A program made the translations under genes and the position numbers. Shown piece by piece: positions 1-64,000 of a stretch of DNA of 64,000 bases (positions within the stretch are counted from its first letter, which is position 1; each line of letters begins with the position of its first letter). The notes beneath the pieces were generated by a model, which did not search any database, was not told the origin of the DNA, and was given only the letters and a program-made list of their open reading frames with translations. This stretch comes from Hydrolagus colliei (Eukaryota), in NCBI GenBank assembly GCA_035084275.1, contig CM068757.1, positions 5,890,001 to 5,954,000 on the forward strand, read 5' to 3'.

Positions 1-2789
1 CCCCCAGAAGGTATTGAGACCAGTCTGTCATCACTGGAGATGGTCCCCATTCCAATTTCAACACTGACCAGTTCTGAAGAACTTTGAGATGTGCAATGAT
101 ATATACATATAAATTGTTGTTCACTAATTGTAGAATCTGGAGCAATGTTGTAAAACATAAGAAGAATTAGTCCATACATTTGATATAGGATCTTAACACA
201 CTTTCACGTCCTTCTGACATGAAAGGCGCTTTATAAGTTTAAGTTGTTGTTGTTGTTGTTAACACATCTTCAAGGTGTCTCAAAGCGCTTCAAAGAATAT
301 ACTGTAAAGTGACTTGATAAAACACACCAGAGGCTGAATCAAATATAGTATGAATTGAGCGTACGCAGAATGAATAATAATCATAATTTTAAAAAGCCCA
401 AAATGATGAAATTCACAGCACTCCAGGCTTTTGAACTCCATTCAGATCAATCCAATTCCTGACAAAGCTTTAAGCACAGCAGCAGCAGCACCACCACATC
501 TGGGGCAAGCTACTATTCTGTCTGAGAACATTCTCATCCATCAAGGGAATGCAAAATTAGCATTGCCCAATACTGGATCCAGTAACCGCCAACTTGACTG
601 TCACTTTGTAACTGTGTGGCTGCCACCTTCAATTTCTCATTTCAGTAAATTTCATATCTTTATCACCACGCTATCACATGCAACCATTCCAAGTGTCTGA
701 TCAATATGCTTGTCCCCAGTTGAGCTTTCTTTCCATTTCTATTAATACATCTCTCGCAGAACCAACACGCTCCTGTAAATGCATCATTAGAGTGTTTGGG
801 GAAATTATTCCAGACAGCAGATGCCTTTTTTTTTTGTTGTTCCTGGTTCTGAAGTCTCATAGGGGACCAATGTTCCTCACAGAGAATATGCAGTTTGAAC
901 TGTACAGAGCAAGAGTGCTGTTTTCGGGCCTTCTTCCCATCAATCAATGAGGATCGAAAGAAAACCGGCAAGCGATTTTTCACATTTCACAGCCGTTCGG
1001 TAAAGCAACACCAAAGTCTCAGTGTTTGTTTCAAGCAAACTGTGGCTACACCACTGGAACAAAGGGGACAAGGTTATGAGGAACCTACTAAAGATCTTCA
1101 AATTCTCAGACGCCTCAGTTGGTTGGTAGATTAGTAACGTGGGTGGTGATGTGTTTCATCACTGGAAGGCAGAAGATTGTTTTTCATGCAGTCTTAGCAA
1201 ATCATGTGGCAAATCTTACCACAAAAATAGCTATTGAAGGTGAGACCACAACAACTTATGGTAGAACATCGCAAAGCGTTTTGCAGAGATGGCATTTGCT
1301 GGTTATTATTTGATAATATATAATAAACCCGGTTTTTGATACAGCACCATTAGCATCAGGAGAAGGTTTTGTTAACACTGCATCTTCCATTGATAGTTAA
1401 AAAACTTAATTAAGTAAACCTTAATGAATGGCAAAACTTTTGAGGGACATTGGCTGCTACTGCCTCCTGCTAATACAGTCACAACACTAAATCCTGTGAA
1501 GAGCAATGAGACATTGATGTATTAAAGTTATTGTGTAACATACAAAGATTATTATGAAAGCCGCTGTATCAATAACACCTGCATGAATGGCACGCGTGCA
1601 GCTCCCTTTGGATATGTACTGGAGCCAGTGTTTACTTGGTGTCCACGGTGGAAACTGGAATTAGCACAGATCCTTTTTATTGCAGAACTGAAGTGGGAGA
1701 ATTTCATACATGAATTAGACTTTGACTACGATGAGTTAATCCAGCCCAGACATTTCCATGAATCTTACATCTATTTACAACGAAACCTCAACAAGATATA
1801 TTTTTATAAATTCAGAATCAAGTTACCAGAGAACATACTTTGAAAAAATATTATAACCATGGCTTTAATGCAGCAGGAACAGACAAAAATGATGTGCATG
1901 ATTTGCAAGGCTGAATCAAGTATGCTTTCATCAAGACTCGATTATCAGTGTCAAAGCCAGTTGTACCCTGTAGTTATAGTTTAATTTCATGCCATCTTTA
2001 CACTTGTTATTATCAGCTACCAGTCAAGATATGTGAAACTTGTGTCCAAAGTACAGTGCCAGAAACACATCAGAGCTGTATTAATGTGCGCTTATCCTAA
2101 TCCATGGTCCTGGGGCATGTGAATGATCGAACTGAGGCGTAAAACTATATCCCAATGGACAGCATGCTTTAAATCTTCTTTGTCAAGGACTTAGCTTGCT
2201 GATTGCCAAGCATGTGTTTCTTGAGAATCATTTCAGAGCAGAGCAGCAACCTCTGTATTTCTCTTTTGTGAGCACAGCGGTGGCACAAGGTAACCTTTTC
2301 AACATTGCTTTCATAATCCAAACCTGCCTCAAGTCTTTCCTTTTTAAAGTCGTAATTTATGTGGTTTGGGCTGGTTTGTGATTTTTTAACATAATATATA
2401 CACATACATACACACACATATACTAACATTATTATCTGGAGCCCCTTTTTCTCTCCAAACCACAGAAAACAAAACCCACAGCACTGATTTGGATCGCTAG
2501 ATGTTGGCTATTCGCTTTTTTTCCCCCGCCCGACAACAACAAAAAAAATTCCTTGTTGTAAAACAAAAAGTGACCTGAATTCGGCATTTTACGATCAGCT
2601 GCACAGTTCTCTCTGTCCTCTACAGTTGGAGAATATGCGGAGTAATCATTTGAGTACTCTGAGAATCTCTGATAATCAGTGCATCAAATGTTGAGAAATC
2701 TAGCCAAGTCATCAAGTCAGTCATAAGACACCAGCAATAATATTCAGAGGCGAAAACTGAAGGAGTTTGTGAATGGTTGAGGGTGTCAA

Positions 2790-2900
2790 AGGCAAAACGA
2801 GCTTCCACATTCCTATTCAGGTGGATGTTATAGATCCTTTGGCATTGTTTGAAAAATAAAGGAGTTTATCTTAATGTGCTGGGACAGATTGTTCACCTCA
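2790..2900 (+). mobile_element. Deu-domain SINE (AmnSINE1/SacSINE1-like) remnant
   Basis: tcaggtggatgttatagatcctttggcattgtttgaaaaataaaggag resembles the recalled Deu consensus tcaggtggacgtaaaagatcccatggcactattcgaagaagagcagggg. Confidence 0.55.
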
Positions 2901-5900
2901 CCTGAACAAAAGAAATCCTCTAATTGTTCTCCCATTCATTTAATCCTGAATTTACCACCAAGGGTTCCAAACAAAAAAAATTATGATTGTATTTCCGCAG
3001 CAGATTTCTGAGCTACGATTTGAGAATTTGGGCCACTAAGTATATACCCTCCAGAAGCCAATGGATTTAAAAGCAGAAATTTCAGCGGGAGCCAGTCTGA
3101 CCACCCAAGTCTTTGAAGACTCCAGTAACATTTCAGCTTCAAAACTTAGAAAATGCAAGTTCATAGACAGAATAAATGGCTGGAAGGGTACCACAGAACA
3201 TTAATTCAACTGAACGTATCAAGACAACATGCAATACAAGAGGAAAGCTCAAGCAGTTTATAATTAGTCAAACCCGGAGACTGAATTGCTGTCGCGAGCT
3301 CACTGGAGAGAAACGAGTTGGCCTTTGTACTTTTAAAAAACATCGAACAACGCAATGCCTCTTTGCATCAATACACTTTGCAAAGTCTGTAAAAGTCTAA
3401 TTGAATCACATCATTGACTGCACCTCTTGCCACAAAAGATTGTTTGAATCAGAAGCTGGCCCAAAAGAAGCTTGCACTGCAAAATAATATCCCATAGCAC
3501 CATGCAGCACTGGTGGCTCAGAGAATCATTCATTAACCAGCCATTTCAGGAATTAACCTTGTTCTATTGTGCTTTAAACAATTACTGGACTGATCTAAGA
3601 ATTTCATAAGGATCTCAACTTTATTTTGCCCCAGCAAGTCAGTAGTTAATTTCAGATAAATTAGAAAAGGGCTGCTATCTTGGCTTATTAAATTTGATAC
3701 AAATAATTTTCTAAAGGATCCAAAGTAATTTATTCAATAATCCTCAATGTCATTTGAAATGAAGTTTGATTTAAAGCCAGTTTTCTTTGGTTAAAAATTC
3801 CACATCAACATATCTAAATAAAGCAGTCATCATCTGTGGTGAAGTATCTAAACCACGGTTCCAAATTGCCTTGAACCTCACCTCGAAAAGGTGAGACAAA
3901 TCAAATAATATTTTATTGCGAGTGTAATTTTCAATTTATTAACAGCAAATTTAATTTTTAAAGTACAGTAATAAGGTTGTACAAATCTGCTCAGAATATT
4001 GAATCAGGAAAATATATTCACTGTATTTTCTTCCAGCTCTGCTGCTGAAGACGCAGTGGCAGTAGGTCTCCATTGGAAAGTGGTACTGACGCTAAACAAA
4101 CCAGCTTAGGTGTCAGTGAACCCATGGTGCTGGAGGAGAGTTTGAAAAAGAGCAAACAGTAATAACTGTTATTTTTTAATGTATCTTCAAAACATCTCAA
4201 ATCGCTTCACTGTTAAATGCAGTAACTCTGTACAGTAATTTGCAGACAAGTGTTCAGCCATGGCAATGACACCCAATCAACAAATGGGAATTTTTTATAC
4301 GGGGATTGGTTGGTTTAGACTCTGGGAGAAACTCACTTCTCTTTGCAAAGTATGCCATGAAATAATGCCTGTGCAGGTGAACAGGCAGACAGGACCTTGG
4401 ATTTAATGTTCTAGCCAAGTCTGTACTGCCTTACTAAAAATAACTTTTATAGACTTAAAACGGCAAGGACACAACAAGGGTAGAAAGCAGAATTCATAGA
4501 TTTGGCCTGTTAACATCAGGCCAAACATCAGGAGACAGTTAACATCATTGCGAATGCCTTACTAGGTCACAGTGGCTATGTAATGCAGCAGTATGCTGCT
4601 GTAATACAAAACCTTAAAAAAAGAAAATCTGCTTTCAACACACAATCACATAACATAATTGATCTGATAAAGTGCTGGTCTGTCTGTCTCTCTGCCTTCT
4701 ATGAGAACCATGTGCTCGTATGACACCATAAGTGACTTGCCTGAGTTCAGAGCAACAAAAAGAAAATTCAAACGTTACTGTGTGACGAGCAACAAAAATA
4801 TTAACATAAATGGATAATTTCTCGCAACCGGTCCACTCTTTCACCTGGTGTTTAAATTATAAGGCCCTCTCCTTTAATTTGGCTTCGACAAAACAAGATT
4901 GCTACACTCAAAAGAAAATTGCCTACTGCTTTTAAGTCTGCTCTATTTGAGTATGGATTATGAATTTAAATTCCCCTTGCATTTATAGACCATCTTAGCA
5001 AAAATAGATACGTTTCATTTAAAATGAGACCATCTAAACGTGAACGTAGAATCACGTTATTGTTCTTGTTCTCTAAAACAAAATGCATTATACCCTGTAC
5101 TAAAAGCTAAATGTAGCATCACAAAAGCCAATTTATACAACAAGGTATTGATTTATATTTTCCATTACAAGCCTTTATAACCTTCAGCTCAGCTGCCTTA
5201 CACATTAAACTGACAAAACAGCGTTTTAACTTCATTTCTGTCCTGGGTTTTTTAGGGGGAGGAATAGGAATATTGTGGTTGGCATGACACAAAATTAACT
5301 GGTGAGACCTTTCTACATATTGGAGCCCTGATTAGCTTTCCCTTACATGTTAATCGCAGTTACCATTATTCTAATAATAATGTGTGCATTTGATAAAGCG
5401 CCTTACCACATCTTCAAGACATCTCAAAACACAGAATATACTGTGAAGTGAATTGACTGTATATTCTGTGGGCAAAACAAAATATGCATTCTGCCTTTTG
5501 CTTCTGGGTTCGTAGTGAGAAGTGTTCCTGCAGACCAGCTCATAAACCCTGCAAAAAGGTATTTTTTAAATAGTGGATGGAACTATAGTGAACTGCAAGC
5601 TTTGGCCTCCAAGAATCACCTTGATACAAGAAAGCTCTATCAAGCGGGTCAAGATAGGATGGTTCGATTGCAAATACCAAGACCTGTACAAGGAATAATT
5701 GGGTGTTCACTGTTAGATATGATATGACACAACAACAACAAAGGTTGCAAATTTGCAACACTGCATTCGGGACTCTACTGCGATTCCATTGCATGAAGTA
5801 TGTGAATAAAAACTGCAGGTCAGTAATTCCATGGTTCTATCCCTATTTTGTGGTCAGATGATAGCTACAAACTTTACGATATTATTGCGTGAGTCTTTAA

Positions 5901-7339
5901 ATGACACTTCAGTCCTGTAAACACTTTCAGACATCTATTACACTGCTTTTTATAGAAGTAGTTCATCATCTGTTGTTCTGTACTCTAGAATTCCAGAGGA
6001 TTTTAGGTGCAGAAAACAAGTTCATGCTGGTTACATGGTTAACTCACAGGTTGCAGCTATATTGTAAGTTTCAGTAGAGGTCAGACAAACTTAAATCTGG
6101 CTCTTCCTGATAGACACAGTGGCTATACCAAAGGATAAAGCATTTGAATAGATTCTAGAATATCGAACAACTCAATCTCTGTTCAGCAGTTACTGTACAT
6201 GAAAGAAGAAGTTTATGACTTTTTCAAAAAAAGTATAAATAATGTATGGAACTGTCAGATTTCTTTGACCACAGAATCCTATTAGGTCTACGGACCCTGT
6301 CTTTCATCTCTGGGGAATTTAATAAGATCAACAGCTCTACTCTGAACACAGATTATCTCATAAACAAGAAATGAAACAATTTCCTGCCCAGCTTCAATGC
6401 ATTGATATTTTCTTTATATTTACTGGGCCTCTGTCTATCATTTATTCATTGCAGACGTGTGGGAGATGCACTCTGACTGTGTTAAAATTCTACTCAAAAT
6501 GATAAATAAGATGTTAGTCACCACACAGAAGTGCCTTTCATAGGCGTTTTAGAATTCCACAGCCAAGTGTGAACTGACATCAGGTTGCTTACAAGCGTAA
6601 GATCTGCAAGTTTTCAAATACTGAATAAATGGATTCTGCAATAGACCACATTAACAGAATCAGTACAGTCAAACACATATTGTGGGAATAGACCTTTTCC
6701 CCCCAATTATGATGATTATACATTACAACACAAGGGTAGCTGACTCAATTGGGGAATATTGTACAATTAGAGGGGATTGTTGTGTAATAGCTACATTAAG
6801 GAGTCACTGAGGGATAATGATGATCCTAAATTACTTTCATATCTAAAATCAATACAGTTTCTCATTAATATTTGCTCCATTCCAAAAAAAAAGGAAATAG
6901 CAATAGATATTTTACATAGCAACAATAGCTCTAGGCTGGGCTGCTCTTAGACTTGTATTCAATGAGAAAATGTGCAGGTTAAAATATTCCCCTGTCTCAA
7001 TTGTGCAAATCCAGGAACAAATCGAAATCTAGCAATATTTCGTCATTGCATATCATTTGGCATTTGAAGAAAAAGATTTGGGGCTATCTCTCTACTCAAC
7101 ACAGGCAATGCCAAAATACAATAGATGAAATTGAAGCCCTGTAATCTCACAAGAGAAAAATATAAAAGTACAAGACAGCTGTTGCAAACGTGAGAGAGAA
7201 GGGGAGAGTGGGGTATGGGAAAAGGGATTAGTGGGTTAATTTAGCATAAATACTAACACAGACTAATTCGCCCAAATCGGCTTTGTTCCTGGGTTCTAAC
7301 ATTCTATCTAATTCTCTTTCATACATGAGTAAGATACAG

Positions 7340-7415
7340 ATATGTATACACATATATTATATACACACACATATGTCCACATACGCACACACACACATAT
7401 ACTATATATATATTA
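7340..7415. repeat. Imperfect (TA/CA)n microsatellite
   Basis: Visible directly. Also (GTT)n at about 243-260, (CA)n at about 2400-2420 and (CCTG)n at about 20579-20605. Confidence 0.85.
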
Positions 7416-8621
7416 TCCATATAGCAGTATAGTGCGACCTAGCACCAAGTGTCAATTTAATTCAGCTGCCTTTTGTGGCTGCTCACTAGAGCGGCCTGAA
7501 AAATACCCGCCTTCACTAATCTCACCTCGCATTGAGTGCATGTTCAAAACCTGAGACAACGATGACTCTCTTCCCATCACTGTGCTTCCACTATGTCTAA
7601 AATGTGATAGCATTCACCTGCCGAATTCTGAACGCACTTTAAGCAATCAACAGAAAAATGTCATGTGCACAAACACCGAGGGAGCCCTTGAAAAATCCAG
7701 ACACAAAGAGGTCTCAGTTCTTCTTATTTGCAAAAAAATACTCCCAGTTACTGAGAAACATGCATCCCACTTTCCCCACTTTTTCTTTTATGGATTCTGC
7801 CCACTCCAGTACCACCCTTGAAATTCTAGGTTGGCATAGTGTAACATGTCAGTTTCTTTTCATCATAGCACAAGACTAATGCTGGATATGCAAGTGTCAT
7901 ATCTTCCTGAATACAACCGTCTGGAGAGATCAGAAAATAAACAGAGGTTGCGATCGATGAAAAGTCAAGTGAGCATGTTCGGCAGATACACCGAATCTGG
8001 ATTGATGGGTTTATAATAATACATAATAATAATCCTTGTATTTTGATACAGCACTTCTCAAGTATTCTAGATGTGAAAGGGCTTTACAGAATATACTGTA
8101 AAGTGAATTGACTGTATATTTGTGGGTTTGTGCTTTGTGAGTGGGCCACACGCTGCCTGCTGAGAAATGTGCTTTATACAAGTCTTCAGTCTTGTCTGTC
8201 AGGACATAACAAAAACCAGTACAATGTGCATGACTGACAGAGAGCAGAGTGTTAGTAAAGGAACCCCTTGTTAGTCCAAAAGTTGACAATAAAGAAACTT
8301 TTTTGCACTCTTTACAAGCTGTGATAATATTTCTCTTTTTAACCAATGTTTCCAAACATCCACTCCCCACCAAGTCCTTCCAGAATGCTTTCTGTCTTGG
8401 TATGACCCAAGTACTTTTATTTTACAAGTGTCTCTAAGCACTTTACAGACCATAGGAAGCATTCAAACAGAGAAGGGAATTTAAGTGTTGATCAAATGCA
8501 AAGGTCAGGACATTTTCTTTTTTTAAAAAAAAAGAGGGTATTCAAGGCAGGGAAAGAATGAAGTAAAGGTAAGGGAAATTTGAGAGACTGGCTTAGCAAC
8601 TGAAGGTAGTGACAGCCTTAT

Positions 8622-8905
8622 AACAATAATAATTCGTGGATTTTATATAGTGCTTTTCACGTCTTTTAGATATCTCAAAGTGCTTCACAGAATATATTGT
8701 AAAGTGAATATTTTGTGGGCAAAACGCGGCAGCCAATTGCGCTCAGCGTTGTCCCACAAATAGTCGTAAATTGAAATGACCAATTTATTATTGTTTGTTT
8801 TTTCTTGAATTATTATTATCAGGCATGTGGAGTAAGGAAACTTGCCCAAGGCTTTGACCTGATGAGAATCGAACCCAGGTCTCTAACCACTGAGCTACAG
8901 GAATC
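8622..8905 (-). mobile_element. tRNA-derived SINE, deleted form
   Basis: Same family as 33401-33704 in reverse orientation. Head ...gaatcgaacccagg...aaccactgagctaca. Confidence 0.88.
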
Positions 8906-10239
8906 CACAGGAGTTCTGAACTACCGGATCATAGGGGTGATGGAACTATGAAATCTAGTAGGGAAGAGGACAGAGGCTCCAAATGTTTGGATGAGATGGA
9001 GCCTGTGGAGTTTAGAACTAGAAAGCTAGCAAGGAGAGTGTGGGAGAGGTTTAACGGGTCATTTAAAAATGCACAATAGTCATTTCTATCAAACAGAATA
9101 ATATGTTCCAGAGACATTGGCACTTGGCATCCCTATGATGAGAACTAACAATAGTCAACACAATGAATTTACATAGGACATACAGCACAAAAACAGGCCA
9201 CTCTTCCTAAACACAACAGTAATTTCTTCGCTGGTCAGAGATGTAAAATTATATATATATTTTTTTAATTGCCGGATAAAGAAAGGGCTTGGCTGTGAAA
9301 GTCTCCATTTCGAACACACCTTCCTTTACCAACATCCATTCCTCTTTAATCCTCCTTTAACCGTGCTGAAATCCACTGCCGACAGTTCTTAATATAAACA
9401 GTTAATATTCTCGTTATAATTCTAATAAAGTAACTTATGGAAATAACACACAGCCAGCTGTGTAATCGGCCTTTCATTGTATAAGTGAGAGATTCAGGTA
9501 CAAATGAGTTATCTAGGGGCTCAGTTCTGAAAAGAAGCCAAAACCTTTGTTCCACTATAATTGCATATTCCACTCATTAAAAATCATATCCCTGACATTA
9601 ACGCTGTAATCAGATCCCCAAAAACACTTCAATGTAGTCACCCAATTATTGTCACACAATAATTCACAGTTCCTCATTCTCGTTCGGTTTGATCACTGCT
9701 AATGAATAGAAATGAGTCTGTCAAAATTGCCACTAATGATAATTGTTAAAACATTTCCAAAAATGTGTAGTTAAAAACAGTGGAGATGATTGCGATAACA
9801 TGGTGCCTATCTTCCACTGAGGCTGCTTCCTCAAATCCCAGCTCGCTCAATAATAAAAATAAAGACAAGCTGACTGACACGCCACAGTGTCATTAATCTT
9901 ATTTGCATGACTTCAGTCCAACAAAGAAAGTTATTGCCTTACTGCACTTCTGTAATTTCAGGGGTGTCTCCTCTCCAGACATACGTAAACGAATTACTAC
10001 CGTGTGCAGTGAAACATTACACATACTCTCATCAACTCCACTTAGAAGATGTCTGTTGCGAATCCAAAGCCGTTTCCCGGAAACTAAATCTTCACTGAGA
10101 ATTCTCAACAAATTAAGGAAAAGTCTTTGCTTCAAACCACATTTCTGTAAAACTCAGTTTGGCTCAGTCAGTGGCACTTTCACAGGTGAGTCAAAAGGTT
10201 CAAGCATTGGAACTTGGGCTCATCGCTGGCTGCAGTAAC

Positions 10240-10380
10240 GCAGTGCTGTGTTCTCGGTAGTGCAGTCCTTCAACTGAGATGTTGAACACGTCTGTGCCTT
10301 TTCAGATGGGTTTTAACAAACCCGGAGCCCTATGTAAAGAGACACTTGGATCCTGGGCAACAATCCCTCCAGATTATTTA
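10240..10380 (+). mobile_element. Deu-domain SINE remnant
   Basis: gtgcagtccttcaactgagatgttgaac...gtctgtgcctttcagatgg. A similar remnant lies at about 22800-22870. Confidence 0.45.
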
Positions 10381-11421
10381 ATCGTCCCGGAACCTTGCTG
10401 TGCAAAAAATGCCTACAACAGCAATGTCATCCAGCAGCAAATATTGTACCTCAATTTGGAGACTTTGCTGTTTTAGAGGTTGTATAAAATGTAATGATTA
10501 TTCATTTTGAAAAAAAAGCATAATCTTGCATGCAGCAAAAGTAACTCACTAGCAATGGAACCATACCCAAGTCTAGATTATGCTGAGGGCAGTGATCCAG
10601 GTAAGGGAAAAAAAATGTTCAAAGCCCATTTCTTACTTCGGGCAAAAATGCAATGGTCTCATCTTGGAATCCTGTTCGACTCCAAAATACAGTCACTGCA
10701 CTTTACAGCAAACCCTGCAAAGCACTTTCAGACCTTCTCCCGATATGAAAGGTGACAAATTAAAGTCAAGGATTGTTAAGCAAACCTAACAGTAAATTTT
10801 GAAGAGGTGATGAGTTTTGAACATCTGTCTTCGAGAAGAAAAAAAATCACTCATGGTTGACATCATATTGCATACTCTTGAATTCACTTCAACCCACAGA
10901 ATTCTCACTGAAGAGTGGATTATTTCCCCTTTAGTGATAGCGGGTTGTGCTGTAGAGAGTCTGACTTGGAGAATGAAGTGTGGGACTGATTTTGTTTCTG
11001 CATCCTGCTTAATAAACAGCTGCTTTGGAAGAGCATTTAGAAATAATTCATTTTGAAAGATAACCTCTCCCAGATTCAGACAAAAATAAGATCAAATTTT
11101 ATCTGGTAATTTAATCTTGTATTAAGGCATCTATTTTCCTGTACTAAGGTACCTGCGGTATTTCACTCACAGCCTTTCAATTCTAAGGGCATCATAATAC
11201 ACTGCTGGACACAGCAATGTTTTAGTTCGAGATTCCTTACTGCCCCCCACCCCCTCCTGTAACCCAGTCAGTTCTTTACCTGTCCATCACTTTGCGAGCC
11301 TTTTAAGGCTGATAATGAACAAATGCAATATCTGTACTGGAATACTCAAACAACTAAAAGACTTTCGAAGGAGGTTTCATACAACGCAATAAGTCAACAT
11401 GAATACTTTTTCTAATGATAG

Positions 11422-11778
11422 TAATAAACCTTGTATTTAATAAAGCGCCTTATCGCATCTTTGAGACGTCTCACAGCGCTTCACAAAATGTACTATAAAG
11501 TGAATTAACTGTGCATTTAGTAGGCGAAATGTGGCAGCCAATTACAGTACTTACAGCAGTGTCCCACAAACAGTTGTAGATTGAGTGACCAAATTCTTCT
11601 TTTTATTATAATTCTTATTACCCCCGGAAAATCGGATTGACTCACAACCAGGTTGATACCTACAGCTAGATAAACAGAGGCATGTGGAGTAAAGAAACTT
11701 GCCCAACGTTTCAGCCTGCCTGGGAATATAATCCAAGTCCTCTCGATTGTGAGGCGAATGCTTTAACCTCTAAACTAT
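11422..11778 (-). mobile_element. tRNA-derived SINE, long form with the full central domain
   Basis: Tail, body, central segment (cccccggaaaatcgg...gataaacagaggcatgtgg) and degenerate tRNA head. Confidence 0.85.
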
Positions 11779-12334
11779 AAACCAGTTTAGTCCTTAGAAC
11801 TCTTTAGTCCAAGACTCCACTCCATAGTGAGGCTGAAAAGTAGGGCTTTCAGAGGTGCTGAAAATAATAACAAAATTACACTGTATAGTGCCTTTCACGT
11901 CAGGAGGACGTCCCTGGACAGTCATTGTGTCAGACCCGGGCTGGGGAAAAGCAACTCACTTGATCTATTCAGTGCTATTGATGCATGGACAAACTATGAG
12001 CTGTGTTATACAGAGTTAAAATAGATCTGGGGGACTGTAGCCCAACTCACTGTGTCACAGTGCAGGGATAACAAAGGAGAAAAAAAATACTTTGAATGCA
12101 GAAAAAAGGTAATCGTTTTATGAGTCACATAATCTGAATACTCATAAGGGAACTGCAAATATAGATTATCCTGTCATGACGAGGACCTTAATACTGTAGT
12201 TCAATGATGATTTAATCGATGCTCCTTGCATATGAAATAAATCTTTACATTAAAATTGAGTGTCGTCTCTGCATTATTTAAATGGTGTTCTGGCTTTTAT
12301 CCAATGTACATCAGAAATGCATACACCTACACTA

Positions 12335-13025
12335 CTTCAGTACATCAACAATTACACTTTATAGCACAGTTCACATCGGAAGGACATCCCAGGGCACTGG
12401 ACAATATGGGGTTTTGGACCCAAGCTGGGAGTTGGGGTCAGAAGCGAGAGACATGGGTTTGCAAAAAAAAAGTGGTCATTTCAATCCATGACATACGGGA
12501 AATCCCGGAGACCTGAAGCAGGCCGGAGTCTGCTGAGCAGCGGGAGCGGACGGGCATGGGGTTATGAGGTCAGAGAGGTAAGGGGGAAGCAAGACTGTGG
12601 AGGGCCTTGAGGATAAGATCGAAGATTTGGACTTGATTCTTTAAGGAATGCTGAGCCAGTGAAGCCAGGAGAGAACGAGGGTGACAGGTTCCAGAGCGTG
12701 GTGCAGGAGAGGACACGAGCTGCAGAGTTCTGAATAATCTGCAGATTGTGAAGAGAAGAGTTGGGAAGTCCAGTGAGCAGGCAGTTGGCGTCGTCAAGCA
12801 GGCAGTTGGCGTAGCCTGTGGTGGAAGGCAATGGCGGAGCTGGTTGTGAAGGTATGGAAAGGTGGAACGGAACAAGGCACAAATGTGGAGTATGAAGGAT
12901 AGCTGAGGGTTGAAAAGGACACACATGTTTCGGATTGGCTCGGTGAGGTGAAGAGTGCGTCCATGAATGTTGATAGTGTCAGCCGCTTAGTTGAGGAGGC
13001 GCTGCAGGGAGCCAAGCAGGACAAC
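12335..13025 (-). mobile_element. L2 LINE 3' fragment (decayed ORF2 C-terminus plus tail)
   Basis: Minus-strand frames give LHNLQIIQNSAARVL, LLASL and LILKALHSLA, which match the L2 ORF2 C-terminal motif LQLIQNSAARVL...VLASLHWLP...YKALHGLAP. L2-type tail at about 12335-12405. Confidence 0.85.
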
Positions 13026-14169
13026 ACACTACATCACAATACCTCACTGTAACACACACATAAAATCCATTAAGAAACACAGTAATGTAATGCAGTCATG
13101 CTATAGGTCATTCCCACTGTGTATTTACAAGGACCACTAAATTAGTTTTGCCAGACACTTCCAGTGTTACAGATGTCAGCTTGTTGTTTTTTTTGTTTGT
13201 TTCTGTTTTGTTACACACACCCGCATTCCTTCAAATAGTAAATGAAGGGTCTCAGTTGTCATTCGAGTAACACAGTCGCTAACTATTCATTCAGCAGTTT
13301 CAAATAATGTGGATCGTAATTCAAAAATGAATTCAAACCAAAGCGGGATGGGGATGCATCAATTGAGATTCCAGGAAAAACACTATCAAAAGGCCAAAAA
13401 TTTTTTTTTTTTAATTCCCACAAACCCAACAAATTAACACGAAAAGGTGAGCACTCAGACAGTTCATTCTGAAAGATTAATGGGATCTAGACTGCATTTA
13501 GATAAATCACATTGGTATAACTAAGCACCAGTTAATTCAGGCTCAAAACCTGATACACTTCAAATGGATCCAATTTATTCCAGTTAAACTGACTCCATTT
13601 CAGTTGTATTGAACTGAAAAATATCAGGTTCCCCTCAGGGATATTAAGAAGCATTTTATGATTCTTGGCTGATTATCGCAGCAGAAGGTCAAAGTAATTC
13701 CAGGTTATGGTCTTTGCACGTAAGGCAGCTTCATTTGGCCAGCTATAAAAATACACCACAGTGCTTTTTGTGTTGGTCGAATTCTGTCTTCCTGGCTCCT
13801 TATTCATTAATAGAAATTCAAAACGCAACTAAACCTGAATAATAATCTTCGCATTTGGTATAGCGCTTTTCATGTCATCTAGTGGTCTCAAAGCACTTCA
13901 CTGAATATACTGTAAAGTGAATTGACTGTGTGTACGTGAGCGAAAAGCGGCAGCTAAAAAACACACCAAGCTCTATATATGAGATGTGCCTCTGGTGGTG
14001 GGCATAGAGTGAAGTATTATAGTTGGAAGAAATGGCCCATTAACTGGAGCCTGAGTTGAGTTTGGATTCCCCAGACCTTGAATACTGCACACAGCTCTGG
14101 TCACAGCAATACAGAGATACCCAGGTTTTGGAGACAGTACGGAGGACAGCAACAAGAATGATAAGCTGT

Positions 14170-14560
14170 TCACATAAGTGTTCAAGTCATAAGCTGTGAA
14201 CAACAACTGGACAAGCCAGAGCATTTCAGGTCTGAAGAAACACAATTCAGAGGACACCTCATAGAGGTTCATTTTAAATGGGATTGAAAAAGTAAACCCA
14301 AATGAATATTTTAGCATGTACTAAGAGGACATAAGTTTCGAGTTATCAGGGGACATTCAGGACAAGTACAGGGAAGTATTTTTCTTTACACAGAAGGTAA
14401 TTAACTTGTAGAACAGTTCGCCAGGAAAGGTGGGAGGCCAGAAAACTAGGTTGGTTTAAAAAGCAGGTTAACACAGTGGTGTGGGTGCAAGAACTGCAGG
14501 ATGGGTGTTCTGGAGGGATTCAATCAGGTGAACTGAAGGGCCTTCTTCATCCAGAACCAA
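14170..14560 (+). mobile_element. CR1 LINE 3' fragment (decayed ORF2 C-terminus)
   Basis: Frameshifted remnants of the CR1 motifs RGDLIEVF, TRGH and FFTQRVIN.WN.LP (tcagaggacacctcatagaggttc, ctaagaggacataag, ttctttacacagaaggtaattaacttgtagaacag). Confidence 0.75.
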
Positions 14561-16034
14561 TCTCTGGTGCTGAGTCACATTACAGAAGAACACTTGGGGT
14601 ATTCACGGTTATGCTGAAACTCTCATTTAAATAAAGACTTTTTTAGTTACATGATCTCCGACTTCAGTCTTAGACTGCTAATCAAACCTATAACCACCAT
14701 ACTGCCAGAATTTCAATCGGGCATAAAATGACACCTTTTGGTATTTTTTTCTGCATGCTTAGATTTGCATACATACTAAAAGTAGTTGAATATCAATCAT
14801 TTGGTGGCAGCTTTCCAATGATAAAAGTTCCATTATGCAACAGGAAGGGATCCAAAGTTATAAATAGGCTTACAAGACAAATATACATGATTAATCTCTA
14901 GTGAGTCAGCTGTTTAGACCATTTTAATTCAATGCAGCTTGACATCATTTTCTGCATCAAATAATTGTGATATTTGGCATGTTTGTATTCTAGCAAGCAG
15001 TTGTAGCAATAGATTTTTTTAAAAAACAGCAAACCAGCTGTGTACAGTTCAGGGCGCTTAAGCAAAATGATTTTTTTTCACATCAATTTGTTCCAATTTC
15101 CTGTGTAGTATTACTTCACACGTTACCCATTAAGACAATTGCATAAAATAATCAGTAGTACCACATTTGTGTGCCTTGAAAAGTTCTCCAGACGTGAAAA
15201 GCACAACATAAATGTAAATTCTATTGTATTACCTCTTCTGACTGAGTTTGAAGCATTGTTGACTAAAAAATTACTGTATCTCTAAAGTTATTTTTCTGGT
15301 CAGCTGGGAGTCTGACATTGGTAGAAACTCTCTTTCAGGATGTACGCTTTTTGCTCAAATCCAATCAGTGTTAGGCGCAGTTTGGCAAGACCCAAGGCAT
15401 GGGTGTTGAGTGAAAGACAAAGCAAAAATTCATTACCAAAAATATATAGATATTAGTATTTATTACGCAATGCAATAGAAGAGATTTAACCAGCTTCATT
15501 CTTTAGATAGTTCCTATCCCCAAGTTTACTTTATTCCTGCATTTCACGCCCATTTCAGACCAGGAGTGATATACGTGTTAGTATTATTTAGAATACGTGA
15601 TTCCAAACCAACAAGGCTATGATGATATAACCTACAGGGGCCAAATATGGCCCAGTTGCACAGCAAATTATGAATTGAAACATCACCACTCAGACAACAT
15701 TGGAATTGTTATTTCTAAATTATTTTCCAAGTTTTCTTGATCTTGCCAGAGAGAGAAAGAAAAAGGCAGTTGTCACATTTCCTTCTTCCCACAGAAACAC
15801 TGAAAGGAGGCAGGCACTGGGTTTATCACCAGTGTTGAACCTAATCCGTGATTTGTAGGCACGGTATTCCGTGCTCTGGATAATTCACCACCTTTAGATG
15901 AACCAGACAAGTTACAGGTCAATTCATGCCATCTCCTGGCTGAAACTCAAAGCCAAGATAATTAAAAACAAGAACACAGCCACCCATTGCTCCCCTTCTC
16001 CAAGACTGATGAGTCTTAGGAACGAGACTGATGA

Positions 16035-16260
16035 TAAAACGCAAAATACTGCAAACCTAAAACAAAAACGGAAGTCGCTGGGAGCACTCAGCAGGTCAGG
16101 CAGCATCTAAGGAGAAAGGAAAGCGAGTCAACATTTTGGGTCCATGACCCTTAGTCAGAATTGGGGCATGTTGGGAGAGAGAGGCTTGTAAGGAGAGCGG
16201 GTGGGGAGGAGAAAGGGCAAGGAAGACAAAGGAGAAAATGATAAAGCTGGAATTGACATA
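16035..16260 (-). mobile_element. Penelope-like fragment, same family as 30853-31352, with a decayed hammerhead at 16126-16162
   Basis: cactcagcaggtcaggcagcatctaaggagaaagg...gggtccatgacccttagtcagaa. The following purine-rich stretch also matches 30990-31070. Confidence 0.7.
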
Positions 16261-19200
16261 TGCGGATAACGTTTTCACAATGCAGACATTAAACCTGTGC
16301 TGGTTGAGAGGAGAAAAAAGTTACTGTTAAACCATGAATGCTTCAAAGAAAAAGTGAGTACAAATGCTCCAACCAATATCCAAGAAAAGATCAGGCTGGG
16401 GTCCTGTACACACAAATGGCAAGACATTGAGCCCCAGAAAAATGCTTTCAGATCCACTTGCACATTGGCACAGTCTAACCAACTATAGCTAAAAATCTAT
16501 TTGAACAAGACGTGTGCAATTAATCATCACATCTGGTCCTGCTTGTGTTTAGAGCAAATTCATGGCTTACCTCAGCATTCCCAGCCACCCAAACATCTAA
16601 GATACTAAATTAAACAGATTGTGCTGATCTTTGATACAACAAATGGCTATGAGCTTCATTGACGAGCAGTCCACAGGCGAAGATCCAATATTCGCAACAA
16701 CATAAAAAACCTTAGGGCACTAAGTAATAGTAATAATAAACCTTCCACTTGATATAGAGTCTTTTTTACATTGTCGAGACTTCTCAAAGATGTTCAAATA
16801 TCACTGCACTGGGTGATATTATTAAAACTTCTCATTGTTGTGAGAACTTCCCCGAGTGTGAACAGGGGAATTGAACCACATTCCAGTTATTGAAATTATT
16901 TGTCTTCAAGAAAATGTTGGGGTATCAACATTCAGAAGACGATAGACCACAGAACACCAGCATTACCCGAGCCACATTGCTGAAAAGCACAAAGAGATGT
17001 TGCACCATTAATCCAGGTGAATAACCAACATGGGCTATTTCAGCAAATAACATTATTAAGACCAATTGGATAGTGCTCACAGCCCACTTGCGGCACTGAC
17101 CATAATGCACTCTTCACATAATTCATTCACAGGACTTGATTCATATCCCAATGGTCTTCAGAATATATTATCCATGTATCTGTACGTAATGTTAATTGTG
17201 CTACATTCTGGGTTCTATTCCCACTCTTTAGAATGAGACATCAGATGTCAAGTTTTAATAGGTTGATGCTATGGCTTGAATAATAAAGTTGCACTTCACT
17301 GTACAGTAAAACTATCATCTCAACACCTCAAAGGCAAAGAATCTCATTTTACAGGGATCAAAAACCTGGTTGACTGACCTACATATTATACTGTTCAGCA
17401 AAGCAGGCAGATAATTAAAATACAACCTTGATTAATGATTCCCTTGAAAAAAGAACCATTTCCATTTTTGTTTTGAAAACTATTCGCAGCCAGAAATGGT
17501 TACCTAAAAATCTCTGGAGTCAACTTTCAGCATCATATACAATCCGGCACCTCGATTTATAACTTCAAATTTACATTTCTACAAAGCAGTTATTTTAGGC
17601 ATTAGAGGAACTGTAAACTACTTGATATAATGGCAATTGGCAGTGATCTGAGCCACACTGAGTGTGTTAAAGGAGCCAGGTAAGGCATATTGAAAAAGGT
17701 AGGTGATACTATAATTAATGTAACCTTTTCTAAAGAGGTCACATATTTACTTTTTGAATTAAAACAAAAGGAAAAGCCTACTGCTATAGGACAATTGATA
17801 AATTCAACTCAAATTGCAGCTTCAGTTGGAATTCATTTTTTTCCAAATGTCATATTATCAACCACAGTGATAATATGACAGTGATACAGTGCAAGTATAA
17901 CATCATTTCGCTACACTTTGGGTATGGGAGGGGGAAGGGATGGAAGAGATTCAGGGCGGCCGAGGCTATCACCTCAGTCTCTTTAAAGTCAAGGACAGAC
18001 CAATGTTGGTGAATGTAACCAGGCTGAGTTCATGCAAGAGGTGAAAATTACACAAAAATATATACTTGGGAATTTACTTTCAGTTGTGTGCATTTAAATA
18101 TTTTATTGTCTTCCTAACATTATATTGGTTCAGGTAAGAATCACTTCATATTAGATGCCTCATAATTGTAATAACCTTTTCAGAAACATAATGCATAAAT
18201 TCCATTCTTCCCTTTGGTTGTCTTCCTCAGAGGCAAGCAGTCACATTTACATTCGCCTCATTAAAAAGTCTATCCTACTGTGTTGGTCCATCTGAGCAGC
18301 CTGTCAGAAAAAAATGAGAAGTCTCCCACAAACTCCAGCATTTTATATAACACTCCTTGTAAATTATTTTCGAAGGGCAGTTTAAAATGTAAAGTGCATG
18401 GTTTTATGGGGCCATTAAAAGGATGCTTGCTTTTTATACATGAATAAAACTATACTTCATTGTGACACAGCCCACAATTTCAACAGTGGAAAAAAAAAGT
18501 GCAGTCCAATATGAACATCCATTCAAAAGACATCTGCTTGGATGAAGAAATTCAGAGAATAATGAAAATTTATGAACTGGAATTACTCAGCTTTTTTGTG
18601 TGTTTTCTCTCCTTCACAGGTGTCCCACCATCAGCCACACTCTTCGTTCCTCCAGCTAAAAATATCCTCCACAACAGTCCTCGCCATTACACACCACATT
18701 AGCTTTCACCCAGAGGTAGGTTCCATGCACATGAAAACATAAATGTCGCCAGGGTCCTTTCCCTTGAGTCACCTCAAAAACAACAAAATTCACCTAAATC
18801 AGGCGAGCGAGTCCAAACTGCAAAGCTCCTCGTGGTTGGAAGCCACATCAGAAGCATTTTTTTCACTACTCAAACACCCCGGTTTTGGTAGGCTACATGG
18901 GATCCTCAGTTTGGCTTGGATGCTCCTAAGCAGGGTGATGTGTTTACGCCAATGTTAGATTCCCCCACCCCGCAGCCCTCCAGCAAACAGAAAAAATACA
19001 CCCCATCTTTCTACTGTTGATTATCTACCAACTATTTGCTTTCACACCATCCATTCATTTTTTTTGAAAAAAACTTGCCTTACAATGACAGTGCAAAGGA
19101 TCAGAAATACAAACAAGACCTAATGGCAAAGTGCAACAAGCCATTTTGGATTCTTGCTAACTTTTTGCCAGAAAACCCCCCTGACTATGTAGAGTAGCAA

Positions 19201-20290
19201 ATTCTTTGGAGACCTGGTGCAATCAGGAATTGTTGCAATTCATAACTCATGACTTCTTTGTAGTCAAAATACACAACATCAGTTCTGAGGCCATTTTTTG
19301 CACTTGATTTCACCACTATGATACTTTTTGCAATGTTCTGTATTCCCTTTGATCAGAGTACTTTCAGCTCATTTGCTTCTGACACCTGTCTCGCCATACC
19401 ACGCTCTTCCTATTAAGAATGAATGTAATTACCTGCAGCATTTAAATCCATAGCCATGGCTATCAGTGGAACAAAGACTCACTTGGTGAAATCCAGGTGC
19501 CTTAAATTAGCAAGTGCCAAGCTCCAACCCTGCTGATAAGAAACAGCTGAAATCTATTCACACAGCAATTAATTGAATTAATTCAAACCCTTTTTAACTA
19601 AAAAGCAAGAGATACATTGGTGGCAATATTAAATCTCATGAATTTGAAGATCAAGGGTCAGTTTGTAAGAAATCTTGCTTTACTGTAAGAGTTTATATCC
19701 CCATTTGAATGCTCATTTCAACCTTGTAAATGGCCTCCACACTATCCATTACATATTGGCCTTGCTTTGTTCTCACAGCTTATAACGTGGAGCACAGGTG
19801 AATTGTAGCTTCAGTTATTTGCTCCCTGCTACTATTTCACGAATGTTGCACCTTTAACATGTTTTTGCTCCCTTAAATTTTAGAACAAATAAAAAATCTA
19901 ACAATATATAATTTGACCTGGCACATCGTCAGCAGCAGTACTCCCTGACTTTGTATCTTAATATTGATTATGACATCTCTAAAGATTACCTGAAAGTCTT
20001 TTCTGAAAGGATTAAAAGATACTATCTTGCTATAAAATAGCCTACTGCCCTTCGCAGCAGGTGATCTTAGAGGAGGTAATTGAAGCTAGAATCTTGGATT
20101 GACCAGAAATCACACTGTAGCTTTGGTTACTTTCCTCCCTTCGCTCAAGGTGTGAACCATTGCGAAGGGTACCCAAGCATTAGATTCCGTCTCAGACATC
20201 GATGGTGTCCATTTTCCCTCTGAGAGCCTGAATAGCGAGAATAATGGTAGGTTCATCAACTATAAAAAATTATGATAATAATTCCTCTCC

Positions 20291-20462
20291 AAAAAAAAAG
20301 TTGGTCACTTCAATCCATGACAGACTGTGGGACACTGCTGTGTGCAATTGGCTGCCACATTTCGCCCACAAATATACCGTCAATTCACTTGACAGTATAT
20401 TCTGTGAAGCGCTTTGAGGTGTCCAGAAGACATGAAAAGCGCCACATCAAATGCAAGGATTT
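20291..20462 (+). mobile_element. 5'-truncated SINE, 3' half
   Basis: ttggtcacttcaatcc...tgtgaagcgctttgagg...atcaaatgcaagga. Confidence 0.85.
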
Positions 20463-21652
20463 TTGAAATATTACAGAAACAAAAATAACAAGAGAATCAC
20501 TCAAATCAGCCATGTCGTAACTAAAATCTCTTTCTTTCAATATGGATTACCAATTGGCTTTTGCCCCCATTGTATTATTGCCTGCCTGCCTGCCTGCATG
20601 CCTGTTGTTATTCAACTGCCCAACTGAAGCAACTCCAACTAATCGATACAAAAAAAGAGACACTCCCCATGGAGCTTCTGATGAGTTTTGACACTCATAC
20701 CTCTCAAGCATTAGGCTTTAGTCAATACTTTAGCACTGAATCCTTCTCACAGTCATCTCATCTCTGTTCTTGTCAAGTGTCATTTTCTGCGCTTGCTGGG
20801 CTGATGCACAAAGAGGAAATAAGTAAGTCACAAACCTAGGCCCGGATTTTCTCTTTTACTTTCTCCCCATATATTGGTTCATCAAGACCATAAACTACAC
20901 AGATGGGGGAATCAGAGTAAATAGATCGAGAAGGGCTGGTAGGAATCATTCAATGGACTTTATGTTTCGAACACCATCTGATTATGGCGGTCACTTTGCT
21001 GTCATTTGAAATGAAGCAAATCGTCACTCGTTTGGTTTGACAACCGCACTCTTAAAATCGTGCCCATGATCTGAAGCAGCTTGCAAGAACAGGAGCAATC
21101 GGGTTCTTCTGTTTGCCCGTCCCTTTCCCACTCAATATTGTATGAAACTAGCCTCTTGTGTGCGCGGGCAAAGACTGCAGTTAGTACACCTGCCTTTCAG
21201 TAGCACTTGTTCTTCTAAAATCACTGGGAGAACAGAAAGAAGGGATAAGAATCCTTATAGAGGCAGATGTTGCAAGGGTGGGGAGTTGTGGGGAGCATAG
21301 AAGCTTATCAGTCAAGAAGAGAGGAAGATATGGGTTGAAGCAAAGCTCAAAGCTAGATGATTCAAGTATTTGCAGGACTAAAAGTGCATAACTCAGAGTG
21401 AAATGTGACACTTACCAAGCAAAGTCCATAGTTCACCACTGATGAAATGTTTCAGCATCATTTGGTGAGCAGATTTACAGTTAACTTTCTTATTCAGAAT
21501 ATTGTCCTTGTAACTCTCACAATTTTATAACCAGATAATCAATTATTTATTTTGCAGGAATATTAAAGGAAAGCAAAAAAAATCTTGATGTGAATATTCT
21601 ATTACAGTTTCTAAGTAGTTACGATAAATCATAAAACCCTCCACCATAACAC

Positions 21653-21752
21653 GACTCTGACGAAAGGTCACACCCAAAATCCTAAGCGATTTTCTCTCTC
21701 TCGGATGCTGATTGAAATGCCGTGAATTTCCAGCATTGCTGGTTTTATTTCA
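21653..21752 (+). mobile_element. Degenerate Penelope-like terminus in the opposite orientation
   Basis: ctgacgaaaggtcacacccaaaa...tctctcggatgctg...atttccagcattgctggttttatttc resembles the reverse complement of the copies above. Confidence 0.5.
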
Positions 21753-22001
21753 CATTTACATCAGTTCACTGATTTTCTACCACATTAAGCTGGGAATACT
21801 TTGCTTCTCGACTGCTCAACATTACACCTATTGCCAAGGAAGACTCCCTCCAACACATCATTTAATAGCTAAAATTGGCAGGTTATAGGACTAACCAGCT
21901 TTACTCGGGAGCAGAAACTCTTGAGTCAGAACCTAATCACCAAGAGGTTGAGAGGCTGTATGTGAAAAATATATCATTAGTGCTTCAAACTAACTTTAAA
22001 A

Positions 22002-22036
22002 TATATAGATATATATATATATATATATTTATATAT
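22002..22036. repeat. (AT)n microsatellite
   Basis: atatatagatatatatatatatatatatttatatata. Confidence 0.9.
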
Positions 22037-23756
22037 ACACAACAAAAATATCAGCAGCGGCCAAAACAAACTGTGGGTTGCCCTTTCATTGGCAGAAACA
22101 TATGAACATAGGAATAGGAGTAGGCCATTCAACCCTTCAAGCCTGTTCTGCCAAATCTGGTAGAAATGTAGAAAAGACTGAAGTACTGGGTGCTCTAGAT
22201 ACTGCAGGAGGCTAGTCACCTCATTCCCTCTAACAAAGGTGCCCTTGAACTGATTTAGACTTATTTTGACTTGAATGATGTGACGAGAGATATCCTTATC
22301 TACTGCTTGTGATAAAGAAAGGGTTGTGGTGCATTTTATTCTCTAGTTTTTATTGCTCTAAAACTATTTTTAACTGGTAGAGGATTTTTTTTTGGCAATG
22401 GACTAGTTCCTCTTACGTTTGATGTCAATAATTTGCACTTATACAGCTTGCCTTTCACATATGATAACGTCTCACAGCGCTGCACTGTGGCTTATTTCAT
22501 CACTGTTTCACACTCAGCCGCAAGACATGGAGTTAAGCACCCAAACAGGGATGTCAGTCTGCGTGAATGGTGTCGGGATTCTTTCTCACAATGTAGGAAA
22601 GCAATTTCTGCCAATATTGAAAAAGTGATAAAAAAAAGGTATTTCTACACACATCAACAATGTATCAGTCAAACTGGCATTTGCCTTCAGCTTTAGGCAT
22701 AAATCAAAGCAGAGAATAATAAGGCATTTGCATTATCTATCTATTCCAGAATAATACAGTGCACTTTATTCAATCTAGAGAGTAAGTTTGCTGACTCTTC
22801 GTCCTTCAAATGAGATGTTAAACTGAGTTCCCACTCGCCTGTTAAAGTGAATGTTAAACATCCCATTTGAACAATCCTTCAACTTGCATTTATACAGGGC
22901 CTTTCACACTGGATAGGATGTCAGAGCATTTGATATCAGCCCTGTCCAAAATCCCACATGTACAGGTGAATCGGTGGACTTTTTAAACCGTGGTCATTCT
23001 GCTCATTCACATACTCTGGCCTGCAAAATAATCATTATTGAAGATGCTCTCTCATTTGCTGCTACTCAGTCAATAAGAGTGGAGAATTTAGAAATTCCCC
23101 ACAAACCAGGGGACTTTGGAGGTTCACTTAGTACTTGAAGAACCACGACTAAAATAGATTTACATGCCCTGCTCATTAAAGGCAGCATAATCAATCCACA
23201 AATTGACTGAAGCACCCAGCTATAAAGGAAAAATTAAAGGAATTCCTTCCCAATCCCATATCTGAAATTCCTGGCTAACACCAGTACGTCATAAGACCAT
23301 TTACCAAAGCCTGCCCGACTAAATCTTCTTAACACTGTACAACCCAGTTCAACTGCAAGATTTTAAAAGCTACCAAAGTAAAAGGCAATACAGTAATAAA
23401 CTAGGAACAAAGGATGTCCACAGGCAAAATAAAATGTCAAATGTGTTTAATGTGCTGTCGTGAAGACTGTGCTCAGGAACAATAAAATACAATATTTTGT
23501 CAGAAAGCTATTTAAAAATGTAGCCATAGTTGAACTGATAATGTGCATCATTGATATAAGCCTTTGAATTTGTGTTTCCCTTTGATTCTAGGCATTACAG
23601 GCGACCGTACTACATGCTTCATGTTGAAGTGCATTTGGGAAAATTACATATTCTGACGTTCTTACAAGTTGAAGTAATTTTGTTTTACTCCAGGTTAATG
23701 CTGCAAGATCCTACAAGACATAGATCAATTGCCACATTGTTTTCGAGGCCATTTCA

Positions 23757-23930
23757 CACAGAATCATAGAATGATATAGCGCAGAAGACCATTTGGTTCA
23801 TCGTGTCTGTGCTGGCTCTTTGAAAAAAGCTGTCTGAATCAATCCCATACCCCCACTCTCTCCCCGTAGCCCTCCATACTTGTCGTCCCCAAATAATTAT
23901 CTACTTCTCTCTCAAAAGTTGTTATTGAAT
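23757..23930 (-). mobile_element. CR1 LINE 3' tail
   Basis: cacagaatcatagaatgatatagcgcagaagaccatttggttcatcgtgtctgtgctggctc... Confidence 0.7.
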
Positions 23931-26900
23931 TTCATTGACATTTTCTCCCTCACCATAACTAAACTCATTGGTTTTGAGTACGAAAATGTGACGTCACCAC
24001 GGGTGATGGATTACCTGATTGAGGTTTGATCATTAGGTGGAAGAACATCCTGATCTCTCTGTTCCTGGTCAGATGTTCTGCTTATTAATTAATGCCACCA
24101 ATAGTAATGATATCTATAGCTTACAAACAAAGTGGAAAGATAGGAATTCAATGTTTTACTTTTCAGCCTTCGGTTATTGTAAAAGAACACCAATGCTCAA
24201 CCTTGTCATTTAATTGTTTCAGGTAGTTGTAAATTGTGCAACGAAAATGAATGGTAAATTTTCCATGTGATAATTTCTTGTTGACATCACATTGGCATCC
24301 AAAATGCTTAGATCCATAGTGCATTAGCACTAACATCTACAGCCCGCAACTCAAACTCAATGAAGTGAATATCTGCATTGAGCAACAAAGCAGAAAGCTA
24401 GCGATACATTTCATACAACTAATCACACAAACTAGATCAGCGGAGATTCACATTGGCAGTGGCCTTTGAAGTAAATGAACCAAAATGAATGAATTAGACG
24501 GAAAACTAAACACAAGTTATTTCCTTCAGATTGGTTTCCAAGATTTTAAGGCCTGGCTCTTCTTTGTTGCCTCTACTCAAAGAGAGATTCCGTGTCTCGA
24601 TTGGAAAGGCAGAAGAAAAACACATCATTTTCACTGTGAAGAGAATTTTGTGGCACAGATGTGTTTTTAATGCATCTCTGTGCTCATCCAATAACAGAAA
24701 AGAAAGGTTTATCAAACACTCTATTAAAGGTAATAAAGTTCCACTGCAATTTACAGCAAACATCAAGGAATAGCGGCAGAAGCACCAAATGTAATCTTTA
24801 ATGAAACAACAAATATGAATTTAGTACCTTGATGTTTCCACACAAAATTAATTGCTCTCTTTGCTGCAGAAAGCCTATTTAGGTTGATTCAGTAATTACC
24901 CACTCTACTGTAAGCCACATATTCAGGATACCCATTACTTGTTCATTTCTATTATCCAACCAAGGTCAGCAATAGTCTGCCACAAACAGATCTTTAGCAC
25001 ATTATTCTATTAAATTAAATTCAAGTAAATAGCATAAAAATGCAACAGATGCCACACGGCAGCCATAAACAGCTGGTTTTCAAACACTGATATTGAATGT
25101 TTGTTGCTGACTGATCACAAACATCAGCTTGATTACATGACAAGCATTAATCCAGGAAGGAGCTAATCCATCATGAAAAGAGCTTCTTCCGATTGCTGGA
25201 AAACAACAACAATTTGCATTTATATAGCACCTCTCACATAGGATAGTAGAGCCAGCTGGTGTGAACTGAAGATGGGGAAGGAGGGGGCAAGGCAAAGAAA
25301 CTGAGGGAGAGTGTTCCAGAGTCACAAGTTAAAAGCAACTAATTGGCTCCAACTATAATGCAATGCAATCTTACCAATTGCATTTCTTTAAATTAATGGG
25401 CTTTAAAAATCTTTGATGTTTCAAAGAGAATCTCTAACCTTGCTACTTCTTTTCCATAATTCCAGAAAGTGGTTGGCAAGTAATTTTTAAAAATAAATTC
25501 ACTTTTTTTTCCTCCATCCCGAAAGAAAAGAACAGAACACTTTTCACACTGAAGGCAGGATCTCACCTTCAGCACAAGTTTACATGGAGAATCTTTTGCC
25601 CATTTGTGAATTTAGGAATGATTTGAGTATTTAAAGGAGTGAATCAACCTGAACTTGAAAGGACTCAAGGTCGGCAAAATTGTCTTTAATCTTCGTGGTC
25701 AAACAACGTTAAATTGAGCATCCTTAAATATACAGAATCCTTCAAGTCCTTTCACAAAAGGAAACCCTCTGACTTTGAAACTAAATGGCAAGCTTCAGAG
25801 ACTAAAGGGTATTGATCTACATACAAACGCAGATCAGGAAAGCTTGCTAATGAGGTTAGGAGCTCAGGTGATTCTAATCAACATTCTGAAATAGCATCAA
25901 AACCCTATTTATCCCTTTCTGACTGCTCAGTGTGCAAAAGGACCACTGTTCATATTCCTTGCCCTTTCCACATCTCTGAAAGCTGTTGGTTTTGCGCTTT
26001 TAAAACTATTTCCACTGAAAACTACTGCAGTTAATTCTACACTACACTTTTTATCCTACAATAGCTTTATCATGTTCCTTCCTTCCTCTCTTAGTTGTTT
26101 GATTTTGACCCAGTTTTGTGCCTTTTATCCACTGTATTATATTTCTTTGTCTTCAGTTATATTTTCACCAAGTTCCACTGCTGCTCTCCTCAGTCACTGA
26201 TACAATGCTATCGGAGTGTATCGTCTTGCTTAATGGCATCAACCCTGACTCCCCACCTCCACTTTTAAATTCACATAATTCATTAACAGCCTTTGTACTG
26301 CTAACACTGCATCTTCAAACAGAAAAGGTCCAATGATTCAGAAAGATCAAAGCCCGTTTTTTTTTATTAAAGGACAATTTGGTTTAATCAGGTGGATATT
26401 TTCTCCCCAAATTCTACAAAGGCGATATTTCAGATGATTCCGCAGCTATAGGAAGGCTCAATTTTTACTTTCCTCAAAGGGTTTTTTTCCATAACAGATC
26501 ACTGAGCCTCTTTGACTCTGCAGAATGAGAATGTGAAATCTTTGTGAAAGAATATTGTATTCCTTTTCAAATTCCCCAGGATAAGAATATGAAATCATTA
26601 TATTTTTATTCCTTTTCGAATCTATTTCCTGCGCTCTGAAAATTGTGAACTCCGGGTGATGGAGGCATTGCATTAGTAGCCAGACCATGAAATGCTATCT
26701 GCTAAAGTACAGCCCCAATTTACTGCACTTTACATTTACTGAGCAGAGAAAACAGATTCTGAAAAAGGAATAAAAATCAATCTTTTACATCTGTCTCTTC
26801 GTGGAGATGGTTTATAGGATTTTTCAGTTGGGAGATCTGACCCTTATGAGCTGCAGTTGCCTCTGCAAGACAACGGTAGGATTCAAGCTAAACATAATAA

Positions 26901-27749
26901 GTACAAACAAAAATAAGAACAAGGAAAAGCCCATCCAGCTCATTCCTGCTAATAAGCAATTAAATTCTAGAAAAGTTACATTTCAATCCCTGGTAAGCAG
27001 CAACAACAAAATTACATTTCTAGAGCGCCTTTCCCATCAGGAGGACAGAAAAGGAAAAATGAATGAGCTTAAATAAATATCTTGATAAGGTGCTATATCA
27101 AACACAAGGATTATTATTATTCCTTGATTAACAGTGGAATAATTCGCTCATAAGAAAATTAACAATTTAATACCAGTATGGGCACTTCAAAGGCCATTGC
27201 AACAATCAACTTAAAAATTGTTCTCCCCCTCTTCAACATGGAATGAGAAAGTGAATTTGCTTCATCACCTCAGAACAGACAGCAACCATTGAATCTAGAA
27301 AAAATGTCATCTGCAAGGTTGCAATGTTACTGAATGTACAGAAAGCCTTGTGTTCAAGCTTTATGGACTTTTTCTGTCTTCTTGAGCTGCTATTTATCAA
27401 GTTTTTGCAAATCTGATCAAATGCAAATTTTCAGTTGACAGGTTTTCAGGGATTTCCACATCTGCTCCATTTGTGGATTCCTGCTGACACGAGCTGTTCA
27501 CAAGTGGTATTGGGAAGCAAAATTTTGGATGAATACAAGGCACAGACTGCTGAATCAATATTCTGAGCTGTGTATTAGTATTCTTGCGCTCATCACTAAA
27601 CTGCCTATCTTCAAATTGCTACTTCGCAGTCTTGAATTACAGGACTTTTAAACTTTTTCTATTGACCCACCAATGCTCTTCAAAGTATTGTCTATTATTG
27701 ACCCACAAATACTGTTAAAAGTTCCACAACACATGGCTCTTCCACTCTC

Positions 27750-28081
27750 CGTGCTTAATTGGCTGCAAGCTCAGGGCATGGCTGACAGCCTCCACCACCC
27801 ACAAACTTGGCTTCAGCTATTAACCCCAAAACGGTGTCTCTCACTCCGTCCACCTTGCCCCTTCCCTCCCCTTTTTCAATTCCTGCCTGAAAACAACAAC
27901 AAAATGACATTTGTTTTCGACCGTGCCTACGGCCTTTCCTTTTCGACCACGATTATGGTCTTCTTCCCCCTCCCGCCACCCCCTCCAACCACCCGCTCGG
28001 AGTCAGGCTCCGCCACTGTTAAGCGCTCTGAGATACTACCTTATGTGGAGGGCGCTATATTAGTGCAAGTTGTTGTTGTAT
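27750..28081 (+). mobile_element. L2 LINE 3' fragment
   Basis: Contains ...KMTFVFDRAYG (L2 end motif) and the tail aagcgctctgag...gtggagggcgctatattagtgcaagttgttgttg. Related tails occur at about 32020-32090, 46440-46510, 49020-49080, 53424-53480 and 63955-64000. Confidence 0.75.
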
Positions 28082-30951
28082 GAAGTGGATACAGGACAGT
28101 TAATGTATTTTAAAGTGAATTTTTCAACACTTTGCTACTACTAATATTTTGTGCCACATGACTGGACTGTAATGATTGAGTGAGGACCTTTTTCAATTCT
28201 CCTATCACTGCGACACCAAATGTAGCTTGTGGCTGGATTGTCAGGGAATGGACTTAGCTTTGAGACGTCGATAAGATGTGAAAAGCGCTATATCAAATGC
28301 GAGGATTATTATTATTAAATCCACATCAGAGTAAAATGTTCAAAAGGGTGAAGCGAGACACAGGACTCTTCCCTGAAGCAAGCAGTCAATAATTCTTAGT
28401 GTCCCTTCTAATCTGGTCCTCTGCTGCTGCTTGGGTTTTAAACTCACAGTGAGCAGTTATGCATCCTTGGTCAGTGTTGCCATCCGCAGAAGTTCCATCT
28501 GCACACCTTCAGAGGATTCCATTTCTTTTCGTCCCCCCTGGGCTAACTGGGCTGAGAACTGCAGAGCTGCTTAAAGAACTGACAGCTATTTAGGTTTAAT
28601 GACTATCTTAACTCAATACATAGAAAAGCACGGATGATGTCAGGATCTCGCCAGCTCAAAATGGGAACTGGGGGAGGTGGGAGGGTTGGGGGTAGGAGGG
28701 TGTCCCATAACAATTGTCAAGTGCATCAATTGCCCCCTTTATTAAAAGGGAAGATATATTCTGTTGTCATAATAAAGATTATGAAAACTTGTAGTTTGAT
28801 TGGTAAACTTGATTTAACTTTAAAACCTTCTTTGTGTGGGGGCTCTTACATTCCCTCTTAATTTGAGAGCCAGTTTTCAGCAGTTCTGAAAAAGGAAGAG
28901 CCTCTACATTAAGGCCAAATTTAATCATTATTTTACAAATCCACTGCTATAAATCTTTTTTAAGACGCAGCAGTTTTACGGATGATATTTCAGGTCATGA
29001 GTACCTAAATTTGATTTTAGTGACCTGGAACTCAGAAACAATGGGAAAATAGAAATAGAAAAAAATATTCTACAGAGGCGGAAAGCTTCCGTGTGTGGAT
29101 GTATAAGACAAACACAGGGTCAACCCATACCCTCTTCCTGAAATAGGACCATTACTCACCGCCTCAAGTTAAACACAAGGAATTATCACTTGAGCAAGAT
29201 GCAGAGAGCTTCCTGTTGGACATCTAGGGCCTTTCACACCATAGGGCACAAGGCACTGGATAATCTAAGAGAACAACAACAACAACTTGCATTTAGATAG
29301 CACCCTCCACACCATACATGATGACATCATCATGGTCAGACGATGGAGGGCAGGGTGAAAAGACATTAAAGAACAAGAGTGAATACACAGAGCATTTCTT
29401 TTCTGAATGAATTCAGCAGCAGATGGGAGGTCAATTTCAGAAATGCTAATAGACCACCATGATTTAGGATCCATGTGCTTCACCAGATGGCCTACAAGCG
29501 AACAGCACAACTGATGCAGTGGCAGGCCATTCAGACAAGAACTTTGTAGGCTTGAATTGACAGATGTAACTGACCAGCAATAGGAGCTAGGTCGATAGAG
29601 GGGGAAATTCAGCCAGTATTTCTGTCTTTCGATTGCTCAGACAGATGATCCCTGCTGTATAGGGTCCACATAGATGAGGACAGGTTAAGTGGTGGAGGAG
29701 AAGGAGAGGAAGAGAAGGGAAAACCGCAAAATAAAATTGATGGTGAATCCCACCCCCAAAAAAGGTTCTATCGAACCAGCCCCACTACATAATATAATTA
29801 ACCCTTAAATGCTCTACTCCCGTAGGATTATTAACCATCTCGGTCTCTCAACAAAAGTTTAATATGTACTGTAACACTCATCAACTTCCCACAAAGCAAA
29901 GAAAACATTCTTATAAGTTATGCTAAAAGTTACTAAACTAACAACCGTCACGGTAAACATAATTTCAAATGGTTATTGTGTGCTGAAAGCAGTCGGTGAA
30001 AAGTAATTCACTCAATCACTACATGTTAAGTACACTCTCTGCTCTCACTGATAAGGCAAACACAGGCACTTTCTACCAATATAAATCATTTCCATATATA
30101 TTTTCGAAGAGCTGAAAGATAGGGTATTCAAAGCCCTTGAAACAGATTTATCCATAAGTTAGCTCACTTTGTTACCCCACTGGTTTTAATGTCAGCAATA
30201 TTATAAGGACAATTTTATTTCCAACTACAGTAGCATAGAAATAAACACTTAAGATTCAAAACAAATAATTTTCAATAATTTTCTTCACCTCAATGAATGA
30301 TTCTTTTGTGACTGATCTTGGCCCGAATGTGATGCAGGGACTCAACTATTGTAATGCCTTAAAATTGTTTGGCCAATTGCAAGGGCCACATCACTGACTG
30401 ATGCAATTCCATAAAATGAACAAAAGTGCTTTCTTCCCATAAAATAAACAGTCAATGCACTTTCCAATACATTCTGTGAAACACGTTGAGACATCTCGAA
30501 GGCGTGATGAGGCACTTTATCAAATGCAAGGATTATTATTATTATTGTTATTATTGTTTCTCGTTTACACAAAGCACCTGTACCAAGTGAAGAGCTGTTT
30601 GGGCAAAATAAGATCCTGTGATAATTCCTCTCCCACGATACCAATTCTGCATATTTTAGACCCTGTGGTTTGCACAACCTTTGGCATGAAAATCTACCCG
30701 TTACCTCACAAACTATAATAAATCTCTGTTGAAAGACGGAAAACCTGTTAACAGTGGACTGTAATAATAATAATCCTTGCATTTGATATAGCCATTTTCA
30801 TGTCTTCCAGACATCTTAAAACACGTTGCAGAATATACTGTAAAGTGAACAAAAAGGCAAAATACTGCAAATGCTGGCAATCTGAAAGAAAAACAGAAAT
30901 CGCTGGGAACACTCAGCGGGTCAGGCAGCATCTATGGAGAAAGGAAAAGCA

Positions 30952-30988
30952 AGTCAATGTTTCGGGTCCAGGACCCTTCATCAGAACT
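30952..30988 (-). ncRNA. Minimal type I hammerhead ribozyme motif, copy A
   Basis: Minus strand AGUU-CUGAUGA-A-GGGUC-cug-GACCC-GAAA-CAUU-GACU. Core, stem II and stem I are present. Stem III is altered by a probable CpG decay (ACGU to ACAU). Confidence 0.65.
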
Positions 30989-31312
30989 GGGACGTATTGG
31001 AGGGAGAGACTTTTAAGAATTGAGAGAGACAGTGGAGGCAGCACAAGAAAGACAAAGGAGAAAATGGGGTAGAGGGCAGGAGATGATGGGTTGAAGAAGG
31101 GTTAATGTTGTGAAACAAATGGAGAAATTGCAACAAAACTGGGGAGAAGAGATGTTAAGAACATTAAAACAAAGAGTGGGGGGGGGGAAATTGGCAAAGA
31201 ACAGGCAGATCAGATGGTTCCAGAAGAGGGGGAAGGTGAGCTGTTTCAGGCGATAGGTTATCGTTGGGAACACTCAGCAGGTCAGGCAGCATCTATGGAG
31301 AAAGGAAAAATA

Positions 31313-31349
31313 TGTCAACGTTTCGTGTCCACGACACTTCATCAGAACT
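31313..31349 (-). ncRNA. Minimal type I hammerhead ribozyme motif, copy B
   Basis: Minus strand AGUU-CUGAUGA-A-GUGUC-gug-GACAC-GAAA-CGUU-GACA. Palindromic ACGU stem III and GUU cleavage triplet. Confidence 0.7.
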
Positions 31350-33400
31350 GAGGGTGTGAACTGAAGGGTTCTGACGCAGGGTTCTATTTATGTTACAATG
31401 ATTATTATTATTAATCCACAGAAATGCAGGTGCACCAATTATTTTTTTCTCTCTGCTTACATCTTAAGATTTCAAAGTATCTGGCTAGTAAAATAGCTGG
31501 AAATTTAACTCAGAGACTCAACCAGTGTGTTCTCTTGATGATGGATTAATGCATTCAGTCCATATTTCTCGGCAAAGCAAGATTGCCACCAAGTGGCATC
31601 ACCTAGGAACACCAAGATTTTTTTTAACCAGGGATCATTGGATCCTTATCAATGGACACCAAGTTAAGCCCATTCCTGACACTGCCAGGACAGGTGGACT
31701 TCAGAAGCATTATAATACCTCCCACAGCAGTATAAATATCTTGGGTGTGATTATGAATTCCACTGGATCCACTCTGTATATCTGCAGAAGTCTGAAATTA
31801 GACATTTGTGTTTTTAATGTGCTCTGATAGACAATGCCTCCGTAATATAAAAAAATAATCCATATCTTTTTAAAATAGTGCCTTTGACAGGACTTTTCAA
31901 AGTGCTTCACAGAAACTATTGTATAGTGGCTGTATTTTGCAAGCAAACATGGCAGCCAATTTGCACAGAGGAATACCCTAAAAACAGTCATCAGGTGCAT
32001 TACTAATTTGATCTACTGGACAGTTGTCAGTAGCGCTCTGAGACGTCGTCCGGCGTGGAGGGCGCTTTATAAATCGAAGTTGTTGTTATCTCTGTTCGAA
32101 TAGTCCCTCTAGTATATCTGTAACCTCCACCTGAAGAGACATCTCACCCGAAGGACTGCAACTCCAACAATCCTGCCCTCTCCCAGCCAGGTTGCTTCTG
32201 GCAATAAAATAAATACACCATTCAGTTACCCGAAGTGACAGATAATTCACAGAAACTGAATGAGGAAATTTGTCACTGGGCCGCTAGATGGAGCACCCAC
32301 GGTTAGTGTACTGTTCATTTTGGCTAATTATTGAGCAATCTTACAGGTTATGGCTTCTTCTGAATACTTTAAACCTAAACTTTGGAACTCGCTCCAACTT
32401 AATTCTTATTCCATGGGATCTCAGTGGCGGTAGCTTTGCTTCTGTGCTCGCGTGCCTTCCAGATTTTTCAAGATCTGTTCTTATCTCTCATCCTTTCACA
32501 GACTATTAATTGCCACATTTTTACTACTTGAAAATTGTGTTTTAATTTTCATTGCCTTGTCTTCAAAGACTTTGAGGTCTGTGAGAGATGCATTTAAATA
32601 TGTTTTTTTTAATTAAAGCATTAAATAAAAATTAGGTATTAATTTTGACCCAGATATGTGAAGCTAACTACTGTATGCACCATAGCTCCAACAGATGTTA
32701 GCATCAGTGATCAACTTCAGATTGCAGTCAGGACCACAGCAAGTAATCCAGTTTTACCGCACATTATCACCCTCACACACATTCAAACATGTTACTGATG
32801 AGAGAGAGGGGCCTTGTATTAATTAACTTGAGTCTTTGTTCGTCTCGACAAAGCCTTTCATGAAAACAAGAGCAAAACCTCGAAACAACACGCACCTGAC
32901 AGGTTGCTGGAAGCAACTCCCTTTAATGGCCTACAAATGATCCAATCATACTGAAGTCACTTTAACTCAAGGTAACTTTTACCGCAATGTGCTGTAACTT
33001 CACCCACCTGTCGCAACCGTCGGTGCACCCACATTTAAACAGTTAGATCAGGAATGGCCACTATCACAGCGCACATCTCTGTGGTGTGCATAACTGAAAC
33101 ATAGGTGGTCTCTTTGGCTTGAGGTTTCTTCGATTCAAGCGCCAAACAGCACCATCTGCATTAACTCCCATGTTACTTCAAATTCTTCAGGATTAAAACA
33201 ATGTCTGCTAAAAGCTATCAAAGCTAAATGGAATTAAAGGATGCAAAGAAATGTATATTATCATAACAATTAGATATGAATAAATTGTACCTTCTGTCCG
33301 ACATGCTTGCTGGTGGGATTTTGCTATGAAAGTGTGTGCAACTGTAGAATCAACTATAGAATATAGAAAGTCTGTGCCAGCTCTTTGAAAAGAGCTATGT

Positions 33401-33704
33401 GCAGCTTCTGTAGCTCAGTGATTAGAGCACTCGCCTTACAAGCGTGAGACCTGTATTCGAATCCAGATATATCAGGGTGAAACATTGGGCAAGTTTCCAA
33501 ACTCCATGTGCCTAATAATAATCTGTCCAAAAAATCCACAGTAGTAAAAATTGAACTGTTTGTGGGAAACTGCTGTGTGCAACTAGCTGCTGCGTTTCGC
33601 CCACAAATATACAGTCAATTCGCTTTATAGTATATTCTGTGAAGGGCTTTGAGACGTCAATAAGATGTGAAAAGCGCTTTATCAAATGCAAGGATTATTA
33701 TTAT
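33401..33704 (+). mobile_element. tRNA-derived SINE, 5'-to-3' complete copy of the internally deleted form
   Basis: A box (tagctcagtg), B box (gtattcgaatcc), body, and a LINE-like tail ending atcaaatgcaaggattattattat. Confidence 0.9.
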
Positions 33705-36700
33705 GTAAATCAATCCCAATCCTCTGTGCTCTCTCCATAGCCCTACAAACTTGTCCTTCCCAAATGATTATCTACTTCTACAGAATCACAGAACTAAACA
33801 ACACAAAAATGAATTTAAAGGTGTAAAGAATTATCTCAGATTGATACAGAAACCATATGGACTTCTTGATCACCATTTTGATGTTTTCCTGGAATCTGTA
33901 CTGCACAAAATCTGTTGGATAAATTTATGATGTAAAACAGGTGATTGGTTGTTAGGACATAAATCAGGTGATCTAGAAAACCCAATGGAAGGGTCAAAAG
34001 TTGAGAGTAGTGAGAATGGGAGAGAGAGGCAAAGGAATCTGTGAACCAGAAATAAATTTGAAACATGACATAAAGTTGAAAACTTTCAAGTTCGGAATGA
34101 AAAGTGTTCATTCTGTTTGAGTGGTTTCACACAACAAATATACACAGGTCAGATGCACTTTGCCTAAACAAATGCTTCCTAAAGTTCCCCCAAAAAGTCA
34201 CACTGAGAAGCGCTATTGGGGCAAATGAAGTTTTTGTGAAATGTTTTCATGGTTGATAAGACAAACAGCCTTCTTGAAGTAATTTTATCGACCAAACAAT
34301 TCAGTTCCTGGTGGGGTTTGGGTGTTTGGAATTTAAAAATCAAGGCAACAGATTAGCAGAATCTGACTCCCCCGCGCTCTCACACTGATGTGATAAAAGT
34401 GCTGTATCAATGCAAGGGTAATTGTGACTACATTGTTCTATGACATTGGTTTCCAAGTTTAATTAACTCACTTATGCTGGAAAAATAAATCTGTTTTTAT
34501 TTTAGAGAAACATAACTTATCAAAAAATTAAGTTACAATGTGCATAAGTGTGATTTTTTCACCCACTACACACATATTTTAAGGCAATGCATCTCCAATA
34601 CATTCGCTGGAACAATTATCCTTTGCCACCTACCTACATCACATTTTAGATAATAACAAATAGAGAATAGTACTTTGCCCACAGCAACAGATTCATTACA
34701 CGGAGACAATTGAGCACAATAAGTCTCTTCACCCACTTGAAGCTGTCTAGATTACAATGCAGTAGATGACGGTCTTTACTCTCATTCAGATTCACCACAG
34801 ATTCAAATAGTTGTTTGTGGACTGTTGCCAACATTGATCAGCTGCCACTTTTGCCTATGTGTCAGTTTGCCGCATTTTAAAGTAGCTCACTGGGTGAAGC
34901 GTTTTGAGACACTGATGTGATAAAGGTGCTCTATCAATGCAAGGATAATTATGACTGCATTGTTCTAAGACATTGGTTTCCAAGTTTAATTAACTCACTT
35001 GTGCTGGAAAAATAAACTCGATGACATTACACTGAATGCAGTATAATGAATGCTAAGCCCCTGGTACTCTATTGAAGAAAATCGTTGTTTTACAAATGTA
35101 CACCATGCATAATAAAGGTGTTTGACATTTCGTATCATCCACCAGCATCCTGGTCAAATCCAAATTCAACATATAACACCTGTAGCTTGCTTGCCAGGTA
35201 GGAAAGGGATTTTTACCACGTTCTTCAGTGAAGACAAAGGTCTTGCAGAGATGAGCAGAAGCAAAAAACACCTAGCTTTTACAATTGCAGAGGTATATCT
35301 ATGGAAACTGAAGCCTGCACAGACGCTGTCAAATAATGCAATTTAATGTGCCCTTTCACGTCTACATTCTCAGCTTCCAGTACTTCAATGCTTTTCAACC
35401 CTAATATTTCAGTGTTTCAATCACTGCATGAGATTCAAGTCAGCTTGGAACAGATCAATGAGAAAGTCAATGGCAGACTGCAGCACTTAAAACCTAAAAA
35501 AAATCCTGTCAAAAATTTCCTGAATCAATTCCAGGAATTCTACAAGCACGACCCAGGCCACTATCTCTGCTTCCAGATGATCACGTTCCATTGATTTATA
35601 TCTTGTGTGAACACCCGCAATCCTTTCTTAAATCTGTTGACTGAACTGATCGTGCCTGGAATGTACCTGAGTGTTGCCACAATCTACTCAATTCGAACAC
35701 AACTAATGTGTGTACCGGCAAACATTGGTGAGTGAGGAACCATCCCCAAAATGCATTTGATAAAAATTCCTCTTTCTTCTAAACCCAGTGAACGTAGTAT
35801 ATGCAGGTCTTTATTTAAACTCCAACAATCGCAATATGTGTTCTCCACCTTTTGCATTCACCGAACAGAGCATATTTTTACCATCTGTCACGCTCAGATG
35901 AAGTGGCTGATCTTCCCATCAACTGCACAACATATTCAAAACATTTGGCTTCACACAAAGGGGCCGTTGACAGGTAACACAGCAATAAAGATAAAAGTCT
36001 TTGTGCGGCTCATGAACAATTAAAAAAAAACACATCACCAGAACAGAACCACTTTTCTGCCTGCGATGAAGGTTGATTCCTCCCTAGAGTTAAAGAACAA
36101 AACTTTGTTAGGGAATAGTTTGAGTTATCAGAAACTCCTTGAATGCATTGCACCAGGAATAATCTCGCACATCTGTATAAATGTTAGAATGTCTGTTGCT
36201 TTCAAACAAGTTATGCAAAGGCATCAAGTACAGATGTTTGTGTGCATTAACATTTAATTCATCTGAAGCTCATGAATACTACCCGAACACCCATAATTTA
36301 TTCACAACTTCTGCTGTAAATTCACATTCTTTTGACAAATTGTGTTTGCACTGAGTTGAACATCATCTGCTGCTGCTTGGACTTACTTCTTAGAGAAATA
36401 CCTTTTTTCCCAAGAGCATGCTTTGATCAATTTCTCTATGTGGCTTGTCTGACAATTGCATCATTGAATGCCTCCTTACGATTAGATTGCAGGTTATCAA
36501 CACAAATTGCTACTTTAATTCCTGCTCACTAGATGGTGAAAATGGTGCAATTAATCTTGGGTAAACTTTTTTTCCTCTCTTGCTCTAGTCTCGGGTATGT
36601 CACGTTAGCAACTCACTTTGCTCTTCTGATGAGGAGATCACTGGAACGCTGAGATGAGATCACATATTTATATACACGATGTAAACCAGTCAAAGCCCAC

Positions 36701-37016
36701 TAACCTATTCCAGAATAAACACTAACGCTGCAATCCTCCAGCGATAAACTTCTCAGTGTTGCACACAAGTAATCGCAAAGTGCAGTGCCTGTAGTATAGG
36801 CAAACGGAAATTATAAATGACACTTGCACATAATTAAGAGTGGAGAGCGATTGGAGCAAAATAATCTCAATTTGGATTTCTGTTGACAAACCACTTGATT
36901 TACGAACTCACAAATTCAGGTCACATCCGAAATTCTCATTTTCTTGGAATCACTCACTTTGATTTCTTTACTCCCAGTTAGAATGGAATCAAACATTGTA
37001 ATATGAAAACATCCAT

Positions 37017-37022
37017 TTTATT
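37017..37022 (-). terminator. Probable IFTAP polyadenylation signal AATAAA
   Basis: tttatt on + strand, about 190 nt past the IFTAP stop codon. Confidence 0.5.
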
Positions 37023-37211
37023 ATTTCTCCTGTAGAATGAGAAAAGGAATTTAACACACACATACACACCTGTTGCGAAAGTATTATAAAAGGTGTCTGA
37101 ATAATTGCATTGGGATTAAAGTGTTTTCACTTTCAGATTTGTGTTGCAAGTATTAATCTGCTCTTCATACAAAAGGCCTCCTGTTGTCCTGAACTATAAT
37201 AACAGCTGAAT

Positions 37212-37385
37212 TTACAGGTCAGAATCTCCTAGTTGTATTGAGTGACGTTTAGTACTGTTGCTTGACTGATTTGACAAAGTACAAATAGTTTCAAGTTCAG
37301 CTTCAGTGTATTTTGGCTTGAGAGAGACGCAGTCGTAATCAAAGTCTTCATCCAAAGTGAAAGGCTGGACTTCATCTGTCTGTAC
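37212..37385 (-). CDS. IFTAP: IFTAP last coding exon: VQTDEVQPFTLDEDFDYDCVSLKPKYTEAELETICTLSNQSSNSTKRHSIQLGDSDL*
   Basis: Matches the conserved C-terminal motif DEVQ.F.LDE.FDYD.V.L..K (human GDEVQLFSLDEEFDYDNVMLTSKF). Strong acceptor ctctttgttttttccatcAG|. TAA at 37214-37212. Confidence 0.93.
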   Translation of the reverse strand, partial: VQTDEVQPFTLDEDFDYDCVSLKPKYTEAELETICTLSNQSSNSTKRHSIQLGDSDL

Positions 37386-38268
37386 CTGATGGAAAAAACA
37401 AAGAGGCAGGTTTTATGATGACAGCCCACTATGAGTAAGTGACAAGACCTACTAATGTCACATCACAGGATTTGACATCAAGATGTCACAAGTAATGATG
37501 AGTGAACGCACGTCTGAATCAACATTAAATGCAGTTACGGTTTTTGCAGGAAACAATCATTCAATTTGTAAACTCTACTGTAGAAAACTTCACAAATTTT
37601 CAACATATTTCACATCAATTGTAAGATTATTCCCATTCTAGAATATCAACCAAGGGTCAGAGATTGTGTCTTTGTCATTTTAATAACTTTGATAATTACC
37701 ATTACCCTTAATGTTGTCTAATAATTTTATTGTACAAGACAAATAAATATTTAACAAATGTATTACAATATGGATAAATGAAAACTATTAACTGAATTAA
37801 CTGAGCGCAAAGGATCACTGGGGTCAGATCTGGATCAATTATACCACCAGTCGGTGCACTAGTGATCATTCTTCAATTCAATGTGTCATCTACATACTTA
37901 CCACAAGTCAGTCAATCAGGAAATTCAGGAGACATCTAACCCATTAAATAATTTTTCAATCGGATGCCGCAGTTTTCCCTTACTGTGTGTCCCTGAGATT
38001 ACTCCAATTAGCCTCAGTGACCATGAGCTGCAGAGGTGACGGGAAATTGGCATCAACGGATAGAAACATGTCCGGTTTTCAGTTTCGGATGTGCTGAGCC
38101 AAAGGGCTAATGCAAATTCAACATTAACAGGCAGTTTGGATCTGAGTTATACCTAAGTTTGATTTCGAACTGGACTATAAAGTAGTGATGATTACCATGA
38201 AGTAAAAACACAAGCTGTTCAACAGGAGTGGCTCAAAGTTCATTAAAAAAAGTATGAAAGCCACTTAC

Positions 38269-38402
38269 CTGGTCACATGTTTCATTATTAAATTCTTCAC
38301 TCTTTGGTTTTGTGCTGAAGTCAAGTGATGTGTCTTTGCATATGGAATGAGAGTAGTCTGCCAGGATCTCTACTTCTGTCTCACCTGGGAGCAGATCCAG
38401 TC
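38269..38402 (-). CDS. IFTAP: IFTAP coding exon 4 (134 nt): (G)LDLLPGETEVEILADYSHSICKDTSLDFSTKPKSEEFNNETCDQ
   Basis: Contains the conserved LLPGE.E motif. Acceptor tgaatgcAG|, donor CAG|GTAAGT. Phases 1 to 0 fit the neighbouring exons. Confidence 0.9.
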
Positions 38403-41400
38403 CTGCATTCAATGAACAGACATATTAGTTAACGTGAGAAACGTATATAAACACATAAAGCAGGCGAAAATTATGCACAGCCAGAAAGCCCGGATATCTC
38501 CTGATGAGGGTTGGGTCGCGCTCCACCATCAGCCAGCTGAACGTGTGGAACTCACTATATGAGAAGGGCACAAGGGAAGATTTGGAGCAGGGAAGCTACA
38601 TCCATGGGTCACAAATTAGTTAGTACACCAATAATATAATAATCCTTAAATTTGATATAGTACCTTATCAAGTTGTCGAGACATAACAAAGCGCTTCACA
38701 GAATACACTGTAAAATTAATTGATTGTATATTTTGTGGGCAAAATGTATTTCTGATTGTTCAGCACCTTAAAAAGGCAACATGAAAACCGCTCTACAAAT
38801 GTAATTTTGTTGTTGTTTGTTGGCGATTTCCCCAGAACACAGCGAAGGGAGATCTCATTACAGCAACCATCAGTGATAACATCATATTCATCTCCAAACT
38901 GAAGAATTTGGTCCCCATACAGGGCAAATTCTATTCTATTTGCAGGAAGCTTCTGGACAAAGTATTATTGCACTATGAATGAGAAAGTTTATGGCCTGTT
39001 AATATAAATATTTCTTACTTATAAAGGCCCTAGGTGGCAAATATTATGTGAGTATTCAAAATACAATTTGCAATTCAATATTGCATGGTACAGATTCAGA
39101 TAATAGCATACAGCATTAATATTATGTGAGTTATTAGTTTTACACCACTTAAGGTACCATCTCTGCTTGTCCCATCTTTGTCTAATTTACAGAACACTAA
39201 TTACACCATTTATAGTAGATGCGGTGGGCAATTCTATCATTTTCAAGGGAATTAATTCTTTCATTAAAAAGGGAATACTGTACTTTGTACGTGTTCATAC
39301 ATCACTCAGCAAGAACAAGTGATCTGATAAAACCTAACACTTCCTTAACATACCAGCCAGTGTATTAGTTATTTGTCCTCATTTGGAATACAATGTTGGT
39401 ATCTGTCCATGCGGGAACTCAATGCAATCAAAACTGCTACAGGGCAAAGCACTCTGGAAATGTGCTCAGGTTCTGACAAGTCAGTCAAAGTTCTTCAGTT
39501 TGTAGAGATATGTAACTGATGGAAAATGACATGAACGAAATTGATATGAAAGAAATTGCAATGAAAGAATTAAAATATATTGACGTGTAATTCCTTCGGA
39601 TAATCTTCCCTTCTCCTCTTCTACCCTACTGCAAAGGCACTTGGCAGCATCAAAAATCCAAAGCCTAAATTTCTATGGCACTATTGCAATTCTTTTGCTA
39701 ATGTAACATAACAGTAGGTTAACACAGATGAACACCATGCACCCATTTCGGATGCTGCTTTGATAGTTGATACAAATACACAGATGGTTCCAGCAAGTTA
39801 GTTAAACCTTTCAGTCGGTCTTATTACATGGGGTTAAAAAAAAAGAGAATTAAAACAAATGAATTGAACAGCAAAATGTCATTATGACTGAAGGACCCTA
39901 ATGCCACTGGTTTCTGTTCCACTTGCATTTCCAGAGTTGAAATCATTGGATGTTGCTGGCATGAAGCCCTTCATCTGCACCTGTTCAGCAAAAAAACAGA
40001 CTAACACTTGCAAACACAGTGCACAACTGAGAGTGTACCAGTTTTGTCAGCTAGTATAATCAGAAACACCGGGTAAAGAATGTACACTCCCCAGTGACTG
40101 CTAAGGGGGTGACTTCCAACTCCACCTTAGAAACATCAATTGTTAATTTGTCCACGCTACTAACTGATGCAGGTGTGAACCCTTGAGGAGAAACATTTGG
40201 AGGAAAATTTGCTCAATGAATGCAGGGAATAATATTTTTTAAATGGTGCTTTGTAGTCTGCTATAAGAAAACTGCATACTTCATATTTTCTCAACTTATT
40301 TTCACCACTTCTAAGAAGTAGTCAATGATTTTGTGAAAAAAATTAATAGCTAGGGCGTAGCATTTCATTTTCTATTTTGCCCCGAGTCATGGAATAATCG
40401 TTGATGTCTGCATGTTGTATGAATTATTAGACCTTACTACAAAAACACAGAAAAGATTAATAGTATTAAATTAATCCGTAGGGTTTACGAAGATTAACTA
40501 CAGTGTCACAAATTGGATCTTACAGCCAAGCAACTCCGCTGTGCATTTCAGCAAAAAAAAGATTCTATGAATATATAATACATAAAGTTTTCATGAAATA
40601 AAATTTTAAAAGATACACCACATAAACAGAGCTGCAAAATTAGGGAAACAAAGTCATCATATCTACTTAACCTAAGTCTATTCAATCCAAAATGTGTGCT
40701 CTGTAAAAAACACACTCACATCTTCCCTTAAATTGTCGTACAAGCATGTTAGTCTCTTGTAGTCAGGTGTCGAATTGCATTGCCTGCAGACAACAGAGTG
40801 CTTACATTATGTTGCAGAAATTTCAGAATGTGTTGTGATTGGATTCAGAATAAGCTCAGAAATGTTCTCGATACTAAAAATCATAAGTTCTTCCGGTTTG
40901 GGACCATTGTCACAACTGCTGTGTCCATTTTAAATTAAAAGTACTTTTTGAGCTGTACACTGAGCCATGACCGCACATTTTTGAATAGCAGAATTTGGAA
41001 CAAGAACATAAATAATCTCCAATAATGTCCACAATAACGTCTACAATAATAATGTTTAATCACAAATCTCATTTAAAATGAAAATAACTATATCTTACCA
41101 GGGCTTACTGTCAGTATCTGATACCACATAAGCCACACTCATAACTAATCATGCGTCACACAGCTGGCTTGAAGCTAGACCACTGTAATAATGGATGATA
41201 ATCCTAATTAAGCCACTAATTATATTCTCATCAGAAGTCATTAATTATCAACAGCTCAGCAGCCAAGAGCATAATGTACTCAGTGCTGACTGATTGCATA
41301 AATATATAATATTGTTAAGTTAGCAAAGGAGATCTCTCCTTTTTTTAAAAAAATGATTTTTATGTGTGGTGAACAGGAAGAGAGACTGGTCTATTTAGTG

Positions 41401-43668
41401 GTCCATCAAAGACGTCTGATACCTCCTTCCACTTTGAGCTCACGGTACAAGTAATAGGGTGTGGAGAGTGGATGGGTGTGGGGAGTGGGTGACTGTGGGG
41501 TGGGGAGGAAGGAAAATATATTGGCATTCTTCAACAGCTTCCAATATTTAAAAATGAAATAATTGTGGGCACTTTAAATGAACTCTCCAATCTATTACTA
41601 CTTTCTCTACAGCTGGATTTGAATTGAATGCAATCAAAACTCATCTTCAGTTCATGATAGAACATAAGCAAGGGTATTAATTCAAGCCTAAAAAAATCGA
41701 AATAAACAGTAATCTCAAGCAATGTAGTAGATGTGACCAATACTCTCCAAACTCTACATCCACTTGCCTGGAGTTAGTGCAGTTGCTTTTGACATTTTTG
41801 AAACTCTTGAAAGAGTATGACATCCTAGCCCCTTTGAGGCATATTTCATGAGCTGCTGAACTGGTGAATTAAACGCACAATTTCCTTAAAGGGCAAAAAC
41901 TTCAAGTGATGATAAGTTTATGTTCTTCAGCTTAGCACTGCCTACTCCCCTCATGGAAGAATGCGTGACCAAAATCAGTTTCAATATCATTGACTTGTCC
42001 AATGCCATCCAATATCCAATGTACCAAATGTGCGCAACAGGCTGCCGTGTTTCCCTCACAAAATACACAAGTAAATCACTTTACATTGTATCCCGTGAAG
42101 TGCTTTGAAATGTCTCAATGACATATGTTATGATTACTGCTAGGATTATTATTATTATTATCTAAAGTGGAATTGTTCTCTGTAATTAATCATGACACCA
42201 TCTATAGAATTGTTAATATCCAATTTGGCAATCTAAATGGTGCTCCATCTTCAGACTGAGAAGATCAAATCAACTATTACCCACCATCTTTAGTTTACAG
42301 CTTGTTGGTCTGGTAGCCAAATACAGTATAATGCAAGTCTCTTTCAATAAACACATCATGGAGGCAGATAGTGTAGCAAATGTGTAAACAGCAAATGTAA
42401 ACTCTTGAATCCTTTAATTTTCCTTAAGCGAGACTAATTTGGATTCCAGTACATGAATACCAGATTTTATCACCACATGAAAGACCATTAAAGTGCATCA
42501 GGGATACAAAACATAAGATACGCTAGGGAGATTCAGCTGATCAGCAAGAGTAGAGTATGTTCAATCGAGCTGCTCGCATCTATATTATTTATTTGGTGCT
42601 GATGTAAAGCCATTGATATACTGGTGATTTGCATGCACAGAGTGAACTTCTCAATGTTTTTTTATTTCTCACAGTGAATTTTTAATGCTCATCAAATTTA
42701 AGGCTAGTAGTGTTAGGAGTGGGGCACTTCTCCATGTCAGTTTCTTAGTGTCATCAGATGGAGCTGGGTAAGATCTCATTATTCTATATCAAATACAATA
42801 TATGCCTCTGTCCCAATGTCTACTTCACATCAAACCATTTGTGTGGTTTCTTTGACTCAAACTGCCAGAAAACAGCTTTGTATGTGGATTCTTTGCCTCT
42901 ATCGCAAAATAGATTTTCTTTTAACCTTCATAGGATGAGCTCCACATTCTCTTGTTTCTGGCTTTGTAACTTCTACTTACAATGCTCATTTGGTTTATTA
43001 GCTATAAATAAAGCTCCCCCACATCTCACCTCTCTGAGAGTAATGAAGGATTTTTTGTTTAAATTCCACTTCCTCAAAACATAATCAATCAATGGTACAA
43101 ATTCTATATTCCACAATTCCCAGTCATCTATCCTCTCTTTCGTGGTGCCCAATGGAATGTATTAGTACAAACTGCTTCCATTAACTGAAAAGCGCAGAGT
43201 TCCATCTCAGCAATATTGGTATATAAATGCTTCAATAATGCTATTCCTTCCTAATTATCTACAAGATTGTCTTGGTTTTGTCAGCATCATATTATTAATG
43301 CAGGTCATCTCCTAATGCAGATGACAGGCATCCTGCTGTTCAAAACTAATTTTGGTAATCTTCCATTACTGCAACTGATACGCATCTCAATTCCAATTAA
43401 CATAAATTATCTCTATATCTCGATGTTGCAATAGCTTTTACGTCCTTCCAAGCATGAATTGTCTTTTCTTTCTTACAGCTTTGATTTTGCTATGTATGTT
43501 TGAACTTCTATTGTCTTACCAAAAGGGTTTTGAGGGTATACTGGCCAAGAAGCTTAAATGAATACTCCAGTTAAGGATCACAATATTTAATACTATGAGC
43601 CTGCCTTCCCTTATCTAACAGCTGGAAAATAATATTAATGGTCCTTGTATTTGATATAGCACCTTTTA

Positions 43669-43880
43669 AGAACATAAGAATCAGGAGCAGGAGTAGGCCA
43701 TTCGGCCCTTCGAGCCTGCTCCACCATTCAATAAGATCATGGCTGATCTTCTCACCTAACTCTGATTACCTGCCCTATCCCCATATCCCCTAATCCCTCT
43801 ATTTTTCAAAAATCTATCAGTCTCAGCCTTGAAAATGTTCAAGGACTGAGCATCCACAGCTTTCTGGGGTAGTGAATTCC
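43669..43880 (-). mobile_element. CR1 LINE 3' tail
   Basis: aagaacataagaatcaggagcaggagtaggccattcggcccttcgagcctgctccaccattcaataagatcatggctgatc is a typical chondrichthyan CR1 3' end in reverse. A related piece lies at about 22100-22152. Confidence 0.8.
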
Positions 43881-43884
43881 ATAA

Positions 43885-44228
43885 ATTCTGTATCACATCG
43901 TTGAGACTCCTCGAAGGGCTTCACAGAATACATTGTACTGTAAATTGACTGTATACTTTGTGGACGAAACGCAGCAGCCAATTGCGCACAGCAGTGTCCC
44001 CGCAAATAGTCGTGGACTGAAGTGACCAATATATTATTAGATTTTTTTTTAAAAGGTATTATTACCCCTGGAAAAGCGATCTGCCAATCGACCAACAACC
44101 GGGTTCCTACTTACTGCTAGGTAAACAGAGGAGTGTGGAGGAAGGAACTTGCCCAACATTTTGCTCTGCCAGGAATCAAACCCAAGTATTTGGCTTGCGA
44201 GGTGAGTGCTCTAACCACTGTGCTCTAA
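43885..44228 (-). mobile_element. tRNA-derived SINE, long form
   Basis: Central segment cccctggaaaagcgatc...gggttcctacttactgctaggtaaacagagg. Head ...gtgagtgctctaaccactg. Confidence 0.88.
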
Positions 44229-46859
44229 CTCTAACCACTCCATGGTTTAAAGAAGAAAAGATTAAATTTAAGCAAAACTTTGTCGAGAACAATTCAAATC
44301 ATCCAATGCTCACAATCATAGTTCCAAGTGCAAAGTGTGACACTCTAAACTGTAACATGTCCTAAACAATTCCACAGTCTCTTACATCAGCCAGCATTCA
44401 TGAGAAACATTGAGGCTGGTAATTTCTATACACCAAATCTACGCACAGTCATGCCAAAAGATAGCATGGTAACAAGCGATACTTGCCACTAGAATTGAAG
44501 TCTATTGAAGTAAATTTTGAATATTTTATTTGATAGGAACAATTTTCTATTTTCGAATGGAGTGAAAAGAGAGCTGAGTTCGTATTTTGCAGGTCCAATT
44601 TTAATGCATAAATGTAGGAAAAGCATAATTTATTCTCAACAGGGAGCCAGTTCGCGGCAGGCCCATTACAGCATCACCTTTTTGCTAACGGACACTGCAA
44701 TTATTTGAGAAAATACTTCAGTGTTATCAGTCTTCTCCTCACTTGACCTTTTCATGTTAGAACTGATCACTACATTTACGCATCTCCTGACCCTACTCAG
44801 TTTAGCTTGCAGTTTTTATGTTCCAGCTGAAACCTACGCTTGTTCTTTCATAAGGGTCGAATCCATTCCTTCTCTAAAAATCTTCCATCTCAGGCTAATT
44901 TTGTTCTTCATTTCACCAAGGTATCAGATCAGGATTGTCTCAAGGTTGTCTTTTTACGTTACTAACATTCTGAGTTAATCTGTGAAGGATAATTACAAAT
45001 TTTACCCTTGTATGTATCTACATTTCAACTGGGTCTGCCATCACTTGTTCAGGTTTATAAGACAACTAACTTCTCTTTAACAATGACAGTAAAGTCTCAT
45101 GATAACATATTTCATTATAATGCAGATTTGCTAATAACTTGGGTGCCCCGTGAACCTGTAGCCAGCTCCCCACGCACTAAAAAATGGCCAACTTCCAGTG
45201 AAACCGGGCAACCTCATATCAATGTGCTGTGAGATCTCCCACTTTTTTAAGAGCTACAGAAAAACAGCTTCAAAGCTAAAAATTTTATATATCAATTTGT
45301 GAAAATCTGGTCGCTCTAAAATGCTACATAGAGTATTCCAAGAGTCATTTTTCTCTACAAAGTGCATGTTAGAGACTGTGGCTGGAACCAGCAGCTCATT
45401 GTTCTAAATTGCAGAATTCCAGTTCATTCTTTCTTTAAAAATGTCTCTATGAAATAAGATTTGATGCTTCAAACTTTGGCTTGCTTTAAGCTCACCGTAT
45501 CTCTCTGACAGATGCAAAAAGGTTTCAATACTCAAACCCAAGGAAGAACCTTTGTTGGGTTACACCAACGCTATACAAATATGATTATACTCACAGAATA
45601 ACATTAAACTATTTTGATTTGAATACACCACATTACCGGAATGAATCACCCTGCACCTTTCACTTAATTAGAATAGAACCTAATGGCTGTAGATTAGTAG
45701 GAGCCGACGAGAAAAACTGATCCATCTCTCAACAGACAAAGGAGAGTGTGTAGGAAGAATCCTTTATGTGCTACAATTATTTTTGGCCCTTTTTATTCAA
45801 AGAAATGTGGTAAATCATCTGTGCTTCAAACAATATCCTAACAACAACATTTGTTTAATTCCTTAGCCAATTAGCACATTCATGATTGGTGCCTAGTGTT
45901 TTGAAGCTTATCTGGCCAGCTGTGTTTTGATGAGCTGCATTGGTGCAGAACAGCAGTCTGAGGCGGCAGCAGCACAATGGGACCATCCCTGGTTAGCATT
46001 TACCGTACTCTCGATCAGTTAGAAAACAGATAAATGTGTATTTAAACATAGAGGGCGCTGATCACATTTGCAATCCCATATTTGAAAGGAAAATGCCCTG
46101 AGCTTATGAAATGTACACTTGTAAGTGGGCATTAAAACCAGTGCCCTCTGTTTGACAGTGGTGTGTGAATGCTACAGAATGAAAATAAGAATTAAAAAAA
46201 AAGAAATTCATGATATAACAAAGGAGCAAAACTTGTTTGTGACTTCATACTAATTATTAAGAATTATTTATTCTGAATTGAGCCCAGAAAATATTACCCA
46301 ATGTCCATTGTTATACAATCAAGGTTACACCAAAATTTTATTTTCAGGTTTCCTGATTGCCCGACTGATATACTGAATTCATATTAAAGACCTGTTCAGT
46401 TTTTAAGAATTCTTATTACTGATTACTTGACTGTCCAGCACCTTGGGACATACTCCCAACACGAAAGGTGTGCGTGGCATTCATACATGAAAGGCGTGGC
46501 ATTGTTGTTTGTTTTTGTTGAAGCAGAACCTACATATAACAACATAAATAACATTTACCTTCGATGCAAGGAGGTTTCATCTCAAGCCATTTCACCAGAT
46601 GCAGTGCAAAGTGTATTTTGTAGTCAAACAAGCAGTTATGTTACATTAATACAAAAATTCAACATTTGGAAGTTACTGAAGTTTCTTAATTTTCTTTAGC
46701 TTGTAACTGGGTTTACCCAAGAAATTTGCTATGTAGTGATAAGAAACTGTGTTAGCAATTAGGAAGCTGCAGAAGCAAGCAGTAATTGAGGAAGATAGGA
46801 GCGCCAAATTATTTCTTTGTAAACATGAGTGTCCATGCTAGAAACAAAAAGCATCTGGA

Positions 46860-47010
46860 CAAAAGTGGATGGTGATTTGGGGAGGACGGGGTTGCAGGAC
46901 TATGGGGAGCAATCAGGGGAGTGTGATTGATTTGGACAGCTCTTTTCAAAGTGCCAGCCCAGACACGATGAGCTGAATGGCCTCCTTCTGTGCTGTATAA
47001 TTCTATGAAA
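46860..47010 (+). mobile_element. CR1 LINE 3' tail in an IFTAP intron
   Basis: ...gacacgatgagctgaatggcctccttctgtgctgtataattctatga. A related piece lies at about 49765-49845. Confidence 0.75.
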
Positions 47011-47085
47011 TGCAAATCTCTTTATTGATTTAGTAAATTTGTTTTTGTTATTTGCTTAATCTGTATACGCATGGCGAACACTTAC

Positions 47086-47152
47086 CAGTGTCCCTGAGGT
47101 TGATGACCTCTTCCTCACAGTCTTCACCTTCAAATTCCATGTAATTGTCTAC
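47086..47152 (-). CDS. IFTAP: IFTAP coding exon 3 (67 nt): VDNYMEFEGEDCEEEVINLRDT(G)
   Basis: Aligns without gaps to the recalled human VDNFLDLEDLDMDEEIKPQMSE. Acceptor ctttcttaAG|, donor CTG|GTAAGT. Confidence 0.88.
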
Positions 47153-47667
47153 CTTAAGAAAGTTAAAGATCGACAAATTGTCAATAAAAACTCTTATTAA
47201 ATGAATACTTCCAAATCTTACGATAAACCCACCAAACCTCATTTGCCATGATCAGTTATGGACGCGTGTTTTCAACAGGGAGTTTTGAACATTAGGCATG
47301 TGAAGACGAAAGCTTGAAAAACAGCAACTAACAGGGCATCCAACAATAAGGCATTGTGCCATCATGTGACATAGCAATCGCTGCTAGCAGTGCCCCACTG
47401 TGACATCATTTTGAATTGTAACAAGTAATACCCTTATTTACAAGAACATTGTACCGAGTCAACAAACAAAAACCATGTTATAAATCCTGTCACAAGTGCA
47501 AGGACGAGAAAGCTATTTCCACTGAACTTATTTGCCTGAAGCACCATGAGGAAGCGGTTTCATCAGGTTAAGGATCAGTAGTGCTGGCAGTAAAAATGCA
47601 GGCAGTGCAAATCAATTCAGGCTCTGCTAATGTCTGGCCATTTTAAAAGCTCTACCAAACTGCCCAA

Positions 47668-47750
47668 CCCTTGTAAAAAAGTAACACCACTATAACCATA
47701 GTACTACCATAGTACTACCACCATTACCATGGTACTTTTTTTTACAAGAG
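47668..47750. repeat. Short foldback/MITE-like element
   Basis: The left end cccttgtaaaaaagta and the right end tacttttttttacaagag are near-inverted. Internal accatagtact is repeated. Confidence 0.55.
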
Positions 47751-47769
47751 CTTTTAAAGAACCTACTTT

Positions 47770-48391
47770 TAACTTTATCCGGCACCCACGGGACCTGACC
47801 AATGCTGGTTAAATCACTTGCTGGATGGATATCCGGGCAGCCCACGGCCGAAAACCCATTACAAAAAAATTAAAGTTCTTTTAACACACACCATACACAC
47901 CAGACTAAGTAATAACAGAATATTATATTGGTACGTACTGTTAAAACATAAGTCGCGTGACTTTACTAGCGGCAAGCTGAAGCCCTATACTCTAATAGCG
48001 GCAAACCAAAATACTGCACCTGCGCGACAACTTGGGTTATCGGCTAGCGTTATCGGCTTGCCGCTAGTATGATTTTAAAGTTGCGTTCCATTTTTTTCAC
48101 CTGCTTGGCGTGCTCCATTTTAAAAAGAATCGCTGGACTATAATCCTCAACCGCAGCATCGTGGCTTCAAGCGCAGCATCTACCAGTAAAGGTAAAAAGC
48201 GCAAGAGAGTAGTTTTAACGATAAGTACCAATACAATATTCTGTTATTATCTGTTATTATTTATGCATTTACAAATGCTCCACTGCTATTGTTCCAGACA
48301 AGTTCTGGTTTATCGAATGGGGATTTTTTTTGGCATGCCGGTTATACGGAAGTGCCGGGACATCAAGTCACGGATAAACGGGCTTCTACTG
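47770..48391 (+). mobile_element. Internally deleted pogo/Tigger-type DNA transposon
   Basis: The right end reads CAGTAGAAGCCCGTTTATCCG on the - strand and is followed by TA. The left region has tttatccggcac. Internal (M)ASSAASTSKGKKRKRVVLTI resembles a Tigger/CENP-B transposase N-terminus. CpG-rich. Confidence 0.65.
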
Positions 48392-50572
48392 TATATCCAC
48401 CTCCCTAGTTTACGATAGTAGTTCTGAGAAGGGAAATTCGAGTGATGGTTTTTGCTGCCCTACATCTCATTCTCAACAATAAAATCTGAGATCAATTCAA
48501 CATCAACCCATTTATTGCATTACTTTTCAGGTCACGTCACAAGATTGTGAGAATCTGCTTCCCAATTCAAATTAGATCACTTTTGAAGTTCACAGTAAAT
48601 GTACATTTTTCAGTGTCACTTTTCTAATCATCGAAACTATTGTCTATGGTCCAAAGTGCAGTCATTTAATAGTCTGCTTGTAAGTCCTAAGGTAGAAGTG
48701 TGTTTTCACCCTAATCAGCAATTGCAGAGCCAGTTTGTTCTCATGAGAAGGCAGAAACCAACAGGCTGCAAGTCAATGAAACGGGCCATTTAGCAGATAG
48801 ATTGCCAATGCTAGCATCTACTAGACTCTGAATTTTTGATCAGAAAAGCATTAACACCTTACTGCAGGGTATTTGGCTGCATTGGGATTACATTATAAAT
48901 AACTGTGACCAGTGAAAACAATCACTACAGTATTTGGCAGAGACACAAAAACACTTTAGTGTTTTTAATGTTAATTCCATGAGTTGATTAAATCCCCCAG
49001 CTCGGGTCTAAATCCCTGACTGTTCAGCGCCTTGGGACATCCTCCAAACGTGAAAGGCGCTATACAAATGTCATTTTGTATTGTGTAACTATGCTGGATA
49101 TTGCTTAAAGCTTCAAAACACTTTTCAAAGAAAAATACATTCTGTGTGAAACAAAAGAGAGAAAACTTCACAGTATCACAAACAGAATAACAACCGTTCC
49201 ATATGGTAACACAAACAGGAAATGGTTGCTGCAAGTGACAATGGATCTGTTTATGACAGACCTTACTAGTCATGGTGCACACAAGGAAAGCGTGACAAAT
49301 GCAGTCATGAATTACATTACAGTACTTAGAATTGTTTTGAAAAGTAATCTTAAGCAAGTTTTAGATGTTGAGCTTATTTGAGTTGTTTGATAAAACGGTT
49401 ACACTTCGAAAGAACATTGATGCAGCTAGTTGTAAAACTTGTGGCATTTAACTTTATAACCAAACGTTTCAGAAGAAAAAAACTGAAGAAAAAAGGAGAT
49501 GGTAAATACCAAAACTAACAATGATATTTAAAGCACAATGACTGGTCTACATAAATTTGAATTCTATCAGGGTCAACATTTATAATTTTCCTACTTCCCA
49601 GTGAAAACAGTTTAGATTAAAGCAAATATGATATGGTTGATATGAACGATGCCTGTGACACCTGCATCCAAACATTTAAGAAAGCTGTAGCTCATGGACT
49701 GGGAGCTCACTGGTTTGAATCCAACCATACAGAGTTTGCTGATCTCAGACAGGATTGCACATGTGGATATTAAAAGATACGGGCAAGGCGGGTAATTGGA
49801 CTTGAGGTACAGATCAGGTATAAATCTATAGAATGGCGGAATAGAATCCTGTTTCCAATTGGGACTCTGTTGTCCCCAACTTTCCCGGGCCAGGGGAAGG
49901 AAAACCAGGTAGATTTATGGTCCCTCTTTGACACATGGCAGCTGAGTGAGGAGAGGTCAAGCTTGGCTGTGATGCCCTTTGCAGTTGAGTGGCTGACCAA
50001 CACACACTGCCAAGGCTCATGGCCACGTCGACAAGGCAACCAGAGCCTACAAAATTGCATTCCAGTTTGCAGGGGTTCTCCACATGCCAATGAAAATTAG
50101 AAACAGAATTGCAAGACATGTTCATTTTTTTTTAAAAATCCAAAGGCAGAAAGAGGTTGCAACATGTCTAGCTTACCTTAACTCTTCCAGCGAGTGACAA
50201 GTCCCCTTCTTGAAAGCTACCAACCTTCAATCCTACATCAATAATGAACTGTAAAGCAAAAAATAATTAAAATTAGAAGAAGTTCTGTTCTGCAGAGAAG
50301 TAATGCTTCATAGTAGAGTACATAATAGAAAGACTTGGAAATCTTTTAATTTTTCTTTAAAAAGTGGCATTTATTTTATTGTTTCCTCAAAAATAACCCA
50401 AGATACTGTACTAAAATTGCAGTCTTGGACAGCTAGAGACAAACCAATACAAATTTGAATTATAAAACGACATATGGTCCTAGAAAAGCTATATCTTATC
50501 TAATAATTTAATGTAATTTAATCTCTGAATCAGCAAGTTATTGCTCATATCTGGCAAAAACTGAATACCTGC

Positions 50573-50721
50573 CTCTTCATCATGCTTGCATATATTTAGC
50601 TTCTGTATATTTAGTACACATTCTGCTGACTCTTTCCTCTGGGGTGGAATGTCCTCCTCATCCTCCGCTTCACCACCAAATTCTGTAGGTACTGCCTTCT
50701 CTTCAGGTCTCTTCAGGTTTT
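50573..50721 (-). CDS. IFTAP: IFTAP coding exon 2: (E)NLKRPEEKAVPTEFGGEAEDEEDIPPQRKESAECVLNIQKLNICKHDEE
   Basis: Acceptor ...cttccatgtatAG| at 50722, open in phase 1, acidic composition, and size close to the recalled human exon. The frame closes only with the GC donor GAG|GCAGGT at 50572 (see findings). Confidence 0.72.
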
Positions 50722-51231
50722 CTATACATGGAAGCCAAACTCATTTAATGAAAAAGCCATTTGGCAGCTCGCGTTTTGTAGCTACTAAGCTTGTCAGAGG
50801 GCAGTCTGAGCAAGGCAACCGGTCAAATTTCCCACTGACTAGCCTATCTACTATAATATTGCAATAAATTTACCAATTCATATTGGTTATATCAATATAA
50901 AAATCTTGCATTTGATATAACACCTAGAACATTGAAACATCTCAAAGCACTTTACACTGATTACCATAAAGTACAGTATTGTATAGCGAATATATTTGGT
51001 ATGAACATGGATAACATGGATACATTAATGTTACATAAACAGCCAGGAAGTGAATGGCCAAGTTATCGAGAGGATTATTGTCTCGGACATCATGAGAAAC
51101 TCAAAAGCAGATAGGACCTCGGTTTCATTCAAGAATGCAATGGAGTGCCCAAATCAGATGACCAGTGTTTGCAATAAACACAGGCATTACTTAAACATGG
51201 TACTGTACTATACTTTCAAAGATATACATAC

Positions 51232-51331
51232 CTTTATTCAAGTAAAGAAAGGATTCCAGAAATTCATCATACGTTTGCTCATGGCTACTGCAAAATCTAT
51301 CCAAAGCATCTTGAATTATTTCCTTCTCCAT
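51232..51331 (-). CDS. IFTAP: IFTAP/NWC first coding exon: MEKEIIQDALDRFCSSHEQTYDEFLESFLYLNK(G)
   Basis: Matches the recalled human C11orf74 motif [25 protein letters not shown]. In-frame TGA upstream of the ATG. Donor G|GTATGT at 51231. Probable acceptor ...cccctctgacAG| at 51386/51385. Confidence 0.9.
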
Positions 51332-54300
51332 TCTTTTCAATTCCAATCAATTCCAATGGGACAGCGGACAACAGCAGATTTGGCTCTGTCAGAGGGGGGT
51401 GGGAAAGTACAGCAGTAGTTATGTGGAAAAGTAATGTACATTAATTCCATTAAGTTGTATCAAAGCAGTGAGAATATACTTCTCAAAAGCTATTGTTTTC
51501 TAGCACCTGCTCTATAATATAATTTTCACCTGAGGTTCAGACTGATGTGAGGGAGCAGATTGGATTTGTATTGCCTGTCGCACCAAATAACGTGACATTT
51601 TGAAGAATCCCAAAAGATTTCACTACGTTCGTATCGACCTACATGTCAACAAGCCTGTGCTTCCTGCATGTTCAGAGTGAACATTGAAACTAGTTAAAGG
51701 AGAGGCCCCCAGGACATTTTTGAAATTTAGAATTTACTGAGAATTTACATTAAAAAAATCTGTGTTCATTAGTTAAAAAAACAGCAGGAGTGGGGATCCC
51801 AAATCATTTTGCACTGTTTGATCTGTACTGCAATTGTGTAAATACCTTTCTTTTGAAGCATTTTCTGAAAGGGTTTTCACCAGTTGACGCAAGCATGAAA
51901 TAAGTTTTGAGTTGTATGGAGGAAAGTGGGTTGATGCTATATATTTAACTTTCTTGTGATGCTATTCACACAATGAATCAATCAAAACTGAAAGTGCAGT
52001 ATAAATGGGGCATTAAACATCACAGCAAAAAAAACGTGCATAAATGAGGCCATACAAATATTGTAAAAATGGCAATTCAAGGATAAATACTGCAGATGAC
52101 TAATTCTAACAAGATTTGGGTGAAAGGGAAATAGGCTCAAATAATACTGTACCTGTGGGATATGTTTTTAAAATCTAGTTTGGTATGGCATTTCTAATAT
52201 AATTAGCAATTACTCAAGAGACAAAGTTGGAACTTTAAATAGTATGTTACACTCAACACTTACAAAGCCCCAAAGCAAACATTTAATATAAATGAAAAGT
52301 AAAAAATACACTATACGCACAAACTTACAACTCACTGGGTTTCTGAAGTTTGAAATGCTTTTTAACAACCGAAACCAGGATGTTACATTGCAAAGCGGTT
52401 GTCTGGCATTTTAAATCATAACATATGGTTACTATTGGTATTAAAGACCTAACTTCTGCAAATCAATTCTCTAGGGAATTTCACATGAACCAGCACAAAA
52501 TGTTTACACAAGGCAGCATGAGTGGTTTATGCAAAACAAGGTGGTTTTCTAGCAGGAAACATTCTTTTATCTATCGATTTGACTTCTACCACTGATCATT
52601 GTGGTAGAGTAAGGATTAGTAGAATTGGTGAATATCATCTTTTTAAAAATAACGCATCTGAAATGCAGCTTCATTATACCCATCGATCAGTGGCATGATC
52701 AATTTATGTACTTATCTCAAATACATCATTGTAGTTTCTGATCTCTGACTGGGTGGCATGACAACTGGCAAGCATGCTGAAAAGACTCAAGAATGTTAAC
52801 AGATCCTGTTACCAAGTAAGTGAGACCTTACACTTCGAACTACGCTTACAGTCACCTTCTCACTGCCTCCAGCTCAGCGTCAGGCTCCACCACTGTTACG
52901 CGCTCCAAGACGCTGTCTTGCATGAACAACTCTAGATAAATGCTAATTATTGATGTATTTTCCTCTTGTACTATTCCAGCAATATTCTCATAAAAGTAGC
53001 ATAGCAGCTTTCGCAGTCAAACAGGAAAAATTATGTAGCTAAGCACAAATTTGGGTAACAATTATGATAGCAGATGTAGAAGTAATAAAATTGGTAAAAC
53101 TATGAGCAGAAGCAGGGGGTATTAAAAATACAGACTGTAGTATAATGTACAACAGAACTATCATAACAGCTGAAATGCATCTTTCTGATCCCAAGTTGCT
53201 GATATTCTTCAGGGTGGTTGATAGAAATGGCACATTAGCACAATGCCAGAGTACTGCTGGAATAATGCAAGGGTAAAATACAAAACTGCAATTCAATGAC
53301 TGCAAAAAATGGTGCAGGATATATACTCCAAAACTCTCCTCCCTATGAGGAACACATCTTTTTCCATCCTGCACCACCATAATCAGATGCAAAAAACTTC
53401 AACTTCCATGAATTCAATCAACTTCGTCGTCTGGCGTGGAGGGCGCTATATAAATCGAAGTTGTTGCTCTTGTTGTTGTGTTTATACATCAAACAGTAAT
53501 ATTAAAAAGAGATATTGATGGTGGTGGGCAGAATAGTAACATCAACAACTTGCATTTATAGAGCGCACTTCACACAGTATCTTGGAGCGTTAAACACAAA
53601 TAATGTTTGGGAGCACTAAAGTATTTTCAACTATATGGACTATATTGATCAATACCAATTTTAAAACAAATCATAAACTAAAAAATTTAAGTTTACGCAT
53701 AATAGGGATGAATCAAGCAGTTAACGGAAGCTTCTTTTCTATATGTGGTCTAAACCCAAGCTTTTTCAACATCTGTCAAAGCTCCCTTTCTTGGAATAGC
53801 TCTTCAAACAGCAACAACCACAAACAAATTGTAAAGTTTGGCAAAATGCAACATAAAGAATATGAAACAGCCAGGGAGAGTTAGTGTATATCTTGCTCAG
53901 TGTCAATAGAAACTATCATAAGAAACCACACCTTAAAAGTTACCGTTCACAGTGATTAAGTTTTAACAACAATGGAATGAAAGAATGCAGCTTTTTTACT
54001 ATTTTAAGACAATTGCTAATAAATCACAGCACCACAGTTGTGCTGTGTCAAGTCATTTGCATTTACGACAGCAGCTTGGAGTTGGGAATTTACTTTTAAT
54101 GAAGCCACACCGATCAAAAACCTCTTGAAAAGGCCACGACTGAACGCACCTCATCACTCCCAGGATTTGAGGTAAACTCACTTAAATTACTTAAAGGGAC
54201 AATAACAAGCTTTTAATAACCACTGCCTATTTTAGATGAATGTGAAACATCCAGAAAAACACCTCAATGCAAGCGTGAGTTAAAAGCTCAGCTCATCTGG

Positions 54301-55354
54301 AATTAGAAAATGCAGGCATGAAAGGTAGCCCTGCAATAAATACAATATTTATCTGCACATCCATCATACTATTGAGAGCCCTCAGAGAGACTGGGAGCAA
54401 CTGTATTTGCTTGCAACATAAATTATGTTGTAAGTAGGAACTGGAGGAGTGGAGGACATCAATACAGAAAGTATTGATGCATTTGTTTTAATGTTTTATG
54501 ACAACATTGTGTTTTACCTTCTGAAAACCAAACCTAAGTGGTCCGTTTAAACATTCTGCATTGAACACTGGTTAACTCCATATTTATATTCCAAGGGACT
54601 GCAGACTGCTTCAAATAGAATTGTCCATGTTATACTGAGACTGCCGGTGAGGAGGAGTCAAAGCCAGAAAAAGTCAGAGGTACTCTTTAGCTTTTTATTT
54701 CCAACACTGCAGGAGCAGGAAGAGAATTCACCTTGGAGAAAATAGTCAATGGCCTAAAATTTTTTTTTAAAATGCCATATTGATACTTTTGCTGTTTTAT
54801 GATTACAAAAGCAAATTGCATTTATATATCGCCTTTCTAGTCAGAGGAACGTCCCAAGGCACTGGACAATGAGGGTTTCACACCCCTTTATTATTGGGTT
54901 GAAAGACTTCTTTTTGGGAGTTCATATGGGAAAGTGTGAAAAACAGTAAATGTGTCAAGTAGAATGGTTCTATCTGACAAAATTGGAGATTGTAACTGTT
55001 CTACAAGTATTCACTTCTTCAGCTGCAGAAACAGTTAACTAGCTCAGCACAGCTGCTGTTCTTGGGGAAGGTTGTTATGATTCAAAACCACTGCACAGGC
55101 AGCAATATACAGACATGCTGAATACTGGTGAACACTCACACGTCCATGCAATTGGGGAAGCGATCTAAATACTGCGGGGTGGAAGGGTGCTGGACCCTAG
55201 TTTCTTGAATACAGTGAAGTCAATTCACTTTACTGTAACATTCTGTGATGTACTTTGAGATGTCTAGAAGATGTGATAAGGAGTATATCAAATGCAAGGA
55301 TTATTATTATTTGCTGCAGTGGCTTCAATCTCTTGAATGAGTAACAGACAAAAA

Positions 55355-55720
55355 CAACAGCAGCAAAATTACATTTGCCTTTCACGTCGGGAGGATGTCC
55401 CAAGGCACTGGACAGGCAGCATTACGAACCCGAACTGGGGCGAGTGATTGAAGGAGTGCTGGGGTGGGGGGGGGGGGGTGGGGGGGGGGTGTGGATTGAG
55501 GTTGATCGAGAGCAGTCAACGAGGAGGGTCTTGAAGGAGGCAAGGGATGGGGCTAGGTGGGGGGTGCTGGATGGAGTTCCAAAGGGTGAGGGCAGAATGG
55601 CTGAAGGCCTACATGCCAAGGGTAGAGCAGGTGAGGCTGGGGATGTGAAGGCCAGAGCCCACTGAGCAGGCAGGTTGGAAGGAGGTTAGGGGGTCAGAGG
55701 TCGGGGTAGCTAGCACAGGC
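55355..55720 (-). mobile_element. L2 LINE 3' fragment
   Basis: Minus frame LAPSLASFKTLL matches the L2 ORF2 end. Tail ttgcctttcacgtcgggaggatgtcccaaggcactggaca. Confidence 0.85.
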
Positions 55721-58700
55721 TCTTGTGAAATTGTTCAGCATCAATTTCCAGTCCTCTTCCAGGAAGATAGATTTAATAAATGATTATTAAATGAATCAAT
55801 AGAGCAAGTATAGGGTTAGCGGTGATTATATTAGGGGAACTAAGGCAAAATGATATTTCCATTTGAATCCACAAGTGATGCATGAAGTCTTTTCCATCAA
55901 TACCCTTTAGTACAGATACTAGAATGTAACTGAACATACATTGGTACTCAGTTTAAGACTATATTGATGAATCAATTGAATGCATGATTTAGTGACTAGA
56001 TTTAGTGACTAGATACTGAATAAAATCTGTGCTGTAAAAAAGTACCATCATTGCAGCCTGGTCATAGCATGACATCTTTATCTTCCATTATATTCCACAC
56101 AATTTGGAACTACATGAGATGCAAGGAAAACACTTTTGAGTCTTACACTTTAATGGCTTAAATTACATTTAAATCAGATGTATAATTAAATTAACAATGG
56201 ACAAATAAAATAAAATTTGGGCTGTCCAGTGGGATCTATACCCTTTTGGAGACTGCAAATATAAATAAACATTGTATATGGAAGGTATTGCAAACTAAGT
56301 GATGCAAGCAAGTGTGTCCTTGTTATCTTGCACTTTTACAACATACCACATCTCTGCTGCATTTGTTGTGCACAGACAAACAGTTACCCTCATCTGGGAA
56401 GTGCTTGGTACTGTCTACACCAGCTGCAAACTTTCACGATCATCGACATCGTTTGTAAGCTGCACGTTAACCTAGTGTTTCACCTTCTAATTCTTACAAG
56501 CAAGTTCAGTCTCTTAAAGCGTACAGATAACATTGCCTGAAGAGATCCATTAGATATCAACATTATCTTCATACTAGAGGTAAGGATGACCTGCCGTAAT
56601 GTTGTGTCTATTTGTATTTACCTGTTAGTAAGCCAATGTTTAAACAGACAAATTACAGGATAAAACTTACTTAACTCTATTGAACAAAGGTTATTGTAAT
56701 GGATGTTATCAAAAGCAACCCATTCAATAGACCTTATGTTATAATTAATGTAATTGAGGCATAGGCATGACTGCTTATCCAAGGAAAAAAAAGTTTCTGT
56801 GAACTCACCTCATCTATACATGTTATCACTGAGTCATTGCAAGTGTGGTTGCTATTAAGTTAGATATTTGTGGGAACAATTTGAAAAAATAGGAAAAAAA
56901 ACTACAGTATTCAATTGAAGACACAGTACTTTATGAACTACGATTCTAGATATTTTTCCGGAACTTTTTTTCCTTCAGTAGCCAGGATAATACAGAATTT
57001 ACTACCAGTTACATATTGTTGTAATCCAAAACACACAACTGTAAGTCTGCATGACACAAGTGGGGCTACATGACAATGTCCTTTTTATGTATACCCTTAA
57101 ACGCTAACAACTACAAATCTCTGATAAGTTTTGACTAAAAAAAATAGTGCTGTATGCCCAAAAGTTTTAAATATGAGAAACCCTGCATTAGAAATGGATT
57201 AATTTACTGATAAGTTCATTGGAAGTGGTATTACATTTACCGTGGAAAGGGAGAAGAGTGCTTGAAATACATTTAACACAGTCTATTAGCAGTGACAAAG
57301 CAAAACACCACAATATATGCCCAAAATATCAGGAAATACCTTTTTTCTATTTTGATTTTCCCTAAAAAATAGTGCCATATTCTCTGTTACAAATCTATAA
57401 TATGCATTTCCAAAAGCTATATTATAATAAGATGAATCACAGATTATATTGATTCTCTCTCCGCTCCCCCCACACTATTTATCATCACAAGATGCTTGTG
57501 TGAAGAACTTTTAATTCATTTGATCTCAACCTTCTAGAAAACCAACCAGACCACCTTTTTATGAAATATATCATTCCTTGGTGCATAAATTGCCGTATTT
57601 GTCATGTGCATATTGCATTAATGAAAGAAATGCGCTACCCTATTGTACCAATCAATATACCTCTAACATTTCTCTGCACGGATGTAATTAACTTTGCCAA
57701 TCAAAGCTATATCACTGGAATTAAAAAAATGATGTTAGTCAATTTCAGCTGCAATATTAGATTCTCTTGTCATCTTAGATATGAGTGATGTTGACATCAG
57801 AAGTTATTCATTCAGTGATGAGTGAACTGAGATGTCGTGACCAACTGCTCACTCTTTGAATTGATGCGGAAGGTGTGATGTTGGTAAACAACAATTCCAC
57901 AACAGCTCCATAACTATTGGACCCCAAGGACACCACAAGGTCATATATTAATATATGCTGAGGATATAGAATATCCGTTTCACAATAAAGAGTTAGGTAT
58001 TGATCCCCGAGTCCTAATACAAACTTCCTTGCTTATCTTGCACGAACAGTAGTTTAGCTGTTCCCAGTCAACCATCCACAAGTATTAAGGATACGAGGTT
58101 CTATGTTGTTTTTTAAGCGAACAATAATGTCAGTCAGGACATTTATCTCAAAATTTAAGTTTAAACTTGCAGAAAATGCATATACAGTTCAAGAAATTAA
58201 GAGGTAACATTATCATCAGCTTTACTGAATAAAGGATCAGACCAGGTGTTCCATTCCTGTGGTTTTTTGAAGCCAGCTAGATTCTTTAAAGGGCTTATTG
58301 TCAAAGTGAACAAGACTTGAAAATTCGATTACTCAGCAGAGCAGGTGGCCCGGTGGTTACACCATTATTTGGTGCACCATTATTTCGTACCTCTATGATC
58401 TCCCACCTGAATGAACTGTACTTTAGGTTTGCCACTGGAACACAGCAGGTAGGTCCAAAGCGTGGTTAATAATTGTGTTCTCTTGTAAAGGTGAAACCAC
58501 TTTCAAAGCTTTATGTAGAATTCATCTATGGGGAGCACACAAGCTGATGAAAAATCAAATGAGAAATGAAATACATTGTTCACAAGAGGGTGGTGCATAA
58601 TGGCAAAAATCAAAGGCAGAAAAGGCAGACAAAAGACTTGTATATTAATAATACTGGACAAACCCATGTGCTCACAGTTATGTAACAACAGAGAGCAGCA

Positions 58701-59079
58701 CTAATGGAATTAAGAAGATCACAATCTTCAGACATTCACTGCAAGCTATAAAATGTTAAATGTTAGACAATGATTCATTGACTGAAACAGGTTCTTTGAA
58801 ATAATTTAGCAAACACCCTTTACATTCTAATATTAACAGTGATGAAAGAGTCAAGCACATTAAATGTAAAGCATGTTAAGTTAAAAGACATGTTTAAAAA
58901 TAATATATTTAAAAATTAATGTTTCATGTCATTTAATAAAGTGGTTGTGTTTGATGAATTTAGAGACACATAATGCATCAATTACCTGAACTTGCTGAAA
59001 ATTAAGTCAGTGCTGTGCTCCGCGCAAGTCAAACCAGATGCCTTTTGTCAGTTTTCCATTGGATCAGAGTAGAAAGCTT

Positions 59080-59150
59080 TCCAGGGTGATACTTCAGTGC
59101 AGTACTGTGTAAGAAAAATATTATTAAAGGTGCCGTCCTTCTGATAAGGG
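59080..59150 (+). mobile_element. Deu-domain SINE remnant in the RAG2/IFTAP shared intron region
   Basis: ccagggtgatacttcagtgcagtactg...aaggtgccgtccttctgataag resembles the recalled ctaggctgacacttcagtgcagtactgagggag...gaggtgccgtctttcggatgag. Confidence 0.55.
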
Positions 59151-59870
59151 TTCAATCTATTTGTTCTGTTCCTTCGGTTGAATATGAAAAGTCAAACAAA
59201 TAGAGAATTTCATCCAGTGTCCCAGTCAACATTACTTCCACATCCAAAGTTATTGGTGGCATCATGTCTGGTGTATAATCAGTGGTAACTGGGAATACCG
59301 GGGATCTGCCTGACTCCAGAATTGGGCCATTGGGATCATCACAAAGGGTTGACTTGATTTTGATAGACCTTTCCCAATCATTGTCATCTTGGATCCAGCG
59401 GAGTTCCAAGGAGAACCCACTTACCTCTCCCCCAATGCCCGAGTGTTTAGTCACCAGTTAGTCCAGGGCCTGCTAGCCTATACAGTGCCTTCAAACCTTA
59501 TCCATCAACAACATACCCACAGGGGTAAAAAGATGTACATGCTTTTTTCCTGTTGGCATTGGATATTTCGACAATATTTTCATACCAACCTTTCAGTGCA
59601 GTACCACTTCCCAGCCTTCCACAATCTTGTCAAATGACCCATTTCACCCGCGCCAATTTACTATACAGTATATGATGTGAAATGCTTTGAGACGTCGCAA
59701 TGGAGTGATAAGGTGGTATATCAACTGCAAGGATCATTATTATTATTATGATTATTAGCAGTGTGGTACGGGCAGCTTTTAGCTCTTTTTATATAAAAAT
59801 AATTCAATTCATTCATTTTCCTCTCTGCTCCTGCATTTTCTGTCCTCCTATCCTTGTAAGGCTGATTACA

Positions 59871-60050
59871 CAACAACAATAATAATCCTTGCATTTGATA
59901 ATAGCGCTTTTCTCGTCTTCCAGACGTCTCAAAAGCACTTCACAGAATATACTGTCAAGTGAATGGACCTATTATTGTTGTGGGCGAAACACGGCCGCCG
60001 ATTGTGCACAGTGAAGGAGTCCCTCACAAACAACCGTGGATTGACAAAAA
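59871..60050 (-). mobile_element. 5'-truncated SINE, 3' half
   Basis: aataatccttgcatttgataatagcgc...gtgggcgaaacacggccgccgattgtgcacag. Confidence 0.85.
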
Positions 60051-60213
60051 AATCCAATTGATTATTATTATTTAATTTATGATTGTATTGATTAATTAAT
60101 TCATTCATAAAATCCTGGTAAAATATTTGATAAGTACGTCTCTTACAATCCAATCTCCCTGAGTAGGTTTGTTGAGACTCCTCGAAGTGCTTGACAGGAA
60201 TATGCCTTCAACA

Positions 60214-60588
60214 GTAATAATCCTTGCATTTGATATAGAACTTTCCACACCTTCTAGACATCTCAAAGCGCTTCACAGAATAACAACAAAATGACACTTC
60301 GCAAGACGCTGGACAGTCATTGTTTCACTGTAAAGTGAATTGATTGTATATTTGTGGGCGAAACGCGGCAGCCAATTGCACACAGCAGTGTCCCCACAAA
60401 CAGTCGTGGAATGACCAATTTTATTATTGTGGGTTTTTTTTGGAGGAATTATTATCAGGTGTGTGTGTGTGTGTGTGTGGGGGGGTAAGGAAACTTGCCC
60501 AAGGTTTCGCCCTGACCTGCCTGGATTCGAAACACAGGTCTCACGCCTTTAATAAGGCGAGTGCTCTCACCACTGAGCTACAAGTCTC
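60214..60588 (-). mobile_element. tRNA-derived SINE, deleted form, with an internal (GT)n expansion
   Basis: Tail taataatccttgcatttgatatag. Head ggattcgaaacacagg...gtgctctcaccactgagctaca. Confidence 0.9.
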
Positions 60589-60709
60589 CACAACACACTG
60601 ATACAAAGTGAATCGACCTTGTCTTGTGTGTGTGTCATGTTGTGTTGTGGGCCAGACGCTTGGTTTGATGGATGTCTATGGGGCCTGGGTCTCCACCATT
60701 TTTTTTTTG

Positions 60710-60815
60710 GTGGGGGGGGGGGGGGGTGTCCCACTTTTTAAACACACACAAACACACACACAGAAACACATACACACACACACAAAGAAACACCGCACAC
60801 AAAAACACACACGCA
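60710..60815. repeat. Poly-G run followed by imperfect (AC)n next to the CpG promoter
   Basis: Visible directly in the sequence. Confidence 0.9.
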
Positions 60816-60962
60816 AAAAGCTCTCCCTCCTGCGGCTGGATATCACATCAACTTGCCTTGGGATTCGTTTAATTTCGTTTTCTTTTAATGGCGGCTTCAC
60901 TCCCCCCCCATCCACCCTCTGTGTCTCCTCTGTCTCTCCCCCCTCTCCTCTCGCTGCTCCCG

Positions 60963-60975
60963 GCTGCCTAGCAAC
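60963..60975 (-). promoter_or_regulatory. RFX X-box-like site GTTGCTAGGCAGC
   Basis: Close to the X-box pattern GTTGCYNNGGCAAC. IFTAP associates with the IFT-A ciliary complex. Confidence 0.5.
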
Positions 60976-60989
60976 CAGCCGGCCGGCGC

Positions 60990-61011
60990 GCTGCTCGCCG
61001 GGACATGTAGT
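60990..61011 (-). promoter_or_regulatory. Second, oppositely oriented ZNF143/SBS motif ACTACATGTCCCGGCGAGC
   Basis: The reverse complement of gggacatgtagt (61000-61011) is ACTACATGTCCC. Confidence 0.7.
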
Positions 61012-61051
61012 CCAGGCCTCGTTCCTCACACCCAGACCCTCCTTCGCATTG

Positions 61052-61075
61052 ACTACAATTCCCATCAGACCACGC
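61052..61075 (+). promoter_or_regulatory. ZNF143/SBS motif ACTACAATTCCCATCAGACC
   Basis: Near-exact match to the ACTACAnnTCCCA ZNF143/THAP11 promoter motif. Confidence 0.85.
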
Positions 61076-61227
61076 GGTGCCCGCTATGGTCTCCCGCTCA
61101 GGACCGCACTGTCGCACGGCTTGGGCGGGTTTGCGGGTTTTCTCACGCCCAATTGGGCGGGTGGTTTTTTCTCTCTCTCTAGTTGCTCTGTGGGCTGGGG
61201 CTTAATTTTTGTGATAATGATAATAAT

Positions 61228-61298
61228 ATAATAACAACAATCCTTGCATTTGATATAGCGCCGAATCGCTTTGTTGAGACGACATCTCAAAGCGCTTA
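61228..61298 (-). mobile_element. SINE tail fragment between the CpG promoter and the RAG2 acceptor
   Basis: aataacaacaatccttgcatttgatatagcgcc...gacatctcaaagcgctt. Similar tail fragments occur near 5380, 8025, 13841, 28255, 30450, 30765, 31880, 38630, 42090, 50900, 55215 and 59640. Confidence 0.8.
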
Positions 61299-61399
61299 AT
61301 GGCTAGTATTTGGTGGGCTTTGGGCTCTTTTAATTTCTTGAGAGCGGACCAATTGCAAAATATCCTGCCGTCTTTTGCTCAATTTGTCTGTTTTTACCT

Positions 61400-61445
61400 C
61401 ATTTTTTTAATCACGTCTGTATGTCTCTTGCTTCCAGAGGCAACA
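61400..61445 (+). other. RAG2: Splice acceptor and short 5' UTR part of the RAG2 coding exon (exon starts at 61438)
   Basis: Pyrimidine tract ...gtctcttgcttccAG|aggcaacaATG, with AG at 61436-61437. This matches the known RAG2 layout of a non-coding first exon plus one coding exon. Confidence 0.85.
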
Positions 61446-63008
61446 ATGGCCCTGCAAATGGTTTCAGCCATCGTCAACGGTTCACTGATGCATCCCGGGT
61501 TCTCGCTCATGAATTTCAACGACGAAGTGTTTCTTTTTGGCCAGAAAGGATGGCCGAAAAGATCCTGCTCCTCCGGAGTCTTCCTGCTCCGCGTCAAAGG
61601 TCAAGACATGAAACTCAAAGCAGTTTCGTTCTCCAGTGACTCCTGTTACCTGCCACCACTACGTTGTCCTGCAATCACTCATTACTCAGATCCCTTGGAA
61701 TCCAAAAGCCCTCTTTACCTCATTCATGGCGGCAGAATGCCGAACAATGAGTTGTCTGATCTACTGTACCTCATGATGGTTAGCAATACCGGTAGTAAGA
61801 AAACGTTGCTCCGTTGCATTGAAAAGGATCTTAAAGGAAATGCCCCCCAAGGAAGATATGGCCACACCATTAATGTAGTTCAGAGCAAGGGACGAACCAT
61901 GTGCATCTTGGTTGGGGGTAGATATTATCGACCTCCTGGACAAAGAACCACAGAGAACTGGAACAGTGTGGTGGATTGCACACCACATGTATACATGATA
62001 GATTTGAGCACCAGCCACTGCACCTCCCACGTGCTTCCAGAGATCAATGAAGGGTTTTCATTCCACGTGTCGGTAGCCAAAAATGATACTATCTACATAT
62101 TGGGTGGTCATTCCATAGGAATGAATCACCGTCCTCCACGACTGCTTAGCCTACAGGTCGATCTGTCAGACCCACATCCGATTATCAGCTGCACAGTCCT
62201 CAACAACGGCATCTCAGTATCAAGTGCCATCGTGACCCAGGCTGGCAGCAATGAGTTTATAATTCTGGGGGGCTATGAATCGGAGACTCAGAAGCGAATG
62301 GCTTGTAACACCATCCGGCTTGAAAACGACAATATTCAGATCTTGGACAAGGAACCCCCAGCGTGGACCAGTGACCTCAGAGCCAGCAAAAGTTGGTTTG
62401 GCAGTGACATGGGAAACCGAGCGGTATTAATAGGCATTCCAGGGGAGAACAAGCCGGATATGGGTGAAGCAAATTACTTCTACATTGCAACTTTCGGACA
62501 GCCAGAGGGGAGAAGACGCATCCTTTCCAGCCAGGAATCCTTCACTGATCCAGAGGAGTCTAGCGCATTCGAGGATTCCGAAGAATTTCGCTTTGTCGTT
62601 GAAACCCATGATTATAGCGACGACGAAGTTTACTTGGATAACGGTGATGAGGAAGGTTACTGGATTAAATGCATTGTAACCTGTAGCATAAACGTCAACA
62701 CTTGGGTCCCTTACTACTCCACAGAACTCAATAAACCGGCTATGATCTTCTGCTCCAGTGGAGGAGGCGGTGGGCACTGGGTACACGCCCAGTGTATGGG
62801 TCTCTCAGAGTTAGAGCTGATACAGCTTTCTCAGGAGAAGACCAAGTACTTTTGCAATGTTCATTGTATTGAGAAAGGACTTGAAACCCCGCAGAGGAAG
62901 ATAAAGATAATGAAACGGACGCCAATGAAATCCCCGCGTAAAAAGTCGCCGGCCAGTCTGAAGAAGACGCCGATGAAGAAGAGCTTTCTGAAGAGACTAT
63001 TTGAATGA
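61446..63008 (+). CDS. RAG2: V(D)J recombination-activating protein 2, 520 aa, single coding exon
   Basis: Translation MALQMVS...PGFSLMNF...FGQKGWPKRSC..GVF, with kelch-repeat motifs (YLPPLRCPA, IHGG, GRYGHT, GGHS), an acidic hinge (FEDSEEF), a PHD finger (GYWIKC..TC...PAMIFC...HWVHAQC...YFCNVH) and a basic C-terminus ending SFLKRLFE. The ATG at 61446 (context caacaATGg) aligns with the known RAG2 N-terminus and follows a splice acceptor. Confidence 0.98.
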   Translation: MALQMVSAIVNGSLMHPGFSLMNFNDEVFLFGQKGWPKRSCSSGVFLLRVKGQDMKLKAVSFSSDSCYLPPLRCPAITHYSDPLESKSPLYLIHGGRMPNNELSDLLYLMMVSNTGSKKTLLRCIEKDLKGNAPQGRYGHTINVVQSKGRTMCILVGGRYYRPPGQRTTENWNSVVDCTPHVYMIDLSTSHCTSHVLPEINEGFSFHVSVAKNDTIYILGGHSIGMNHRPPRLLSLQVDLSDPHPIISCTVLNNGISVSSAIVTQAGSNEFIILGGYESETQKRMACNTIRLENDNIQILDKEPPAWTSDLRASKSWFGSDMGNRAVLIGIPGENKPDMGEANYFYIATFGQPEGRRRILSSQESFTDPEESSAFEDSEEFRFVVETHDYSDDEVYLDNGDEEGYWIKCIVTCSINVNTWVPYYSTELNKPAMIFCSSGGGGGHWVHAQCMGLSELELIQLSQEKTKYFCNVHCIEKGLETPQRKIKIMKRTPMKSPRKKSPASLKKTPMKKSFLKRLFE

Positions 63009-63046
63009 AATTGAGAACTCGTTCAGTGGGATGGCTTCACTTAAAA

Positions 63047-63635
63047 AATAAATCAACAGCAGAGCAAGTTTGAAAGTGATGTTTAGAATTATTTGTCGGT
63101 TTCCTGAACCCTACTTCAGCACTTAACCTGCACTCGAAATTAAACATAAGTCTATGCATTGTACATGTAGTAGGTTGTAGACAAATGGCCTGTGGATTAC
63201 TGTAAATTGGGTAATTTGCATATGACATCCCACATGTTAATGTAAACGAGAACCTTTAAATATGTGTTGTTTCATTATTTACTAAAGCAAACTGAGCATA
63301 ATTTCTAGTAAAGTCGCTGTTTAGCATAAGGAATTGGATAAGATTCTCAGGATCCAAAGAGCAATGGGATCTATTTCAATGCAATAAATCTGAAATGTTC
63401 TCTCAGTGGGAAAACAATGAAAATCATCTAACTGTAAGGTTTAATTGTTTGGGGTTTGGGCCAAATTTAGTCAGGATTATGTTGGTGCTATTGCCTTGAA
63501 TTTAGTATTGGTGCAAAATATCCAATCATTCAGTGCTAACTTTTTGAAAGAAAGTTTTTACTTTTGGTGCTGTGTGTGTTAAGATGTTGCTATTGTACTC
63601 ATGTTGTGCAAGTACTGTATTTTAAAAGAAATAAA
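63047..63635 (+). terminator. Candidate RAG2 polyadenylation signals (AATAAA at 63047, 63383, 63630)
   Basis: Hexamers seen downstream of the RAG2 stop. Which one is used cannot be told from sequence. Confidence 0.4.
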
Positions 63636-63715
63636 AGTGGCATTTCTGATCGTAAAGGTTCTCCTTTGCCTCCAGTATTTTAAACATTGAAGTGCATTTT
63701 ACAATATAGCAAACA

Positions 63716-63801
63716 AGGAAACAATGGTTTGCAGAAACTGGGATCTAGCTTCTAAAATGTTTTAGACATTAGATCCCAGTTTCTGCAAACCATTGTTTCC
63801 T
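63716..63801. repeat. Perfect 32-bp inverted repeat with a 22-nt spacer that holds a 7-bp inner stem
   Basis: aggaaacaatggtttgcagaaactgggatcta (63716-63747) is the exact reverse complement of 63770-63801. Confidence 0.95.
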
Positions 63802-64000
63802 ATGTTGTAAGATGTACCACCTTGCAAGGATGAATTCTTTTAAACTGGTTTCTATTTACAAATGTTAGTTTAAGCATTGTTTTTACAACCCTCTGACTCT
63901 TTATTAGCCGAGTGAAAGAATAATTCGATTGTTTGTTTGGAATGCTAGAATAAAAACAAGAAAATTACATTTGCATAGCACCTTTCACATCAGGAGGACG

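Follow-up and report, generated by a model that had tools for sequence, protein, structure and literature searches.

A pair of hammerhead motifs downstream of IFTAP in Hydrolagus colliei is probably made of two decaying pieces of a Penelope-like retrotransposon

Introduction

The minus strand of a 64,000-nt stretch of the Hydrolagus colliei genome (GCA_035084275.1, contig CM068757.1, positions 5,890,001 to 5,954,000; hereafter the window) contains two minimal hammerhead motifs 361 nt apart. The initial annotation of this DNA placed them in a Penelope-like element, took a double change in stem II of one copy as compensatory, and suggested that a transcript through both could form a dimeric ribozyme that cuts read-through RNA from the neighboring gene IFTAP. 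Is the pair a functional ribozyme, or what a retrotransposon has left behind? The role of hammerheads in Penelope-like elements (PLEs) is described as unclear (PMC8557442). Our analysis indicated that the locus probably consists of two decayed fragments from a single high-copy Penelope-like retrotransposon, which were likely joined by a template jump and now likely form a neutrally decaying, non-functional pair.

Two minimal hammerhead motifs in the window

The window was searched with a structural descriptor consisting of the core, an optional extra base, a stem II of at least 4 bp, GAAA, a short stem III, UH, and a stem I of at least 3 bp. Two matches were obtained, exactly motifs A and B (Table 1). 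Among dinucleotide-shuffled windows, 3 of 200 gave one match and 0 of 200 gave two, which equals 0.015 matches expected per shuffled window. Both motifs contain the core CUGANGA...GAAA...UH with stems I and II, and both have an unpaired base after A9 and the G10.1–C11.1 pair. Their places, strand, and spacing, as well as the predicted cut of motif B, were confirmed as first annotated. A scan of 29000-33500 with the Rfam models (E ≤ 10) gave five matches, none of them to a hammerhead family, and the covariance-model check suggested with the initial annotation was negative in this respect.

Table 1. Positions of the hammerhead motifs, element pieces, and IFTAP exon in window coordinates
Feature	Position	Strand	Remarks
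IFTAP last coding exon	37212..37385	-	stop codon 37214-37212
Inverted micro-fragment of element 5' end, 14 nt	31368..31381	+	begins with G(-3) itself; a short way upstream of copy B
Copy B, short Penelope-like fragment	31260..31350	-	family positions -5..+85; 84 matches and 7 mismatches to family reference
Minimal type I hammerhead motif B	31313..31349	-	AGUU, CUGAUGA (core, 31345-31339), extra A (31338), GUGUC-GUG-GACAC (stem II, 31337-31325), GAAA (31324-31321), CG, UU, GACA; predicted cut between 31317 and 31316
B-A junction, 14 nt	31246..31259	-	no alignment to family reference
Copy A, 5'-truncated element end	30852..31245	-	352 matches and 35 mismatches to family reference
Minimal type I hammerhead motif A	30952..30988	-	AGUU, CUGAUGA (core, 30984-30978), A, GGGUC-CUG-GACCC (consensus stem II), GAAA, CA, UU, GACU; stem III ACAU; predicted cut 30956/30955

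The two motifs differ in their stems. Motif B carries a private double change in stem II (G9T/C19A) and a T32A change that shortens its stem I to 3 bp; stem I of motif A is 4 bp. The palindromic ACGU stem III expected of PLE hammerheads was found in motif B, as in the family majority. It was absent from motif A, where the palindrome was lost through a CpG-type change. The extra A had been likened to a natural core variant of the viroid CChMVd. It is indeed present in both motifs; it is no rarity, since PLE minimal hammerheads are described as consistently having an extra base after A9 (PMC4209133).

The repeat belongs to a GIY-YIG Penelope-like family

A first-look search of the 1.0-Gb genome returned 6,315 candidates for the repeat. 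A 31-nt tail pattern had 2,113 exact matches. A general motif pattern, which took in the main family too and is usable solely as a general count, had 2,363 matches, a lower bound on the number of motif copies. The 100 general-pattern matches listed fell into two subfamilies. Stem II of the second abundant subfamily (loci L266-L275 and listed matches) reads GGGUU-GUA-GACCC with a U-G wobble; it is changed on one side only, from C-G to U-G. Several of its copies start at the same 5' hot spot as the main family (see below).

Upstream of the copy-A-like sequence, other family copies run into the 3' end of an ORF. The RT and GIY-YIG frames come from these longer genomic copies, as the window holds non-coding end pieces only. 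Their translations contained a GIY-YIG nuclease, a CxxxxCxxC linker, and RT motifs, with all frames broken; the CX2-5CxxC linker between RT and nuclease was read in five loci (L006, L008, L021, L161, and L164). A direct Pfam search gave a weak GIY-YIG match (E 0.036, below the cut-off) and no match for two RT pieces, and a PDB sequence search gave no RT match. A 206-aa RT piece had 161 homologues at E ≤ 1e-10. The homologues at E ≤ 1e-37 carry PF00078, and 14 of the 120 listed carry PF00078 plus PF01541. Among the matches listed, the best named RT homologues were from sharks and rays, with 50-61% identity. One near-full-length copy (L180, G000:C2:60824607-60826306) has the pLTR with the hammerhead upstream of the ORF. 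Over L180:1-1700, its pLTR is 93% identical to the reference, about 230 nt of another repeat is inserted directly after the tail, and the likely start codon is located at about +53, 3' of the hammerhead.

Judged by these sequence features, the repeat is an endonuclease-bearing PLE, and the linker motif would make it Neptune-type. This placement is tree-free: the CX2-5CxxC linker defines the Neptune motif, and Nematis shares such a linker (PMC8557442). The family resembles the Neptune clade as described by Craig et al. (2021, PMC8557442) in the order of RT and C-terminal GIY-YIG, in the CxxxxCxxC linker, and in 5' truncation, partial tandems, inverted 5' pieces, and an optional tail of about 30 nt; the window differs in carrying only non-coding end pieces. 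Together with the pLTR hammerhead, the last three of these are features of endonuclease-bearing PLEs, and PLE insertions normally take the form of partial tandems that include inverted pieces (PMC8557442). In the 90 tail-anchored loci, pieces were found on both strands in 45, and pairs covering the core were direct in 2 and inverted in 17. The assignment of both motifs to minimal type I hammerheads within the pLTR of a PLE was borne out.

Copies A and B are two pieces of the element

In family coordinates, the first C of the CUGA core is 0, and cleavage is predicted between +28 and +29. Copy A extends from -255, the ORF stop codon, through the hammerhead to the tail (+132). The 5' edge of copy B coincides with the 5'-end hot spot of the family. 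The two copies have a 91-nt repeat of 90% identity in common, and each is about 8-9% diverged from the reference. When a 541-nt query was searched, 40 matches were scored, and the 39 outside the window covered copy A only, ending at or inside 31249.

These pieces suggest the following course of events. Priming of the element RT would have taken place internally, at the T-rich tail of the RNA, and the enzyme would have copied copy A back to the ORF stop. It may then have jumped onto another template near +85 and, within a few bases past the hammerhead core, run off at the RNA 5' end, producing copy B. The 14-nt B-A junction may be the scar of the template jump, and the inverted 14-nt micro-fragment may be a fold-back or jump scar. 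By eye, the flanks of the A+B unit showed no target-site duplication, and an origin of both copies in one insertion event is probable rather than proven. The hammerhead, if it worked at all, would likely have done so in the parent element RNA as a weak, protein-assisted dimer.

Other family sequences were also observed. A third fragment is located at 16036-16240 (-) in the window, covering positions -82..+132 with 83% identity to the reference. Two pyrimidine-rich stretches of the tail, 30900-30945 and 30870-30885 (-), end in AG and resemble splice acceptors. On the opposite strand, family copies have a donor-like GTGAGT just past the cut site.

The double change in stem II does not exceed chance expectation

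The consensus stem GGGUC/GACCC with an intact core occurs in 1,049 genome copies, whereas the copy B stem GUGUC/GACAC occurs once, in the window. Copy B as a separate subfamily was ruled out by this count. Changed stems were tallied by hand. For stems changed on the 5' side (first 100 of 133), 80 were single changes, 7 were partner doubles, and 13 were non-partner control doubles; for the 3' side (first 100 of 115), the numbers were 76, 9, and 14, with one triple. Under independence, 6.7 and 7.7 partner doubles are expected per 100, respectively. For T/A doubles, independent mutation predicts 0.31 per genome, and the probability of at least one is 0.26.

Covariation was measured by pair counting on an alignment, not by a purpose-built covariance model. 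The alignment contained 47 sequences, namely the two window copies and 45 of 53 spanning copies (eight were left out for indels). The observed score was reached by 65 of 500 shuffles and the two-sided pair count by 250 of 500. The survey of stem II covariation proposed with the initial annotation gave no signal in the family, an outcome that had been named there among those refuting the proposal. With one copy against 1,049, 0.31 expected, and no covariation among 47 copies, selection on the double change is not supported.

The core was examined in the same way. The catalytic G8 and G12, both in CpG, were mutated in 22 of 90 cells, compared with 75 of 270 at the remaining CpG sites (p = 0.59). 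Core positions outside CpG were mutated slightly less often than the other positions (14/405 versus 52/900, p = 0.10). All 11 core bases were kept in 20 of 45 sampled copies, and the core plus the palindrome in 7 of 45. Both window copies retain all 11 core nucleotides, at a locus that was chosen for looking intact. Family copies decay close to neutrally, and the copy B double change is what chance gives in a family this large. In a high-copy repeat, chance is expected to yield a single "compensatory" change.

A templated (quasi-palindrome) origin of G9T, C19A, and T32A was also considered and found no support. G9T was present in 3 of 81 T32A copies, the window included, versus about 1.2 expected at a rate of roughly 1.5% estimated from the stem-change counts. 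The G9T/C19A pair in copy B is likely to be two independent substitutions.

Folding of the pair and its position relative to IFTAP

Folding programs leave the hammerhead core unmodelled, and the energies given here serve for ranking only. In 38-nt isolation, stem II formed in both motifs (P 0.89-1.0). In a 431-nt context, its probability was 0.006 in motif B and 0.065 in motif A, and the dimer cost 24 kcal/mol over the free minimum. The helix energy of the A+B dimer was -6.4 kcal/mol versus -14.7 kcal/mol for a near-consensus homodimer, which itself was about 10 kcal/mol above its own minimum. In the A+B dimer, ACAU of motif A gives a C-A mismatch in the shared stem III. GUU and AUU triplets are cut more slowly than GUC.

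Pfam placed IFTAP exons at 51230-51343 and 37260-37388 on the minus strand. This and the stop codon agree with the earlier statement that the pair lies about 6 kb downstream of IFTAP on the same strand. The first AATAAA after IFTAP is at 37022, 5.7 kb before the hammerhead pair. From the IFTAP stop codon to the hammerheads there are four AATAAA and nine ATTAAA. The IFTAP mRNA likely does not include the pair, and the locus would likely cleave little or no host RNA.

Alternative explanations of the pair

The view that the pair is a selected, working dimeric ribozyme cutting IFTAP read-through RNA could point to the two intact cores, to the stem II pairing retained in copy B, and to the location 5.7 kb beyond the first AATAAA on the same strand as IFTAP. 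Some activity is on record for related motifs: dimeric PLE hammerheads had low activity in vitro, a Schistosoma motif giving no cleavage as a monomer and low cleavage as a dimer (PMC4209133). Of nine Xenopus dimer elements, one cleaved strongly, but the other eight did not cleave (bioRxiv 10.64898/2026.07.22.740005), and the anole PAc hammerhead cleaved only with added element protein (PMC11167929). At this locus, the predicted dimer helices are weaker than those of a near-consensus homodimer and the palindrome of motif A is broken, stem II would rarely form in context, the double change is at chance level, and four AATAAA and nine ATTAAA precede the pair. A working dimer from the A+B transcript is disfavored by these models, and its selection for cutting IFTAP RNA appears highly improbable.

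Two other origins would be neutral too. Copies B and A might be separate neighboring insertions, or the ends of a full-length element whose middle was deleted. Direct neighbors with unrelated DNA between them do exist (L204 and L153), the near-full-length L180 has a pLTR upstream of its ORF, and the similar divergence of the two copies fits any same-age origin. We consider this unlikely, as only 14 nt separate B from A, the inverted 5'-end micro-fragment adjoins B as jumps within one event predict, and the 3' end of B, at +85, does not reach the positions near +100 and +130 where copies usually end. The 361-nt spacing might instead be the unit of a non-LTR retrozyme family seen as a dimer. The mean consensus length of such elements is given as 363 bp in one chondrichthyan (bioRxiv 10.64898/2026.07.22.740005), and the best named RT homologues listed here were from sharks and rays. 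However, only three same-strand core pairs 346-376 nt apart were found in the genome, and the other two have different break points; with the 541-nt query, no other scored match (0 of 39) extends across the B-A junction; and there is no array, with the tail beyond +85 lying outside the unit. A 361-nt retrozyme array was largely refuted by the lack of a recurrent tandem unit, and this origin is extremely unlikely. The retrozymes described by Li, Clavereau, and Pollet in the same preprint are alike in being pLTR-derived, with two direct type I hammerheads in about 360 nt; they differ in that no repeated unit family or array was found here, and the junction was found only at this locus.

5' ends of family copies pile up just before the hammerhead

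The ends of family copies were mapped (end-map loci L032-L151 and L206-L265). The tail-anchored set consisted of 93 copies in 90 loci on one contig, the first 93 of 100 listed out of 2,113. In this set, 38 of the 93 copies had their 5' edge in -6..0, with the mode at -3 (13 copies); 61 copies reached this hot spot, and 38 of them ended in it. The end rate in -6..0 was 0.089 per nt versus 0.004-0.011 in other upstream bins (binomial p about 1e-27). At the predicted cut (+29), 0 of 93 copies had a 5' end, and 2 of 93 ended in +27..+31. Eleven copies had 5' edges at +21..+26. Among the 17 copies with edges in +16..+36, 9 had an adjoining inverted partner by eye, which is consistent with a free cDNA end folding back.

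The peak was also seen in hammerhead-anchored sets, which are blind to ends inside the motif: in 27 of 39 copies from other contigs (40 were fetched and one duplicate flank was left out), and in two more sets, in 19 of 30 (partially overlapping the first set) and 9 of 20. Target duplications of 10-13 nt ending 0-1 nt before G(-3) were found in five copies. Two clusters of 3' ends were seen, near +100 and at +126..+132; at the cut site (+28), a 3' end was found in 0 of 89 hammerhead-anchored copies.

As 5' edges lay just before the core and none at the cut, the retrotransposed RNA likely started with an uncut hammerhead. The template RNA likely began 3-4 nt before the core, and copy B would be one run-off product of such RNA. 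A constant spliced first exon before the hot spot was looked for and none was seen; several copies abut the target duplication directly. The hot-spot sequence, compared with the initiator consensus, fits an initiator and also a splice acceptor. [quoted passage not shown] An antisense-template model has also been proposed (PMC3846280) and would read the hot-spot edge as a priming site.

In several inverted copies (L107, L121, L073, L115, and L101), the G(-3) end is linked to the region of the ACGU palindrome, a junction that a cDNA end folding back on itself would give. Two inverted fragments (L093:1889-1944 and L138:1404-1441) end at +29, beside the predicted cut; they may have arisen by fold-back or may derive from cleaved RNA.

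A broader scheme can be offered tentatively, although we hold it to be rather doubtful. The transcript would start 3-4 nt before the core, and the abundant copies of 105-135 bp would be "strong-stop"-like run-off cDNAs made on uncut RNA. The ribozyme would cut the downstream pLTR copy, leaving the same 32 nt at both RNA ends as a retrovirus-like repeat for the RT to jump from the 5' end to the 3' end. If true, this 32-nt terminal-repeat reading would give PLE hammerheads a concrete role.

Comparison with known systems

The motifs resemble the PLE minimal hammerheads described by Cervera and De la Pena (2014, PMC4209133) in the short stem I, the unpaired base between 9 and 10.1, the G10.1–C11.1 pair, the palindromic 15.2-16.2, the pLTR location, and the thousands of mostly single genomic copies. 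They differ in the spacing of the window pair, 361 nt and no intervening ORF as opposed to about 3 kb, and in the loss of the palindrome from one window copy (A). The consensus families covary in that report, whereas the variation within the family does not covary here.

The green anole has a Poseidon element, PAc (Frangieh et al. 2024, PMC11167929), which is similar in having two adjacent internal priming sites that define the tail, a hammerhead near the ORF start, uncut RNA as the insertion substrate, and no ends at the cut site. In PAc, the start codon is located in stem II, whereas here it is likely at about +53, after the hammerhead. No pile-up of 5' ends just before the hammerhead was found in the main text of that paper. 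Such a pile-up was not found described in the PLE literature searched; Lunse et al. and supplementary figures may bear on it.

On its own, the locus matters little, being one among thousands of decaying copies. The pile-up of ends just before the ribozyme, with the cut site avoided, bears on the question of what PLE hammerheads do. The end map points to a sharp RNA 5' end, and the uncut-RNA template described in vitro for anole Poseidon (PMC11167929) would extend to genomic insertions of a Neptune-type element.

Other features of the window

RAG2 was placed by Pfam at 61278-63008 (+), divergent to IFTAP (-), which is the usual vertebrate arrangement. A tRNA-like match of 32 bits at 33404-33471 (+), beside a repeat tail, is probably the head of a SINE. 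A direct repeat of 92 nt with 93% identity is present at 34382-34473 and 34909-35000, 527 nt apart.
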